A DNA stretch of 64,000 nucleotides from Butyrivibrio sp. (GCA_015056575.1 SVGA01000015.1:1370-65369); one strand, 5' to 3'; positions 1-64,000 are shown, numbered from the stretch's first letter. Notes: a model not told the origin generated them from the letters alone. Made by a program: numbers and translations.

Positions 1-807
1 TACAACCTCTGTTGGATGGTAGTGTCCGTTATCCATAAGCGGGATGCACTTATCCTTGTGAGTTGCCGCAAAGCTCAGGGCAAACTCAGCACTTCCCACT
101 GTGTAGGACTCAACTCCGATGCCGAATACCTTGGACTCCACGCAGGGCTTGACCTGGTTAAAATCAAAGGGCTCTGACAGGATCTGCTCGATGGAATCCC
201 TGTAGCGGTCTCTTGGTCCCTTTCTGTCAGCAGGGATGTCCTTGAAACCGTCACCGGTCCAGATATTCATGACACAGGTTTCCCCAAGCTCCTTTGCAAG
301 ATATGAGGAAATGCGAATGCAGGCCTTGCCATGCTCTATCCAGAACTTTCTTGTCTCTTCATTCGGTGAAGAAAGAGTAAGTGGATCGCATTTGGGGTGC
401 GAGAAGAAAGTGGGATTAAAGTCACATCCAAGGTTTCTCTGCTTGCAGAAATCCACCCACTTTTTAAAGTGCTTCGGCTCAAGCCTGTCCCTGTCTACCC
501 ATCCTCCGTTCTCCTCATCGAAAATGGCGTAGCTGGCGTGAAGGTTAAGCTTGGCCTTTCCGGGGATGAGCTTTAAAACCTCATCAATATCAGCCATAAG
601 TTCCTGCGGATTTCCTGCTCTTCCGGGGTAATTTCCTGTTGTCTGAATTCCGCCTGTAAGGGGCTTTTCGGGGTCAGTGTCAAAACCTCTGACATCATCA
701 CCCTGCCAGCAGTGCAGCGCAATCTGCGCCTTTTTAAGTTTCTCCATCGCTGCCTCGGTATCAACACCAATTGCAGCATAGCTTTCTCTTGCGTTTTCGT
801 AGCTCAT
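1..807 (-). CDS. rhaA: L-rhamnose isomerase, first ~269 codons (gene runs off the window start)
   Basis: My own minus-strand translation from ATG 807..805 gives MSYENARESYAAIGVDTEAAMEKLKKAQIALHCWQGDDVRGFD...DNGHYHPTEVV, open to position 1. The HCWQGDD motif is typical of RhaA. A GGAGG SD lies ~8 nt upstream. The gene starts 18 nt after the rhaB stop. It is absent from the ORF track because no stop falls in the window. Confidence 0.85.
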   Translation of the reverse strand, partial: MSYENARESYAAIGVDTEAAMEKLKKAQIALHCWQGDDVRGFDTDPEKPLTGGIQTTGNYPGRAGNPQELMADIDEVLKLIPGKAKLNLHASYAIFDEENGGWVDRDRLEPKHFKKWVDFCKQRNLGCDFNPTFFSHPKCDPLTLSSPNEETRKFWIEHGKACIRISSYLAKELGETCVMNIWTGDGFKDIPADRKGPRDRYRDSIEQILSEPFDFNQVKPCVESKVFGIGVESYTVGSAEFALSFAATHKDKCIPLMDNGHYHPTEVV

Positions 808-825
808 CCGTAATCCTCCGTTTTA

Positions 826-2271
826 TTATCGATAAGTCTTTATGTCAAAACTGTTATAGATACAATCTCTTGCCCCGGAAAGGTCTTCAAATATGCCGGC
901 GCTTATCATCTGTACCACCAGGTTACCTATTGCGGTTCCCTCGATTGGACCGGCGTAAACAGGAAGCCCAAGAGCCTTGGCGGTAAGGCTGTTTAAATAC
1001 TCGTCCTGACACCCTCCGCCGATTATATTGATGCCGGTGATTCTTTTCCCGGTTATGTCTTCAAGCTTTCTTACGGTATCCCTGTAGCACAGTGCAAGTC
1101 CTTTGTAGACGCTCTGCATGATCTCTCCTACGCTTTGGGGCACCGGCATATCTTTCCTTTTGCAGTAGCTTTTTATGGCGTCTATCATGCTCTCCGGCGA
1201 GAGAAAAGAGTCATCATTGACATCTATTACTCCGGCAAAATCCTCGCATTTTTTTGCCTCTTCAATAAGGTCCGGGAAGCTGTAATTTCTGCCTGTGGCA
1301 TAACTGCTCTTTTTGCCCTTCACATATTCGCTGCCGTTGAGCTGCCGTCTTACTGACTGGATTATCCATAGCCCCATTATGTTCTTTAAGAATCTGTATC
1401 TGTAGAAAGCCCCGCCTTCATTGGTAAGGTTTTCTCTTCTTGCTTCCTCGGATATTATGGGAGATTTGCTCTCTATCCCAAGAAGACTCCAGGTCCCGCT
1501 GGAGAGATATACGGAAGTCTCATCCCTTGCGGGTACCGAGAGGAATGCAGACCCGGTGTCATGGGTTGCGGGCAGGATAACTGTGCTGCTAAAGCCCACT
1601 TCCCCGGCGATATCATCACTAAGCTTTCCGACTACGGTTCCCGGAAGTGAAAGCTCTCCGAAAAATCTTTGAGGAAGTCCCAGTTTATCTATCAGCTCTT
1701 TATCCCAGGTCTTTGTTCCGGCGTTCACAAGACCTGTGCTGGTGGCATTTGTATACTCCTGTTTCTTGACTTTCGTAAGAAGGAAATTAAGATAGTCCGG
1801 TATCATAAGAAGACTCTCTGCTTCCTCCAGGTCTTTGGGGCTTTCTTTTTTCAGCGCCATAAGCTGGAAAATAGTGTTGAATGGCTGCCTTTGAATCCCG
1901 GTTTTCTCATACAGCTCTTTTTCCGGGATGATCTCATAAACTTCTCTGTCCATGTTCGCGGTGCGCCCGTCCCTGTAGGAAACGGGATTTCCTATCATGC
2001 GGTCGTCCCTGTCAAGAAGCACAAAGTCCACAGCCCAGGTGTCGATGCCGATGGTATTGGGGATCATGTCCTGCTCTTTGCAGGCTTTAAGTCCCTCAAT
2101 AACTCCGCTTTGGAGGTTATCCATATCCCAGCACATATGCCCGTCTACCATAACCTGCCTGTTTTCAAACCTGTGCACCTCTTTAAGATGCATTCTTCCA
2201 CGGTCCACCCAGCCTATGATATGCCTTCCGCTGGAAGCCCCGATATCAATAGCAAGAAAATATTCATTCAT
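826..2271 (-). CDS. rhaB: rhamnulokinase (FGGY carbohydrate kinase)
   Basis: 481-aa ORF with an FGGY-type N terminus, LAIDIGASSGRHIIG. It lies immediately upstream of rhaA and divergent from an AraC regulator. Confidence 0.9.
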   Translation of the reverse strand: MNEYFLAIDIGASSGRHIIGWVDRGRMHLKEVHRFENRQVMVDGHMCWDMDNLQSGVIEGLKACKEQDMIPNTIGIDTWAVDFVLLDRDDRMIGNPVSYRDGRTANMDREVYEIIPEKELYEKTGIQRQPFNTIFQLMALKKESPKDLEEAESLLMIPDYLNFLLTKVKKQEYTNATSTGLVNAGTKTWDKELIDKLGLPQRFFGELSLPGTVVGKLSDDIAGEVGFSSTVILPATHDTGSAFLSVPARDETSVYLSSGTWSLLGIESKSPIISEEARRENLTNEGGAFYRYRFLKNIMGLWIIQSVRRQLNGSEYVKGKKSSYATGRNYSFPDLIEEAKKCEDFAGVIDVNDDSFLSPESMIDAIKSYCKRKDMPVPQSVGEIMQSVYKGLALCYRDTVRKLEDITGKRITGINIIGGGCQDEYLNSLTAKALGLPVYAGPIEGTAIGNLVVQMISAGIFEDLSGARDCIYNSFDIKTYR

Positions 2272-2334
2272 ATTTAACCCTCAATACAATTGTCATTTAT
2301 GATGCTATAATATTATGCGCAAGGCGTGTTTAAC

Positions 2335-2366
2335 AGAACCTTATCTATTGCAAAATAGAACCTTAT
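2335..2366. promoter_or_regulatory. Two perfect 10-bp direct repeats AGAACCTTAT spaced 22 bp start to start; candidate AraC-type operator in the rhaB/regulator divergent region
   Basis: AGAACCTTAT occurs at 2335..2344 and 2357..2366. Two helical turns is the spacing typical of AraC/RhaS half-sites. The repeats lie 64-95 bp from the rhaB start codon. Confidence 0.4.
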
Positions 2367-2389
2367 TTGACATAAAACGGAGTGATCCT

Positions 2390-3352
2390 ATGAGAGAAGA
2401 AATACTGGAGAATCTGTACAGGATAACAGAGGAAGAGGAGCAGCTTCTTAATGGCAGAAGCTCCATCCAAAAAGAGATCTACACCTCGGAGGATGAGTTT
2501 GTTGTGGACAGCAGCAAGCTTCTTGAACAGGGCAAGCTCATCGCCATCCGCCCCCACACCCGGTTTGCCTATTTCCCCGAGCACAGGCACAACTACATTG
2601 AAATGATGGTTATACTTAAGGGCAGCATCACCACCAGGATTGTCGACGGAGATACCCTCACCCTTACACAGGGGGATATCCTCCTTATGAACCGCCATGC
2701 CAGACATGAGATAATGCCCAGCGGCAGGGAGGATCTGGCCCTTAACTTCATAATCCTTCCGGAGTTCTTTACAAGAGGAAGTGCATCCTACGACAAGGAG
2801 AACATTCTCCGTGACTTTATCATCTCTTCCCTTTCTGATCAAAAGAGGCAGCGGGATTATCTCATCTATCACACCCTTGGCATCATCACGGTGGAAAATC
2901 TTATGGAGAACCTCATATGGACTCTTATCAATCATTCCAACGACATGAACCTGATAATCCTCACCACCATGGACCTTCTTCTCATGAATCTGGCTGCCCT
3001 GTCGGCGGATACCCTGAAAGACATGCGCTCCAAGGGTCAGAACATAACCATCTGTGCCCTGGAGTACATTGATCACAATTACAGAAATGGCACTCTTGAG
3101 GAATTTGCCAGTAAAAGCGGCTATACCACTGCATATTTAAGCCGCCTTCTAAAGAGCTATACGGGATACAATTTCAAACAGCTCCTGCAGCAGAGGAAGC
3201 TTCAGCAGGCTGCCTATTATCTCGAGAACACTACACTGACCACGGAGCGTATCATTGAGAAGATAGGCTACGAGAACAGTGCTTACTTCTATCGGGTTTT
3301 TGAAAAAAAATACGGCTGCTCCCCGCGGGTCTATCGCAAAAAGCACAGCTAA
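2390..3352 (+). CDS. AraC-family transcriptional regulator (cupin sensor plus C-terminal HTH), probable rhamnose regulator
   Basis: Cupin-like segment RPHTRFAYFPEHRHNYIEMMVIL, followed by the AraC HTH tail GYENSAYFYRVFEKKYGCSPRVYR. The start was moved to ATG 2390 (GGAG SD 7 nt upstream); the track ORF opens at 2315. Confidence 0.85.
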   Translation: MREEILENLYRITEEEEQLLNGRSSIQKEIYTSEDEFVVDSSKLLEQGKLIAIRPHTRFAYFPEHRHNYIEMMVILKGSITTRIVDGDTLTLTQGDILLMNRHARHEIMPSGREDLALNFIILPEFFTRGSASYDKENILRDFIISSLSDQKRQRDYLIYHTLGIITVENLMENLIWTLINHSNDMNLIILTTMDLLLMNLAALSADTLKDMRSKGQNITICALEYIDHNYRNGTLEEFASKSGYTTAYLSRLLKSYTGYNFKQLLQQRKLQQAAYYLENTTLTTERIIEKIGYENSAYFYRVFEKKYGCSPRVYRKKHS

Positions 3353-3353
3353 T

Positions 3354-3399
3354 AAAAAACGGCATGCAGCCTGTATTATATGGCTGCATGCCGTTTTTT
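3354..3399. terminator. Bidirectional intrinsic terminator between the AraC gene (+) and carB (-)
   Basis: 12-bp perfect stem CGGCATGCAGCC / GGCTGCATGCCG with a 10-nt loop, flanked by an A-run on the 5' side and a T-run on the 3' side. Confidence 0.85.
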
Positions 3400-3431
3400 A
3401 TTCTTATCTGATGTTCTCAAAAGAGCTGTCG

Positions 3432-6400
3432 TTAAATTTTCGCAATATCTATAAGTTCCAGGCCCTCTTCCGTACCTGCTGCCTCAAGGCTTGTTACCAG
3501 CGCTCTTGCAGTATCAAGCGCAGTGATGACATTTACTCCGGTCTCTATGGCTGTTCGCCTGATCAGGAATCCGTCACGGCTCTTGTCACGGCCCTGGGTA
3601 GGTGTATCGATAACAAGGTCGATCTTGTGTCCAAGGATAAGGTCGATCACCGTAGGAGATTCCTGGCTGATACGGTTTATCTTTCTGGCCTTTACACCGT
3701 TTTCGTTCAAGGTGTTGGCAGTGGACCTTGTGGCGTAGATGATGTAGCCGAGCTTCTCGTAGCGGCGGGCTATATCAATGACTTCACCCTTATCTGAGTC
3801 TTTTACCGTGATGATCATCTGCTTGTACTTGGGAAGGTTGATACCTGATCCAAGGAAAGCCTTGTAGAGGGCTTCGTTGAAGCTCTTGCTGATACCAAGG
3901 CACTCACCTGTACTCTTCATCTCAGGTCCGAGGCTTATCTCCGCTCCTCTTATCTTCTCAAAGGAGAACACAGGCATCTTTATGGCCACATAATTGGCTT
4001 CAGGCTGAAGTCCCGGTGTATATCCCAGGTCTTTAAGCTTCCTGCCCATCATGACCTCTGCTGCCAGATCAACAATGGGGATTCCCGTAACCTTGCTGAT
4101 ATAGGGCACAGTTCTTGAAGATCTGGGGTTAGCCTCAATGATGTAGACCTCATCTCCCACAGCTATGAACTGAACGTTTATAAGTCCGATGACATGAAGA
4201 GCCTTGGCAAGTCTTTTTGTGTACTCCGCAATAGTGTCTTTTACCTTTTGTGAAAGAGACTGTGCGGGATATACGGAGATTGAGTCTCCGGAGTGGATTC
4301 CGGACCTCTCGATATGCTCCATGATACCGGGGATAACGATGTCCTCGCCGTCGCACACAGCATCAACTTCCGTCTCAACGCCCTGAAGGTACTTGTCTAC
4401 AAGAATGGGGTGATCCTGAGCATATCTGTTGATGATGTTCATAAACTCCTCGATCTCATCATCGGAAAGAGCTATCTGCATACCCTGTCCGCCAAGCACG
4501 TAGGAAGGACGCACAAGAACGGGATATCCAAGGCGATTTGCAACTTCCTTGGCTTCCTCTGCGGTATATACCGTAGCACCCTGGGCGCGCTTTATCTGTG
4601 TCTCTTCAAGGATCCTGTCGAAGATCTCTCTGTCCTCCGCAGCATCAACGTCCTTGGCGTCGGTACCGTAGATCTTAACTCCCATCTTCATCAGGTCCTG
4701 AGTGAGCTTGATGGCTGTCTGTCCGCCGAACTGAACCACTGCTCCGTCGGGCTTTTCAAGGCGAACGATATTCTCAACATCCTCTGCTGTCAGAGGTTCA
4801 AAATAGAGCTTATCCGCAATGTCGAAGTCCGTGCTGACAGTCTCAGGATTGTTGTTGATAATGATGGTCTCAAATCCGGCTTTCTTGAAGGCCCAGGTGG
4901 CGTGTACCGAGCAGTAGTCAAACTCGATACCCTGGCCGATCCTGATGGGGCCTGAGCCAAGAACCAGTATCTTTTTCTTGTCTTTAGAAGAATTTAAAGC
5001 AGCCTCATCCTCTGAGTCGGGACCGTTGTAAACTGAGTAGTAATAAGGTGTCTGGGCAGCAAACTCAGCTGCACAGGTGTCAACGATCTTGAAAGTGGCA
5101 TGTATGTTGTACTCATCCCTGAGGGCCTTGAGGACCTCAACAGGGAATCTTGTAAATCTGCTTATTACGGTGTCAGGGAACTCCAGACGCTTTGCTTCCA
5201 GCATTGTCTCGAAGCTGATGATTTTTCTTGCATCCTCCAGGGTTCCTGCCATACCGGCGCTGTTCTTCTCGCCGATCCTAAGAAGCTTAAGCTCCATCTT
5301 GACCAGGGTATGAATCTTCTCTATAAACCAGTTATCGATCATGGTGATCTCATGGATCTTGTCATGACTAAAGCCCCTTGTCAGTGCCTCGGCGATAACC
5401 CAGATCCTCTGGTCGTCAACCACCTTAAGACGCTCCAAAAGCTCATCATCGTCAAGCTCTGAGAAGTCGTAGCTGGTAAGACAGTCTACATGCTGCTCAA
5501 GAGACCTTATGGCCTTCATCATGGCACCCTCAAAATTCGTGCAGATACTCATCACCTCACCGGTAGCCTTCATCTGTGTGGTAAGGGTTCTCTTGGCTGT
5601 AATGAACTTATCGAAGGGAAGTCTTGGGAACTTCACTACGCAGTAGTCCAGTGTGGGCTCAAAGCTGGCATAGGTCTTGCCTGTGATGGCATTCTTGATC
5701 TCATCCAGTGTATATCCAAGAGCTATCTTAGCCGCAACCTTGGCTATGGGATATCCGGTAGCCTTACTTGCCAGAGCTGAAGAACGGCTTACTCTGGGGT
5801 TAACCTCGATAACACAGTACTCAAAGCTTGTGGGATGCAGCGCAAACTGAACGTTGCAGCCTCCGGTGATCTTCAGCTCGTCAATGATGCTGAGTGCTGC
5901 GCTTCTGAGCATCTGATATTCCTTGTCGGAAAGAGTCTGCGAAGGAGCAACAACAATGGAATCACCTGTGTGAACGCCTACAGGATCGATGTTCTCCATA
6001 TTGCAGACGGTGATGCAGTTTCCCATGGAATCACGCATTACCTCGTACTCGATTTCCTTCCAGCCGGAAATGCATCTCTCAACAAGAACCTCATTGGCCC
6101 TTGAGAGCCTTAGACCGTTTTTGAGGATTTCCTCACACTCCGTCTGATCGTGAGCTATTCCGCCGCCGCTTCCTCCAAGGGTAAAAGCAGGACGCAGTAC
6201 CACGGGGTATCCGATCTGTCTTGCAAATGCAACGCCGTCCTCAACGTTGTGAACAACGGTAGATGCCGCTACAGGCTGGCCAAGCTTCTCCATGGTATCC
6301 TTGAATTCCTGCCTGTCCTCAGCCTTTCTGATGGTCTCGGCTGTGGTTCCAAGAAGCTTTACATTGTGAGACTTCAAAAATCCCGACTCATCCAGCTCCA

Positions 6401-6698
6401 TTCCAAGGTTAAGACCTGCCTGCCCTCCAAGGGTAGGAAGGATGGAATCCGGTTTCTCTTTTTCTATTATCTGTTCCAGGACCTTGACCGTAAGAGGCTC
6501 AATATACACCTCATCCGCAATGTCCTTGTCTGTCATGATGGTAGCAGGGTTTGAGTTTACGAGAACAACCTCAACTCCCTCTTCCTTAAGTGATCTGCAG
6601 GCCTGAGTTCCCGCATAGTCGAACTCCGCAGCCTGTCCTATTACAATGGGTCCTGAACCGATGACCAGAACCTTTTTAACGTCTTTATTCTTGGGCAT
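3432..6698 (-). CDS. carB: carbamoyl-phosphate synthase large subunit
   Basis: 1088 aa. The N terminus VLVIGSGPIVIGQAAEFDYAGTQA and the second repeat ILVLGSGPIRIGQGIEFDY show the duplicated ATP-grasp halves. Confidence 0.97.
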   Translation of the reverse strand: MPKNKDVKKVLVIGSGPIVIGQAAEFDYAGTQACRSLKEEGVEVVLVNSNPATIMTDKDIADEVYIEPLTVKVLEQIIEKEKPDSILPTLGGQAGLNLGMELDESGFLKSHNVKLLGTTAETIRKAEDRQEFKDTMEKLGQPVAASTVVHNVEDGVAFARQIGYPVVLRPAFTLGGSGGGIAHDQTECEEILKNGLRLSRANEVLVERCISGWKEIEYEVMRDSMGNCITVCNMENIDPVGVHTGDSIVVAPSQTLSDKEYQMLRSAALSIIDELKITGGCNVQFALHPTSFEYCVIEVNPRVSRSSALASKATGYPIAKVAAKIALGYTLDEIKNAITGKTYASFEPTLDYCVVKFPRLPFDKFITAKRTLTTQMKATGEVMSICTNFEGAMMKAIRSLEQHVDCLTSYDFSELDDDELLERLKVVDDQRIWVIAEALTRGFSHDKIHEITMIDNWFIEKIHTLVKMELKLLRIGEKNSAGMAGTLEDARKIISFETMLEAKRLEFPDTVISRFTRFPVEVLKALRDEYNIHATFKIVDTCAAEFAAQTPYYYSVYNGPDSEDEAALNSSKDKKKILVLGSGPIRIGQGIEFDYCSVHATWAFKKAGFETIIINNNPETVSTDFDIADKLYFEPLTAEDVENIVRLEKPDGAVVQFGGQTAIKLTQDLMKMGVKIYGTDAKDVDAAEDREIFDRILEETQIKRAQGATVYTAEEAKEVANRLGYPVLVRPSYVLGGQGMQIALSDDEIEEFMNIINRYAQDHPILVDKYLQGVETEVDAVCDGEDIVIPGIMEHIERSGIHSGDSISVYPAQSLSQKVKDTIAEYTKRLAKALHVIGLINVQFIAVGDEVYIIEANPRSSRTVPYISKVTGIPIVDLAAEVMMGRKLKDLGYTPGLQPEANYVAIKMPVFSFEKIRGAEISLGPEMKSTGECLGISKSFNEALYKAFLGSGINLPKYKQMIITVKDSDKGEVIDIARRYEKLGYIIYATRSTANTLNENGVKARKINRISQESPTVIDLILGHKIDLVIDTPTQGRDKSRDGFLIRRTAIETGVNVITALDTARALVTSLEAAGTEEGLELIDIAKI

Positions 6699-6730
6699 AT
6701 GTATAACCTTCCTTTACTTCCTCATGCCGA

Positions 6731-7960
6731 CTACTCGGAAACGCTTTTCTTGTTTATCGTTGTCGCACACATCATATCTATAAACCTGTCAAACAGGTAG
6801 CTTGAATCCTGTGGTCCCGGGCATGCTTCAGGATGGAACTGAACCGTGAAGATGTTCTTGCCCACATACTTAAGTCCCTCGTTGGTGCCGTCGTTTACAT
6901 TCACAAAGGCAGGCTCAGCCACCTTCGGGTCAAGGCTGTCTGTATCTACCGCGTAGCCGTGGTTCTGGGAAGAAATATAAACCCTTCCGTTCTCAAGATC
7001 CTTAACAGGGTGATTGCCTCCTCTGTGGCCGTACTTGAGCTTGTAGGTATCAGCCCCTGTTGCCAGAGCCATCAGCTGATGTCCAAGACAGATGGCAAAG
7101 ATCGGTACATCGGATTCGTAAAGTTTCTTTATCTCTTTAATTATCTGTGTGCATTCCTTGGGATCTCCCGGGCCGTTGGAAAGCATGATTCCATCGGGCT
7201 CATTCGCAAGTACCTCCTCAGCAGTGGTAGTACTTGGATAGATGGTAACATCGCATCCCCTGGCAGCCAGCGAAGAAGCAATATTCTTCTTGGCGCCGAA
7301 GTCAAGGAGCGCCACCTTGTATCCAAAGCCGCTTAACTCCTTAACATTGGAGGGCCTCATCTCTCTCTTGGTAAGGTCACCTCTTTTTGCAGCTTCATAT
7401 TTCTCCCTGTCAAAAGAGGCAGCTCCGGAAAGCGGACCGTTGTCGGCAAGATCCGTGGTTCCCACGATCACCTGCTTCTCGGTGCAGGATACCCTGCTTA
7501 CCACATCTCCTGTGGTGTAGGCCTTAAGCTTATCCTTTACATCCTCATATCTTATATTCTCATTGGTGGTGATATATCCGTTCATGGTGCCCTTCTCTCT
7601 AAGAAGACGCACCAGCTTTCTTGTATCTATACCTTCAATTCCCGGAATCTCGTATTTCTCCAAAAACTCCTGGACAGTGATGTCACATCTGAAGTTTGAA
7701 GCCACCTTCGAAAGCTCTCTGACAATCACAGCATCAACCCAGATCCTCTCGGACTCCATATCCTCCAGGCATACGCCGTAATTGCCGATCAGCGGGTAAG
7801 TCATACACACAGCCTGCCCCGCATAAGACGGATCTGTGAACACTTCAGTGTAACCGGCCATGGAAGTATTAAACACAACTTCACTTACCACATCCTTATC
7901 CACACCTATGTGCCTGCCCTCAAAGACAGTCCCATCCTCCAAAATCAAAAACGCTTTCAT
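6731..7960 (-). CDS. carA: carbamoyl-phosphate synthase small (glutaminase) subunit
   Basis: GATase triad motifs ICLGHQL and QFHPEA. The start was moved to ATG 7960 (MKAFLILEDGTVFEG, GGAGGA SD 10 nt upstream); the track ORF extends to 8026. Confidence 0.93.
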   Translation of the reverse strand: MKAFLILEDGTVFEGRHIGVDKDVVSEVVFNTSMAGYTEVFTDPSYAGQAVCMTYPLIGNYGVCLEDMESERIWVDAVIVRELSKVASNFRCDITVQEFLEKYEIPGIEGIDTRKLVRLLREKGTMNGYITTNENIRYEDVKDKLKAYTTGDVVSRVSCTEKQVIVGTTDLADNGPLSGAASFDREKYEAAKRGDLTKREMRPSNVKELSGFGYKVALLDFGAKKNIASSLAARGCDVTIYPSTTTAEEVLANEPDGIMLSNGPGDPKECTQIIKEIKKLYESDVPIFAICLGHQLMALATGADTYKLKYGHRGGNHPVKDLENGRVYISSQNHGYAVDTDSLDPKVAEPAFVNVNDGTNEGLKYVGKNIFTVQFHPEACPGPQDSSYLFDRFIDMMCATTINKKSVSE

Positions 7961-8010
7961 ATATCCTACTTCCTCCAAACTACTACTTGTATAACCGTAC
8001 GGCGCTTTAT

Positions 8011-8152
8011 ATGGGAAAATTTGCAAGTGCTCGACTCAGTTAGGCCAAACGCTTCATCGAGCCCTATACGCAATCGTTTCGCACAGAGGTGCTCACGATA
8101 GCAGGTCTCGATTCCGCGGCCTAAAAATCGCTCGCACTTTGCAAATTTTCCC
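8011..8152. repeat. Rod-like imperfect hairpin repeat, copy B (~142 nt)
   Basis: Outer arms TGGGAAAATTTGCAAGTGCTCG / CGCTCGCACTTTGCAAATTTTCCCA. Nested pairs TTAGGCC/GGCCTAA and ATCGAG/CTCGAT. The core resembles the reverse complement of the core of copy A. Confidence 0.7.
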
Positions 8153-8224
8153 AAGCAGCGCCTGTGCATCTATAAATGTACAAATTCGCCGTCGAGAATC
8201 AGCGCAGATTTCCTTGTAAGTGTG

Positions 8225-8397
8225 AGCTTTTGGGAATATCCGGCTAAAATTTTGTGAACCTTGCGATTTTTTATGCTACGGAGATGAGACCTGGTTATCG
8301 TAAGTGCCTATGCACGAAACGATAACCGCTTAGGGCTCATCGGAGTGTTCAGCATAACATGAGCAAGGGCACAAATTTTAGCCCTGATTCCCAAAAG
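8225..8397. repeat. Rod-like imperfect hairpin repeat, copy A (~173 nt), inverted relative to copy B
   Basis: Outer arms GCTTTTGGGAATATCCGGCTAAAATTTTGTGAACCTTGC / GCAAGGGCACAAATTTTAGCCCTGATTCCCAAAAGC. The inner structure is GATGAG...GGTTATCGT-loop-ACGATAACC...CTCATC. It begins 8 nt after the purL stop. Confidence 0.7.
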
Positions 8398-8405
8398 CGT
8401 ACTCA

Positions 8406-11400
8406 TTACAAGAAGTACTTTACGCCGCTCTCGAAGATGCTAAGATCCTGCTCGCCGAAGATGTTTACAGCTACGCCGTCGCCGCGACGCTCTGAATGGG
8501 CCATCTTACCGAGGCAGCGGCCATCCGGTGAAAGGATGCCCTCTACGGCCCGGTAGGAACCGTTGATGTTCCACTCATCATCCATGGTCACATTGCCCTC
8601 AAGGTCGCAGTACTGTGTGGCGATCTGGCCATTCTTAAAGAGCTCATCAAGAACTGCCTCAGGTGCTACGAAGCGGCCTTCTCCGTGGGATGCGGGGTTG
8701 GTGTATACTCCGCCCAAGGTTGCACCGGTAAGCCATGGTGAATTATTTGATACCACCTTGATGTACGCCATTTTGGAGATGTGACGTCCGATGGTGTTAA
8801 AGGTAAGTGTGGGTGAATCCTCATTCTGTCCTGTGATCTTGCCGTAAGGCACAAGACCCAGCTTTATCATAGCCTGGAATCCGTTACAGATTCCAAGTGC
8901 AAGTCCGTCTCTGTTATTAAGAAGATCTTCTACAGCAGCCTTGATCTCTTCGTTCTGGAAGGCTGTAGCAAAAAACTTGGCACTGCCGTCAGGCTCATCA
9001 CCTGCGGAGAAGCCGCCGGGGAACATGATGATCTGGGCGTTGGCGATGGCCTTTCTGAACTCTGCTACGGACTCAGTGATGTCCTTCTCGTCTCTGTTCC
9101 TGAAAATCCTGATATCAACATCAGCGCCGGCTCGTCTGAAGGCCTCTGCACTGTCGTACTCGCAGTTACTTCCCGGGAATACGGGGATGAATACCTTAGG
9201 TCTTGCAACCTTGTTCTTGCAGATATGTATGCTGTCAGCCTTATAAAGAGGTGACTCTACCTTGCTATTGTCGTCACCAACCTTTGAAGGGAATACCTTT
9301 TCAAGAGTACCCTTCCAGCCCCAGAGAGCATCTTCAAGAGCAAAGCTCTCGCCGCAGGCACTGATGGTTGCATCGCCTGTAACCTCACCGATAAGTCTTG
9401 CTCCGGTTACCTTAAGAGCATCCTCAAGGGCAGAAGCAGGAACCTCTGCTATGATGTCTGCTATATCGTTGGCAAACAGCTCTTTTGCCTCAATATCATC
9501 TGCGATCTTAACACCAAGGCAGTTACCGAAGGCCATTCTGCTGACTGCAGCGGCAATTCCGTAGCAGTCCTCTGCGTAAGCTGATACGATCTTTCCTGCA
9601 GACATAAGCTCTTTTACCTGACCGTAGAGAGCCTTAACTTTATCGTAATCCGGAAGGTCATACTCATCTCTTGCAATCCTGAACTGAACCAGCTTGTTGC
9701 CCGGTGTCTTAAGCTCGGGAGTGATGACATCGGAGAGCTTTGCAACGTCAACCGCAAAGGAAACCAGTGTAGGAGGAACGTTGATTTCGTTAAAGGATCC
9801 GGACATGGAGTCCTTGCCACCGATGGAGGCGATGCCGAACTTCATCTGTGCCTCATACGCACCAAGAAGTGCTGTAAAAGGCTGACTCCAACGAGTTGGA
9901 TCCTCGGTCATTCTCTTGAAATACTCCTGGAAGGTGAAGTGCAGGTTCCTGTAATCTCCGCCGCTGGCAACGATCCTGGAGACGGACTCTGTCACAGCGT
10001 AAGCTGCACCGTGATAAGGGCTCCAGCTTGAAAGGAAAGGATCAAAACCGTAGCTCATCATTGTTACTGTATCTGTTTTACCCGCAAGAACGGGAAGCTT
10101 GGCAATCATAGTCTGGGTCTCGGTGAGCTGATACTTACCGCCGTAGGGCATAAGTACAGAGCCTGCACCGATGGAGGAATCAAACATCTCCACAAGGCCC
10201 TTCTGTGAGCAGACGTTAAGATCTGACATCTCGGCGATCCACGCCTCTTTTACACTGCCCTTTGAAAGAGCCTTTGCCACCTTATCCGAGGCTGTCTTCT
10301 CAAGATAGTTCTCGGACTTTTTGGGAATCTCAACTTCAACTGTCGTCTCCTGATGAGCTCCGTTGGTATCAAGGAAGGATCTCTTTATATCAACAATCTT
10401 CTTGCCGCGCCAGTTAAGTACAAGCCTGGGCTCCTTGGTTACAACCGCAACCTTTACAGCCTCCAGGTTCTCCTCTGCTGCATAGGCAAGGAACTTCTCG
10501 GTATCCTTGGGCGCAACAACAACGGCCATTCTCTCCTGAGACTCGGATATGGCCAGCTCTGTGCCGTCAAGACCGGCATACTTCTTGGGAACAAGGTCAA
10601 GGTTGATATCAAGCCCGGGAGCAAGTTCGCCGATGGCAACGGAAACTCCGCCGGCTCCAAAGTCATTACATTTCTTGATAAGTTCGCTGACTTCAGGTCT
10701 TCTAAAGAGCCTCTGAAGCTTTCTCTCTGTGGGAGCATTACCCTTCTGGACCTCAGCTCCGCAGCTTGTCAGGGACTTGCTGTCATGAGCCTTTGAGGAA
10801 CCTGTTGCTCCGCCGCAGCCGTCACGTCCTGTTCTTCCGCCAAGGAGGATGATGATATCTCCCGGATCTGCGCTCTCACGGATAACGTGCTCCTGAGGAG
10901 CCGCTCCCATAACGGCACCGATCTCCATTCTCTTGGCAACATAGCCGGGGTGGTATATCTCTTTTACATAGCCTGTTGCAAGGCCTATCTGGTTTCCGTA
11001 GGATGAATATCCTGAAGCTGCGCCTCTTACCAGCTTCTTCTGGGAGAGCTTGCCCTTCATGGTGTCAGCTACGGGAACGGTAGGATCCGCTGCGCCCGTA
11101 ACACGCATAGCCTGATATACATAGCCTCTTCCTGAAAGGGGATCTCTTATGGCTCCGCCAAGACATGTAGCAGCGCCACCGAAAGGCTCGATCTCAGTGG
11201 GATGATTGTGAGTTTCATTCTTAAAGAACACAAGCCAGTTCTCGGTTTCAGGTCCTTTTCCGTAATCAACTTCAACGGGAACCACAACTGTGCAGGCATT
11301 GTTCTCCTCAGATACTTCCATATCTGTGAGGATACCGTCAGCCTTAAGTTTCTTCATGCCCATCAGGGCTATATCCATAAGGGAGATGAATTTCTCCTTC

Positions 11401-12212
11401 TTCTTATCGTCGGTCTTGTAGAGAGAGTCTCTTGCTGCAAGGTAATCCTTGTAGGCACCCTCGATAGGTGCTCTGTAGAAGCCATCCCCAAACTTAACAT
11501 CCGTAAGCTCGGTTCCGAAGGTGGTGTGACGGCAGTGATCGGACCAGTATGTATCCAGCACCCTGATCTCTGTCATGGTGGGATCTCTGTGCTCATCTGA
11601 AGCAAAGTACTGCTGTATCCACTTGAAATCATTGAAGGTCATGGCAAGGCCGAGAGACTCATACAGCTTCTTAAGACTCTCCTCATCCATATCCTTAAAT
11701 CCGTCAAATACCGCAACATCTTCGGGCTCATCGTAGTGGGCCACCAGAGTTTCGGGCTTCTCATCGGATGCTATTCTTGAATCCACCGGGTTCATGGTAT
11801 AGTTCTTGATCTTCTCCACTTCCTCGTCGGACACATTTCCTATGAGCATATATGTAACCGCTGTTCTGATGACAGGCGCCTCGTCTCCCCTGATGAATCT
11901 TACACACTGCTCGGCAGAATCGGCTCTCTGGTCGAACTGCCCCGGAAGAGCCTCTATACTGAATACCCTTGCACCCTGCGGAACATCGATCGTCTCCCTG
12001 TAAAGGATATCAACAGGGGGCTCTGAAAATACCGTAGTGCAGGCCTTCTCAAAAACTTCATCGGATACATTCTCCACATCATATCTGATGAAGATCCTTA
12101 CATCCTCCACGCTTTTGATCCCAAGATAACCCGAGATCTCTCCCAAAAGCTCTTTTGCCTTTCCCGCAAAGGGTTTCTTTTTTTCAACATAGACTCTCTT
12201 TACTGCGCTCAT
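8406..12212 (-). CDS. purL: phosphoribosylformylglycinamidine synthase, single-chain large form
   Basis: 1268 aa. It has a central AIR-synthase-like duplication and a C-terminal glutaminase domain (LGICNGFQ, ASHGEGRF). Confidence 0.95.
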   Translation of the reverse strand: MSAVKRVYVEKKKPFAGKAKELLGEISGYLGIKSVEDVRIFIRYDVENVSDEVFEKACTTVFSEPPVDILYRETIDVPQGARVFSIEALPGQFDQRADSAEQCVRFIRGDEAPVIRTAVTYMLIGNVSDEEVEKIKNYTMNPVDSRIASDEKPETLVAHYDEPEDVAVFDGFKDMDEESLKKLYESLGLAMTFNDFKWIQQYFASDEHRDPTMTEIRVLDTYWSDHCRHTTFGTELTDVKFGDGFYRAPIEGAYKDYLAARDSLYKTDDKKKEKFISLMDIALMGMKKLKADGILTDMEVSEENNACTVVVPVEVDYGKGPETENWLVFFKNETHNHPTEIEPFGGAATCLGGAIRDPLSGRGYVYQAMRVTGAADPTVPVADTMKGKLSQKKLVRGAASGYSSYGNQIGLATGYVKEIYHPGYVAKRMEIGAVMGAAPQEHVIRESADPGDIIILLGGRTGRDGCGGATGSSKAHDSKSLTSCGAEVQKGNAPTERKLQRLFRRPEVSELIKKCNDFGAGGVSVAIGELAPGLDINLDLVPKKYAGLDGTELAISESQERMAVVVAPKDTEKFLAYAAEENLEAVKVAVVTKEPRLVLNWRGKKIVDIKRSFLDTNGAHQETTVEVEIPKKSENYLEKTASDKVAKALSKGSVKEAWIAEMSDLNVCSQKGLVEMFDSSIGAGSVLMPYGGKYQLTETQTMIAKLPVLAGKTDTVTMMSYGFDPFLSSWSPYHGAAYAVTESVSRIVASGGDYRNLHFTFQEYFKRMTEDPTRWSQPFTALLGAYEAQMKFGIASIGGKDSMSGSFNEINVPPTLVSFAVDVAKLSDVITPELKTPGNKLVQFRIARDEYDLPDYDKVKALYGQVKELMSAGKIVSAYAEDCYGIAAAVSRMAFGNCLGVKIADDIEAKELFANDIADIIAEVPASALEDALKVTGARLIGEVTGDATISACGESFALEDALWGWKGTLEKVFPSKVGDDNSKVESPLYKADSIHICKNKVARPKVFIPVFPGSNCEYDSAEAFRRAGADVDIRIFRNRDEKDITESVAEFRKAIANAQIIMFPGGFSAGDEPDGSAKFFATAFQNEEIKAAVEDLLNNRDGLALGICNGFQAMIKLGLVPYGKITGQNEDSPTLTFNTIGRHISKMAYIKVVSNNSPWLTGATLGGVYTNPASHGEGRFVAPEAVLDELFKNGQIATQYCDLEGNVTMDDEWNINGSYRAVEGILSPDGRCLGKMAHSERRGDGVAVNIFGEQDLSIFESGVKYFL

Positions 12213-12240
12213 ATTATCTCCTCTTTAGACCTTTATTTTG

Positions 12241-12274
12241 AAAAAAGTGCTTAGGTAAAACTTAAGCACTTTTT
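12241..12274 (-). terminator. Intrinsic terminator after the TetR gene, ~28 nt upstream of the purL start
   Basis: The minus strand reads AAAAAGTGCTTAAG-TTTTACC-TAAGCACTTTTTT: a 9-10 bp stem followed by a U-run. Confidence 0.75.
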
Positions 12275-12281
12275 CTTGTCA

Positions 12282-12878
12282 TTAATTATTTAATTCATCG
12301 GGCACTAATCCCTCTAATACGTACATAAGCTCTCTGTCGATGGCTTCCTCGGTAACGCCGATGGTCACCGCGGCTATCTTAAGCCCTTCAACCACGTACA
12401 TCAGATTGCGGGCACATCCCACAGGGTTCTCGCAATAAAACTCGCCGCTTTCTACGCCGTTCTCTATAAGCTTCTCAACGATCCGTACCGCTGTATCAAA
12501 CTGATTCTTAAGGGGATTATCCTTTCCGGAGCCCCTATGAAGAGAAAAGTATTCATAGGTGGCAACAGTGAGATTATTCTTCTTGCGAAGGATCTCTTTT
12601 TTCTGTTCCTTGAGGAAAAGAGCTAACATATCACCGGCAGTTGCATCCCCGGAAAGAGCTGCAACAACGGCTTCCTCATCATCCTCATCTATCTCGTCTT
12701 CAAGAACTGCAAGGAAAACATCTTCTGTACTGGAAAAATAGAGATAAAGACCCCCGCGGCTGATGTCGCAGGCATCAACAATATCCTTCATGGTAACATT
12801 CTTGAATCCCTTGTCTGCAAATACAGATCTGGCTTTATCAAGAATGTACTTTCTCTTGGCAGCGGATTTCTCTCCCAT
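12282..12878 (-). CDS. TetR/AcrR-family transcriptional regulator
   Basis: N-terminal HTH region ILDKARSVFADKGFKNVTMKDIVDACDISRGGLYLYF. Confidence 0.88.
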   Translation of the reverse strand: MGEKSAAKRKYILDKARSVFADKGFKNVTMKDIVDACDISRGGLYLYFSSTEDVFLAVLEDEIDEDDEEAVVAALSGDATAGDMLALFLKEQKKEILRKKNNLTVATYEYFSLHRGSGKDNPLKNQFDTAVRIVEKLIENGVESGEFYCENPVGCARNLMYVVEGLKIAAVTIGVTEEAIDRELMYVLEGLVPDELNN

Positions 12879-12907
12879 TTCTCCTCCCGATCAAATCATC
12901 TGTTGTA

Positions 12908-13381
12908 TTAAACGGACTCCTGTCCCCAGAACTTCACCAGCTCATCCATCTTCTTGACCACATTGTAGAGGACTCCGTTTCGAACGCCCTCTGCCCATAC
13001 AGATCCCTTGGTCATACCGGACAGGATGTACTTGGAAAGGATTCCCGCAAGATCATCCATGTTGGATATCTGTGCGTCCTGAATGAAAGAAAGCTCATCT
13101 TTGGCACTGCTTAAGCGGTTTCTGGAATAAACATAGACATAATTTCTGTCCAGCAGGTTGGTATTCTGCGCTGCCTTAACGAAACCAAGCAGATTTGAGT
13201 CATAAACAGGGAACGGCATTGACTTAAGTTCACTGTTGGAATAACTTTGGGCCACTTGATTGGACGCGTTGTCCCGAAGCCAGTTCAGATATGGAACAAG
13301 CTTGGAAAGCTCAGGTCGATATCTTGAAACTATATCCTCAACACTGTTCTCGTTGACATTGTTGTCATTTTCAATACTCAT
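12908..13381 (-). CDS. hypothetical protein (157 aa)
   Basis: ATG 13381 has an AAGGAG SD 8 nt upstream; the track ORF opens at a TTG at 13438. I recognise no motif with confidence. Confidence 0.65.
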   Translation of the reverse strand: MSIENDNNVNENSVEDIVSRYRPELSKLVPYLNWLRDNASNQVAQSYSNSELKSMPFPVYDSNLLGFVKAAQNTNLLDRNYVYVYSRNRLSSAKDELSFIQDAQISNMDDLAGILSKYILSGMTKGSVWAEGVRNGVLYNVVKKMDELVKFWGQESV

Positions 13382-13458
13382 GAAAACCCGCTCCTTATCT
13401 GGCTTTCGGCCATTTGCAAATATTATAGCAAGTCCCAAATAAAAAGTACAGATGAAAA

Positions 13459-14010
13459 TTATCTCTGGTAAGGCATGTCCTCATCCTTGATGATGAACAT
13501 CATGATCCCCGCTATCATGTTGCAGAAAAGAAGCGAGCAAACCTTAAATCCTGTTCCCATGGCCTCGTCATTATTGAGTTTCTTAAAGGCATGTATTGTC
13601 ATGGGAATCTTCCAGATCAGAGGGATGCAAAGGAAGTTGATACTCAGTACGCATCCGATGACCATGAACACCTTGATTGCTGTGGCAAGTCCCTCGTCTC
13701 TTCTGTAGGTTGCACCTGGGTTGTCATGGTAGTTGTAATACTGAACCTGTGCATTAGCGGTATCGTAAGCAGGTGCCGCGTTGTAGGCGTTTGGATCAAA
13801 TCCCTTTACCTGATTCTGTGTCTCAGGCTGAACCTGTGTGTGGAACTGCATCTCAGAGCTGTTCTGCGCCTGAGGTGCCGCCTGGTACTGTGCCTGGCCT
13901 GAGAATGCTCCCTGTGAAAAAGAATCTGTGGCTGCAACGCCGGTTCCGCAATAAGAGCAGAAAGCCGCGTTATCAGGCAGTTCTGTTCCGCAATTAGGAC
14001 AAATCTTCAT
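13459..14010 (-). CDS. zinc-ribbon membrane protein
   Basis: N-terminal CPNCG-x12-CSYCG ribbon, a Q/A-rich low-complexity linker, and a C-terminal hydrophobic region with two predicted TM helices. Confidence 0.7.
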   Translation of the reverse strand: MKICPNCGTELPDNAAFCSYCGTGVAATDSFSQGAFSGQAQYQAAPQAQNSSEMQFHTQVQPETQNQVKGFDPNAYNAAPAYDTANAQVQYYNYHDNPGATYRRDEGLATAIKVFMVIGCVLSINFLCIPLIWKIPMTIHAFKKLNNDEAMGTGFKVCSLLFCNMIAGIMMFIIKDEDMPYQR

Positions 14011-14036
14011 AGCTAAAATCTCCTCCGTAAAACTTT

Positions 14037-14930
14037 TTAATATTTGACTCCAAGGTTGTGAAGTTCTTCAACAACCTGGTCATAGCTGTTGTATACTATT
14101 CCCTTCCATCCAAGCTTTCTTGCAGCTTCGATATTAACGGGGGTATCATCGATAAATACGGTTTTCTCGGCCTCAAGGGAATATCGCTGCATAAGGAGTT
14201 TGTAGATTGCTTCATCCGGCTTTACAAGCTTTTCCCTATAGCTTAGGATCCCTCCGTCAACTTCATCAAGAAATCCCATTGCTTCTCTGCAGCCCTCAAG
14301 CGCCCTCTCGCTGAAGTTGGAAAGCACAAGGACCTGATAACCGGCGGCTTTCAGTGCCCTCACCCAGGGAATTGCCTCTTTTCTACCTATAACAATGCCG
14401 TGAAGGTCATCAAAAACCTTGGGGAACACATCAGCGATCCCGGGATCGTTGGCCGCAAATCTTTCCATGAGTTCTTCGTGGGTAAGTACGCCTCTGTCGA
14501 TCTCGGTCCAGTCCCTGCTCTCCACTGATGCAGCAGAAATCCTGGCAACCATATCATCATCGTAACCCTGATTCTTAATGAAATCCTTATACACAAAATC
14601 CGTCAGAACATTTCCTATATCAAATACAACCGTATTGATCTCTCCATCCGGAATAACATTGCCGTACTTGTCATGTCTTCTGTTACTGGTCATGGGATCC
14701 AGTGATGCCACGGTATGCCTTCCCGTAAGGGCGCCGATGGACCATATAAGAAGCCACAGCACGATGGGCACCGCAATGGTAGCCGCAACACATCCTATAA
14801 ACACATTGTAGGTATCCGGTGAACCTGTAAGTGCCTCAAAAAGCAGTACCAGATACATACCAACCAGAACAACTATTCCAACCCATGCCAGAACTCTCTT
14901 CCACACAGGCGTCTTCTCATTCTTCTCCAT
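14037..14930 (-). CDS. HAD-superfamily hydrolase (YihX-like motif I) with an N-terminal two-TM anchor
   Basis: TM segments VLAWVGIVVLVGMYLVLLF and CVAATIAVPIVLWLLIW, followed by HAD motif I VVFDIGNVL and the later LSNF / DD motifs. Confidence 0.8.
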   Translation of the reverse strand: MEKNEKTPVWKRVLAWVGIVVLVGMYLVLLFEALTGSPDTYNVFIGCVAATIAVPIVLWLLIWSIGALTGRHTVASLDPMTSNRRHDKYGNVIPDGEINTVVFDIGNVLTDFVYKDFIKNQGYDDDMVARISAASVESRDWTEIDRGVLTHEELMERFAANDPGIADVFPKVFDDLHGIVIGRKEAIPWVRALKAAGYQVLVLSNFSERALEGCREAMGFLDEVDGGILSYREKLVKPDEAIYKLLMQRYSLEAEKTVFIDDTPVNIEAARKLGWKGIVYNSYDQVVEELHNLGVKY

Positions 14931-15020
14931 ATCTCTCTTCCTTATATAACACTCTCGTCAAAAAATTATCAGCAAATATAATACCCTAAAACCCCAAATT
15001 TCACAACCTGAATATATTGC

Positions 15021-15781
15021 TTTTTTTCGTACATTTTGCCGTTCTTCCCCGGCCCTTTCTCCCGGTACGGATATAAGCAGCCGCGCCTTCCCCGCCCCTC
15101 CCGCAGACAGTGGGCCAAATCCCCGAGGCGGTCTTTGCAGAAGTCCATGGCCACAAAAATCCCCAACGCAATTCCACGAATCAAACTCGCTTCCGGGGCC
15201 GATAAAGAGCAGGAAGGCTCTCATTTCGAGGATGAAAAAAAGTGCCATTTTTCCAATGCTCATAAGCAGTTTTTCCGGCGCATGCGGAAGGATTGTCTGA
15301 GAAGGTCGGCGTGCTTATCTTTTTAAAAGACGGTCATTGCTCGCCTTTGGCGAGCGCACAACGAAAATAAGATGGGGATTTTCAAGCCGGCTTGAAATCA
15401 CCCATCTTACTTTTCGTTGCAGGCGTACAGCACTGGGGAGTGCTGTGCGCCTTATGACCGGATATTAAAGATACGCCGACCTTCGAGTTTCATCCCGCAG
15501 CATGCGCATTGGAAGAAAAACTGCATGAGCATTTAGGAAAAATGAGTGCTTTTTTACCGCGAGAAATGGAAACTTCTGCGACTTCAAGGCCCCTCGGAAG
15601 CTCAGACATGTGATTCGTAAGCAGAATTGCGAGGGGGATTTTTGAAGCTCATGGACTTATTCTGCTCGACCGGACACGGGGATTTGGCCCTCCTGCTCTG
15701 CTCACGGGTCTGGAAAGGCGCGGGGCTGCGCGTACGTACCGGGAGAAAGGGCCGGGGCATCGGCAAAATGTACGAAAAAAA
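15021..15781. repeat. Large noncoding imperfect palindrome (arms ~368 and ~393 nt, centre at 15388/15389)
   Basis: The termini TTTTTTTCGTACATTTTGCCG..CCGGCCCTTTCTCCCGGTACG and CGTACCGGGAGAAAGGGCCGG..CGGCAAAATGTACGAAAAAAA are reverse complements. Many collinear blocks are shared by the two arms. The centre is ACGAAAATAAGATGGGGATTTTCAAGCC|GGCTTGAAATCACCCATCTTACTTTTCGT. Confidence 0.8.
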
Positions 15782-15851
15782 GCCCCCCACGTCGGAGCAT
15801 GCCATACGCAAAGGGCTTTCATAACAATTTTATTCGGATTGAAGGAATTTA

Positions 15852-17564
15852 TCAGCCGTTTATCGTGAACTGTCCGATGAGGTTGTTCAGACTCTCGGAC
15901 TGCTCGGAGAGTTCCTGGGATACTGCGCTGGACTCCTCAGCAGTTGCGGAGTTACTTTGAACAACGCTTGAGATCATCTCGATTCCCTTGTCGATCTCGT
16001 CCATACTTCTGGCCTGCTGCTCAGCCAGGTCTCCGGTCTCGATTATCATCTCCGTGATCTCTTCTACGCTGTGCTGCATTGCGTCAAGAGCCTCGGTGGT
16101 CTCTGCCACTACGGAGTTACCGTTGCTGATCTCATCCATGGTGTCGGCGATGAGCTGGTGTGTATTCTTGGCTGCTTCGCTGGACTGGTCTGCCAGCTTT
16201 CCGATCTGATCTGCAACAACCGCAAAGCCTTTCCCTGTCTCGCCTGCTCTTGCTGCCTCAATGGAAGCATTAAGGGCAAGGAGTGATGTCTGCTTGGCGA
16301 TGGCTTCGATGGAGTTGGTTACCTGCTCGATCTCTGCGGAGGCCTCAGTGATCCTTGTCATCGCATCGGTCACAAGATGCATTTTACGGGCACTGGTCTC
16401 TGCATTGTCGCGAACAGCAGTTGCCATATCCTTACTTCTTTCCGCAACCTCAGCCAGCTGCTTGGTCTGTTCTGTTATGGAATTTACGGAGGCTGTCAGT
16501 TCTTCCACTGCAGCAGCCTGATCCGTAGCGCCCTCTGCCAGGTTTGTTGCTCCCTGAGACATGTTGCTTGCCCCCTGGGATACCTGGGATGAGGAATTCT
16601 TAACCTCAAGCAGAGTGCTTGACAGATTCTCCGAGATATCGCTAAGGGCACTTCTTATTGCCTGATAATCTCCGATATAGAGCTTCTCGTTATGGGATCC
16701 CGAAGAGAAATCTCCTGAGGACATTCTCTTAAGAGTCTCATCGATATCCCTTACGATATTGCCGATAGCGTCCGTTGAAAGAGATATATCTTTTGCCAGC
16801 TTACCAAGCTCATCCTCGGAGTCTGTGTCGATCTCAAGTTCAAGTTTTCCTTTGGCCATGTCGTCCGCTGCTTTGGATATGGCTTCGATAGGTCCAAGGA
16901 TACTGCCGGTAAGGGCTCCTCTTGCTTTCTTTGAATAAAGCAGTGCATATACAACCACAAGCCCGGCAATTATTGTCATCAGCGAAACGGTTACCAAAGA
17001 TAAGTAATAAGCCCTTTTGGCCTGTGCCGCCGCACTGATGCCTATCTCCTTAAAGTCCTTAACAACAACCTTTATAGCCTCATTTACATTTGCCACATAG
17101 TACTGATACTGCTCATCGTGGGAAGCTCCGGAAGAATACAGTGAATCCATTCCCGCTGCGGCAGACTGAATGTCTTTGATATGCTGATAGGCCGTGGAGA
17201 GGTCTCCGTCATATACCTTACCCAGGTTATCAAGGCCCTCGTTAAGCTCTGCGATCTTCTCCGCAGCGCCCGCCATCTGCTCCGTCCTGTCGGCATCATC
17301 CTCACAGTTGAGAGCCCACAGATAGTATTTGGCCAGAGCCTGGATGGTTATCCTGATCTCTCCCTGCTGGGTGTTCTGCTCATAGTATCTGGTGTAGATA
17401 AAGTGGATATTTCCTACTGCCACCAGATCTATCAGGATGATAACAACAAAGATCACTATCAGATTCAGCCTGAACCTGTTGAAGACCTTCTTAAACTTAT
17501 CCGCTACCGAAAGTTTCCTAAAAGCTTCCTGATTGAATTCACTATTTCCTGCTGTTTTGGCCAT
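15852..17564 (-). CDS. methyl-accepting chemotaxis protein
   Basis: Conserved signalling hairpin [30 protein letters not shown], an N-terminal TM, sensor, second TM and HAMP. The start was moved to ATG 17564 (GGGAGG SD). Confidence 0.92.
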   Translation of the reverse strand: MAKTAGNSEFNQEAFRKLSVADKFKKVFNRFRLNLIVIFVVIILIDLVAVGNIHFIYTRYYEQNTQQGEIRITIQALAKYYLWALNCEDDADRTEQMAGAAEKIAELNEGLDNLGKVYDGDLSTAYQHIKDIQSAAAGMDSLYSSGASHDEQYQYYVANVNEAIKVVVKDFKEIGISAAAQAKRAYYLSLVTVSLMTIIAGLVVVYALLYSKKARGALTGSILGPIEAISKAADDMAKGKLELEIDTDSEDELGKLAKDISLSTDAIGNIVRDIDETLKRMSSGDFSSGSHNEKLYIGDYQAIRSALSDISENLSSTLLEVKNSSSQVSQGASNMSQGATNLAEGATDQAAAVEELTASVNSITEQTKQLAEVAERSKDMATAVRDNAETSARKMHLVTDAMTRITEASAEIEQVTNSIEAIAKQTSLLALNASIEAARAGETGKGFAVVADQIGKLADQSSEAAKNTHQLIADTMDEISNGNSVVAETTEALDAMQHSVEEITEMIIETGDLAEQQARSMDEIDKGIEMISSVVQSNSATAEESSAVSQELSEQSESLNNLIGQFTING

Positions 17565-17831
17565 AATAACCTCCCGGGATATTGACAACAAACAACTTGT
17601 ATATTTAATTGTAAACGATTTTTAGTACACAAAATCATAAAATTATATAAATTAAAATAAAATTTCAGAAAATTTGCCAAATTCAGACTTCTCCGAGCTT
17701 TGTAGGTTATTTCAGACGTTTGATCCTGACACAAAAAAAGTTTTACTTATGCCCGATTCTGCGATATATTACTATAGGTGGCAAATGGATTGTCACCTAA
17801 TAATTGTTCACTGTTATATGAGGAGGAATTT

Positions 17832-19127
17832 ATGGTAAAGGCTGTTGTAGGCGCTAACTGGGGTGACGAAGGAAAAGGCAAGATCACCGATACCCTTGCG
17901 GATCAGGCTGATGTGGTAATCCGTTTTCAGGGCGGGGCCAATGCCGGTCACACTATTGTAAACGATTATGGCAAGTTCGCACTTCACACTATGCCATCAG
18001 GTGTTTTCCATCAAAATATAATGAACATCATCGGAAACGGTGTTGCATTCGATATAACCAAATTCATGAACGAACTTAAGGAAATTGAGGAAAAGGGAGT
18101 TCCCACACCTCAGATCATGATCTCCGACAGAGTTCAGGTAATGATGCCCTATCACGTTCTTTTCGATACCCTTGAGGAGGCAAGACTGGCAGGCAAGTCC
18201 TTCGGTTCCACCAAGTCAGGTATCGCCCCCTTCTATTCAGACAAGTTCGCCAAGATCGGCTGGCAGATCAACGAGTTCTTCCAGGACGATGAGGCCATCA
18301 AAGAGAAGATTGCCCGTATAGCCGAGATCAAGGACGTTATCCTTGTAAATCTCTACCACGCAGATCCTATTGATCAGGAAGCTCTTTTCAATCAGATCAT
18401 TGAATGGAGAGAACAGGTTAAAGACTACATTGGCAACGTTTCACTGTATCTTGACGGTGCCATCAAAGAAGGTAAGACCATTCTTCTTGAGGGTCAGCTT
18501 GGAACCATGAAGGATCCTGACCACGGAATCTATCCCATGGTCACATCTTCCTCTCCTTTGGCAGCTTACGGTGCCATCGGTGCCGGTATTCCTCCCTATG
18601 AGATCAAGCAGATCGTTACCGTATCCAAGGCTTATTCCTCTGCAGTAGGCGCAGGTGCATTTGTTTCAGAGCTCTTCGGAGATGAAGCTGAGGAACTCAG
18701 ACGCCGCGGCGGAGACGGCGGTGAATACGGCGCAACCACAGGAAGACCCAGACGTGTTGGCTGGTATGACTGTGTGGCCAGCAAGTACGGCTGCAGACTC
18801 CAGGGTACCACAGATGTGGCATTCACTGTTCTCGATGTTCTTGGCTACCTTGATGAGATCCCGGTTTGTGTAGGATATGACATTGACGGCCGGGTTACAA
18901 CAGAGTTCCCCGTAACCCATCTTCTTGATAAGGCCAGACCCGTATACAAGACTCTTCCCGGATGGAAATGCGAGATCCGTGGCATAAAGAACTACGAAGA
19001 TCTTCCCGAGAACTGCAGAAATTACATTGAGTTCATCGAAGAGCAGATAGGATATCCAATTACAATGGTCAGCAACGGCCCTGCAAGAACCGATATCATC
19101 TACAGAAAGAGCAAGCTCAGTAAATAA
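17832..19127 (+). CDS. purA: adenylosuccinate synthase
   Basis: Motifs GANWGDEGKGK, GGANAGHT and ATTGRPRRVGW. ATG 17832 has a GAGGAGG SD. Confidence 0.93.
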   Translation: MVKAVVGANWGDEGKGKITDTLADQADVVIRFQGGANAGHTIVNDYGKFALHTMPSGVFHQNIMNIIGNGVAFDITKFMNELKEIEEKGVPTPQIMISDRVQVMMPYHVLFDTLEEARLAGKSFGSTKSGIAPFYSDKFAKIGWQINEFFQDDEAIKEKIARIAEIKDVILVNLYHADPIDQEALFNQIIEWREQVKDYIGNVSLYLDGAIKEGKTILLEGQLGTMKDPDHGIYPMVTSSSPLAAYGAIGAGIPPYEIKQIVTVSKAYSSAVGAGAFVSELFGDEAEELRRRGGDGGEYGATTGRPRRVGWYDCVASKYGCRLQGTTDVAFTVLDVLGYLDEIPVCVGYDIDGRVTTEFPVTHLLDKARPVYKTLPGWKCEIRGIKNYEDLPENCRNYIEFIEEQIGYPITMVSNGPARTDIIYRKSKLSK

Positions 19128-19135
19128 GGTTTTAT

Positions 19136-19172
19136 AAGCGGAGGTCCAAAGGGCTTCCGCTTTTTGTTTTTT
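19136..19172 (+). terminator. Intrinsic terminator after purA
   Basis: AAGCGGA-loop-TCCGCTT followed by TTTGTTTTTT. Confidence 0.7.
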
Positions 19173-19187
19173 AAGAAAGGATATGTT

Positions 19188-19607
19188 ATGACAAACCAGA
19201 ATAACCCGGAAGAAAAGTACGCACACCTTATAAAGGCCTTCCTTAACATGATGGTAACAGGCCAGGTGAGCGTCAACTTCCTTAATGCCGGTAAGCTCAA
19301 AAGAGAAATGGCATCTTCCATCGAAGCATTCAAGGGAGAGGACCTTGAGGGGTTTGCAAATTTCTTTGTGGATTCCAGCCTCCACTCTTCCGCCTACCGC
19401 ACAACTTTTTTTGGCACCGTACCTATGAGCGACGGCGGCGCAGCCACCAAGCTTGCGGAGGATATCGATGAGATCACAGGCAAGATTGCCGGAAGATTCG
19501 GTCTGGCGGATGAAGCCCGTCCTCTTCGCACAGCTCTTTTTAAGGCCTACATCGATCAGGTGAAGGACGGCCACAGAATTCTTGAGGAGCTAAATATAAC
19601 GCTATGA
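19188..19607 (+). CDS. hypothetical protein (139 aa), translationally coupled to the GTPase-NYN gene
   Basis: ATG 19188 has an AAAGGA SD. Its stop overlaps the next start (ATGA at 19604). I recognise no motif. Confidence 0.65.
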   Translation: MTNQNNPEEKYAHLIKAFLNMMVTGQVSVNFLNAGKLKREMASSIEAFKGEDLEGFANFFVDSSLHSSAYRTTFFGTVPMSDGGAATKLAEDIDEITGKIAGRFGLADEARPLRTALFKAYIDQVKDGHRILEELNITL

Positions 19608-22306
19608 ACAAGCACCTGACTCTGGGCATCCTTGCCCACGTTGATGCCGGCAAGACCACTCTCTCCGAGGGCCTTCTCTACCTTTCCGGCACCATAAGAA
19701 ACATAGGAAGGGTCGACCATAAGGACACCTTTCTTGATACCTATGAACTTGAAAAAGCCCGCGGGATCACTATTTTTTCCAAGCAGGCTCTCTTTGAATA
19801 CGATGACACTGCCTTCACTCTTCTTGATACCCCGGGCCACACGGATTTTTCACCGGAGATGGAGCGCACCCTTCAGGTCCTGGATATGGCGGTTCTTCTT
19901 ATCAGCGCCCCCGATGGCGTCACCAGCCAGGTGAAGCTTTTGTGGAAGCTCCTTGACCACTACAAGGTTCCCGTGATGATCTTTGTAAACAAAATGGACC
20001 AGGTGGAGGATTCTCCGGAACATTCAAAGGATCTGATCCTTAAGGCCCTTAAGGAGAACCTCTCAAGCCACGTTGTCTCTTTTGACCGGGAGTTTGAAAG
20101 CGGCGAATTTCAGGAAGAACTGGCGGTATGCAACGACGAACTTTTGGAGAGCTATCTTGAGGGAAAAGAAATATCGAAGGAAACCGCAAGAAAACTCATA
20201 AAGAACCGGGAGTGCTTCCCATGTCTTTTCGGGTCCGCCCTTAAGATGGAGGGTGTAAAGGAACTCCTTGATACAATATCCGAATATTCCGAAGGCTACA
20301 GGGAAGACCAAAACGAAAGCTTCGGCGGCAGAGTGTTTAAGATAAGCCGAGACGCAAACGGAACCCGGTTAACTCATCTCAAGATAACTTCAGGTTCCAT
20401 TAAGATAAGGGACGTGGTACAGGATGAGAAGATAGACCAGATACGTCTCTACTCCGGAGATAAGTTCACTCCCGTTCAGGAAGCTACAGCCGGCATGATC
20501 TGCGCTGTCACCGGACTTTCCGGCACAAAGGCCGGTGAAGGCCTGGGTGTTCTTAAGGGAAGCACCGTCAGCGAAGTTCTGCAGCCAATACTCTCTTCCA
20601 CCCTGATATTACCGGAGGAAGCGGATATCACCGTTGTTTTCCGCCAGCTTCAGTTCCTTCAGGAAGAGGAGCCGATGCTCCTTGTTTCCAAAAATGAAAT
20701 CACCGGTGAGCTGGAAGTCCAGGTCATGGGTGAAGTCCAGAAAGAGATCCTAAAGCACCTGATAAAGAGCCGCTTTGGTCTGGATGTCAAATTCGGCCCC
20801 GGCCGCATTGTATATAAGGAAACTATCGCTTCTCCCGCCGAGGGCGTCGGGCACTACGAGCCCCTTCGCCACTATGCAGAGGTTCATCTTCTTTTGGAGC
20901 CTGCAGAGCCCGGAAGCGGAATAACCGTAGCCACGGATTGCAGCACCGATGAGCTTGCTCTCAACTGGCAGAGGCTCATAATGACCCATGTCACGGAAAA
21001 GAAGCATCTGGGAGTCCTTACCGGTTCTGAGATAACAGATATAAAGATCACTCTCCTTACAGGAAGAGCCCATGAAAAGCACACCGAGGGCGGAGATTTC
21101 AGACAGGCCACCTATCGCGCCATCAGGCAGGGCCTTATGATGGCCGACAGTGTTCTTTTGGAGCCAATGTACGACCTTAGAATAGAAGCCCCTCAGGAGT
21201 TTGTAGGAAGGGCTCTTACTGATCTTCAGAGGATGAACGGCAGAGTCGATCCGCCGGAAATTGAAGGCAATAAATCCGTGATCACGGGATCCGTTCCCGC
21301 AGCCTGCCTTGGAGACTATGCAGTGGAACTGTCAGGCTACACCCACGGGGAAGGAAAGCTCTTTGTGACCCTAAGCGGCTATGCCCCCTGCCACAACAGC
21401 GAGGAAGTCATCGAGAGCATCGGCTACGATCCCACTCTTGACATTGCAAATTCCCCCGATTCCGTATTCTGCTCCCACGGCGCAGGAACCGTGATTCCCT
21501 GGGACAGGGTTCGCGAGCACATGCATGTGGATTCCGGATGGGATGCAAAGACAGGTACCATTGTAACCGACCTTACGGATAACATCGACATGGAGGCTCT
21601 TAAGGAGCTTCAAAACAGACTAAAGCGCAGGAAGGAACCGGAGCGCTCCTTCGCGGATGTGGAGCGTGATCTTCGGATGACGGAAAACGAGCTAAAGGAC
21701 ATCTTCGAACGCACCTACGGAACCATAAAGCCCAGATATGTAGCAGCCCCCGAAACCTTCGACAGCTCTTTTGCCGAAGAAAAGGAGGCTAAAAGAGACC
21801 TTGCCGTTGAGCAGGAGAAGCGGGAAAAGTATGCAAACACCGGGTCTGTGGCCAAGACTGATGCCATGAAGGAATATCTTCTGGTGGACGGCTACAATGT
21901 CATCTATGCGTCAAAAGAGCTCTCGGATCTGGCCGCAAGAGACCTAAAGGCCGCCAGAGATTCCCTTATCGACACTCTGTGCAACTTCCAGGGATTCCGA
22001 AAAGAGACCGTGATCCTGGTATTCGATGCCTATAGGGTTCAAGGCGGAAAAGAACATCTGGATAATATTAATGGCCTGTCGGTTATTTATACAAGAGAAG
22101 CGGAAACTGCAGACCAGTATATTGAGAAGGCAGCGCACGAAATGTCCAAAAAGTATAAGGTTACCGTTGCCACCTCCGATGCCATAGAGCAGGTGATCGT
22201 GCTAAGCAGCGGTGCCTTAAGACTCTCCGCAAGAGATCTGTGGGATGAGATCAGGCGGACAGATGAACTGATACGTGAGAAAATTAGCCAGAATAAGCTA
22301 AAATAA
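19604..22306 (+). CDS. EF-G/Tet(M)-like translational GTPase fused to a C-terminal YacP/Rae1-type NYN domain
   Basis: G1 AHVDAGKT, G3 DTPGH, G4 NKMD, and an EF-G-like body to about aa 650. The C terminus reads LLVDGYNVIY..VFDAYRV..EAETADQYIEK..VATSDAIEQ..GALRLSARDL, which matches YacP/Rae1 motifs. Confidence 0.85.
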   Translation: MNKHLTLGILAHVDAGKTTLSEGLLYLSGTIRNIGRVDHKDTFLDTYELEKARGITIFSKQALFEYDDTAFTLLDTPGHTDFSPEMERTLQVLDMAVLLISAPDGVTSQVKLLWKLLDHYKVPVMIFVNKMDQVEDSPEHSKDLILKALKENLSSHVVSFDREFESGEFQEELAVCNDELLESYLEGKEISKETARKLIKNRECFPCLFGSALKMEGVKELLDTISEYSEGYREDQNESFGGRVFKISRDANGTRLTHLKITSGSIKIRDVVQDEKIDQIRLYSGDKFTPVQEATAGMICAVTGLSGTKAGEGLGVLKGSTVSEVLQPILSSTLILPEEADITVVFRQLQFLQEEEPMLLVSKNEITGELEVQVMGEVQKEILKHLIKSRFGLDVKFGPGRIVYKETIASPAEGVGHYEPLRHYAEVHLLLEPAEPGSGITVATDCSTDELALNWQRLIMTHVTEKKHLGVLTGSEITDIKITLLTGRAHEKHTEGGDFRQATYRAIRQGLMMADSVLLEPMYDLRIEAPQEFVGRALTDLQRMNGRVDPPEIEGNKSVITGSVPAACLGDYAVELSGYTHGEGKLFVTLSGYAPCHNSEEVIESIGYDPTLDIANSPDSVFCSHGAGTVIPWDRVREHMHVDSGWDAKTGTIVTDLTDNIDMEALKELQNRLKRRKEPERSFADVERDLRMTENELKDIFERTYGTIKPRYVAAPETFDSSFAEEKEAKRDLAVEQEKREKYANTGSVAKTDAMKEYLLVDGYNVIYASKELSDLAARDLKAARDSLIDTLCNFQGFRKETVILVFDAYRVQGGKEHLDNINGLSVIYTREAETADQYIEKAAHEMSKKYKVTVATSDAIEQVIVLSSGALRLSARDLWDEIRRTDELIREKISQNKLK

Positions 22307-22415
22307 TTGTCAGTTTATTCATAAAATATTCATTAAATTTCGACAATATTTGAACTATTTCCAACAAAAGACGATAAAATTATAGTGTAGATTTGTCTTT
22401 TAAGGAGGTAGTCAA

Positions 22416-24182
22416 ATGAAGCAAAAAAACAATGGTTTTAAAGCTCCCCTGGGGCTCCTGCTCATCGGAGTTTCCGGAGTGCTGGTACTTGCACTTATCA
22501 TCAGCATCTTCATCAACAGCAATAAGATGAAGCAGATAGAACAAAACAGCACTAAGTTGTATTATGACATGCTGTACACCATCAGCTCCACCCTTATCAA
22601 TGCGGACAGAGACTTCTATCAGGCACAATCTGCTGCTCTTCATCTAAATGCATATGGGCAGTATATGGCCCCTGATCAGATACAGGCACAGGTTGATGAC
22701 TACAAAGAAAACTGTCAGCAGGCCTATGACAGGGTCGTGGAGGCAGCTGCTCTGGCTCAGACCAATACAGATCTGTACACAGAACATACTACTTCTGACG
22801 GAAGAAACTTCTCGCAGGTTTATCCGGCTTTCGAAGCCCAGTTCAAAAAATGGCAGTCTCTTTACAATATTGAAACCAATGAAGGTGACATTCAGACCTT
22901 CGATATGGAATTTTCCACAACCAGAGACTACATCAGTGACATGACCGATATCGTTGAAGACTGGGCCGCCCACGAAAGAATCGAGGATGAAGCCGCTACC
23001 AGCAGAAGCATTATGATAAACATCATCATCTTTATCCTTGTCGCCGTAATTCTCCTTGTTGTTACCGTCTTCATCATCATGGCCATCAACAAAACCCTTA
23101 AGAAGATGAGCTCTGATGTTCAGAGAATATCGGAAGGCGACTTTGTTACCAAGATCACAACCGACAGCTTTATCATAGAATTCGCAAGTATTCTGGAAGC
23201 CCTTGAGTCCATGAGGCATCAGCTTCGAAATGCTCTCGTTAAGGTTATCGATCACGCCGATAGCGTTAATACCAAGGCCGAGCTTGCTAAGGACAGTATC
23301 TCAAGCTCTCAGAAGACCACTACAGATATCAGCTCAGCGGTTAACGATCTGGCAACAGGTGCAACAGCTATGGCTGAAGACGTTCAGAGCACTTCTTCCA
23401 TCACCGTTAACATGGGGTCTTCTGTAGACAACGTTCTTGATTCGGCAAACTCCAATCTGGCGAGAGGCCGTCAGGTTTACGAGGAATCCACAAGAGTAAA
23501 GGAACAGCTCGAGCAGATCAAGCTTCAGGATCAGAAGAATGACGAGATGGCTACTCAGGTTTCAGACTCCGTAAATGAAACCGCAAATGTAGTTGCACAG
23601 ATCACCACAGCAGCTGAGTCCATCATCTCCATTGCAAGCCAGACCAACCTCCTTGCTCTCAATGCTTCCATCGAGGCTGCCAGGGCAGGTGAAGCCGGTA
23701 AAGGATTTGCGGTTGTTGCAGATAACATCAAGGATCTTGCAGGTGATACCAACTCTCTTGCAGGTGAGATCACCAACATGCTTTCAACCATCACGGATTA
23801 CTCCAACAAGAATAAAGAGCTTACAGAGGCCATCAAGGGTGCCATCACCAATGAGACCACTGCTCTTGAGGAGATGAGTGAATCCTTTGATCAGATGCTT
23901 ACACTCCTTCAGGAGACTGAGGAAGGCAACAAGCAGATCGTTGAACTGGTAGAGACCATGAACGCCGACAAGGAGAACATCTTAAATTCCGTAGAGTCCC
24001 TTTCAAGCATCTCGGAGGAGAACGCAGCTTCTACTCAGGAAACCAGTGCTTCTCTCATGCAGCTTGATACAAATATGGAATCCGTTGTTGAGCAGGCTCA
24101 GGATCTTCAGAAGATTGCGGAAGAACTTACAGCTAACGTTAAGTACTTCAAGGTTGAGCTTCCTCCTGACGGACAGCAGTGA
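22416..24182 (+). CDS. methyl-accepting chemotaxis protein
   Basis: [30 protein letters not shown], with two TM helices flanking a ~170-aa sensor region. Confidence 0.92.
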
Positions 24183-24216
24183 TCAAAAAAGACTCCTCTT
24201 TTAATGAATTATAAAG

Positions 24217-24251
24217 GACCCCGGTCAGCTTTAGATAAGTTGACCGGGGTC
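24217..24251. terminator. Hairpin terminator between convergent genes
   Basis: 11-bp stem GACCCCGGTCA / TGACCGGGGTC with a 13-nt loop. Confidence 0.7.
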
Positions 24252-24286
24252 TTAAATTCTGTTTCTGTTAAATTCCCAAATAACTA

Positions 24287-24574
24287 TCAGGCGTTGTGTT
24301 CCATCAGATAATCATTCAGCGCATCTGTGATCTCCTCACCGTCAATGCCGTGAACAGCACAGGCCTCTGCCAGTGACTCCATTTGTGATGCGGGGCAATG
24401 GATACAGCCCATTCCGCACTCCATAAGAAACTGTGCTGCCAAAGGGTGCTTGGTAATAATATCTCCAACCAGCATGCTGGGATCTATGATGCCTTTTGTC
24501 TCTTCAGCCATATTATTATCCTCTCTTTCCTTATCACTTCCAAAGAATAAATCTTTTAATCCTTCTAAGCTCAT
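24287..24574 (-). CDS. DUF1858-type small redox/disulfide domain protein
   Basis: IITKHPLAAQFLMECGMGCIHCPASQMESLAEACAVHGID is the pattern of the hybrid-cluster-associated DUF1858 domain. An alternative start is ATG 24511. Confidence 0.7.
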   Translation of the reverse strand: MSLEGLKDLFFGSDKEREDNNMAEETKGIIDPSMLVGDIITKHPLAAQFLMECGMGCIHCPASQMESLAEACAVHGIDGEEITDALNDYLMEHNA

Positions 24575-24625
24575 AGTTTAAACCTCGTAAATAGATTGTG
24601 CAAAATCATTCTATACCTCTTTGAA

Positions 24626-27055
24626 TTATTTTGCAACTATGTTCACAATCCTTCCGGGAACATATATCTCTTTTACTATGGTCTTGCCCTCGAGCTTGTC
24701 AGCGATAAGCTCTTTGCCCTTGGCGATAACCTCTTCCTTGGGATCTTCCTTGCCGATATTGAGTGTTGCCTTAACCTTGCCGTTGATCTGAACTGCGATC
24801 TCGATGGTATCCTCTACGCACTTAGCTTCGTCGTATGAAGGCCATGCCTCAAAGGCGATGGTGTCATCGTGACCAAGAAGCTGCCAGATCTCCTCGCCTA
24901 CGTGAGGGCAGATGCATGAGAACATCTTGATAAAGTTCTCGGCATACTCTCTGGGGCAGGTGCCCACTTTATATACAGCATTTACAAAGATCATCATCTG
25001 AGCAATGGCTGTATTGAAGCCAAGCGCCTCGAAATCGGATGTAACCTTCTTGACTGTCTGATGATAAACTTTCTCAAGTTCGGCATTATCTGTGTCTGTG
25101 ATATTTGCAGGCTCTGTGAAGAAAGTATATACACGGTTGATGAACTTTCTTGCACCTGTTACGGCTGCTGCATTCCAGGGCTTTGAAACCTCCAAAGGTC
25201 CCATGAACATCTCATAGAGACGAAGTGTGTCAGCGCCGTACTCATTGACGATATCGCTGGGGTTAACAACGAATTCAGGGAAACGCTTACCCATTTTGAT
25301 ACCGTTCTCCCCAAGGATCATACCCTGGTGAACAAGCTTCTTGAAAGGCTCCTTAACAGGGGAAAGTCCCTGGTTGTATAAGAAGCGGTTCCAGATCCTT
25401 GAATAGATAAGGTGTCCTACAGCATGCTCGGGTCCGCCGATGTAAAGGTCAACCGGCATCCAGTGCTTAAGAAGCTCCTGATTTGCAAATTCCTTGTCAT
25501 TGTCGGGATCGATATATCTAAGGAAGTACCAGGAAGATCCGGCTGAACCGGGCATTGTTGAAGTCTCTCTTGTGCCCTTAAGTCCGTTCTTGTCATAGGC
25601 CTTCCACTCTGTTGCATTCTCCAAAGGAGCCTTTCCCCCATGGCCCTTGTAATCCTCAAGCTCAGGAAGCACTACAGGAAGTTCAGAGTCATCAAGGAAT
25701 ACTATGCTTCCGTCCTCTTTGTAGATGCAGGGAACGGGCTCGCCCCAATAACGCTGTCTTGCAAATATCCACTCACGGAAGTGGTAGTTGACCTTCTCTC
25801 TGGCAACGCCCATATCAACCAGCTTCCCTGTGATAGCCTTCTTGGCTTCTTCTACAGTAAGGCCGGTAAACTCCTCGGAGTTTTCAAGGATACATCCCTT
25901 TCCGAGATAGTCCTGCTTCTCAAAGGCATGTCCCGTAATGTCCACAGTTCCCTCTGCATTGTTGATAACCCGGATAAGAGGGAGCTTATGAACCTGCGCA
26001 TACTCAAAGTCTCTCTGATCATGGGCAGGCACAGCCATAACCGCACCTGTACCATAGCTTGCAAGAACGAAATCACCGATAAACAGAGGAACTTCCTTGC
26101 CGTTTACGGGGTTGATGGCGTAGACACCCTTAAGAGGGCATCCTGACTTTGTCTTGTTAAGGTCTGTACGATCAAGGTCGTTTTTCTTGCTGGTCTCATC
26201 TATATATGCCTGAACCTCTTCAGGGTTCTCTACTCTGTCCATAAGGCCCTTAACGATATCTCCGTCGGGAGCAAGTACCATGAAGGTGATACCGTATATG
26301 GTCTCGATACAGGTTGTGAAGATCGAGAACTCTCCTCCGCCCACGATCTTGAAGTCAACCTCTACACCGGTAGACTTGCCGATCCAGTTGCGCTGTATCT
26401 CCTTGGTGGACTCGGGCCAGTCGATCTCATTAAGGCCGTCCAGAAGCTCCTCAGCAAAGGCCTGCTGGTCGATAACCCACTGCTTCATCATCTTCTTTAC
26501 AACAGGGTATCCGCCACGCTCTGACTTTCCGTCGATGACCTCATCGTTGGAGAGAACGGTTCCAAGCTCCTCACACCAGTTAACAGGCATATCGATATGC
26601 TTGGCATATCCTGCCTCGTAGAGTTTCTTGAAGATCCACTGTGTCCACTTGTAGAACTTGGGATCGCTGGTTGCGATCATCTTGGACCAGTCATAGTCAA
26701 ATCCAAGCTCACGAAGCTGACGTGAAAAGGTCTCTATATTCTTCTGTGTAAATCCTGCGGGATGATTGCCTGTGGTTACGGCATACTGCTCTGCAGGAAG
26801 GCCGAAAGAGTCATATCCCATCGGATGAAGGACGTTATATCCCTGCATACGTTTCATACGGGACATAATGTCTGTTGCAGTATATCCTTCCGGATGACCT
26901 GCGTGAAGGCCTACTCCCGAAGGGTAAGGGAACATATCCAGTGCATAATACTTGGGCTTACTAAAATCCCATACATCTGTCTTAAATGTCTCATGGGCTG
27001 CCCAGTACTCCTGCCACTTCTTTTCAACTGCGTGATGGTTATAAATCTCTGCCAT
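24626..27055 (-). CDS. leuS: leucine--tRNA ligase
   Basis: 809 aa, with class-I aaRS HIGH-like HAGHPEGY. The N terminus VEKKWQEYW and overall layout are typical of LeuS. Confidence 0.95.
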   Translation of the reverse strand: MAEIYNHHAVEKKWQEYWAAHETFKTDVWDFSKPKYYALDMFPYPSGVGLHAGHPEGYTATDIMSRMKRMQGYNVLHPMGYDSFGLPAEQYAVTTGNHPAGFTQKNIETFSRQLRELGFDYDWSKMIATSDPKFYKWTQWIFKKLYEAGYAKHIDMPVNWCEELGTVLSNDEVIDGKSERGGYPVVKKMMKQWVIDQQAFAEELLDGLNEIDWPESTKEIQRNWIGKSTGVEVDFKIVGGGEFSIFTTCIETIYGITFMVLAPDGDIVKGLMDRVENPEEVQAYIDETSKKNDLDRTDLNKTKSGCPLKGVYAINPVNGKEVPLFIGDFVLASYGTGAVMAVPAHDQRDFEYAQVHKLPLIRVINNAEGTVDITGHAFEKQDYLGKGCILENSEEFTGLTVEEAKKAITGKLVDMGVAREKVNYHFREWIFARQRYWGEPVPCIYKEDGSIVFLDDSELPVVLPELEDYKGHGGKAPLENATEWKAYDKNGLKGTRETSTMPGSAGSSWYFLRYIDPDNDKEFANQELLKHWMPVDLYIGGPEHAVGHLIYSRIWNRFLYNQGLSPVKEPFKKLVHQGMILGENGIKMGKRFPEFVVNPSDIVNEYGADTLRLYEMFMGPLEVSKPWNAAAVTGARKFINRVYTFFTEPANITDTDNAELEKVYHQTVKKVTSDFEALGFNTAIAQMMIFVNAVYKVGTCPREYAENFIKMFSCICPHVGEEIWQLLGHDDTIAFEAWPSYDEAKCVEDTIEIAVQINGKVKATLNIGKEDPKEEVIAKGKELIADKLEGKTIVKEIYVPGRIVNIVAK

Positions 27056-27126
27056 TGTTACAACTCCTCATTTCATATTATTAATGTGTTCTCACATAAA
27101 CAGGCTATTTGTAAATTTTACCACAA

Positions 27127-27175
27127 GGAAAAGGGATGTCAAACTATTGCTTTTTGTCTGACATCCCTTTTGGGA
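27127..27175. terminator. Intrinsic terminator after the 27213 gene, upstream of leuS
   Basis: 11-bp perfect stem AAGGGATGTCA / TGACATCCCTT with T-rich flanks on both strands. Confidence 0.8.
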
Positions 27176-27212
27176 TTTTATGTTCATGATCCCGGCCTCT
27201 ATAACCAAAATC

Positions 27213-27755
27213 TTATGCTATAAGCTCTTCCGTCTCGTCTTTATCAGTCCTGCGAAGGGCTGTTGTGATCCTCATGAAAGCTGAGTAAATGATTCCCAGT
27301 CCGTATATGATGCAGGCTGTGGCAGGCTGTTTTATAAATACTATACAGGCCAGAGCCATGAGAATGTTTACAATGCCGTGTATCAGCTTCATTATCATCT
27401 TAGCGCCGTATCTTCTCTGCTCAAAGGCCCTCAGTATCTCCACCAGACCCGAAAATGCATGAATGATGACGAGGTAACCGATAACGTAGATCCTGGGAAT
27501 ATCCACGATGGATCCCGTCAGACACCCGAAATCCGTCAGTATTATGCCCTTGTAGAGTATGATCTTGCCACCCACCATGTGCCTTGCCATGGAAAAGAAA
27601 TATATAAGAGTGCTGATACCGTATAAAAGCAGCCATGCACTCAGAATAGTAATAACGATGCTGTAACCGTGCTTGGGATCCAGTATGACGATAAGTCCGG
27701 ATACTATCATGCCCACCGCAAACAATATGCTTCTTATCTTCTGAAATTTACTCAT
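27213..27755 (-). CDS. HdeD/DUF308-like multi-TM membrane protein
   Basis: 180 aa with six hydrophobic segments in the repeated short-helix pattern of DUF308. The start overlaps the upstream stop by 4 nt. Confidence 0.7.
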   Translation of the reverse strand: MSKFQKIRSILFAVGMIVSGLIVILDPKHGYSIVITILSAWLLLYGISTLIYFFSMARHMVGGKIILYKGIILTDFGCLTGSIVDIPRIYVIGYLVIIHAFSGLVEILRAFEQRRYGAKMIMKLIHGIVNILMALACIVFIKQPATACIIYGLGIIYSAFMRITTALRRTDKDETEELIA

Positions 27756-28861
27756 CCTTTTCCTCTTCTCTTAACGCTTGGAATTCCGGTTAAGTAATTC
27801 CCCGAGAGCTTGATGTTTGTTGAGACCATTTCCTTGTGGGACAGGGCCCCGTAAAAGAACTTTCCAAGGAAAGTCTTTGCCTTCCCGCCCTTTTGTGCAG
27901 TCCTGTATTCCTGCTGATACTTCTCTATATCAAAATCTTCAATGGTCTGCCCCGACAGTTCCTCTCCAAAAGCTTTCCAGTCCGCACAGGCATTAAGCTG
28001 CCTCTTTTCCAATATCTCTTTTATCCTGGATTCATAAGGATCAACGCTTTCGGTATCGTACCGCTCCGTTTCGAAGCTCTCCTCATCGCTTCTTATGAAC
28101 TTCATGGCATAGACCATCTGCCTGAAGGCCTTCATGTAGTCCGAGGGATTGTCCTTGACCACCTGCCTGTAATCCGCCCAGGCGGGGAGATATCTGTATC
28201 TCGCAAAGCTGTAATCCGGGAAATGTCCTGCTCTTCCGTGGCCCAGATTCATTATTGAATTCTCACCGGTCTGGAAAAGACTCCCCGTATAAAGCCCATT
28301 TTCAATGTCATCGGGCTCGGAGGTCTTGTGCCTGAAACGGATCTTCCTCTTGATAAAGCCGTCTCCGTCAGGGACCAGCTCATAAAAATCATAGTTGGTA
28401 TTGTTAATGACAAGAGAGGGGGTTCCCGCGAAATAAGTATGTGCCCAGGTGTCCGCCAGAACGTGCATGGCAATACCCACCGACTGAAGACTTCTTCCCT
28501 TTGCAAGCTCCACCGTCTTTTTCAAAAGCTCGCCGTTGGGCCCGCAGATGAGCCGAAATTTAGCAAGATATCTTTTCCCGGCCCCCTTCTTATTGGCATA
28601 CAGATCTCTTGGCAGAAAATGAAAGGCCGCCCATATCTTGGTGATCTCCTGAAGTCCAAGGATGTCGGTCCTGTGGTCCATAAGTTCTAACTGAAACTGT
28701 GTCGTAGCAGCGCTCTTTGGCCCCTTAAGCTTTGATAGGAGTGTCACGGAGCACAGGTCCACGAACTGAGCACTGTAGCAGATCTCCATGGCCTCCTCAT
28801 GGGAGTAGCCGGCAAGATATGCGGCTGCATAAGTTGCGTAGTAGTGAAAGTCTTCCTGCAT
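27752..28861 (-). CDS. zinc-dependent phospholipase C-like / metal-His protein (hypothetical)
   Basis: The N terminus FHYYATYAAAYLAG and the motif HVLADTWAH resemble the His/Asp metal ligands of the PLC / S1-P1 fold. No signal peptide is present. Confidence 0.6.
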   Translation of the reverse strand: MQEDFHYYATYAAAYLAGYSHEEAMEICYSAQFVDLCSVTLLSKLKGPKSAATTQFQLELMDHRTDILGLQEITKIWAAFHFLPRDLYANKKGAGKRYLAKFRLICGPNGELLKKTVELAKGRSLQSVGIAMHVLADTWAHTYFAGTPSLVINNTNYDFYELVPDGDGFIKRKIRFRHKTSEPDDIENGLYTGSLFQTGENSIMNLGHGRAGHFPDYSFARYRYLPAWADYRQVVKDNPSDYMKAFRQMVYAMKFIRSDEESFETERYDTESVDPYESRIKEILEKRQLNACADWKAFGEELSGQTIEDFDIEKYQQEYRTAQKGGKAKTFLGKFFYGALSHKEMVSTNIKLSGNYLTGIPSVKRRGKG

Positions 28862-28864
28862 GCA

Positions 28865-29377
28865 CTATTCCTCCATTGCCGACTTTTTAAGGCCATAGTA
28901 AAGAAATGATGTGATTACGAGATTTATCAGGGTTGCACAGTTTGCCAGATCCACCAGAAACGACGCAATGGTCACATCAATCTGACTATACGCTGGATCT
29001 GCGGAGAAATACTGCTCCATTCCGACAATATTCACGGCAAGAAGGATAATGGCAAAAGCAATGTAAAGATAGTGCCTCTTTTTCCCGGTCCCGACACGGA
29101 TGGCGCAGCTTCCGACGTAGTAGTGAAAGATTATCACAAACAGGATAACTCCCGCAAATACAGCGAACATGAGAAAACGCATCCTTGGCGTATTCTCCAG
29201 GCCGCTCATAAGAAACTCTGTAATATTTACCTGCCCGAAAGCGATCTCAGTAAACACCTTGATAACCGACCACAGACCGAAGAAAATAATTCCCATGCCG
29301 CTGACTACAAGACTGTTGCTGACCTTGCGATAATGTATATCAAGTTTATCGTTATATTCAAAAGACTTTGCATCCAT
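28865..29377 (-). CDS. four-TM membrane protein, unknown function
   Basis: 170 aa with four long hydrophobic helices. Its stop is 3 nt from the next start. Confidence 0.65.
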   Translation of the reverse strand: MDAKSFEYNDKLDIHYRKVSNSLVVSGMGIIFFGLWSVIKVFTEIAFGQVNITEFLMSGLENTPRMRFLMFAVFAGVILFVIIFHYYVGSCAIRVGTGKKRHYLYIAFAIILLAVNIVGMEQYFSADPAYSQIDVTIASFLVDLANCATLINLVITSFLYYGLKKSAMEE

Positions 29378-29415
29378 ATTTTATTCCTGCCTTAAGAATA
29401 ATTGTAGCACATAGC

Positions 29416-29460
29416 AAAAACCGTGTATCGGAGAAGTTAATGTGCTTTTCCGATACACGG
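29416..29460 (-). terminator. Intrinsic terminator after the 99-aa gene
   Basis: 11-bp perfect stem CCGTGTATCGG / CCGATACACGG, followed on the minus strand by TTTTTG. Confidence 0.8.
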
Positions 29461-29503
29461 ATTATTCCTTACGATCCCACCTTAGGGGAAAAGAGCTATC
29501 ACC

Positions 29504-29803
29504 TTATACCGCTATTATTGTAAGCTGCTGGGGCTCCACATTTCTGATCTCGCCCTTTCTTCCGCGGCACACGATGCCCTTATCTATCGTGATCATGCTG
29601 GCATGGCTCTTCATGGCCTCTGTGATCTGCTTGACCGCGTCCTCGTAGTCATTGGGAGTCATGGGGATCACATACTCATGATTCAGATGCTCGGTGGAAA
29701 TCACTGCGGATCTGAATCTGGGCACGTATCTGATGCCGTAGAATGTGCATATTTCAGTGTTTAGCATTCCACTGTTATCTGAGCACTGCATTGAAATATA
29801 CAT
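29504..29803 (-). CDS. hypothetical protein (99 aa)
   Basis: A GAGAGGT SD lies 7 nt upstream of ATG 29803, and the gene has its own terminator. I recognise no motif. Confidence 0.55.
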   Translation of the reverse strand: MYISMQCSDNSGMLNTEICTFYGIRYVPRFRSAVISTEHLNHEYVIPMTPNDYEDAVKQITEAMKSHASMITIDKGIVCRGRKGEIRNVEPQQLTIIAV

Positions 29804-29836
29804 TTGCTTACCTCTCTTTCTGAATACTGTTCAGTG

Positions 29837-30092
29837 TGTGAGCGATATCGGATTGCTCCGTACTTCGTACTCTCGCAATCCTGCGTACATTCGGAAATCG
29901 ATCCGCTCATTCTTCGCGTATCTTTTTTCCTCATGTACGTTCAGTCTTCAAAGTCATGCACTTATGTGAGCGATATCGGATTGCTCCGTACTTCGTACTC
30001 TCGCAATCCTGCGTACATTCGGAAATCGATCCGCTCATTCTTCGCGTATCTTTTTTCCTCATGTACGTTCAGTCTTCAAAGTCATGCACTGC
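29837..30092. repeat. Tandem duplication, 2 x 128 bp (126 bp identical)
   Basis: The copies at 29837..29964 and 29965..30092 are identical except for the last 2 nt. The unit contains the hairpin GGATTGC-N18-GCAATCC. Confidence 0.95.
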
Positions 30093-30128
30093 CCCGTGCA
30101 AGCACGGCAGTGTATGACCTTGAAGACT
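30071..30128 (-). terminator. Long hairpin 8 nt after the MCP stop (probable terminator, no clear U-tract)
   Basis: AGTCTTCAAAGTCATGCACTGCCCCGTGC / GCACGGCAGTGTATGACCTTGAAGACT. The left arm belongs to copy 2 of the tandem duplication. Confidence 0.45.
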
Positions 30129-30136
30129 TTTATCGC

Positions 30137-32179
30137 TCAAATCTTGAAATCTCTTACGAAGTCTTCAATAGTGGCTGCGGAGCCGGATACTGTTGTGGCG
30201 CTTTCGTCCACACCACGGCTCTCATCGGCAACCTGCTGTGCACTGATGGCCAGGTTATCCGTAGTAGCGGTAACTTCCTCGGTACTTGCGGACTGCTCCT
30301 GGGAAATAGCTGCCACAGATGTTGCGATGGTATCTACGTTTCCGATCTTGTCGATCATCTGATTTACTGTATCGCTGGTCTCATCAAGACTTGAGAAGAT
30401 CTCTTCGAAGGTCTTTCCGGCTGTCTCTACAGCCTCTGAGCTTGCATTGATCTCTTCCATGTTGGCCTCGGACTTCTCCGACAGGGACTTGATCTGGGCT
30501 GTGATCTCAGTGATGATCTTACCGATCTCGGTGGTGGACTCTGCCGAGTTTGCAGCCAGCTGTCCGATCTCCTGAGCAACAACCGCGAAGCCCTTACCTG
30601 CCTCTCCTGCTCTTGCAGCCTCGATGGAAGCATTAAGTGAGAGCAGATTGGTCTGGGATGCGATGGAATTGATGATCTCTATGATGGAGTTGATCTTCTG
30701 TGCTGACTCTCCCACTGCCTGGACGTCCATATTCATGTCGCTCATGGAAGCGGATATCTTGCTCATGCCCTGCTGAACGATCTCCATATCTCTCTGACCA
30801 TCTTTGGCCTTGCCTACCAGGTTGTTAACGGTATTGCTGGCTTCCTGTCCATGTTCCATAAGGTCTGACACCTCTGTGGCAAGCTCAGTAGCATTGTTGG
30901 CAAGTTCGGATACGGCACTGGCCATTCCGTTCATGGCATCTCTGATCTGCCCCATGTTGGTGGACTGCTCTGTTGCCTGAATATTCAGTTTGCCCGAAGC
31001 ATCCTTACTGTTTTCAGCCTCAGTTGCCAGCCTGCCTGTCTCATTCTTGATGTTACCGAGAGTCCCTCTCATGTGCTCGACGAAGACACTCATATTATTG
31101 TTCATAAGGCCGATCTCATCGTTGCCGCCCTTAGGAATATCCACCGTAAAGTCTCCATCGGTGATCTTTGTGATATTCTGTGTAAGCTTCGAAACAGGAT
31201 CCGATACGATCCTCTTCACCAACAGATACAGAACTGCGGAAATAATAATGATCATAACGATCATAAGCCCGATACAGATGACCTGGAATGATGAAAGCCC
31301 CGCCAAAACGTCCTTCTTGGATACTGAACAGATAAGTGTCCAATCAGTCCCGGGAATAGCTCTTGCAGATACGTAGTACACCAGCCCGTTTTCTGACTTG
31401 ATCTCAGTCACATCAGTCGAACCCGTCTTTGCAAATGCGTAAGCAGAATTAAGGAACTGTGCTTCGGGGTGATCCCCAACCTTAGTTCCGTTAAATTCAG
31501 GCTTGAAATATGAAAGGATAATGTCATTGGCAAGAAGCATTGCTCCGCCGGTCTTAACAGGCTTGATCTCGCCGATCTCAGCCACAATACCATCCAGAGT
31601 ATAATCGGCTGAAGCCACACCGCTTCTTGCGTCCGCAAGTTTAACGGTTCTGGTAAAAGAAACAACCATGCTGCCTGTATCGCTGTCTATATAAGGTTCT
31701 CCCGGAAGGAAGGTATCGTGCTCAAGCCCCTCCAGATACCAGGATCTCTCGGTTGCTACATAATCAGGATCCGGAACCCATCCCGATGGGTCGATCCAGT
31801 CACCGTTTGAAGTAGCCAGATACATACCGTTGGGAAGATACTCATTCTTGCTAAGGGTAGGTGCCAGAAAGCTTGCCATGGCATTGTCATTGGGAAAAGA
31901 AACAGCTCCAAGGGCATCAGCTGCGGCATCAAAATACTCTATAAGATTGGTTATCTCTCGCCCAATCTTCTGCGAGTAGTAATCGGATTCCTTGTCCAGG
32001 TTGTTGATGGCAAGTTCTGTGATAATGTTCTTGGCCTGAGTAGCCACTATAGCCATGATAATGATGATGGACGCAGCTATCATTGGTATAACTACTTTGA
32101 GCAGTTTCCCGCTAACACTCTTTGCCCCCTTAACCTTGCTATTCTTTTTTTCTTTTACTTCTTCAGCCATAAACTTCAT
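30137..32179 (-). CDS. methyl-accepting chemotaxis protein with extracellular Cache-like sensor and HAMP
   Basis: [30 protein letters not shown], with a ~270-aa periplasmic region between two TM helices. Confidence 0.92.
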
Positions 32180-32365
32180 CTCCGTTCCGTAATGATTATG
32201 TTGCTATTAATTCGAAAAAACAAACAATTATGTGCATAAAAACCCACATTTTCATTATATCCCGTTTCGATCAGTTTTGTGGTCGTTTATAGTATTTTTA
32301 TAATCATTTAATCGTCAATCAATTTTTGGGCAAAGGCATCAGAAAACTGCGCCGCCGGGGACACT

Positions 32366-32391
32366 AAAAAAGCCTCCCCAAAAGGGAAGGC
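32366..32391 (-). terminator. Intrinsic terminator after the 70-aa gene
   Basis: The minus strand reads GCCTTCCC-TTTT-GGGGAGGC followed by TTTTTT. Confidence 0.75.
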
Positions 32392-32414
32392 CAAACCTCA
32401 AAACCTGTATATAA

Positions 32415-32627
32415 TTATTTGCCCATGGAAGCAATGAGGGCATCGATCTCAGCCTGACTTAGCATCTTGCTGCTGCCCGGATCGGGAGCTGCTGCAGGTG
32501 CAGACGCCGCTGCAGGCGTAGGTACCTGAGCCGCTGTGAATCCACCGCCGCCGCCTGCCTGTGACGATTTACCCATTATACTTGCCAAAAGTGCCTGCTG
32601 TTCGGGGCTTAATCCGTTAGCATCCAT
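32415..32627 (-). CDS. small protein with duplicated FliM-type (EIDAL) CheY-binding-like motif
   Basis: MDANGLSPEQQALLASIMGK, then a G/A/P-rich linker, then MLSQAEIDALIASMGK. An AAAGGA SD lies upstream and a terminator downstream. Confidence 0.6.
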   Translation of the reverse strand: MDANGLSPEQQALLASIMGKSSQAGGGGGFTAAQVPTPAAASAPAAAPDPGSSKMLSQAEIDALIASMGK

Positions 32628-32720
32628 CTAATTCAGATCCTTTCGCATATTACTGACAATAGATTAACAAAGCTATAAGCTTACGTCAACTAACATTTTT
32701 ATAAAGATAATGTAAAACAC

Positions 32721-34676
32721 TTAATATTTTTCCCGTATGGTACCGTTCTCAAAAGCCTTAAGGAGATCCTTCAGGTCGTCAATCTGCTGCTGAAGATTTT
32801 TGCCTATATCCGTATCCCGAACCAGTATCCTCTTTCTGGACTTTTCCGTAAGCTGAATGGTGGGAGTATTCTCACCGCCCTTGACAAAGGGCTTGTGCTG
32901 AGCCAATGCCAGATGATTGGAGTTGTAGATCAGAGTATAGCCTGCTATTCCGGTCTTCTCGTGATAGGCTTTTGAAATACCTCCGTCTATGATATAGAGC
33001 TTGCCGTTTGCCTTAACGGGACTCTCTCCCTTCATGGTCTCCACCGGCACATGGCCGTTGATGATATGGGCCCAGTCAGGATCAAGTCCGAATTCACGAA
33101 GGATCTTATCTGCATAGGCCTCCATTGATGAGAACCTGTAGTAGGGATTAAAATTTTCTTTACACAGCTCTTTTTCATGCTTAAGGAACAGATGCTCAAA
33201 GGTAGTTATCCTGTCCTTTCCAAAAAGAGGCGACTTGGGACCGCACCATAAATACCACATAAGATCCACCGCATCCTGCTTCTTTTCGGGGTCGTCTCTT
33301 GGATCAAGAAAGTAAGCATCGTGGATCTTGATGTTAAGGTAGTCCATCAGCTCTTTTCCCGAAAAGCTTCCGTCCGAGGTGGTCATAGCCGCGAAGTTTC
33401 CCTGTTCATCCATGGGTATGCAGCCGTGATAAAGAAGGTTGTTGTTGATGCTGCGGTACATGGCACCATGGGAATACAGGAACTGAACATGGCGGCCAAG
33501 AACCCTTGAATGAATGAAGCTAAGCTGCAAAGTCCGCATCAGCTCTTCCTCTGCATCTGTAAGCCTGTAGGGATCCGACGGATCTATGGTGGGAAAATTG
33601 GTGTCATTTAGTTTGTAGCGATTTCCCGCAATTGTTACCTCGCCGGTTTCATAGTCGATCTTATCAAGAAGAAGCCTGTTTCCCAGATCGTACTCGGGAT
33701 GCTTTTTGATGAGCTGTCCCTCAAGCTTTAACTGGATGATGCTGATTGCCTTACACATCTTGGCTGCAAGCTTCGGGTTAACGGAGTCGTACTTGTTCTC
33801 ATCGAGAAGATGAGGCCTGAAACACTCGCAGGGGTCATCCCTGTAAACCTCGGCAGCAAACATGGACAGCGGTCTTAAGTTGATGCCGTAGCCATCCTCG
33901 AGAGCGTCAAAGCTGTTGTAGCTGGTTCCGATCCTCAGCACGTTTGCAATGCAGGCTGTGTTGCCGCAAGCCGCTCCCATCCAGTCGATATCGTGGTTTC
34001 CCCACTGGATATCAACGTCATGGAAGTTCATCAGCTCCTCCATAACAAGGTCCGGTCTGGCTCCTCTGTCAAAAATATCGCCTATTATATGCAGGGAATC
34101 TATGGTGAGGTTCTGGATAAGCTCGCAGAGGGCGATGATAAACTCATCCGCAAAATCTATCTCGATGATCCCGTTCACTATCTCGCTGTAGTAGAGCTTT
34201 TTGTTGGGATCGTTCATATCAAGATGCAGAAGTTCGTCGATGGCATAGGCGTAGTCCGCAGGCATCTTCTTCCTGACCTTGGACCTGGTGTACTTGGAAC
34301 TCACCACCCTGCAGATGGAAATAAGCCTGTTTATGGCAATCCTCTGGTGCTCCTGGAGAGTTTTCTGTGGAACAGACGCATCGTGTCTGTAAGTGCTTAT
34401 AACCTCCCGGGGATAATAGATAAGATTTGCCAGCTCCAGTTGATCGTCTTCAGACATAAGATTACCGAAGGTCTCCTCGATCTTGGCTCTGATGATACCT
34501 GAAGAGCTGCGAAGAAGATGAGAAAAAGCCTCGTACTCTCCGTGTATGTCGGAAAAGAAATACTCGGTTCCCTTGGGAAGGGCGCAGATAGCCCGAAGAT
34601 TTATGATCTCTGCGGCTGCCTTTCGGGAATTGGGAAACTCCTTGCTAAGAAGTCTAAGGTATTCGATATCTTTCAT
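32721..34676 (-). CDS. fbp: fructose-1,6-bisphosphatase, class 3
   Basis: 651 aa, with LPKGTEYFFSDIHGEYEAF and a metallophosphoesterase core typical of Firmicute Fbp. Confidence 0.93.
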   Translation of the reverse strand: MKDIEYLRLLSKEFPNSRKAAAEIINLRAICALPKGTEYFFSDIHGEYEAFSHLLRSSSGIIRAKIEETFGNLMSEDDQLELANLIYYPREVISTYRHDASVPQKTLQEHQRIAINRLISICRVVSSKYTRSKVRKKMPADYAYAIDELLHLDMNDPNKKLYYSEIVNGIIEIDFADEFIIALCELIQNLTIDSLHIIGDIFDRGARPDLVMEELMNFHDVDIQWGNHDIDWMGAACGNTACIANVLRIGTSYNSFDALEDGYGINLRPLSMFAAEVYRDDPCECFRPHLLDENKYDSVNPKLAAKMCKAISIIQLKLEGQLIKKHPEYDLGNRLLLDKIDYETGEVTIAGNRYKLNDTNFPTIDPSDPYRLTDAEEELMRTLQLSFIHSRVLGRHVQFLYSHGAMYRSINNNLLYHGCIPMDEQGNFAAMTTSDGSFSGKELMDYLNIKIHDAYFLDPRDDPEKKQDAVDLMWYLWCGPKSPLFGKDRITTFEHLFLKHEKELCKENFNPYYRFSSMEAYADKILREFGLDPDWAHIINGHVPVETMKGESPVKANGKLYIIDGGISKAYHEKTGIAGYTLIYNSNHLALAQHKPFVKGGENTPTIQLTEKSRKRILVRDTDIGKNLQQQIDDLKDLLKAFENGTIREKY

Positions 34677-34739
34677 GCTTCCCCCATATTATCAGTTGTC
34701 CCGGCAGTTGCCCGTAATGTGCTGCTGCCGGTCTTACTC

Positions 34740-35378
34740 TCAAGTAACTTCACGTCCGTGCCTGCATACATCCTTCAGGCAACAGATACCGCAATTTGGG
34801 CGCCTGGCAACGCAGACAGCCCTTCCGTGTACCACAAAGCGGTGGCATAGATCGTTCCCCTCCTCTGGAGGTATGATCTTCCACAGCTCTTTTTCCACCT
34901 TGGCAGGTTCCTTGATATTGTCCACAAGTCCTATAAGATTACAAAGCCTTATACAGTGGGTATCAGTGACAATAGCAGGTTTTCCGAACACGTCTCCAAG
35001 GACAAGGTTAGCGCTCTTTCTGCCGACTCCCGGAAGCTTAAGAAGCTCCTCCATGGTATCGGGAACCCGATCCATATACTCATAATGGAGCATCTTCATA
35101 CAGGCGGAAATATCCCGCGCCTTGGAGTTGCCAAGGCCGCAGGGACGCACAATTTTCTCGATGTCAGCAACATCTGCCGCAGCCAGCGCCTCAATGGTGG
35201 GGAATCTCTCATAGAGAAACGGAGTTATCTGATCCACCCTGGCATCGGTGCACTGAGCCGCAAGCCGCACACTCACAAGGAGCTGCCAGGCCTTGTCGTA
35301 GTCCAGAGTGCACTTGGCATCCGGATATTCTTCTTTCAGCCTCTCGATCACCTCGAGAGCAAGTTTTTTCTTAGTCAT
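34740..35378 (-). CDS. nth: endonuclease III
   Basis: HhH-GPD region LPGVGRKSANLVL and 4Fe-4S cluster CVARRPNCGICCLKDVC. The start was moved to ATG 35378 (MTKKKLALEVIERL). Confidence 0.9.
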   Translation of the reverse strand: MTKKKLALEVIERLKEEYPDAKCTLDYDKAWQLLVSVRLAAQCTDARVDQITPFLYERFPTIEALAAADVADIEKIVRPCGLGNSKARDISACMKMLHYEYMDRVPDTMEELLKLPGVGRKSANLVLGDVFGKPAIVTDTHCIRLCNLIGLVDNIKEPAKVEKELWKIIPPEEGNDLCHRFVVHGRAVCVARRPNCGICCLKDVCRHGREVT

Positions 35379-35600
35379 GTATCCATTGTAAACTAATTCC
35401 CCTCTTTTCAACAGTTTTTTACTGACATAAATCTGCAAAATCGTGACGCCTCCGATCACACCTTCCCACTGTTTTGGCACGTAACTCTTCCTTGCTGCGG
35501 CGGCCTATTTCCCCGCAATTTACTTGCGAATAAGGTGGAGGGCGGGTAAAATAAAAGGTAGGCAAAACGCCTGAATACATTGGGGAATTGGGGGGATATT

Positions 35601-35891
35601 ATGTTGGATTTTCTCGCTGCAAACTTCAGCAGGGTAATCGCTTTTTTGACCATCATCGAATTTGAGCTGGTGCTCACCTACAGGCGCAGATACCTCTTAA
35701 ACAGTACCAAGGTCAACACCGCGGTCATGGCGGTATCATCACTGATCTTCATGGATGCCTTCATCTACACCGTAAGGACCTACAGCCATCCGCAGGCCGT
35801 TTCGGTCCCCGGGATCATAAGGCTCTCGGTTCACCTTGTGGTGATCGTATTTCTTTTCGCATTCTACATTCTTAAGCAAAAAGAAAACTGA
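35601..35891 (+). CDS. small three-TM membrane protein (96 aa)
   Basis: ATG 35601 has a GGGGGG-rich SD. Hydrophobic segments include VIAFLTIIEFELVL, AVMAVSSLIFMDAFI and LSVHLVVIVFLFAFYI. Confidence 0.55.
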   Translation: MLDFLAANFSRVIAFLTIIEFELVLTYRRRYLLNSTKVNTAVMAVSSLIFMDAFIYTVRTYSHPQAVSVPGIIRLSVHLVVIVFLFAFYILKQKEN

Positions 35892-35896
35892 CAGCA

Positions 35897-35959
35897 AAAA
35901 GGGACGTTTCATCCGAAGCTTCCGCATGGCGGTATGCTTAGAATGATACGTCCCCTTTT
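35897..35959. terminator. Long imperfect hairpin between convergent genes
   Basis: AAAAGGGACGT ... ACGTCCCCTTTT, with internal pairing GAAGC/GCTTAG and T/A-rich flanks. Confidence 0.5.
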
Positions 35960-35967
35960 AATTGTTC

Positions 35968-36519
35968 TTATTCTGATTTCTGTGTCGGTGGGAAGATGAT
36001 CTTATTTACAAAGAAGAATACCACCATTGACACACCGCCGTTGAGCACTGTTGTCCCTATGTTGTAAATAAAGTCCGGAACCACAAGACCTGCTACAGCA
36101 ACCCAGATACAGTTGATGGAGTTTACGATGCAGGTGATGATGCAGAATGCAACCACATACCATGCTACCTGCTTACCGGTGTTGCCACGGCTCCTGAACA
36201 CAAACAGCTTCTGTATAGGGAAGTTGATGCACTCGCCGATGATCATGGCAACCATATAAGCTGCAAAGTACGCCAGTCCGCCGTGGGCCTGATCGTATCC
36301 AAGGATGTTCCATTCAAAGGTCTCCCCAAACATGGTAAGGGGTATCCCCGGCCATCCAAAGGACCTGTCACCAAGCCCTGCAAAGGCAGCCGGAAGAAAC
36401 TGCAGCATCAGATATTTAAGTACCGTTATAAGGTTACTCACTATTACAAACAATCCGCCCTCTCTTATCCACTGGGCAGCCTTGGGGTGTTTCCCCGCGA
36501 AATCATTCCAGAATTTCAT
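35968..36519 (-). CDS. GtrA-family membrane protein
   Basis: 183 aa with four TM helices in the GtrA-like arrangement. Confidence 0.65.
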   Translation of the reverse strand: MKFWNDFAGKHPKAAQWIREGGLFVIVSNLITVLKYLMLQFLPAAFAGLGDRSFGWPGIPLTMFGETFEWNILGYDQAHGGLAYFAAYMVAMIIGECINFPIQKLFVFRSRGNTGKQVAWYVVAFCIITCIVNSINCIWVAVAGLVVPDFIYNIGTTVLNGGVSMVVFFFVNKIIFPPTQKSE

Positions 36520-36555
36520 TTCTCATACCTCCGCATCAAAAGATCCCGAAAAATG

Positions 36556-38976
36556 TCAGCTCTTTATCCTGGCTTCATAGGCCTTGTTCTTTCTGCTGTT
36601 GGCAAAAAATCCGCCTATGACTTTTCCCATTCCCTTAAAGAAGTGACCGTTCACCACTTCCACAAAGCCCTTTGCCATATCCATGCTCACGGCTCCGCCG
36701 GTCATTTTTGCCATAGCCCTGAAGGGCATGTTGTAGATGAAAAGAGTGTTCAGATCCGGCTTTCCGCTCTCGTCAGCCTTTTTCTTCATGGCTGTCAGGC
36801 GAGCGTATACAAATCTGGCAAGGCCGCTCTTTGCGTAATACATCTGGCAAAGAGCATCGTTGATACCAAGCTGACCGCTCCACTTACCGTCGGGAATCGG
36901 TCTTCCCAGAAGCTTTTCAAACTCAGCGTCGCTGACATTCTCAATCTTTCCGGAGTAATACGCAGGCATCTGTGCCTCTTCGTAAGGAAGGTTCTGTGTT
37001 GTTCCCTCTTTGTCGATGCTTGCGCTAAGACGGATATTGGCACTGCTGCTTCCAATCATTACGCGGTAGCTTCCCTCTTCGACTTCCCACTTATCTGTCT
37101 TGACATTCCAGTATCGGAAGGTCTTATCGTCAAAAGAGATTGTGACTTTCCTGCTCTCTCCGGCCTTAAGAAATACCTTGGCAAATCCCTTCAGCTCTTT
37201 TTCCGGTCTGAATACCTTTGCCCCGGGAAGAGAAATATACATCTGAGCCACTTCTGCTCCGTCTCTGTCACCGGTATTCTTAAGGGTGAAGGTTGCTCCG
37301 TTTTCATCAAGTGAAAGATCGCTGTATTCAAAGGTTGTATAGGACAGTCCGAATCCGAAGGGATAAAGAACCGGAACCTTCGCCGTATCATAGTATCTGT
37401 AGCCCACATAGAGACTCTCTCTGTACTCTGATGTTCTCTCTTTACTCGGATAGTAGCGGTATGCAGGGGTGTCTTCATGGCGCCTTGGGATCGTCTCCGA
37501 GAGCTTTCCGGAAGGATTTACCCCCCCTGTAAGGATATCCAAAACCGCGCCTGCACCTGCCTGTCCGTTGAGATAGCAGTGGAGCATAGCCTTCATGTAA
37601 TGGTGCCAGGGCATCTCAATTGCAGAGCCTGCACTGATGATACCGACAAGATTTGCATTGGCCTGTCCCAGCTCCTGCAGAAGGTTGATCTGATTCTGAG
37701 GGATCCTCATGTGTGTCCTGTCCATACCCTCCGACTCCGAGTCCTCGTTAAGTCCAAAGAAAAACAGCACGATATCCGCTCTTGCAGCAAGGTCCAGAGC
37801 TTCCTTTCTTGTGGCGGCATCTTCCTGCCCGTCCCGCAGATAACCTCTGCTCATGCCTACAACCTGCAGGTCGTAATTACCGATAAGCTCTGATATGGTT
37901 TCAATTTTTGTAGGATTTACAAGGGATGAGCCCGCTCCCTGATATCTGGGAACAAAGGCAAAATCCCCGATAACTGCCACCTTGGCGCCTTTCTTAAGGG
38001 GCAGGATATTGTCTTCGTTTTTCAAAAGAACCGTACTCTGTTCGGCAGCTCTCCTGGCAATGCCATGGTGTGCTTTTTTGTCGAAATCCTCTTTTCTTTC
38101 CTGAGCATTTACATAAAGCGTCATCACAGCGTCCAGAAGTTCGTCGACTCTTTTGTCCACGTCTTCCATGGAAATCTTGCCGCTTTCTACGGCTGAAATA
38201 AGCTCCCTTGCGGAATCAAGACCGGGATTTGGCATCTCAAGGTTTGATCCTGCCGCAACACCAAGGGCATGATCATTGGATGCACCCCAGTCAGTGATGA
38301 CTATTCCGTCAAATCCCCAGTCGTTTCGCAGGATTTCTGTAAGCAGGTGCTTGTTCTCATTGGCGTAGGTACCGTTCACCTCGTTGTAGGAGGACATGAT
38401 GGTCCCGGCCTTGCCCTCTTTAATGGCGATCTCGAAGCCTGTAAGATAGATCTCCCTTAAGGTTCTCTCATCAACCACGGAATCCATGGCCATCCTGCGA
38501 AGCTCCTGGGAGTTCACCGCAAAGTGCTTGGGGCAGGCATAAACGCCCTGTGACTGGATCCCTTTCACATAGGAAGCCGCCATTTTGCCTGCAAGATAAG
38601 GATCTTCAGAAAAGTACTCAAAATTCCTTCCGCACAGGGGACTTCTCTTGATATTAAGGCCGGGGCCCAGGAGGACGTTAACGCCCTCCGCCATGGCCTC
38701 TTCTCCGAGAGTTTTGCCGAGAGTCTCTCCCAGCTCCACATCCCAGCTGTTTGCTATTGTTGCCGCTGTAGGAAAACATGTAGCCGGAACTGATTCATTA
38801 AGTCCCAGATGGTCTCCTGCTCCGGCCTGTTTTCTGATACCGTGAGGTCCGTCGGAGCAGAATATGGACGGGATCCCCAGCCTTTCAAACCCTCTGGTCT
38901 CCCACTCGTTCTTGCCGCCAAGGAAGGCAGCTTTTTCTTCTATTGTCATCTTTTCAATGATGTCCTGATATTTCAC
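36556..38976 (-). CDS. glycoside hydrolase family 3 beta-glucosidase (cytoplasmic)
   Basis: GH3 motifs LLGPGLNIKRSPLCGRNFEYFSEDP and GFDGIVITDWGA, plus a C-terminal Fn3-like domain. Confidence 0.9.
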   Translation of the reverse strand: MKYQDIIEKMTIEEKAAFLGGKNEWETRGFERLGIPSIFCSDGPHGIRKQAGAGDHLGLNESVPATCFPTAATIANSWDVELGETLGKTLGEEAMAEGVNVLLGPGLNIKRSPLCGRNFEYFSEDPYLAGKMAASYVKGIQSQGVYACPKHFAVNSQELRRMAMDSVVDERTLREIYLTGFEIAIKEGKAGTIMSSYNEVNGTYANENKHLLTEILRNDWGFDGIVITDWGASNDHALGVAAGSNLEMPNPGLDSARELISAVESGKISMEDVDKRVDELLDAVMTLYVNAQERKEDFDKKAHHGIARRAAEQSTVLLKNEDNILPLKKGAKVAVIGDFAFVPRYQGAGSSLVNPTKIETISELIGNYDLQVVGMSRGYLRDGQEDAATRKEALDLAARADIVLFFFGLNEDSESEGMDRTHMRIPQNQINLLQELGQANANLVGIISAGSAIEMPWHHYMKAMLHCYLNGQAGAGAVLDILTGGVNPSGKLSETIPRRHEDTPAYRYYPSKERTSEYRESLYVGYRYYDTAKVPVLYPFGFGLSYTTFEYSDLSLDENGATFTLKNTGDRDGAEVAQMYISLPGAKVFRPEKELKGFAKVFLKAGESRKVTISFDDKTFRYWNVKTDKWEVEEGSYRVMIGSSSANIRLSASIDKEGTTQNLPYEEAQMPAYYSGKIENVSDAEFEKLLGRPIPDGKWSGQLGINDALCQMYYAKSGLARFVYARLTAMKKKADESGKPDLNTLFIYNMPFRAMAKMTGGAVSMDMAKGFVEVVNGHFFKGMGKVIGGFFANSRKNKAYEARIKS

Positions 38977-39027
38977 TTTCGTTCCCTCACTTCAAAATCT
39001 GTTCCTGCATTTGCTTTAGCGATAGGA

Positions 39028-41976
39028 TCACTGCTGCGCAGATGCCTCTTTTGCCTCTGATTCTCTGTTCTTCTTAAAGTTCTTGATGAAAATGGTCATA
39101 AGGCAGATCATAAGTGCCGCAAAGATAACATCAAGAACGATCATAAGCTTCTTCCAGGAAGCCATACCTGCATTGAGGTTCTCAGGGGCATATGCACGGC
39201 TGTTTACTACTGTGTAAAGAATATTCTTTGTAGCATCACGCATAGCCTGCTGAGCTCCGTTGGTATCTCTGAACTGTACGTTGTTGGTTGCTGTAGGATA
39301 GTTGACCAGCATGCAGTCTGTACCGTTACGGATAGCCTGATCTGAAGACATGTATCCGTATACGCCGAAGTAGTCGGTAAGTACAAAGCCGTTAAAGCCC
39401 CACTCATCACGAAGAACTGTCTTAAGCAGTGATGAAGATCCGCCTGCCCAACGGTTTCCGATGTAGTTGAAGGATGACATAACTGCTGTAAGTCCTACGT
39501 TCTTAACGCAAATCTCGAAAGGTCTAAGGTAGATCTCACGGATAGCCTGCTCGTTGGACCAGGTGCAGAGCATGTCGCATCTGTTACCTTCCTGATCGTT
39601 CATGGCAAAGTGCTTGATGTAAGCGTATACGCCGTTATCCCAGGAACCCTGTGCTGCCTTGGCAGCGATAAAGCCTGAGAGGATGCTGTCCTCTGAATAG
39701 TACTCAAAGTTACGTCCTGCGAAAGCTGTTCTGTGGATGTTCATGGCAGGTGCATACCAACCGGAAACGTCCATCTCGTTAGCCATCTTGCCGATGTAAT
39801 CACCGAACTGATAAGCAAGATCCTTGTTGAAAGTAGCTGCGATCGTTACACCAACGGGGAATCCAAGGGAGCCTACGCCGGTGAAGTTATTATTGATCGA
39901 AGCAGGGCCGTCACAGTCGTTGGTGCGGACCTTGCCGATGGAATCAACTGAGTTTGTCTGATATCCGCCAAGAGATATAAGTGCGTTCATATCATCAAGG
40001 CTCATGCTGTTAAGGAGTTCGTCCCACTTTGCATCGTTCTTGTCAAGACCGCGAAGGTCTGCGAGCTTAAGGCTTGTTGCAGCGCCTGTTGTAACCTCCG
40101 CAGCATTAGGATCTTCATCAGCTGCTGTTACTTCAGGTGTAAGGTAGTTGCTGATATTGTAGAAGGTTGCCTTTGCATCATCGCTCATAACGAAGTTTGA
40201 AGGAGCCTTTGTTGCCTCTTTGTAGTTGGCAAAGCCGTCTTTTCTTGAAAGATATGTCACATCGCCCTGTGCGTAATCGAAAGCGTTTGTGGCAGTGATC
40301 TTGTCGCTGGGTCTGTTGTTTGATCCGTCGTAAGTAACTGTAGCTCCTACAGTGTAGGTTCTTGAATCGATAACATTGTGAGAATCCTTGTTGATGGAGA
40401 TCTCGTAGTCACCTGCCTCGAGAACATAAGCCTTAGCATTCTGATAATCGTAGGATGCAAGGAACTCGTCGTCAAAAGAGATCGTGATCGTCTCGGAAGA
40501 TCCCGGCTCCAGGAGAGATGTCTTTTCAAAGGCAATAAGATTTGCTGTTGCCTTCTCAATTCCGCCATTCTCATAAGGAGGATTGAAGTAAACCTGAACC
40601 ACGTCCTTACCTGCTGCCGAGCCTGTATTTGTAACTGTTACGTCAAAGCTGATATTACCGTTTGAAGCAGTGATGTCACCCATGGTCTGCTCAAAGGTTG
40701 TGTATGAAAGACCATATCCGAAGGGATACTGAACTACCGAATCATAGTCGATAAGTCCCTCTACAGCCGCTGTCTCATAGAACTTGTAGCCCACATAGAT
40801 GCCCTCAACATAGTTAATGAAGGATACGTCTGCTCTCTGCTCTGCTCCTGTAATGAAGCTGGTTGAAATAACTGCGTACTCATCCATGTTTGTGTAGTTA
40901 AAATCACCGAAGTTGTTCCACCAGGGTGTCTGTTCCATATCGTAAACGTATGTGTCGATAAGCTTACCTGAAGGGTTAACATCACCCGTTACGATCTCGC
41001 CAAGAGCTGTCATTCCGACATGGCCCATGCCTGCTGCCCAGAGAACAGACTTGATCTGGGGATAGTCCTCGACAAAGCCCATCTCAAAAGCGTTGGCTCC
41101 GTTGTAAACAAGGATTACCTTATCAAAGTTTGCGCATACAAGGTCGATCATCTCTTCCTCTCTGTTTGAGAGCTGAAGGTAGTGATCGCCTGCATCCCAG
41201 TCGTTCCCCTCGTTTAAAGAGTCATCATAAACGCCTGCTGTGTAGGTTGTTCCGTCCTGGAAAGAACCGTCAACAACTGCGCTCATGTTGCTGGGAAGAT
41301 CCGCGCCCTCACCGCCTGAGCGGCTGATAACGATCATAGCTGTGTCTGAAAAGCTCTTTGCGTTTGCAATAAGCTCATCTGTGTAGAGATTTACGTTGGG
41401 CTCGGGAAGTGTCCAATCCTGTGCCCACATTCCTACTTCAGGCCTGTCAGCCTTGTAGTCTGTATAGAACTTTGTAAGTTCTTCGTTGGTCTCGATCCCT
41501 GCTGCCGAAAGAGACTGAAGAACATCAACTGTATCATAAGCATCATTGAGCGCACCTGATCCTGCTCCCCCGAGAATAGGATTTGTGGATGCCCATCCGA
41601 ATACGTTGAGCTTGCTTCCCTTTGCAACAGGAAGTGTCGCATCATCGTTCTCAACAAGTACGATACCCTCTCTTGCAATATTTCTGGCAAGTTCTGCAGA
41701 AGCATCGGAAGTCTCCTCGGTGATCGTTCCGCTTCCGCTTACCAGGTCAAGCATTGTACTCATGGGACCTGTACAGATCATATTCACGCAGATAACAATG
41801 CCTGTAAGCATTGCAACCAGTGCAGTACCTCTGATAAGCTTTCTGGCGCTCTTTTTAACCTTCATTACCGCGATCATGACAATGACCGCCACGGCAATGA
41901 TCACGCCGATTGCTATCAGTTGTGATTTGATGGATGTTATAACATTCATAACATCGCTCATGTTGATAGATAACAT
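39028..41976 (-). CDS. glycoside hydrolase family 3 enzyme with N- and C-terminal membrane anchors
   Basis: GH3 motifs GRNFEYYSEDS and GFNGFVLTDY, two N-terminal TM helices and one C-terminal TM helix. Confidence 0.88.
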   Translation of the reverse strand: MLSINMSDVMNVITSIKSQLIAIGVIIAVAVIVMIAVMKVKKSARKLIRGTALVAMLTGIVICVNMICTGPMSTMLDLVSGSGTITEETSDASAELARNIAREGIVLVENDDATLPVAKGSKLNVFGWASTNPILGGAGSGALNDAYDTVDVLQSLSAAGIETNEELTKFYTDYKADRPEVGMWAQDWTLPEPNVNLYTDELIANAKSFSDTAMIVISRSGGEGADLPSNMSAVVDGSFQDGTTYTAGVYDDSLNEGNDWDAGDHYLQLSNREEEMIDLVCANFDKVILVYNGANAFEMGFVEDYPQIKSVLWAAGMGHVGMTALGEIVTGDVNPSGKLIDTYVYDMEQTPWWNNFGDFNYTNMDEYAVISTSFITGAEQRADVSFINYVEGIYVGYKFYETAAVEGLIDYDSVVQYPFGYGLSYTTFEQTMGDITASNGNISFDVTVTNTGSAAGKDVVQVYFNPPYENGGIEKATANLIAFEKTSLLEPGSSETITISFDDEFLASYDYQNAKAYVLEAGDYEISINKDSHNVIDSRTYTVGATVTYDGSNNRPSDKITATNAFDYAQGDVTYLSRKDGFANYKEATKAPSNFVMSDDAKATFYNISNYLTPEVTAADEDPNAAEVTTGAATSLKLADLRGLDKNDAKWDELLNSMSLDDMNALISLGGYQTNSVDSIGKVRTNDCDGPASINNNFTGVGSLGFPVGVTIAATFNKDLAYQFGDYIGKMANEMDVSGWYAPAMNIHRTAFAGRNFEYYSEDSILSGFIAAKAAQGSWDNGVYAYIKHFAMNDQEGNRCDMLCTWSNEQAIREIYLRPFEICVKNVGLTAVMSSFNYIGNRWAGGSSSLLKTVLRDEWGFNGFVLTDYFGVYGYMSSDQAIRNGTDCMLVNYPTATNNVQFRDTNGAQQAMRDATKNILYTVVNSRAYAPENLNAGMASWKKLMIVLDVIFAALMICLMTIFIKNFKKNRESEAKEASAQQ

Positions 41977-42039
41977 ATTATAAACCTCCCTTTTTCATGT
42001 GTGCTGTACTACGTACGCTACGATCATAGATTAGCACTA

Positions 42040-42078
42040 AAAAAAAATCGTGCCGTTTTTGTCACAAACGGTACGATT
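42040..42078 (-). terminator. Intrinsic terminator after the GGDEF gene
   Basis: 12-bp stem ATCGTGCCGTTT / AAACGGTACGAT, with TTTTTTTT following on the minus strand. Confidence 0.8.
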
Positions 42079-42098
42079 TTTGTCCTGAACGGAATGAT

Positions 42099-43229
42099 TT
42101 ATCTCTTGGCATGCTTCTGATTCTTTTCATCATACATGTTGTCATCCATGCGCTTTAAGAAGTCATCCACTGTGTCTTTTCCCGGCTCATATATGGCATA
42201 CCCAAGGGAAAGAGACAGTTTATATTGCCTGTTCTCGGTCTCGTTGAAAACGTTCACTTCATCCCTGATACTGTCAATAATAGACTGCATCTGACGATCC
42301 GAAGTATTCCTGACCAGCAGGATGAACTCATCTCCCGCAAATCTTATAGCAACAACCTTGTCAGGCTTGGAGAGCTGAATAACCCTTGCAACATCGATAA
42401 GTGCTTCATCTCCGGCTGAATGCCCGTAGGTGTCGTTGATCTGCTTGAAGTAGTCTACGTCGATCATAATGGCTCCGGTCTTGCCGCCGGGGTCCTTAAT
42501 GGCAGCATCCAGCTGATAATCAAAGTATGCCCTGTTGTACAGTCCCGTGAGTCTGTCCAAATAGGAAGATTCATTCTGCAGGGACATGTACATGGAAGTA
42601 AGTCCCACTGCAAGAGACACCCATATAAGAGAAATACCGTAGAATATCGCCTGGAAGGTGCATCCCAGAATAATTGGAGTCACCATCAGATACATAGGAA
42701 AGAAACGCACCTTGCCGTATCTTTTCTCATAACCCTTAAGGATGTAAATGCTGAATAACAGATAGCCCGCATCCACCATATAGTAGACGTAGCTAAGAGG
42801 CAGCCTGTGATATATATTCTGTTCATCGATATAATATATCATTGGAACAAAGATATTAAGAACTGCTATGAGAACCATGATTGCAGCCGGTATCATGGCG
42901 TATTTGTAGTATTTCCTTATCCTGCTCTTTGAATGGTAAAGTCTTAGATCAGCATAAATACACCATGAGGAAATAAACACCGGGTTGGCAATAAAGCAGT
43001 AGGTGTTTCCCAGCATATTTATGACCTTCATGGAAAGCCCCGGTTTACCGTCCACATAGAAAACCATGAAATCAACAATACATGCTGCCAGCGTCAGCAT
43101 CGTTATAATTGAGAAGAGCCTGACCTCCGGATGTTCACTATCGGATCTTCTGATGCGACTGCTGACAAGCATTGCCACCAGCAACAAAACACCTATATAG
43201 TCTGATGTAGCTACAGCTACCAAGTTCAT
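42099..43229 (-). CDS. membrane-bound diguanylate cyclase (6-7 TM plus GGDEF domain, AGDEF variant)
   Basis: RLTGLYNRAYFD and RFAGDEFILL. The start overlaps the kinase stop by 4 nt. Confidence 0.88.
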   Translation of the reverse strand: MNLVAVATSDYIGVLLLVAMLVSSRIRRSDSEHPEVRLFSIITMLTLAACIVDFMVFYVDGKPGLSMKVINMLGNTYCFIANPVFISSWCIYADLRLYHSKSRIRKYYKYAMIPAAIMVLIAVLNIFVPMIYYIDEQNIYHRLPLSYVYYMVDAGYLLFSIYILKGYEKRYGKVRFFPMYLMVTPIILGCTFQAIFYGISLIWVSLAVGLTSMYMSLQNESSYLDRLTGLYNRAYFDYQLDAAIKDPGGKTGAIMIDVDYFKQINDTYGHSAGDEALIDVARVIQLSKPDKVVAIRFAGDEFILLVRNTSDRQMQSIIDSIRDEVNVFNETENRQYKLSLSLGYAIYEPGKDTVDDFLKRMDDNMYDEKNQKHAKR

Positions 43230-44536
43230 GCGACGCCTCCCTGAGGAATCAGTATCTTAAGCTCGAACCAGTTTTTGTTCTGGCCAAAGGTTATGGTCCC
43301 GTGATATTTTTCGACAGTATATCGTATACTCTTTAGCCCAAAACCGTGATTTCCTTTATCGGCTTTGGTGGTAACAGGATATCCGTTCTTAAGTTGGATC
43401 CTGTTCTCGGAATAATTGTTTATCTGTATCAGTACAAAATTCTTCCTGGGAGAAACGGCGATATGTATAAGTCGCTTCTCCGGATCTTCTATAAGCGTAA
43501 CACTTTCTATTGCATTATCCAACGCATTTCCAAAAATTGTACATATGTCCGCAACATGCATGAAGTCCAGAATATTGCCGTCCGCAACACAGGTAACCTT
43601 GATATTGTTGGCCCTGCAGCTCATCATCTTACCGGCGATCAGCGTATCCAGCACGCTGTTTCCGGTCTCAAGCTCGGGGCTGTAGGATTCCAGCTCCTGT
43701 TCCATTGAATCAACCCAGGCCTGTCTCTGTTCATCGCTCATATCCGCCCGAAGTCCGGCTATCTGGTGCTTCAGATCATGATATTTCATATTTATCATAT
43801 CAAAAGTTTCCTGATAATTCCTGTACTTATCGTACTGGGCTTTAAGCATCGAATGGATATTACTCAGCTCTTTTTCCGCAAGAAACTCACAGATCCGGCT
43901 CTGATACACGTAGAGGATCATTATACCCGCAACGTCCACCAGGGTCCTTATATAGAACACATCCGCCGTAACACCTGCGGAAAATGGGGTGTTGCTCAGG
44001 ATAAAGCTTAAGTTACTGAAGGCAAATATCGATGCAGCTATGAGGATTGCCGCTATCAGCTCCCTGGTATTAATCTCCAGCTGAACAATGCCTCTCGTAA
44101 TGCTCTTTTCCATGTAATGTGCCCAGGTAAAAGCAAGCGCATACACCGCGACAAGTATAAGGATCTGGAGAAGGGCTGACGGATTGATGCCCCCGGCAAA
44201 GTATGCCAGCTGCCACTCCAAAGATGCGGCAAGCTCAGCAAGAAGAAAGGCTCTTGCGCAGTAGTACCCTATAACGTTCCTGGTGTCGTCACATACGATG
44301 TACATAAAAAGATACATCATAAGAACCGCCGCAAGCATGCATGGGATCCAAAGATAGATTGGCAGTGATTTTGTGAGCACCAGAAAAACACTCTGCAAAA
44401 CCAGCGCCAGAAAAGAGGCCGCTGCAAATTCCGGGGCCTTGAGCTTGCGCTTTAGTACCATGCAGTAGGTCATACAGGCCATCCACTCTGCTATCGCCGT
44501 ATATAGTCTTGGAATATCCGCGTATACATTTTCCAT
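43226..44536 (-). CDS. AgrC/HPK10-type GHKL sensor histidine kinase
   Basis: Multi-TM N-terminal half, H-box KYHDLKHQI, N-box FGNALDNAIES and G-box NHGFGLKSI. Confidence 0.88.
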   Translation of the reverse strand: MENVYADIPRLYTAIAEWMACMTYCMVLKRKLKAPEFAAASFLALVLQSVFLVLTKSLPIYLWIPCMLAAVLMMYLFMYIVCDDTRNVIGYYCARAFLLAELAASLEWQLAYFAGGINPSALLQILILVAVYALAFTWAHYMEKSITRGIVQLEINTRELIAAILIAASIFAFSNLSFILSNTPFSAGVTADVFYIRTLVDVAGIMILYVYQSRICEFLAEKELSNIHSMLKAQYDKYRNYQETFDMINMKYHDLKHQIAGLRADMSDEQRQAWVDSMEQELESYSPELETGNSVLDTLIAGKMMSCRANNIKVTCVADGNILDFMHVADICTIFGNALDNAIESVTLIEDPEKRLIHIAVSPRKNFVLIQINNYSENRIQLKNGYPVTTKADKGNHGFGLKSIRYTVEKYHGTITFGQNKNWFELKILIPQGGVA

Positions 44537-44573
44537 TTATAATCCTATCGGTGTGAATTTGTCGGGCTGCAGC

Positions 44574-45281
44574 TCACAGGCCGGCCATATAATCGGTAAG
44601 GGCGTTCATCATGAAGTCGCTCTTCCTTGCTCTGCTGATAAGAAGCTGCTTGCCCGCTATATGACAGCATCCGTTCTCTACGCCGTCCACATGCTTAAGG
44701 TTCACAAGGTATCCCTTGTTGCTGCGGAAGAAATTGTACTGTGCAAGCTGCGCCTCATAATCCGAGAGCCTCGCCCTTATGGTGAACTCCCCGCCTCTGG
44801 TGTAGAAGTTCAAGTTGTGCCCCTCGCTCTCGATATAAAAGATATTATCTATATCCAGTTTTTTTACCCCGGAAGACACATCTATGGTAATGACGTTGGA
44901 CTCGGACTTCCTTATCCTGCTGATCGCCCGCTCCAGCTTCTGAGAAAATGCAAAGTAGCTTACAGGCTTCAGAACATAGTCCAGAGCATCAACCTGATAG
45001 CCCCGAATAGCGTAGTTGGTCATGTTCGTGATGAACATAATGACTACGTTCTGATCAAGCTTTCTTATCTCCTCTGCAGCGGTCATGCCGTCCATGAACT
45101 TCATTTCAATGTCCATGAGAATTATGTCAAAGCGACTGTTGTAGCCGTTTGTGATCTCATCTCCGTCCTTAAATCTGGTGACATTGAAACTGTTGCCGCT
45201 TTCAAGCTGATATTTTGTGATGAACTCAGCCAGCTGGGACGCGTATGAATCTTCATCTTCTACTATTGCCAGATTTATCAT
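44574..45281 (-). CDS. LytR/AlgR-family response regulator (REC plus LytTR)
   Basis: The REC domain has DIILMDIEM. The LytTR part reads IFYIESEGHNLNFYT...FFRSNKGYLVNLKHV. ATG 45281 has an AGGAGAAG SD. Confidence 0.9.
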   Translation of the reverse strand: MINLAIVEDEDSYASQLAEFITKYQLESGNSFNVTRFKDGDEITNGYNSRFDIILMDIEMKFMDGMTAAEEIRKLDQNVVIMFITNMTNYAIRGYQVDALDYVLKPVSYFAFSQKLERAISRIRKSESNVITIDVSSGVKKLDIDNIFYIESEGHNLNFYTRGGEFTIRARLSDYEAQLAQYNFFRSNKGYLVNLKHVDGVENGCCHIAGKQLLISRARKSDFMMNALTDYMAGL

Positions 45282-45366
45282 TACTCTTCTCCTGCTAATA
45301 GTATTATTATACACTAAAAAGCCGGCACCTCGAAATAAGTGTCGCAAAGTGGAATAGTATTTATAG

Positions 45367-45400
45367 GCTGTTACTTGGGATGTTGCTTCGAGCTGTTACT
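45367..45400. promoter_or_regulatory. Perfect 9-bp direct repeat GCTGTTACT x2 (25 bp apart) upstream of the LytTR operon; candidate LytTR boxes
   Basis: Copies at 45367..45375 and 45392..45400. The minus-strand reading AGTAACAGC contains the (A/C)AGTAA core, which resembles AgrA/VirR boxes. Confidence 0.35.
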
Positions 45401-45430
45401 GTGTGAATCGCGTTTTCTTTTCTATACAGT

Positions 45431-45476
45431 AAAAAAATTACGGCACAAATTCTTTTTTCGGATTTGTACCGTAATT
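45431..45476 (-). terminator. Intrinsic terminator in the spacer upstream of the LytTR operon
   Basis: 15-bp stem AATTACGGCACAAAT / ATTTGTACCGTAATT (G-U on the minus-strand RNA), followed by TTTTTTT on the minus strand. Confidence 0.75.
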
Positions 45477-45687
45477 TAGCCTCTGTTATTACTGCACAGA
45501 TTCATTTTTTTATATTATGTGTAACCTCACCTGATCTATTCCTTCAAAACTAATGATGTATTACTGTACACAATAGAGTTTTTCAATCTCTACAGTAATA
45601 TTTTTTAAGCCTTACGGCATGAAAAGCGAAATTCAAAAACCTGCCGTAATTTATTTCTCATATTACGTTTACTAATTATCACACATC

Positions 45688-46149
45688 TTAGTTATCAATA
45701 TGTCCGTCCATATCATCCAGTCCATCCACATCGTGGATGTCACCGGCGCCGAAGCCGATGTTCTGCATGCTGACTGTCCTGCGGCGGATACGTGCCGACT
45801 CGGAAGCCTGAAGGATGAAGTCCTTGATCTCACGCCCATGTTTGATGTTCTTCATGATGATCGTCCTGTCTGTTACGTCCGAAGTATAAAGAACTATGGT
45901 GGAAAGTCCGGCCATGCGCTGAAGGAGCGTGCTGGTGATCTCAACATCACTGATCTTGTACATGTAACAGTCATTCTCTCTTGTGGTGAAGAATCCCTTG
46001 ATTATGGTGAAATCATTCTCTCTTATCTCATATTTTGTAAAGGTCCAGGGAAGTCCGAAAAGCAACCATCTGGAGCGCTCGCTGTACTTAAGCTCTCCCT
46101 TTGATTCCCTGGATGCAGCATATTGTTCGGGATTTGCAATCTTTGCCAT
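45688..46149 (-). CDS. bacterial PH-domain (bPH_2 / DUF304-like) protein
   Basis: FTKYEIRENDFTIIKGFFTTRENDCYMYKISDVEITSTLLQRMAGLSTIVLYTSD fits the bPH_2 pattern. ATG 46149 has an AAGGAGG SD; the track ORF extends to 46290. Confidence 0.65.
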   Translation of the reverse strand: MAKIANPEQYAASRESKGELKYSERSRWLLFGLPWTFTKYEIRENDFTIIKGFFTTRENDCYMYKISDVEITSTLLQRMAGLSTIVLYTSDVTDRTIIMKNIKHGREIKDFILQASESARIRRRTVSMQNIGFGAGDIHDVDGLDDMDGHIDN

Positions 46150-46286
46150 GTTGTTGGTCCTCCTTAACGCGATATTTCTTTTCCCGAAATAAGGTATTGA
46201 TGCCGTTGGAACCGCTCCGCCTTGAGCAGTAGTTCCAAAAGTCCTGCTGTTACTCTTCTGTGGATAATAATCCAAAAATCTGCAGG

Positions 46287-47654
46287 TCACTCTACCTTGG
46301 GAAGTGTAGCAAAGGATTTCTGTAATTCCTCATCAGTGGGAACGAAATCGCTCATTTCGTGATCGTTGTACTTCTGGTAAGCAACCATATCAAAGTATCC
46401 GGTTCCTGTGAGGCCGAAAACAATATTCTTCTCCTCACCTGTCTCCTTACACTTAAGTGCCTCGTCGATGGCTACTCGGATCGCATGGCTGGACTCGGGA
46501 GCAGGAAGGATGCCTTCAACTCTCGCAAACATCTCCGCGGCCTCAAATACCGAAGTCTGCTCAACGCTTCTTGCTGTGAGAATACCCTGATCGTAGAGTT
46601 CGGAAACAACGCTGCTCATGCCGTGATAGCGAAGACCGCCGGCGTGGTTTGCCGAAGGAATGAATCCGCTTCCCAAAGTATACATCTTGGCAAGTGGACA
46701 AACCTTACCTGTATCGCAGAAATCGTAAGCATATACGCCTCTTGTAAGGCTCGGGCAGGACGCAGGCTCAACAGCAACGATCTCGTAATTATTCTCGCCC
46801 CGAAGGATCTCTCCTGCAAAAGGAGCGATAAGTCCGCCCAGATTGGAACCGCCGCCTGCGCAGCCAATGATCATGTCCGCCTTAATGCCGTATTTATCAA
46901 GAGCTGCCTTGGTCTCAAGACCGATAACAGACTGATGAAGCAGTACCTGGGATAAAACAGAGCCAAGAACGTAGCGATAACCTTCCTGAGAAACAGCTGC
47001 TTCAACTGCCTCGGAAATAGCGCAGCCAAGGCTTCCCGTTGTTCCGGGGAACTCGGCGTTGATCCTGCGACCAACCTCAGTCTCCATGGAAGGAGAAGGA
47101 GTTACCTTAGCGCCGTAGGTTCTCATAACCTCGCGTCTGAAAGGCTTCTGCTCGTATGAAACCTTAACCATATATACCTGGCAGTCCAGGTCGAAGTATG
47201 AACATGCCATTGAAAGAGCTGTTCCCCACTGACCTGCACCGGTCTCTGTGGTAACGCCCTTAAGTCCCTGCTTCTTGGCATAATAAGCCTGAGCAATGGC
47301 CGAATTAAGCTTGTGGCTTCCTGAAGTATTGTTACCCTCGAACTTGTAATAGATATGGGCGGGAGTACCAAGCTTCTCCTCAAGACAATAAGCCCTTACA
47401 AGGGGTGAAGGGCGGTACATTCTGTAGAAGTTCCTGATCTCCTCAGGGATATCAATAAATCTCGAAGTATCATCCAGCTCCTGCTGGGCAAGTTCTCTGC
47501 AAAAAATACCCGAAAGTTCATCCAGTGTAACCGGCTTCAATGTTCCGGGATTCAGGATAGGCGCAGGTTTCTTCTTCATATCGCCCCTTACGTTGTACCA
47601 CTGTTTGGGCATCTCAGATTCTTCAAGGTAGATTTTGTACGGTATTGCACTCAT
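46287..47654 (-). CDS. TrpB-like PLP-dependent enzyme (TrpB2 family), stand-alone
   Basis: PLP-lysine motif NTSGSHKLNSA and the glycine loop GCAGGGSNLGG. ATG 47654 has a GGAGGG SD. Confidence 0.85.
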   Translation of the reverse strand: MSAIPYKIYLEESEMPKQWYNVRGDMKKKPAPILNPGTLKPVTLDELSGIFCRELAQQELDDTSRFIDIPEEIRNFYRMYRPSPLVRAYCLEEKLGTPAHIYYKFEGNNTSGSHKLNSAIAQAYYAKKQGLKGVTTETGAGQWGTALSMACSYFDLDCQVYMVKVSYEQKPFRREVMRTYGAKVTPSPSMETEVGRRINAEFPGTTGSLGCAISEAVEAAVSQEGYRYVLGSVLSQVLLHQSVIGLETKAALDKYGIKADMIIGCAGGGSNLGGLIAPFAGEILRGENNYEIVAVEPASCPSLTRGVYAYDFCDTGKVCPLAKMYTLGSGFIPSANHAGGLRYHGMSSVVSELYDQGILTARSVEQTSVFEAAEMFARVEGILPAPESSHAIRVAIDEALKCKETGEEKNIVFGLTGTGYFDMVAYQKYNDHEMSDFVPTDEELQKSFATLPKVE

Positions 47655-47777
47655 ATTACTTCCCTCCAAATTTTGCTTGTGCGTGACAGGAACAGTCTGT
47701 AAGAATTCATATGCGCGTAACTACGGCTTCTGCCTATTGCTCATCGCTATAACAGCCTTTTCCGACACCTATATATC

Positions 47778-47806
47778 ATCATAGCTTGAATGAAGTCTTG
47801 GGTCAA
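47778..47806 (-). promoter_or_regulatory. Sigma-A-type promoter for the TrpB2 gene
   Basis: The minus strand reads TTGACC (47806..47801), a 17-nt spacer, then TATGAT (47783..47778), ~120 nt upstream of the start codon. Confidence 0.5.
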
Positions 47807-47950
47807 CGAAAATTTTATCGCTTTAACGTGATAGCGTATTCTCGTCATTTACTGTCTTCGCGCGGTGATGTGTGGTATTCCCATCTATTTTGCGATGGCG
47901 CAGCGTTCTCCCCTATTCGGCATTGTTGCTGCAGCGTGAACCATTCGCCT

Positions 47951-48625
47951 TTATCTGGCGTTGACGTGCTCCCCAATAAGTTTCTCCATCCATACCATGT
48001 TGTACCACCTGCCAAACTTGTATCCGCACTTGTGGAACTCGCCAACCATGCTGTATCCAAGTCTTTCATGAAACTTTACACTGTCGAAAGTCAGGTGTTC
48101 ATCCTCTTCTTCCGGGTATCCGATGCAGGCATTTAAGTTGAGGATTCCCTGGGCCTTCAGTCTATTCTCGAGTTCCTCGTAGAGCATTCTTCCGATGCCG
48201 CCTCTTCTTAAGTCCTTATCTATATAGATAGTGGTCTCAACGCTGTACTGATAGGCCTCCCTATCTTTAAAAACTCCCGCATAAGCGTAGCCGAGGATCT
48301 TTTCGGTGTCTCCCTTGGCAGTGACTTTCCCGGCATCGCCGGCGCTCAAACTGCCGTCTTCACCGGTGCAATGTCCTGAGCTTTCATCACAGCACTTCTC
48401 TACTGCGACAATATAAGGATACTTCTTAAGAATCTTCTCAATCCTGCCTCTGAATTCTTCCTCAGAAGGCACGTCATATTCAAAGGTGATCGCCGTATCC
48501 GTCACATAATATTCGTATATTCTTAGTAGCGCCGCCGCATCATCCGGCGTAGCAGTGCGGATTGTGATCAATTGATCTGATTTGTTTAAGCTGTTATCTC
48601 TCATGTATTTAGTTTCTTCTTTCAT
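47951..48625 (-). CDS. GNAT-family N-acetyltransferase (phosphinothricin-acetyltransferase-like) with an internal insertion
   Basis: IRTATPDDAAALLRIYEYYV and RRGGIGRMLYEELE (acetyl-CoA loop). The start is uncertain (48625 or 48604). Confidence 0.8.
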   Translation of the reverse strand: MKEETKYMRDNSLNKSDQLITIRTATPDDAAALLRIYEYYVTDTAITFEYDVPSEEEFRGRIEKILKKYPYIVAVEKCCDESSGHCTGEDGSLSAGDAGKVTAKGDTEKILGYAYAGVFKDREAYQYSVETTIYIDKDLRRGGIGRMLYEELENRLKAQGILNLNACIGYPEEEDEHLTFDSVKFHERLGYSMVGEFHKCGYKFGRWYNMVWMEKLIGEHVNAR

Positions 48626-48768
48626 ATTTTATTTGTCATTTTCATCGATAATCCGACAAAAGCAGCTATTATATGCATTCCTGCATTTGCCCTTTCAAGC
48701 TAGTATATCACTAATCCACGTTTATCAAACATGAATATTATTATTTACATCTTATCTCCAATAGCTTT

Positions 48769-48899
48769 GCCGGTATATGGCGAAGACTTGCTCCGGCCGT
48801 ATATTGCGAAGGTTTATTTTGGCGGTATATTGCGAAGACTTGCTCCGGCCGTATATTGCGAAGGTTTGCTTTGGCCGTATATAGCGAAGGTTTGCTTTG
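48769..48899. repeat. Five tandem ~26-bp repeats (consensus GCCGTATATTGCGAAGGTTTGCTTTG)
   Basis: Units at 48769-48795, 48796-48821, 48822-48847, 48848-48873 and 48874-48899. There are two subtypes (..GACTTGCTCCG and ..GGTTTGCTTTG), ordered A B A B B. Confidence 0.9.
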
Positions 48900-49081
48900 G
48901 AAATATTTCCGCCATATCATCATATTTTTTCCAAAGTCGCCATAATAACCGTGGAAATATGCCTTTTGTAGTGGCTTTTGGAAAAAAAGTGTTCGTTTTC
49001 TCCTGTAGTTTCCAAAAAAGCCCGATTTTTGGAAAAATCGCAGAGCCTTATTCTTGTAATGCCATCCGGCAAAAGATAATT

Positions 49082-49216
49082 ACCCCTCCCCGCAAAACAT
49101 TCTCTACTCCCAGCGCCTCTCTTCCCCAGCGCTAGCTCCCCCACGCAACACCCTCCCCCCCACAAACCTCCTCGCAACGCACCACCTCCCCTCACACACC
49201 ATCTCCCCCACACACC
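49082..49216. repeat. C/A-rich low-complexity tract (G-runs on the minus strand)
   Basis: At least seven runs of 4-7 C within ~135 nt, for example CCCTCCCCCCC at 49151..49161. The tract abuts the terminator at 49217. Confidence 0.85.
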
Positions 49217-49251
49217 AAAAAAGCGGCTTTGAGATTTGATCTCAAAGCCGC
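49217..49251 (-). terminator. Intrinsic terminator after the PAS-GGDEF-EAL gene
   Basis: The minus strand reads GCGGCTTTGAG-ATCAAAT-CTCAAAGCCGC followed by TTTTTT. Confidence 0.88.
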
Positions 49252-49264
49252 CGTAAAAGCCTTA

Positions 49265-51001
49265 TTAACCTTCCACCTTCTCCCATGATAGTCCTTTAGC
49301 CTCAGTGCTGCGCCGTGTTTCCTCCATGGGCATCGGCTTTCCAAAGAAATACCCCTGTGCTCTTTCACAGCCAATATCCTTAAGGAAGTTGAAATGCTCC
49401 TCTGACTCCACGCCTTCACACAGAGGCGATACGCCCATTGCCTTGGCAGCCTTCACGACGTAGGTTATGACCTTTCCGGTGCGTTCATTCCTTGCATAGC
49501 TCCTTAAGAATACCATGTCCAGCTTAAGTACATCGAAGTTGTACTCGGCAATGGTATTAAGAGATGAATACCCGCTTCCGAAATCATCGATCCAAATGTG
49601 ATAGCCCATCGCTCTCATTTTGTTGCACTCGGACTTGATATAGCCTATATTCTCACTGACCGCACTCTCGGTGATCTCAAGATCCAGCATGTTTCTTGGA
49701 ACCTTGTATTCCTCACGGGTGGATTCAACAATGTTGAAGATATCGCACAGTTCAAAGTCCATCCTGGAGATATTGATCGATACCGGCACCAGAGCCTGCC
49801 CTGAATCTCTAAGTGCACAGTAATCCTGACAAACCTTCTTTACCACGAAGCTATCCACAAGATGGATCAGATGATACTGCTCAAGAGTCTCGATAAATTC
49901 CCCCGGGGACAGCATCCCGGCCTTGGGATCGAGCCACCTCACCAGTGCCTCATAGCCGCAGATCTCGCCGGTAGCCACTCTGATGACCGGCTGGTAAAAA
50001 ACCTTGATGTACTCATTCTCGATTGCTTCTTCCACATGATCGATAACAAACTGCTGCCTCCTAAGGTCGTCCCTTAACAGCTCATCATAAATACAGTAAT
50101 TGATATCATGTCTGTTCTTTATGCTGTTGCAGGCAAGACGCGCATGGTCACAGGCAAGTCCCACTTCTGCCCTTCTGTCATCCAGATAGTAGATACCTGC
50201 CTTTATCCTTACCCGCTTGTTGACATCGGCGCTCTGCAAAAGAATCTTATACACCTTCTCAACCTTTTTAACAATATCATCCTGATCTCCCGTTGCGCAT
50301 ACAACGAAGTGATCGTCTGAAAATCTGGAAATGATGGAATTCTCAAAGGTATTGATCAGTGCCCTGGCAAGATCACATAAAAGCTCATCTCCCAGCACAA
50401 AGCCGTTTCGCTCATTGAACAATTTGAAATTAGGTATATCAAAATGGATAAAAGAGATCTCTTCGCGCCAGCTTTCAGGCGACATCAAAAAAGCCTGAAC
50501 CCGCTGGTAGAAGAAAGACATATTAAGAAGCCCCGTAAGGCCGTCGGTTTCCTGACTTGCAGAAAGAATCTCTGCCTCCGCCAAAGAATTGCGGTTTTTG
50601 TTCTGATATTCGTTCTGATCTACGTCCACGATAAAGACGTAGAAATAGCTCTTTCCGTTAAGTGCATGCATAAGATGACCAAAGTCCTCTACATAATGCA
50701 CTTCTCCCTGCTTGTTGACAATTCGGTAGCGGACATAGTCATGCCTCTTTTCACCAAACAGAGTCTGAGCCTGGATCTGATTCTGGATCTTGTGAAGATC
50801 GTCGGGATGCACCATTCCCCTGAAAACTCCGCCGACGTGCTCGATGAATTCCTCATAGGAGTCGCACCCAAACAAACTTACAATGTTGGGCTCGGCAAAG
50901 ACGATTTTCTCGTCTCCTCCCGCTTCATAAATAAAGAATCCTCCCGGCAGATCTAAAGGGAACGAACCATTAGTCACGGTACTGAAATACTCTTTTCTCA
51001 T
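49265..51001 (-). CDS. PAS / degenerate GGDEF / EAL c-di-GMP phosphodiesterase
   Basis: EAL signature GYEALVRW and DDFGSGYSS. The GGDEF position reads SDDHF (degenerate). The N-terminal region is PAS-like. Confidence 0.88.
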   Translation of the reverse strand: MRKEYFSTVTNGSFPLDLPGGFFIYEAGGDEKIVFAEPNIVSLFGCDSYEEFIEHVGGVFRGMVHPDDLHKIQNQIQAQTLFGEKRHDYVRYRIVNKQGEVHYVEDFGHLMHALNGKSYFYVFIVDVDQNEYQNKNRNSLAEAEILSASQETDGLTGLLNMSFFYQRVQAFLMSPESWREEISFIHFDIPNFKLFNERNGFVLGDELLCDLARALINTFENSIISRFSDDHFVVCATGDQDDIVKKVEKVYKILLQSADVNKRVRIKAGIYYLDDRRAEVGLACDHARLACNSIKNRHDINYCIYDELLRDDLRRQQFVIDHVEEAIENEYIKVFYQPVIRVATGEICGYEALVRWLDPKAGMLSPGEFIETLEQYHLIHLVDSFVVKKVCQDYCALRDSGQALVPVSINISRMDFELCDIFNIVESTREEYKVPRNMLDLEITESAVSENIGYIKSECNKMRAMGYHIWIDDFGSGYSSLNTIAEYNFDVLKLDMVFLRSYARNERTGKVITYVVKAAKAMGVSPLCEGVESEEHFNFLKDIGCERAQGYFFGKPMPMEETRRSTEAKGLSWEKVEG

Positions 51002-51048
51002 AGGTCACCTCACTGTTTCCAAATGCAATGAACGGTTACCGCTACCTC

Positions 51049-52098
51049 TCACCTTGTGGAGAGGAAAATATTCTCCCTGACTGCTTTTTCATCCTCCGGA
51101 TAAGTGGAAAGATACGTATCCATCAGTGACGATGCCGTATCAAATTCACCCATATATTCATATGCTGTTATCTTATTTAACATCAGAGCCTGCGAAAGTG
51201 ACTTATCCTCCAGAGCAAGACCGGCTTCAAAGGAAGCAACCGCCCCCTGATAATCCCCCTGTCTTATCTGGCACATCCCCAACTGATTGTAGACAAGTGC
51301 ACTGCTTGGTTCCTCATTGAGATAAGTTTTATAAACGCTTATGGCATAATTGTAGTCGCCCTGTTTTTCTCCGGTCTGTCCCAGCATTATCACCACCGGC
51401 TCTTTTTCCTGATTGCGCTCGTTTCTGGCGGCCTCAAGAAAGCTTTGGGCATCAGCATTGTTCCCCAGGTAAAAAGACATCTGCCCCTTCTCGAAGTTAG
51501 TCATAAAATCCGAGCCGTTGTCCATCGCCTTCTGCAGGATGGAGATTCCCTCCTCCTCGTAGCCATACTGTGCAAGAGCCTTGTATATCAGGATTATGGT
51601 GCCGTAGTCCTTGGGATTCATGGAGATAGCCTTTGAGAAATCTGAGTATCCCGCGTCGTGGGATCCCGAAGCCAATTCCGCCGTTCCGCGAAGATAGTAG
51701 GCCGTACTGTCCTTGCCCCTTAAGGCGATGATGGCATCGTACACCTCCTTGGCCTTGGTGAACTCACCGCGCTTGATAAAAGCATCAGCCAGATAATAGT
51801 TGGTGTCAAAGTCCATATCGTCCACAAGACCGTTATCCGAAGCAAGGCTGGCCATCAGCTCATCCACGGCAGCGTCATACTCACCGCTGTAAAGATAGGC
51901 AATTCCCCTTCCCCTGTGAATAAGGGACATATCTTCGCCATTCTGTTCAGCCGCCGTAAAGCTGTCCAGAGCATTCTGATACTCGTGACTCTCAATGTAG
52001 GAAAACCCTGAATCTATATTGTGTCTGCCGGCAAGGCTCCCGCAGCCTCCCAGCAAGATGGTCGATAATAAGAGCGCTATTGCCACTCTGTACTTCAT
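51049..52098 (-). CDS. TPR-repeat lipoprotein
   Basis: Signal peptide with lipobox LLGGCGS, followed by repeated TPR-like A-x-Y-x-x-G units. Confidence 0.8.
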   Translation of the reverse strand: MKYRVAIALLLSTILLGGCGSLAGRHNIDSGFSYIESHEYQNALDSFTAAEQNGEDMSLIHRGRGIAYLYSGEYDAAVDELMASLASDNGLVDDMDFDTNYYLADAFIKRGEFTKAKEVYDAIIALRGKDSTAYYLRGTAELASGSHDAGYSDFSKAISMNPKDYGTIILIYKALAQYGYEEEGISILQKAMDNGSDFMTNFEKGQMSFYLGNNADAQSFLEAARNERNQEKEPVVIMLGQTGEKQGDYNYAISVYKTYLNEEPSSALVYNQLGMCQIRQGDYQGAVASFEAGLALEDKSLSQALMLNKITAYEYMGEFDTASSLMDTYLSTYPEDEKAVRENIFLSTR

Positions 52099-52137
52099 TC
52101 AAACACTCCCCCTTAAGTAATTGCGCCAAACTGCGTG

Positions 52138-52521
52138 TTACCCAAGGTATGCTATTACTTCCACCTCGCAAAGTACGTCTCTTGGCAGCTTCTTTACTGC
52201 AACGCAGCTTCTGGCAGGTTTGCCTGTAAAGTACTTCTCATAAACAGCATTAAATGCAGCAAAATCAGACATCTCAGCCAGAAAACAGGTTGTCTTTACA
52301 ACGTGCTCGTAGTCTGTTCCGGCCTCCTTAAGGATCTCACCGATATTTCTGCAAACCACTTCTGCCTGATCGGTTATGGTGTTTGTGTCAATCTCTCCGT
52401 CTGCCGGATTAATGGGAATCTGCCCTGATGCAAAGAGAAATCCCCCTGCCTTGATTGCCTGTGAATAAGGTCCTATTGCTGCCGGTGCCTTGTCTGTAGA
52501 AATATACTCTAACATGATCAA
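52138..52521 (-). CDS. ridA: RidA/YjgF-family reactive-intermediate deaminase
   Basis: APAAIGPYSQAIKAGGFLFASGQIP and the C-terminal VEVIA. The start overlaps the upstream stop (ATGA). Confidence 0.88.
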   Translation of the reverse strand: MIMLEYISTDKAPAAIGPYSQAIKAGGFLFASGQIPINPADGEIDTNTITDQAEVVCRNIGEILKEAGTDYEHVVKTTCFLAEMSDFAAFNAVYEKYFTGKPARSCVAVKKLPRDVLCEVEVIAYLG

Positions 52522-52760
52522 TCCTCCTCGCTGTCAAAAACGGCAGTCACATAGAATCCCCTGTCGTTCTCCTCAACCTTTGTTACGACCCCTTTTCTCT
52601 CCAGCATTCTCTCTCTGAAGGGGAAATTTCCTGACATTGCCAGTGACGGGTCGATTGTATAGTAATAGTTACTTGGCAGAACGCCCTCTGTCACGGTGAC
52701 CTTATCGCCAACCTGAAGCAGTCCCGGACGTTCCATTTTAAAAATCATTTCCCTAGACAT
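52518..52760 (-). CDS. hypothetical protein (80 aa)
   Basis: Translationally coupled to ridA and packed tightly in the operon. I recognise no motif. Confidence 0.55.
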   Translation of the reverse strand: MSREMIFKMERPGLLQVGDKVTVTEGVLPSNYYYTIDPSLAMSGNFPFRERMLERKGVVTKVEENDRGFYVTAVFDSEED

Positions 52761-52768
52761 TTATTTTA

Positions 52769-53764
52769 TCACCTTATTATTCCATTATGAAGTAAAAACT
52801 CATGCCATCTCTCATATGAAGAAGCCTTAAGATGAACATCATCAAAGGACAGACTCCTGTCCAGATTTCCATTACCGTCATCCACCACTTCATTCATATC
52901 CAGGTAAAAGATATCCCGATTGTTCGCAAGCTGTGAAATGGCCTCGTTACGTTCGTTGATGTTCTCGTTGGTAAAGTACTTGTCCTTGCTGCTCTTATCC
53001 TCAGTAACATGCATGATACCCTGGATGTAGATAATGGCATCGGGCTGAAGCTCCCGAATCCTGTCAATAACGCCGCTGTAAGCCTCCTTGAAGTACTCTG
53101 CATTTCCTGTGCCTATCTCATTGATTCCAAGCATTATGTAGATCTTGCCGAACTGCTGCTGTTCAAGCGCTGTCTCGACGTTTATCTTGCCATCGTCGGT
53201 CTTGATGAATTCCTTGCTCATGCAGTCGTAGATCGTCAGTGAGACCTTGGCATAAAAAGTTGCCCGCGTATCGAGCGCCTCGCAGTATTCGGACAAACCT
53301 ACTGTTCTGGAATCTCCGATGAAAAGCGCATCAGTGAAATAGTCATCGTCAACATCGGTGAACTCATATACCGGTTCCTCTGCGCTGTTGCCGGAGATAT
53401 CGTAACCGGAACTGTTTCCCGATATGTCAAAAGAGCTGTTTCCGGAAATATCGGCATCTTCCTGCTGCAGGTCCTGTGAAGAAGCTTCTTCCGGACTTTC
53501 ATCCACGGGAGTCTGTTCTTCAGCTTGTGGCACCTCCTCGATACTAAAGCTCTCATCCGGCTCTTTTCCCGAAGACCAGGGATATATTCCCATGGATGCA
53601 GCCTTGAAAACCCTGGCGATAGCCGGTTCATCCGGCCCTTCAGCTCCGCCGCCGATGTCGGCATAGACCGTGTCCTTAAGAGCCATGGACATGACAGATA
53701 AAATTATTGCAGTAGCCCCAATCCCCACAAGGAGAGGGCAGTCTCTGAAAAGTTTCATTAACAC
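52769..53764 (-). CDS. membrane-anchored SGNH/GDSL-family hydrolase or acyltransferase
   Basis: N-terminal TM helix, an acidic linker with 3 x DISGNS, and the catalytic block LFIGDSRTVG. It lies next to an MBOAT gene. Confidence 0.78.
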   Translation of the reverse strand: MLMKLFRDCPLLVGIGATAIILSVMSMALKDTVYADIGGGAEGPDEPAIARVFKAASMGIYPWSSGKEPDESFSIEEVPQAEEQTPVDESPEEASSQDLQQEDADISGNSSFDISGNSSGYDISGNSAEEPVYEFTDVDDDYFTDALFIGDSRTVGLSEYCEALDTRATFYAKVSLTIYDCMSKEFIKTDDGKINVETALEQQQFGKIYIMLGINEIGTGNAEYFKEAYSGVIDRIRELQPDAIIYIQGIMHVTEDKSSKDKYFTNENINERNEAISQLANNRDIFYLDMNEVVDDGNGNLDRSLSFDDVHLKASSYERWHEFLLHNGIIR

Positions 53765-53844
53765 ACTCCAAAGGTCGCCTTTAGGCGCCCCCGTGCCCGC
53801 CGGGGAAAAACAACCGCTGCGCGGCTGATCTTCTCAGCTCACAC

Positions 53845-55236
53845 CTAGAATCTAAAATACATAAACGGATTTCCCGATGCATTGGACAGACTGAAAATGC
53901 ATGCCCAGAACAGGAAGAACCAGAGGATCGTAAATATCAGATGTCTTCTGTGATTTTCCCAGAATTTGAACACTCCGGGGATCAGAAGGATTAGTCCGGG
54001 CGCCAGTACAGGCCAGTACACCGTAAGTTTTTTTATCACATCCGTATCGTTAACAGCTATTCCGGCTCCGAAGAAGGGGAACAGTCTTGAAAAATAGTCC
54101 GCCAGCATAACCCTGTCGGAAATTGCGAATATGACCCAGGTTAAGGGTATCAGCACAAGAACATTGAAATGTCCGACAAATCCTGCGATCTTCTTAGGAA
54201 GGTACCGGAAAACCAGGTACTTCTCACAGACAATGATTGCAAAAAGCACAAGGCCCCAGAGAATGAAATTAACGCTTACGCCGTGCCAGAATCCCGTAAC
54301 CAGCCAGACAACCAGAAGATTAAGGAATGTTCTGCCATTTCCCTTTCTGCTTCCGCCCAAGGGAATATAGATATAATCCCTAAACCAGGATCCAAGTGTC
54401 ACATGCCATCTTCTGTAAAACTCAGACACGCCCGAGGATCCGTAAGGGTGATCAAAGTTAAGAACGAAGGGAAATCCCAGCATAATTCCCACGCCGGCTG
54501 CCATAAGGGAATAACCCCAGAAATCAAAGTACAGCTCCAGAGAATAGGTCACGGCTCCGAGCCAGGCAAGGGGCGTAGAAATGCTCTCATAGCCGATGGT
54601 ACCGATCTCTTTCCAGAGCATTGCAAGATGATCCGCAAGAAGAACTTTCATAGCAAGGCCTGCCACAAAATACAGCAGTCCGTCCTCCAATGCCACAAGA
54701 ATAGTGCGAAGTTTCTTTCTTCCGTGTGCCCGTCCGCGCTTCTCATCACTGTCTGTCAGCATCCGGTTATTTTCATAGTCCTCAAATCGCATGATAGGGC
54801 CCGAAACCAGCTGCGGGAACATGCAAAAATAAGCGGCAACATCTTTAAATGCCGCATCCGCCTTCACTTTGTTTCTATACACATCCACCTGATAGGAAAT
54901 CATCTTGAAAATGTAGAAGCTTATGCCCACCGGTAAGAGAGTGTTGTCAACATACTGTCCAAGGATCTTGAATTCCACCAGCATGAGCGCATCGATAAGG
55001 ACAATAAAGATGAGCATGAATCTACTCTTTTCCCCGGACTGTACCCGGGAAAAAAGGTAGTTGACAACTACGGCTCCCACAAGAGCCGGAAGCATCCTAG
55101 GATCCCCCACAGCATAAAACAAAAGACTCCCCAGTAAAAGAGTCCATGTTCTAAACCTGGAAGGGGTAAGATAAAAAGCTATGACAAAAACAGGCAAAAA
55201 CCTGAAAATAAAATTTAAATCCGAAAAATTTATCAT
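53845..55236 (-). CDS. MBOAT-family O-acyltransferase (AlgI/DltB/PatA-like)
   Basis: Signature RRWHVTLGSWFRDYIYIPLGG in a multi-TM protein. The start was moved to ATG 55236 (MINFSDLNFIFRFLP). Confidence 0.88.
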   Translation of the reverse strand: MINFSDLNFIFRFLPVFVIAFYLTPSRFRTWTLLLGSLLFYAVGDPRMLPALVGAVVVNYLFSRVQSGEKSRFMLIFIVLIDALMLVEFKILGQYVDNTLLPVGISFYIFKMISYQVDVYRNKVKADAAFKDVAAYFCMFPQLVSGPIMRFEDYENNRMLTDSDEKRGRAHGRKKLRTILVALEDGLLYFVAGLAMKVLLADHLAMLWKEIGTIGYESISTPLAWLGAVTYSLELYFDFWGYSLMAAGVGIMLGFPFVLNFDHPYGSSGVSEFYRRWHVTLGSWFRDYIYIPLGGSRKGNGRTFLNLLVVWLVTGFWHGVSVNFILWGLVLFAIIVCEKYLVFRYLPKKIAGFVGHFNVLVLIPLTWVIFAISDRVMLADYFSRLFPFFGAGIAVNDTDVIKKLTVYWPVLAPGLILLIPGVFKFWENHRRHLIFTILWFFLFWACIFSLSNASGNPFMYFRF

Positions 55237-55275
55237 TTCCCCACTGACTTTTCCATAAAAAATGGTCACAGATCA

Positions 55276-56694
55276 TCAGTTGCCGGAGTTGTTGATCTCC
55301 GCCAGCTTGGTCTGGGCACCCTGAGCACTCTTGGTATCAGGGAACCGTGTAACCACTTCATCAAATATTTCTTTTGCCTTATCTGTATTGCCGCTGGCGT
55401 GATAAGCATTGCCCAGGTAATACAGGGTGTTTACGTTAGTATTGTCGTACTGATAAGCCTTTGAAAGATTGGCAATGGCTGTCTCATAATCTTCTGCCTT
55501 GTAGGCATCATATCCGGTACTGTAGTAGCTTCCGGCAAGGCTGGGACCAACTTTTCCCATAAGGAAGCTGTAGAGAGAGGTAAACTCCTCCGATACATCC
55601 CCACTTATGGCATCGAGATCAAGCTTCTCAAGAGCTTCCGCCATCCCATCGATATTACCGGGGTCTTCCATATAGATATTTACCGCCTTCATAAGGCTGT
55701 TCATGGCTGCGGATGTAGAATCCACGCCCTCATAATCGGTAACCTGTGTCCGAAGCTCCTCGATCTCGGACTCCAGGGATGCGATCTTTTGTTCATTCTC
55801 ATTGATCTGGGCCGATTTGGAATCGGACTCCTCGCTGATCCTTGCGATCTTTTCCTGACTGTCTGAGTTGGCGGTCTGTATCCTCTGAGGAAGGATAAGG
55901 AAACAGGTGACAGCAATACCAAGAGCCAGTCCCAAAAGGATCCCCCAAATGGAGTTGCTCCTTGTAATGGCCGACTTCTTCACCGGCTGAATGATCATCT
56001 CATTGCCGCTGTTGTATCTGATAACATCATCGCTCTCGGAGGCAGCAATATCTGATACCAGTTTGCCACTCTCACCGGGAAGCAGCATACTGTCCGCTTC
56101 CTTGAGATATCTTTTTGCAATGACATTTCCCGAATCCAGCTTAAGTGCCTTCTGGGATTCAACCTTGGCCTTATCCCAGTTGCCGTTATTAAGATATAAA
56201 AGCGCAAGTAAAAGATGCGCCTTGATAAATCCGGAATTTAACTGAAGCACCTTCTTGAGCTGTATCACCGCCAGATCAAGGCTTCCCTGCTGACAATAAT
56301 TCAGCGCAATATTAAACTTCTTTATGGTCTGGTTCACGCTCTCCAAGCGGGATGGGTTGTTACGCACCATATCCATATAGCCGTCGGCGATGTTGTTGTC
56401 TGTGCTGAGGTTCTTGCTGATAACCCACTCCGACAGAGCCGGCACTACCTCTCCTGTCTCGTAATAAACCAGTCCCAGAAGGTTTCTTGCATCTATATTG
56501 TTCTTGTCCAGCTTAAGGCTCTGCCTTAATGACTCGATAGCCCCCGACAGATCGCGTACCCCGGACTTTTCCAGACCTTCATTGTAGTACCAGTTGGACA
56601 TACTTACCAGTTTCTTGTAGGTCCTAACCCTTGTTCCGCAGCCGGGACATATATCTTTATCGTTTAACTGTGCTCCACAGTGAAAACATTTCAT
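55276..56694 (-). CDS. zinc-ribbon / TPR / single-TM / coiled-coil protein
   Basis: N-terminal CFHCG-x11-CPGCG, TPR repeats, the TM helix IWGILLGLALGIAVTCFLIL, and C-terminal TPR repeats. Confidence 0.8.
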   Translation of the reverse strand: MKCFHCGAQLNDKDICPGCGTRVRTYKKLVSMSNWYYNEGLEKSGVRDLSGAIESLRQSLKLDKNNIDARNLLGLVYYETGEVVPALSEWVISKNLSTDNNIADGYMDMVRNNPSRLESVNQTIKKFNIALNYCQQGSLDLAVIQLKKVLQLNSGFIKAHLLLALLYLNNGNWDKAKVESQKALKLDSGNVIAKRYLKEADSMLLPGESGKLVSDIAASESDDVIRYNSGNEMIIQPVKKSAITRSNSIWGILLGLALGIAVTCFLILPQRIQTANSDSQEKIARISEESDSKSAQINENEQKIASLESEIEELRTQVTDYEGVDSTSAAMNSLMKAVNIYMEDPGNIDGMAEALEKLDLDAISGDVSEEFTSLYSFLMGKVGPSLAGSYYSTGYDAYKAEDYETAIANLSKAYQYDNTNVNTLYYLGNAYHASGNTDKAKEIFDEVVTRFPDTKSAQGAQTKLAEINNSGN

Positions 56695-56696
56695 TG

Positions 56697-56861
56697 TTAC
56701 CTGGTCCTCTTTGCAGTATCTGCCTCTTCTTTTGCTTCCTTAAGAAGCTTCACAAGGACATCGGACATATCGTCCAGATCCCTGTTGTAGATAATGTCTT
56801 CCGCATCCTGTATCTCAAGGCTGGGCTTGAATTTTTTGAGTTCTTCTTCAAAGTTTAACAT
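56697..56861 (-). CDS. small acidic protein (54 aa), not in the ORF track
   Basis: My own translation gives MLNFEEELKKFKPSLEIQDAEDIIYNRDLDDMSDVLVKLLKEAKEEADTAKRTR. A GAGGAA SD is present. The gene sits 9 nt after the folC stop and 2 nt before the next start. Confidence 0.5.
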   Translation of the reverse strand: MLNFEEELKKFKPSLEIQDAEDIIYNRDLDDMSDVLVKLLKEAKEEADTAKRTR

Positions 56862-56870
56862 AACATTCCT

Positions 56871-58250
56871 CTAAACCAGTGACTTGATCTCTCCTGCCAG
56901 ATAAAGGGAACCTCCGGCAAATATCAGGTCTTTGGATTTTCTCATGGTTATGATGTCTGTTACGGCATCTCTTACATTGCTGTAGTACTTGATGGGCAGT
57001 CCGATGATCCCCAGCTCGTCCTTACTGTCCTCGAAAGCGATCTTAAGATCCGAAACCGATACGGATCTGTCTGTTGCCAGCGCAGTCACATAAATAGATT
57101 CAAACTGCCTGCTCTTAAGGATCCTCAGGATCATATCCTTGTATTCCTTGTCCCCGACAACGCCAAAAAGCAACAGCTTTCTGCCTTCGCACTCTATTTG
57201 ACCGACACTGTCCAAAAATGCATCGATCCCGTCCACGTTATGGGCTCCGTCCACATAAATTCCGGGGCGGATCTCTTCCATCCTGCCCTCCCACTTAGCT
57301 GCAAGAAGCCCCTGCCTTATCTCAAGTTCCGAGATCCTGACTCCCATGTCCCTTAAAACCTCGAGACATGTCACCGCCACAGCGCCGTTTTCCGCTTGGT
57401 ATCTGGCTTCCGTGGCCAATTTCAGGTCAGTATATTTATCATATAAGGAATTATAGGAAAAAGCAATGCATTTGTTGCCTGCTTCATCCCTTGAAAGTCT
57501 CACATTCTCTATGTTTCTGCTCTCCACCTGTATCGCCCTGCAGTCCAGCTTCAAAGCCCTCTGTTTGATAACTTCGGTACTCTCGGGTCTCTTGTCAAAA
57601 AAGACTACGGGGACGCCGGGCTTTATGATACCGGCCTTCTCCGCGGCGATATCCTCAATGGTTGTGCCAAGATACTGCATATGGTCGTAGCCTATCTCGG
57701 TGATGACCGTAAGTATCGGCTTTTCCACGGAGTTTGTAGCATCGAGCCTTCCCCCAAGGCCTGTCTCAAGGATCAGGAAATCCACGGGATATACATCATA
57801 AAGGATCATGGCCACAAAAAACAGAAGTTCAAAGCTTGTGGGAAAGAATCCCTCTCTGCCAAACTCATCTATGCGTCTTAAGGTCTCTGTAAAAACCTCC
57901 ACAAAGACGCCTTCACTGATGGGTTTGCCGTCAATGGCAAATCTCTCATTGACTTTTATAAGGTGCGGGGATGTAAACATCCCCACGCTGTAATCCGCTT
58001 TAACAAGAGCCGATGAGATATAGCTGCACACCGACCCTTTTCCGTTAGTTCCCGCCACATGTATTATTGGTATATTTCTGTCGGGGGCTCCCAGGAAATC
58101 AAGAAATTCCCTGGTAGTCTCCGGGCCATGCTCATCAGTGAATCCCGGCACTTTGTTAATAAGTGCCTCACACTCCCCCATGGTGATCTTCTCACCATTG
58201 TCGCAGCGCTTAAGGAAATCACTGACAGCCTGCTGTAAAATCTCGTCCAT
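56871..58250 (-). CDS. folC: bifunctional folylpolyglutamate synthase / dihydrofolate synthase
   Basis: Mur-ligase P-loop HVAGTNGKGS, with FolC-like length and layout. Confidence 0.9.
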   Translation of the reverse strand: MDEILQQAVSDFLKRCDNGEKITMGECEALINKVPGFTDEHGPETTREFLDFLGAPDRNIPIIHVAGTNGKGSVCSYISSALVKADYSVGMFTSPHLIKVNERFAIDGKPISEGVFVEVFTETLRRIDEFGREGFFPTSFELLFFVAMILYDVYPVDFLILETGLGGRLDATNSVEKPILTVITEIGYDHMQYLGTTIEDIAAEKAGIIKPGVPVVFFDKRPESTEVIKQRALKLDCRAIQVESRNIENVRLSRDEAGNKCIAFSYNSLYDKYTDLKLATEARYQAENGAVAVTCLEVLRDMGVRISELEIRQGLLAAKWEGRMEEIRPGIYVDGAHNVDGIDAFLDSVGQIECEGRKLLLFGVVGDKEYKDMILRILKSRQFESIYVTALATDRSVSVSDLKIAFEDSKDELGIIGLPIKYYSNVRDAVTDIITMRKSKDLIFAGGSLYLAGEIKSLV

Positions 58251-58273
58251 AAAACCGTCCGTTACCGCAGATA

Positions 58274-60946
58274 TTACTTGGTAAGCTGAGCCAGACGCTC
58301 TGTGACCTGGTCATAAGTCTGCTGGTATTTCTGCTGTTTTTCTTTTTCCTCTGCGATCTTGTCTGCAGGAGCCTTTGAAAGGAACTTCTCATTGCTGAGC
58401 ATATTCCCGGATCTCTTGAGCTCTCCCTCGAGCTTCTTCTGTTCCTTGGTAAGACGCTCGATCTCAGCCTGCAGATCTACAAGGTCAGAGAAGGGTATAT
58501 ATACTGTTGCATCAGGCAGCACAACTGAAACAGCATCATCAGCGATCCCGTCCTTGCCGCTCTGGCAAACGGATTCCGAAGCATAAGCCAGTGACTCAAA
58601 GAAGAGCCTTGATGAACCGAAGATATCAAGAACCTCTCTGTTGTCGCTGACAACATATACCTTAGCTTTTCTTGAAGGAGCTACGTTCATCTGTGTCCTT
58701 ACATTACGGATGCCGCGAACTGCCTCCTTGATGGTCTCGATGGCCTTCTCATCCTCTTCAAAATCCCACTCATCCTTGTATACGGGCCAATCAGAGATCA
58801 TAATGGACTCTTCCTCATCCTGAAGAGTGCAGAAAATCTCCTCTGTGATGAAAGGCATGTAAGGATGAAGGAGCTTAAGGGCATTTATCAGAACAGTCTG
58901 CAGAGTCCACAGAGCTGCCTCATGGGATGCTGCGTCATCTGAGTTGTAAAGACGGGGCTTAACCATCTCGATGTACCAGTCGCAGAACTCATCCCAGATA
59001 AAGTCATAAACCTTCTGAACAGCGATACCAAGCTCGAACTTATCCATATTCTCGGTAACTTCCCTGATGGTCCTGTTGAGCTTGGAGAGGATCCACTTAT
59101 CAACCTTCTCAAGGCTTGCAGGCTGCGGCTGATGTATAGCTGAAGGAGCATCCTCCGCCATGTTCATCATGATAAATCTTGAAGCATTCCATACCTTATT
59201 GGCAAAGTTACGGCTGTTTTCAACTCTCTCATTATAGAAACGCATGTCGTTACCGGGGGCGTTTCCGGTTACGATGGTAAGACGCAGAGCGTCCGCACCG
59301 TAGTTCTCGATAACCTCCAGTGGATCGATACCGTTTCCAAGAGATTTACTCATCTTCCTGCCCTGGGAATCCCTGATAAGACCGTGGAAAAGAACTGTCT
59401 TGAAGGGGTAGGTTCCCATCTGCTCATAGCTTGAGAAGATCATTCTGATAACCCAGAAGAAGATGATGTCATAGCCGGTTACAAGCACATCTGTAGGGAA
59501 GAAGTACTTAAGCTCTTTGGTGTCATGAGGCCATCCAAGGGTCTCAAAAGGCCAGAGGGCTGATGAAAACCATGTATCCAGTGTATCGGGATCCTGTGTG
59601 AAGTGCGTATGGCCACACTTAGGGCATACTGCCGGTGTCTCTTTTGCCACAACAACTTCACCACACTTGTCGCAGTAATATGCGGGAATCCTATGTCCCC
59701 ACCAGAGCTGTCTTGAAATACACCAGTCTCTGATATTATCTGTCCAGTTGTAGTAGATCTTGTCCATTCTCGGAGGGATAAGCTTGATCTCACCCTCTTT
59801 AACAGCCTTAACTGCGGGCTTAATGAGCTCATCCATCTTAACAAACCACTGAGCCTTGATCATGGGCTCTACTGTTGTATGGCAGCGGTCGTGGGTTCCT
59901 ACGTTGTGAGAATAATCCTCGATTTCAACAAGAAGCCCCATCTCATCAAGTTCCTTAACAATGGCCTCTCTGCACTCATATCTGTCCATGCCTTCAAACT
60001 TGCCGCCGTTGGCATTTATCGTGGCATCGTCATTGAGGATGTTAACTTCGGGAAGATTGTGACGCTTTCCTACCTCAAAGTCGTTAGGGTCATGAGCGGG
60101 TGTGATCTTAACCACGCCGGTACCGAATTCCATATCTACATAGCTGTCCTCTATAATAGGAAGCTGTCTGTTAACAATAGGTAAAAGAACCTTCTTGCCC
60201 CTGAAGTCCTTGTATCTGTAATCCTCGGGATTTACCGCTACAGCGGTATCTCCAAGCATGGTCTCGGGACGGGTTGTGGCAAACTCTATGAACCTGGTTG
60301 TGGAAACAGAGCCGTCATCCTCGATAAGAGGATACTTAATGTGCCAAAGATGGCCTGCCTGCTCCTCGTACTCAACCTCAGCATCGGAAATGGAGGTCTT
60401 ACATACAGGACACCAGTTAACGATCCTGCTGCCCTTATATATATAGCCTTTTTCATGCATCTTGAGGAAAACTTCGGTAACGGCCTCGTTACAGCCCTCA
60501 TCCATGGTAAAGCGCTCTCTGTCCCAGTCGCAGGAAGAGCCCAGCTTTTTCAGCTGAGAAACGATGGTTCCGCCGTACTCCTTCTTCCACTCCCAGGCCT
60601 TCTCAAGGAACTTTTCACGTCCAAGCTCTCTTTTATCAATGCCCTGCTTCTTGAGCTCATTTGTGATCCTGACCTCAGTAGCAATGCTGGCGTGATCGGT
60701 TCCCGGCTGCCAAAGGGCGTTATATCCCTGCATTCTCTTCCATCTGATAAGGATGTCCTGAAGGGTCTGGTCAAAAGCGTGACCCATGTGGAGCTTACCT
60801 GTGATGTTTGGCGGCGGGATAACAATGGTAAAGGGCTTTTTGGTCTCGTCAACCTCGGCGTGGAAGTACTTCTTTTCCTCCCACTTGGAATAGAGACGTC
60901 CCTCTATATCCTTTGGATTATAGGTTTTTTCCAGTTCTTTTTTCAT
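58274..60946 (-). CDS. valS: valine--tRNA ligase
   Basis: PPPNITGKLHMGH (HIGH), KMSKSLGN, and a C-terminal coiled coil. Confidence 0.97.
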   Translation of the reverse strand: MKKELEKTYNPKDIEGRLYSKWEEKKYFHAEVDETKKPFTIVIPPPNITGKLHMGHAFDQTLQDILIRWKRMQGYNALWQPGTDHASIATEVRITNELKKQGIDKRELGREKFLEKAWEWKKEYGGTIVSQLKKLGSSCDWDRERFTMDEGCNEAVTEVFLKMHEKGYIYKGSRIVNWCPVCKTSISDAEVEYEEQAGHLWHIKYPLIEDDGSVSTTRFIEFATTRPETMLGDTAVAVNPEDYRYKDFRGKKVLLPIVNRQLPIIEDSYVDMEFGTGVVKITPAHDPNDFEVGKRHNLPEVNILNDDATINANGGKFEGMDRYECREAIVKELDEMGLLVEIEDYSHNVGTHDRCHTTVEPMIKAQWFVKMDELIKPAVKAVKEGEIKLIPPRMDKIYYNWTDNIRDWCISRQLWWGHRIPAYYCDKCGEVVVAKETPAVCPKCGHTHFTQDPDTLDTWFSSALWPFETLGWPHDTKELKYFFPTDVLVTGYDIIFFWVIRMIFSSYEQMGTYPFKTVLFHGLIRDSQGRKMSKSLGNGIDPLEVIENYGADALRLTIVTGNAPGNDMRFYNERVENSRNFANKVWNASRFIMMNMAEDAPSAIHQPQPASLEKVDKWILSKLNRTIREVTENMDKFELGIAVQKVYDFIWDEFCDWYIEMVKPRLYNSDDAASHEAALWTLQTVLINALKLLHPYMPFITEEIFCTLQDEEESIMISDWPVYKDEWDFEEDEKAIETIKEAVRGIRNVRTQMNVAPSRKAKVYVVSDNREVLDIFGSSRLFFESLAYASESVCQSGKDGIADDAVSVVLPDATVYIPFSDLVDLQAEIERLTKEQKKLEGELKRSGNMLSNEKFLSKAPADKIAEEKEKQQKYQQTYDQVTERLAQLTK

Positions 60947-60970
60947 AATTATCTCCTTATAAAACGGGTA

Positions 60971-62608
60971 TCAGCTGTGCTGAGCTTTATCCAGTGACTT
61001 CTTGGAGATCACTGCGTCATGAAGCAGCACCACTTCGCCCTTCTTATGATCTTTTACCTCGTAAAGCGCATTGTCTGCGGCATACATGTAATCCCAAAGC
61101 TTGTTGCTCTCCTTGGGTACTGAATTTCTTATTCCCTGTGAAATGGTAATATATCCCACCTCACGATTACGGTCACTTCGGATCTTGAAGCCGGCCACCT
61201 GATTGCGGAGGCCCATTGCAAAGCTCATGATCTGCTCATCAGTCATATTCTCGTATACAATGACAAATTCGTCCCCGCCATATCTGAAGGCATGAATTCC
61301 TTCATCGCTGCGGCACAGGGCAATGATGGAATCAGCTATTCTCTTAAGGCACTGATCACCGGCCTGATGCCCATAGGTATCATTATAGTATTTGAAGTTA
61401 TCCACATCAAGAATTTCAACGGCCAGTGAATACTTGCCTGCATAAGCCTCCTCGAAGGCTGCCTCGGCGAACTTGTTGAGACCGTATCTGTTTCCCAGAC
61501 CGGTAAGAGAGTCTGTCTCAGCCTGCTTTTGCAGAACCGAATTCTCCTTCTCTATAACCGCAAGCCTGTTCCTCATATTTAAAAAGAACTTGTGGTTAGC
61601 AATGCTCTCTTTTTCCTGCTCCATGGAAGCATTAAAGAACTCCTCGTAAGCTTTGGCCTTCTTTTCGGGCTTACCCATCTTATCATAGAACTCTATCTTG
61701 AGTTTGGCATAGCCCTTCTTCAGATTGGGGATGTTGAGTTCGGTCAACGAGATCTCAATGTTCTTGATGATCCTCGTGACCTCTCCGACTCGTCCGACCC
61801 CCATGAGGAAACGGCACACGCCAAAGGTATCTTCCATACCGTCTAAGGGGATCTTGTCATTCTGAAGGGTAACGGAAAGCATATCCGCATACTTTTCAAA
61901 AAGATCCATCTCCCCGAGATAATAGTATCCTCTCATTAAAATATCCAGAACAGGAAGGTCAAGGAAATATTCTCTGCTAACGGCCCTGTCCTGTTCCAGC
62001 TGATTGATGCCCTGAAGACACTTCTCCACGGAATCCTTTTTATCAAGAAGTATATAGCAATCAGCCTGGAAGCAATAACAGTAAAGAAGGTTTCTGAAGT
62101 ACAGACTGTCCTTCTTGTTGCGGCGTATTCCCTTATATGCCGCCCTGATATGTGCCAGTGCGGATTTGATGTCTCCGGTGTCGAAATATATCTGTCCGAT
62201 ATTAAACTGAAGAAAGCCTGCAATACTGGACTTTGTCGGCATCTCTTCGCAATACTTGAGGCCTGTCAGATAGAAATCCAGCGCAAGCTCCGGATTGCCG
62301 TGGCTCAAAGCATCTATTCCCAGAAGGTTGTAACATCTGGCCAGGTGCTCCAAATCACCGCAGGTCTGTAAAAGCTCGATGGCTTTCAGCAGATTAAGAT
62401 TGAATTTCTTGTTATCTGTACTTATAAGATAGTAAGCGTCCGCAAGGTAATAATATGCATATCCCAAAAGCCGGATATCCCCGCTATCCTTGGCCTTGCG
62501 AAGGAGCTGGTTGCAGGTTCCTATAAGATTAGGAGAAAGCTGCGCACGTTCCGTAAGCATCCTGCTGTTAAGTTCAACTATATCCCTACCGTAATCTTCT
62601 ATATTCAT
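60971..62608 (-). CDS. diguanylate cyclase with an N-terminal TPR-like helical-repeat sensor
   Basis: DSLTGLGNRYG and RYGGDEFVIV (canonical GGDEF). The start was moved to ATG 62608 (GGGAGA SD). Confidence 0.88.
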   Translation of the reverse strand: MNIEDYGRDIVELNSRMLTERAQLSPNLIGTCNQLLRKAKDSGDIRLLGYAYYYLADAYYLISTDNKKFNLNLLKAIELLQTCGDLEHLARCYNLLGIDALSHGNPELALDFYLTGLKYCEEMPTKSSIAGFLQFNIGQIYFDTGDIKSALAHIRAAYKGIRRNKKDSLYFRNLLYCYCFQADCYILLDKKDSVEKCLQGINQLEQDRAVSREYFLDLPVLDILMRGYYYLGEMDLFEKYADMLSVTLQNDKIPLDGMEDTFGVCRFLMGVGRVGEVTRIIKNIEISLTELNIPNLKKGYAKLKIEFYDKMGKPEKKAKAYEEFFNASMEQEKESIANHKFFLNMRNRLAVIEKENSVLQKQAETDSLTGLGNRYGLNKFAEAAFEEAYAGKYSLAVEILDVDNFKYYNDTYGHQAGDQCLKRIADSIIALCRSDEGIHAFRYGGDEFVIVYENMTDEQIMSFAMGLRNQVAGFKIRSDRNREVGYITISQGIRNSVPKESNKLWDYMYAADNALYEVKDHKKGEVVLLHDAVISKKSLDKAQHS

Positions 62609-63072
62609 ACACCGTCTCCCGAATACTCTCCCAAAACTAATATTCAATATTTTACATCAACAACAAGAAGCTATCAAGAAAGAAGTATAATTGGCGAAAA
62701 GCCGCATAGATACTGCGTTTTGGCAGCATTTATGACGTCATCGTCATATTATATTTTAGTTTACATAATGCTATAAACCAATTCAGTCATTAGCCTGCTT
62801 TTATAGTAAATCCACCGCTCTTTTATCAGCATATTTAAATGCCCTATTTATGCGGCATTCGAAAATACGTTCATGGATTAATCCCCAATTTCCACAGAGT
62901 TATCCACATGACGTTTATGTCATTAAAGCCCAACTTTGCCATCATTTATCTGTATATTGAGCAAATTGTTGGACACTTTCGAACATTTTTATCATTTTTG
63001 TGGTTTACATAATTTTATCTTTTCCCTATTTATGTAAACTACTTTTTAAGATTCTTATGATTATCCCGGCTC

Positions 63073-64000
63073 TTAACCCTGTTTTTTACCCAGTTTTTCG
63101 CTCCAGAACTGGGATACAGCGTTTTTGACCGTATCAGTCGAAACCCGTCTGCACTCTCTCCATTCTCTCGGGAAAAGAGACCTGTACCCCGCCTGGGTAA
63201 AGCGATCATCCAGAAGTGCAGCCACTCCCAGGTCATCTTCGGTTCTGATCACCCTTCCGGCAGCCTGAAGTACCTTGTTCATTCCGGGAAATCTGTAGGC
63301 ATAATCAAATCCGTCCACCCCCGTATCATCAAAGTAGGCCCTCAATATCTCCCTCTCATTGCACACCTGAGGTACTCCCGGACCGACAACCATAACTCCT
63401 ATAAGACTGTCGTTCTTTAAGTCGATCCCTTCGCTGAAAATCCCGCCCATTACGCAGAATCCCACAACGCTCTTGTCCTCTACCACTTCCACATCCATAT
63501 TGATGATCTTCGAAAGGTCAATATCGTTTCCCGAGTTAAAACGCCCAAGGAAATTCTCTCTGTCCTCCTCGGTCATATAGCTGTGCTGTGCAAGGACACT
63601 CACCTTCTCGGCATCGTTATATTCTGCCTCATAAACCGTAAGAACATCCTCAAGAAACTGATGTGAAGGGAAAAATGCCAGATAATTTCCCGCTCTGGCA
63701 CTCACGATCTTGTCGATATATCCCGCAACATTGCGATACATTCCTTCATCCCTCATGGAATACCTGCTGGTCACATCGGTACCGATGAAGATCCCAAGCC
63801 TCGTGGGATCAAAAACGGACTTCGCATAAACTTCAAAATCCTCAGCATCCCCTCCAAGAAGCTTTTTGTAGTACTGAATGGGCAAAATTGTAGCCGAAAA
63901 CAGTATCGTTGAGATGCCTCTAGCCATGCAAGCCGCAAGATTCCTCGACGGATCCACGCAAAAGAGCCTCACCAGGAAGCTCCCGTCCCCGGCATATTCA
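63073..64000 (-). CDS. DinG/Rad3-type ATP-dependent DNA helicase, C-terminal part (gene continues past the window end)
   Basis: Helicase C-terminal motifs GGIFSEGIDL and LQAAGRVIRTEDDLG. The frame stays open to position 64000. Confidence 0.8.
   Translation of the reverse strand, partial: EYAGDGSFLVRLFCVDPSRNLAACMARGISTILFSATILPIQYYKKLLGGDAEDFEVYAKSVFDPTRLGIFIGTDVTSRYSMRDEGMYRNVAGYIDKIVSARAGNYLAFFPSHQFLEDVLTVYEAEYNDAEKVSVLAQHSYMTEEDRENFLGRFNSGNDIDLSKIINMDVEVVEDKSVVGFCVMGGIFSEGIDLKNDSLIGVMVVGPGVPQVCNEREILRAYFDDTGVDGFDYAYRFPGMNKVLQAAGRVIRTEDDLGVAALLDDRFTQAGYRSLFPREWRECRRVSTDTVKNAVSQFWSEKLGKKQG

Follow-up and report, generated by a model that had tools for sequence, protein, structure and literature searches.

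A translational GTPase fused to a Rae1-type NYN nuclease domain in Butyrivibrio, a candidate ribosome quality-control factor

Rae1 and earlier records of the fusion

Rae1 (YacP), the ribosome-associated endoribonuclease of Bacillus subtilis, has a single domain and a length of about 170 aa. Its gene closes the gltX-cysS-mrnC-yacO(rlmB)-yacP operon (PMC5499597), and the protein finds ribosomes by itself and only transiently. Its cleavage of mRNA depends on translation and falls 12 nt upstream of the codon in the stalled A site; with tmRNA, Rae1 also serves to rescue collided ribosomes (PMC12407103, PMC13622287). The D7N D81N variant is the published inactive catalytic mutant. The premise that Rae1 cuts from the ribosomal A site, on which the original prediction for the locus described here was built, has been withdrawn by its authors. 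Cleavage of mRNA at stalled or collided ribosomes for rescue is also carried out by SmrB in Escherichia coli and by Cue2/NONU-1 in eukaryotes, while MutS2 of B. subtilis is a non-cleaving SMR collision sensor. The likeness of these proteins to the factor proposed below is functional only, as they have unrelated SMR folds, recognise the collision interface directly and work without a translational GTPase.

Fusions of a Tet-like GTPase to an NYN_YacP domain were reported in Clostridia by Atkinson 2015 (Additional file 8), including YP_003830115.1 of Butyrivibrio proteoclasticus B316 and YP_004106010.1 of Ruminococcus albus 7; the same fusion was noted by Matelska et al. 2017. These reports covered ten species and, at a time when the role of Rae1 was not yet known, put forward rRNA cleavage or antibiotic resistance as possible functions. 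The novelty implied for the architecture is thereby lost, since it has been in print since 2015 and 2017; a functional study of any member of this family was not found in the literature. The gene analysed here shares family and architecture with the published proteins, with 64% identity over 99% of the length to a B. proteoclasticus member (P0062), differs from them in nothing essential and represents another ortholog. To the record of 2015 and 2017 we add a distribution over at least 595 species, compared with ten, and an unfused relative.

The fusion gene and its family

The window, a stretch of 64,000 nt from a rumen Butyrivibrio sp., carries all features given with coordinates below on the + strand. 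The gene purA (17832..19127) encodes an adenylosuccinate synthetase of 431 aa, identified by its ORF and translation and by a match to Pfam Adenylsucc_synt on an identical contig. Directly 3' of purA, a terminator scan found an intrinsic-terminator-like hairpin (stem-loop 19136-19162, T-run to 19172) with a loop of 3, a stem of 12 pairs (seven G-C) and the tail TTTGTTTTTT, and one relative (L089) has an equivalent hairpin at the same place. The end of the T-run lies 16 nt 5' of the ATG at 19188, in line with the spacing of about 16 nt proposed between terminator and gene pair. Read-through of this terminator is a plausible route of expression for the pair, and purA a possible source of such transcription. 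No obvious strong promoter for the pair was seen.

Both predicted genes are present, one of 139 aa (19188..19607, from ATG 19188) and one of 900 aa (19604..22306, stop codon included), the latter supported by its ORF, Pfam, NCBIfam, homologs and identical contigs. They overlap in the expected ATGA, with the ATG at 19604-19606 and the TGA at 19605-19607. Besides purA and the 139-aa gene, the neighbourhood of the fusion gene in the window includes an MCP gene, and no mobile-element genes occur within 6 kb of it there.

The 139-aa protein, originally described as having no recognisable motif, matches Pfam DUF6553 (E 1.3e-12), a family without known function. Gene callers start it at a TTG at 19164 (147 aa), an SD-like AAAGGA (19176-19181) precedes the ATG at 19188, and most homologs (58-82% identity) share the same start Met. 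The AlphaFold2 (AF2) model is an all-alpha bundle (pLDDT 87.7), for which a search of the PDB gave no fold match (best E 0.5). DUF6553 genes are found upstream of the fusion only in a Butyrivibrio sub-clade; an unrelated wHTH protein takes this slot in B. proteoclasticus, and of the 80 other species loci, 79 lack DUF6553. The suggested role as a stoichiometric partner therefore does not extend across the family, and we read the DUF6553 protein as a Butyrivibrio-specific, translationally coupled accessory outside the proposed core mechanism.

In the 900-aa protein, a complete EF-G/Tet-like GTPase of five domains is followed by a mini-domain specific to the family, then by a charged, partly disordered tether and, at the C-terminus, by an NYN_YacP domain. 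All five Pfam domains of the GTPase were matched, which bears out the canonical start and EF-G-like body that had been read from the sequence. The G domain (aa 3-228, 19610..20287; GTP_EFTU, E 1.5e-51) contains G1 AHVDAGKT, G3 DTPGH and G4 NKMD. It is followed by domains II and III (aa 240-398, 20321..20797; EF-G_D2 at aa 240-314 and EFG_III at aa 328-398, confidently modelled by AF2), domain IV (aa 400-514, 20801..21145; EFG_IV) and domain V (aa 517-599, 21152..21400; EFG_C, E 2.2e-18). Within domain IV, conservation and alignments to Tet(O)/Tet(M) and EF-G mark out two decoding-centre motifs that are specific to the family, GHYEPLRHYAEV at aa 416-427 and HEKHTEGGDFRQATYRAIRQGL at aa 490-511.

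The mini-domain (aa 596-641, 21389..21526; PCHN...SVFCSHGAG..PW..V..HM) was recognised from the AF2 model, in which it forms a helix, a beta-hairpin and a helix, and from conservation. Its Cys/His cluster is moderately conserved (C596 in 127, H597 in 88, C623 in 125, H625 in 106 and W633 in 129 of 145 representatives). The tether, delimited by AF2 and the family alignment, spans aa 642-757 (21527..21874); these 116 residues include 22 K/R and 27 D/E, in keeping with the highly charged linker of about 100 aa that had been proposed. It comprises two low-confidence helices (aa 663-705), a conserved motif E696-L-x-x-I-F-x-R-T-Y-G706 (nt 21689-21721) and about 50 disordered residues, with pLDDT below 50 at aa 704-735 and 742-754. 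Because it is disordered in the model and its length varies across the family from 29 to 192 aa (median 87), we regard the tether as a leash rather than a rigid connector.

The Rae1-type endoribonuclease domain occupies aa 758-898 (21875..22297), with acidic residues D762, D808, D837 and D859. The profile search confirmed this assignment, with a Pfam NYN_YacP match at aa 759-898 (E 1.2e-46, 159.2 bits against a cut-off of 24.6), and the B. subtilis YacP/Rae1 structures 5MQ8/5MQ9 were matched with E 2.3e-24. With Rae1 the domain shares the NYN_YacP fold, the motifs LLVDGYN, VFDA, ETAD..IEK and VATSD..EQ, 44.5% identity and the catalytic pair, as D762 and D837 align with D7 and D81. It differs from Rae1 in its place at the C-terminus of a 900-aa GTPase and in its unrelated genomic context. 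The domain probably has the same chemistry and kind of substrate as Rae1, namely mRNA on stalled ribosomes.

Conservation was counted over 145 diverse representatives of the family, down to about 41% identity. The P-loop K17 is present in 145, H79 of DTPGH in 144 and D132 of NKxD in 145 of them; in the nuclease domain, D762 is kept in 143, D808 in 144, D837 in 143 and D859 in 145, so that the acidic NYN residues have not been lost. The pattern points to purifying selection on both activities, GTPase and nuclease.

The fusion family, widespread in gut Clostridia, extends over at least 595 species from Lachnospiraceae, Oscillospiraceae and related groups. Its gene is always chromosomal, in variable housekeeping contexts (purA, dus/greA, rsmH/gltX), and looks vertically inherited. 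It is a solo gene in single-copy contexts, most family members have no coupled small gene, and no conserved neighbour was found among the 80 other species loci. Such a distribution fits an autonomous housekeeping factor.

Within the clade the fusion is obligatory, as all 80 species loci with a complete gene, isolate genomes included, carry it. We give virtually no credence to an artefact in which a sequencing error joined separate GTPase and yacP genes, even though the window comes from a metagenome-type assembly and an unfused GTPase homolog exists in Ligilactobacillus salivarius. The identical 900-aa protein is found on seven contigs, and the four places shown come from four different samples; the fusion is shared by over 100 close homologs and by 145 of 151 distant representatives, and the list in Atkinson 2015 (Additional file 8) includes fused proteins encoded in complete genomes. 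No stop or frameshift splits the ORF, and the artefact reading is refuted.

The unfused homolog lies on L. salivarius megaplasmids (e.g., WP_049770576.1, pHN3, 644 aa). It is 47% identical over aa 3-648, has all the family signatures and retains the mini-domain (PCHN...SVFCAHGAG...W...MH), but it ends eight residues past the mini-domain, without tether and NYN domain, and no NYN gene lies within 5 kb of it. The GTPase body is thus an independent unit with a function of its own, for which a nuclease may not be needed. The L. salivarius gene is divergent to a Cys-less rpsN paralog.

Relation to Tet proteins and EF-G

As in other members of the translational GTPase superfamily (EF2 family), the protein contains G1-G4, the switch-II His, domains II-V and an EF-G fold, and its EF-G/Tet-like body is predicted to be an active translational GTPase. 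With EF-G it shares the overall fold (the top Foldseek matches are EF-G, E 5e-52) and intact G motifs; domain IV taken alone is closest to EF-G, and its tip residue H490 aligns with H573 of Thermus thermophilus. However, loop 1 of domain IV is four residues shorter and has the invariant GHYEPLRHY instead of GGRGQ, and the scores lie below the EF-G cut-offs (TIGR00484, 290.8 vs 659.4; NF009381, 319 vs 583). B. proteoclasticus B316 also encodes EF-G, EFGII, LepA, RF3 and TypA. Its possession of EF-G and EFGII argues that the fusion is not the translocase of the cell, and the full set marks it as an additional factor.

A tetracycline ribosomal-protection protein with an accessory RNase domain, and hence a novel resistance mechanism, is suggested by several matches. 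Among solved structures, none matches the full length better than Tet(O) (275 bits) and Tet(M) (254 bits), which align over a single stretch (aa 4-596) that includes the G' region and have the same five-domain layout. The best NCBIfam model is tet_protect, and the annotation of relatives reads TetM/TetW/TetO/TetS family or even "tetM from Tn916". Yet the fusion is only about 32% identical to Tet(O) and falls below every curated Tet cut-off (NF012153 for tet_protect, 431.5 bits vs 775; NF033148 for M/W/O/S, 295.8 vs 1100; NF012155, 246 vs 1420). In Tet proteins, loop 3 of domain IV (Y-Y-S-P-V-S) reportedly reaches the tetracycline site, and the fusion has GRAHEKHTEGGDF where Tet(O)/Tet(M) have GLYYSPVSTPADF. 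The family shows this replacement without variation and so lacks the residues reported to displace the drug. It is the domain IV loops of Tet proteins that dislodge the drug (Atkinson 2015). The closeness of domain IV to EF-G also speaks against this reading, as does the chromosomal, vertical-looking and housekeeping occurrence away from mobile elements. Compared with Tet proteins, the fusion carries an extra mini-domain, tether and nuclease. We therefore regard a resistance mechanism of this kind as highly improbable; the fusion is very probably not a tetracycline-resistance protein. The domain IV loops, invariant within the family and unlike those of both EF-G and Tet, argue for a specific read-out at the A site.

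Proposed mechanism and alternatives

With the domain assignment confirmed and the two active sites found intact and conserved, a ribosome-targeted nuclease is the most reasonable reading of the protein. On balance, we lean towards a stand-alone ribosome quality-control factor, in which a GTPase delivers a Rae1-type mRNA endonuclease. The original proposal of a GTPase-delivered, ribosome-targeted nuclease is thus supported by the domains and the conserved active sites, but its A-site premise is outdated, and the partner as a family feature and the defence role are not supported.

By analogy with EF-G and Tet(M), the body would dock in the ribosomal factor-binding site, which would place its G domain and domain V at the GTPase-associated centre, the tip of domain IV lying in the 30S decoding centre. 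The C-terminal domain, predicted to be an active Rae1-type NYN endoribonuclease, would hang on the flexible tether (median of about 87 residues), so that binding of the factor would raise the local nuclease concentration on one class of ribosomes. The nuclease would then cut mRNA on or beside the bound ribosome, as Rae1 does at stalled or collided ribosomes, leaving a truncated message on which tmRNA rescue would presumably act. Hydrolysis of GTP would release the factor and thereby limit the dwell time of the nuclease. As the preferred geometry, we infer that the factor sits on the trailing collided ribosome, or on a stalled ribosome with an accessible factor site, from where the nuclease could get to the mRNA entry channel close by. 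Within a disome, that segment of mRNA would be the one about 12 nt upstream of the codon in the lead ribosome's A site, the mapped position of Rae1 cleavage. Standalone Rae1 works without a GTPase, so the fusion is not mechanistically required, and the shortest tethers of the family (29 aa) restrict the reach of the nuclease.

The nuclease may have rRNA or tRNA as its target. In an rRNA-directed version, which we judge unlikely, the body would position the NYN domain for cutting rRNA, perhaps late in maturation or as proof-reading, or else to inactivate or break down ribosomes that are damaged or in surplus. A eukaryotic parallel to maturation or proof-reading is the PIN nuclease Nob1, which works with eIF5B in 80S-like particles. 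Any factor bound at the decoding centre has h44, the 16S 3' region and H69 next to it, and at one locus the fusion gene lies just 3' of rsmH, which encodes a 16S methyltransferase. The earliest prediction for YacP-type NYN domains was a role in rRNA/tRNA maturation, drawn from the operon context of yacP, and Atkinson 2015 listed rRNA cleavage as a hypothesis. Against this, Rae1 is the sole characterised enzyme of the YacP family and cuts mRNA, not rRNA, and the window domain shares 44.5% identity and the catalytic residues with it; moreover, no ribosome-biogenesis gene is a conserved neighbour of the fusion. Far less probable still is a toxin or abortive-infection module, a growth-arresting nuclease-GTPase restrained by a co-translated DUF6553 antitoxin or inhibitor. 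The ATGA overlap does suggest coupled, near-stoichiometric synthesis, the pairing recurs in several Butyrivibrio species (one of them without purA upstream), the DUF6553 protein evolves faster than the fusion, and lack of an obvious strong promoter would fit low expression of a dangerous enzyme. But the two-gene arrangement is not conserved, given the loci without DUF6553 and the wHTH gene of B. proteoclasticus, and no known antitoxin matched the fold of the DUF6553 model. PADLOC returned only a noise-level match to MkoB for the fusion (E 0.0017) and none for DUF6553, and the surroundings of the widespread fusion gene are housekeeping and single-copy rather than defence islands or mobile elements. 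One of the two "phage" scaffolds carrying the fusion gene, MT835514, is a fragment of a bacterial chromosome. The abortive-infection role once considered for the fusion accordingly finds no support.

The quality-control reading can be extended to the family in a way that we consider speculative and rather doubtful. The body, with its invariant domain IV loops and mini-domain, would constitute an uncharacterised GTPase subfamily that recognises stalled or collided ribosomes, bringing its own Rae1 in Clostridia and acting in trans with standalone Rae1 where it is unfused, as in L. salivarius. If this were true, the fusion would be a "Rosetta stone" for the recruitment of Rae1-type nucleases to ribosomes, and a form locked on the ribosome with GDPNP could provide the first structure of a Rae1-type nuclease at work.

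The GTPase-nuclease fusion and its catalytic residues

The 900-aa protein encoded by ORF 19604..22306 (+) carries a complete translational-GTPase body followed by a C-terminal nuclease domain. Pfam models matched GTP_EFTU at aa 3-228, EF-G_D2 at aa 240-314, EFG_III at aa 328-398, EFG_IV at aa 400-514, EFG_C at aa 517-599 and NYN_YacP at aa 759-898 (E = 1.2e-46; 159 bits, gathering score 24.6). This last domain also matched the sequence of the B. subtilis YacP/Rae1 crystal structures (5MQ8/5MQ9, E = 2.3e-24), with all motifs in agreement, and was 44.5% identical to Rae1 by tblastn. Thereby, the domain-level reading in the original prediction, an EF-G/Tet(M)-like GTPase fused to a YacP/Rae1-type nuclease, proved correct. 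The full domain set was present in more than 100 close homologs. It was also complete in 145 of 151 aligned sequences, namely the window protein and the 150 best-ranked representatives that an exhaustive search had returned (41-60% identity). Among the matches listed, the closest named relatives of the protein were Butyrivibrio sp. MAGs, which assigns the window to a Butyrivibrio from the rumen. In one Ruminococcus MAG (L077, 4088-7380), the gene is split into adjoining ORFs of 230 aa and 720 aa, which is a frameshift or sequencing error.

Conservation was counted among 145 diverse fused representatives. The P-loop lysine K17 and the NKxD aspartate D132 were conserved in all 145, and the switch-II histidine H79 of DTPGH in 144. 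The acidic residues of the NYN domain were likewise retained in at least 143 of the 145 relatives (D762, 143; D808, 144; D837, 143; D859, 145). By alignment, D762 and D837 are the equivalents of D7 and D81 in Rae1, and the D7N D81N mutant of Rae1 is catalytically dead (PMC10351889). This near-invariance of the G motifs and NYN residues argues that the GTPase and nuclease activities are both under purifying selection. On the basis of homology and conservation, the protein thus appears to be a factor-site-class GTPase joined to a Rae1-type nuclease, with both parts kept active.

A search of species genomes with two family-specific domain-IV motifs, GH[FY]EPL[RK]HY and GGDFR[QE]A[TAS]xR, gave matches in at least 595 of them. 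The best 80 loci among these comprised Lachnospiraceae (Butyrivibrio, Blautia, Dorea, Acetatifactor and Herbinix), Oscillospiraceae/Ruminococcaceae (Faecalibacterium, Flavonifractor, Intestinimonas, Anaerotruncus, Dysosmobacter and Ruminococcus) and also Acutalibacteraceae. The NYN domain was fused at every complete-gene locus among these 80, and no second NYN copy was found in the approximately 1 Mb of fetched family loci. The survey of literature and architectures thus bore out the fusion and its wide distribution, but the architecture itself had already been published (Atkinson 2015; Matelska 2017). Fusion proteins of Butyrivibrio proteoclasticus B316 and Ruminococcus albus 7 appear in Additional file 8 of Atkinson 2015, and Additional file 2 records that B316 also has EF-G, EFGII, LepA, RF3 and TypA. 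Matelska et al. 2017 described the role of the fusion as unclear and noted that some such genes sit with genes for HTH proteins (PMC5499597). Among the papers searched, no functional study of the fusion turned up, and the 2025 Rae1 paper and the 2026 Rae1 preprint are both silent on it. We conclude that the protein is a further member of a published, so far uncharacterised fusion family.

The GTPase body, mini-domain and tether

Over its full length, the best solved relatives of the fusion were Tet(O) and Tet(M) (275 and 254 bits), with EF-G next at about 240 bits. The protein fell below all the curated cut-offs, scoring 431.5 against 775 for tet_protect, 296 against 1100 for TetM/W/O/S and 291 against 659 for the EF-G model TIGR00484. 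The tip loops of domain IV are the part of the factor that reaches the decoding centre. Tet proteins have GLYYSPVSTPADF as loop 3 of this domain, whereas the fusion has GRAHEKHTEGGDF at the aligned place, a sequence that is nearly invariant across the fusion family. The YSP residues of the Tet loop are said to act in drug displacement. It is by the domain IV loops that Tet proteins dislodge tetracycline (Atkinson 2015). Taken alone, domain IV of the fusion was matched best by EF-G rather than Tet, and the tip histidine of EF-G (H573 in T. thermophilus) has H490 as its aligned counterpart; loop 1 (GHYEPLRHY) is 4 residues shorter than the EF-G GGRGQ loop. A Foldseek search with the AlphaFold2 model returned EF-G/EF-2 structures, as expected. 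Since the curated cut-offs are missed and the domain IV loops differ, the body appears to form a third type within the EF2 family, distinct from translocase look-alikes as well as from Tet proteins.

In public records, many family members go under the name 'TetM/TetW/TetO/TetS family tetracycline resistance ribosomal protection protein', or even 'tetM from Tn916'. These Tet-named relatives fall below the curated Tet cut-offs and are without the Tet loop, and they are likely a source of false positives in resistome surveys. One such Tet-named member is a protein from an uncultured Blautia sp. (P0377; locus L087, 6001-8757).

An unfused homolog of 644 aa is encoded on Ligilactobacillus salivarius megaplasmids (for instance WP_049770576.1, annotated as a Tet family protein; pHN3, NC_017499.1, 4983-6917). 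It is 47% identical to the fusion over aa 3-648, compared to about 32% for Tet(O). The homolog carries all family signatures, including a mini-domain that follows domain V (see below), and ends 8 residues beyond it; no NYN gene was found within 5 kb. The same end point is seen in P0262 and P0270, two short representatives retrieved by the exhaustive search. Therefore, the GTPase body and mini-domain are an evolutionary unit of their own, to which a large clostridial clade has added the tether and nuclease. Divergent neighbours of the L. salivarius gene (4400-4796) are an rpsN (S14) paralog without Cys residues and a 'putative metal homeostasis protein', and the intergenic region of this locus holds a Zur-box-like palindrome, AAATAGTAATTATTACTTTTT, beside the rpsN paralog.

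The mini-domain (aa 596-641, window 21389-21526; PCHN...SVFCSHGAG..PW..V..HM) is conserved in the fusion family and was modelled by AlphaFold2 as a helix, a beta-hairpin and a second helix. Its Cys/His cluster, which could be a metal site, is moderately conserved at 61-88% (C596 in 127, H597 in 88, C623 in 125 and H625 in 106 of the 145). With this degree of conservation, and no metal genes recurring among the neighbours at family loci, we dropped a link to zinc to a side note.

The tether (aa 642-757) is 42% charged, in agreement with the highly charged linker predicted originally, and is poorly ordered in the AlphaFold2 model, with pLDDT below 50 for about 50 residues immediately before the NYN domain. 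Across the family it varies from 29 to 192 residues (median 87), is rich in E, K and R, and holds a single conserved motif, E-L-x-x-I-F-x-R-T-Y-G (aa 696-706). The tether looks like a leash and not a rigid connector.

The DUF6553 gene and genomic context

Directly upstream lies a 139-aa ORF (19188..19607, +), whose stop overlaps the fusion start as ATGA, just as had been described. The original prediction recognised no motif in this protein and saw it as a stoichiometric partner. It matches Pfam DUF6553 (E = 1.3e-12), and a word-limited search found 7 homologs, 58-82% identical; the ORF is a real gene. Its AlphaFold2 model is all-alpha and confident (pLDDT 87.7). A fold comparison with the PDB gave nothing related (best E = 0.5), and neither PADLOC nor PHROG yielded a match. 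The arrangement is found again in front of fusions that share 66-74% identity with the window protein. In two such relatives the genes overlap by the identical 4 nt, and one of the two is without purA upstream and has its own promoter-like site (TTTAGA-17-TATAAT). At a further locus, L009, the DUF6553 gene lies 121 nt upstream of the fusion.

DUF6553 was absent from all other 79 species loci in the best 80 of at least 595. In B. proteoclasticus, an unrelated 306-aa protein abuts the GTPase start in the same slot (B. proteoclasticus-type loci L005, 5080-6000, and L010, 3826-4746). This protein has an N-terminal winged helix (HTH_24/HTH_5/MarR), with weak matches to Csa3/CasR-type HTH proteins in PADLOC, and an uncharacterised C-terminal 230 aa. 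DUF6553 does not correspond to its C-terminal half, as BLASTP gave no similarity (E = 0.71). The DUF6553-fusion pairing is thus real yet clade-specific, and, being found with only some Butyrivibrio fusions, the DUF6553 protein cannot belong to the core mechanism; the proposed partner is a local feature.

Upstream of the fusion, the closest SD-like element (GAGGAG, 19584-19589) is 14 nt away from the ATG, so that translational coupling of the two genes is plausible. Behind purA, the T-run of a strong terminator-like hairpin ends 16 nt before the ATG of the pair, the distance originally reported, and locus L089 has the same layout. A promoter scan predicted no sigma-70-like promoter between purA and the pair, and a candidate TATAAG in this interval had no usable -35 element by eye. 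Transcription of the pair may come from read-through or from a promoter that escaped recognition. Neither in front of purA nor in front of the pair did Rfam reveal a riboswitch or other regulatory RNA.

We clustered neighbour ORFs in the best 80 of at least 595 species loci, which ruled out a conserved operon partner. The commonest neighbour family occurred at 11 of the 80 loci, with neither strand nor distance constant, and tightly coupled upstream genes from ten lineages were mutually unrelated (EamA, SBP, MatE, LacI, CbiC, NrtR, CorA and others). The fusion is flanked by purA and methyl-accepting chemotaxis protein (MCP) genes in the window, by dus and greA in Blautia, and by rsmH and gltX on scaffold MT835514; gltX, rsmH, dus and greA did not recur among these 80 loci. 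No mobile-element or defence-island signatures were seen in the contexts compared. Together with the missing conserved neighbour, this is how an autonomous housekeeping gene would look.

The fusion body matches phrog_6880 at 456 bits, and the fusion is present on two scaffolds deposited as 'Bacteriophage sp.' (MT835514.1 and MT835563.1). The former (L092, 'UNVERIFIED: Bacteriophage sp.', 20.5 kb) is a bacterial chromosome fragment encoding an AddA-like helicase, CspB protease, FeoB, a ZIP transporter, rsmH, the fusion, gltX, a RelQ-type synthetase and glycerol kinase. With one of the two scaffolds plainly bacterial, we ruled out a phage origin; the remaining phage matches were ordinary Tet(O)/Tet(W).

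Three MCP genes lie within 16 kb of one another in the window (15852-17591, -; 22416-24182, +; 30137-32179, -). Two of them flank the purA-DUF6553-fusion block, and the downstream one is syntenic in several Butyrivibrio relatives. Immediately downstream of the third, we observed two tandem copies of the Clostridiales-1 RNA (RF01699; 29839-30137, -; 115.7 and 62.7 bits).

Possible action at the ribosome

EF2-family factors bind the GTPase-associated centre, with domain IV inserted into the 30S A site. The original prediction placed Rae1 cleavage at that same site. This rationale is out of date, as Rae1 acts at the ribosome's rear and not in the A site as first proposed (PMC12407103). Rae1 feeds collided ribosomes to tmRNA and is coming to be seen as the equivalent, in Gram-positive bacteria, of SmrB for collided-ribosome rescue; how it reaches ribosomes is an unanswered question, and there is no ribosome-bound structure because binding is transient (PMC13622287).

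With moderate confidence, our main explanation for the fusion is a GTPase-delivered mRNA endonuclease. The body would pick a ribosome state and keep the nuclease close to the mRNA, and GTP hydrolysis would time its release. The factor site should be close to the mRNA entry channel and, in a disome, the entry channel of the trailing ribosome would face the segment cut by Rae1. From this geometry, we favour a fusion that binds the trailing or stalled ribosome and would cleave on its entry side.

The same domains could instead serve rRNA cleavage or ribosome biogenesis, which we regard as unlikely, if the most serious of the alternatives. A toxin or defence module is quite improbable; the fusion has the surroundings of a housekeeping gene. 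Tetracycline protection, the activity after which family members are named and to which the full-length scores come closest, is very improbable for a protein that misses the Tet cut-offs and the Tet loop. An assembly or annotation artefact has a negligible chance. Seven contigs encode the identical 900-aa protein (the four places shown are four different samples), which, together with the recurrence of all domains in the homologs and representatives, rules out an assembly accident.

With the nuclease naturally joined to a GTPase of the factor site by a covalent bond, non-hydrolysable GTP and a D762N/D837N mutant could in principle trap the protein, which would offer a direct experimental route to how Rae1 finds ribosomes. 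The value of the finding lies in this testability given the new Rae1 biology, in the systematic mis-annotation of the family as tetracycline resistance, and in its wide occurrence in gut Clostridia. Hundreds of Clostridia from gut and rumen have a member of the family, among them Faecalibacterium, Blautia, Dorea, Agathobacter, Ruminococcus and Butyrivibrio, and therefore its function, whatever its nature, belongs to the core control of translation in dominant commensals.
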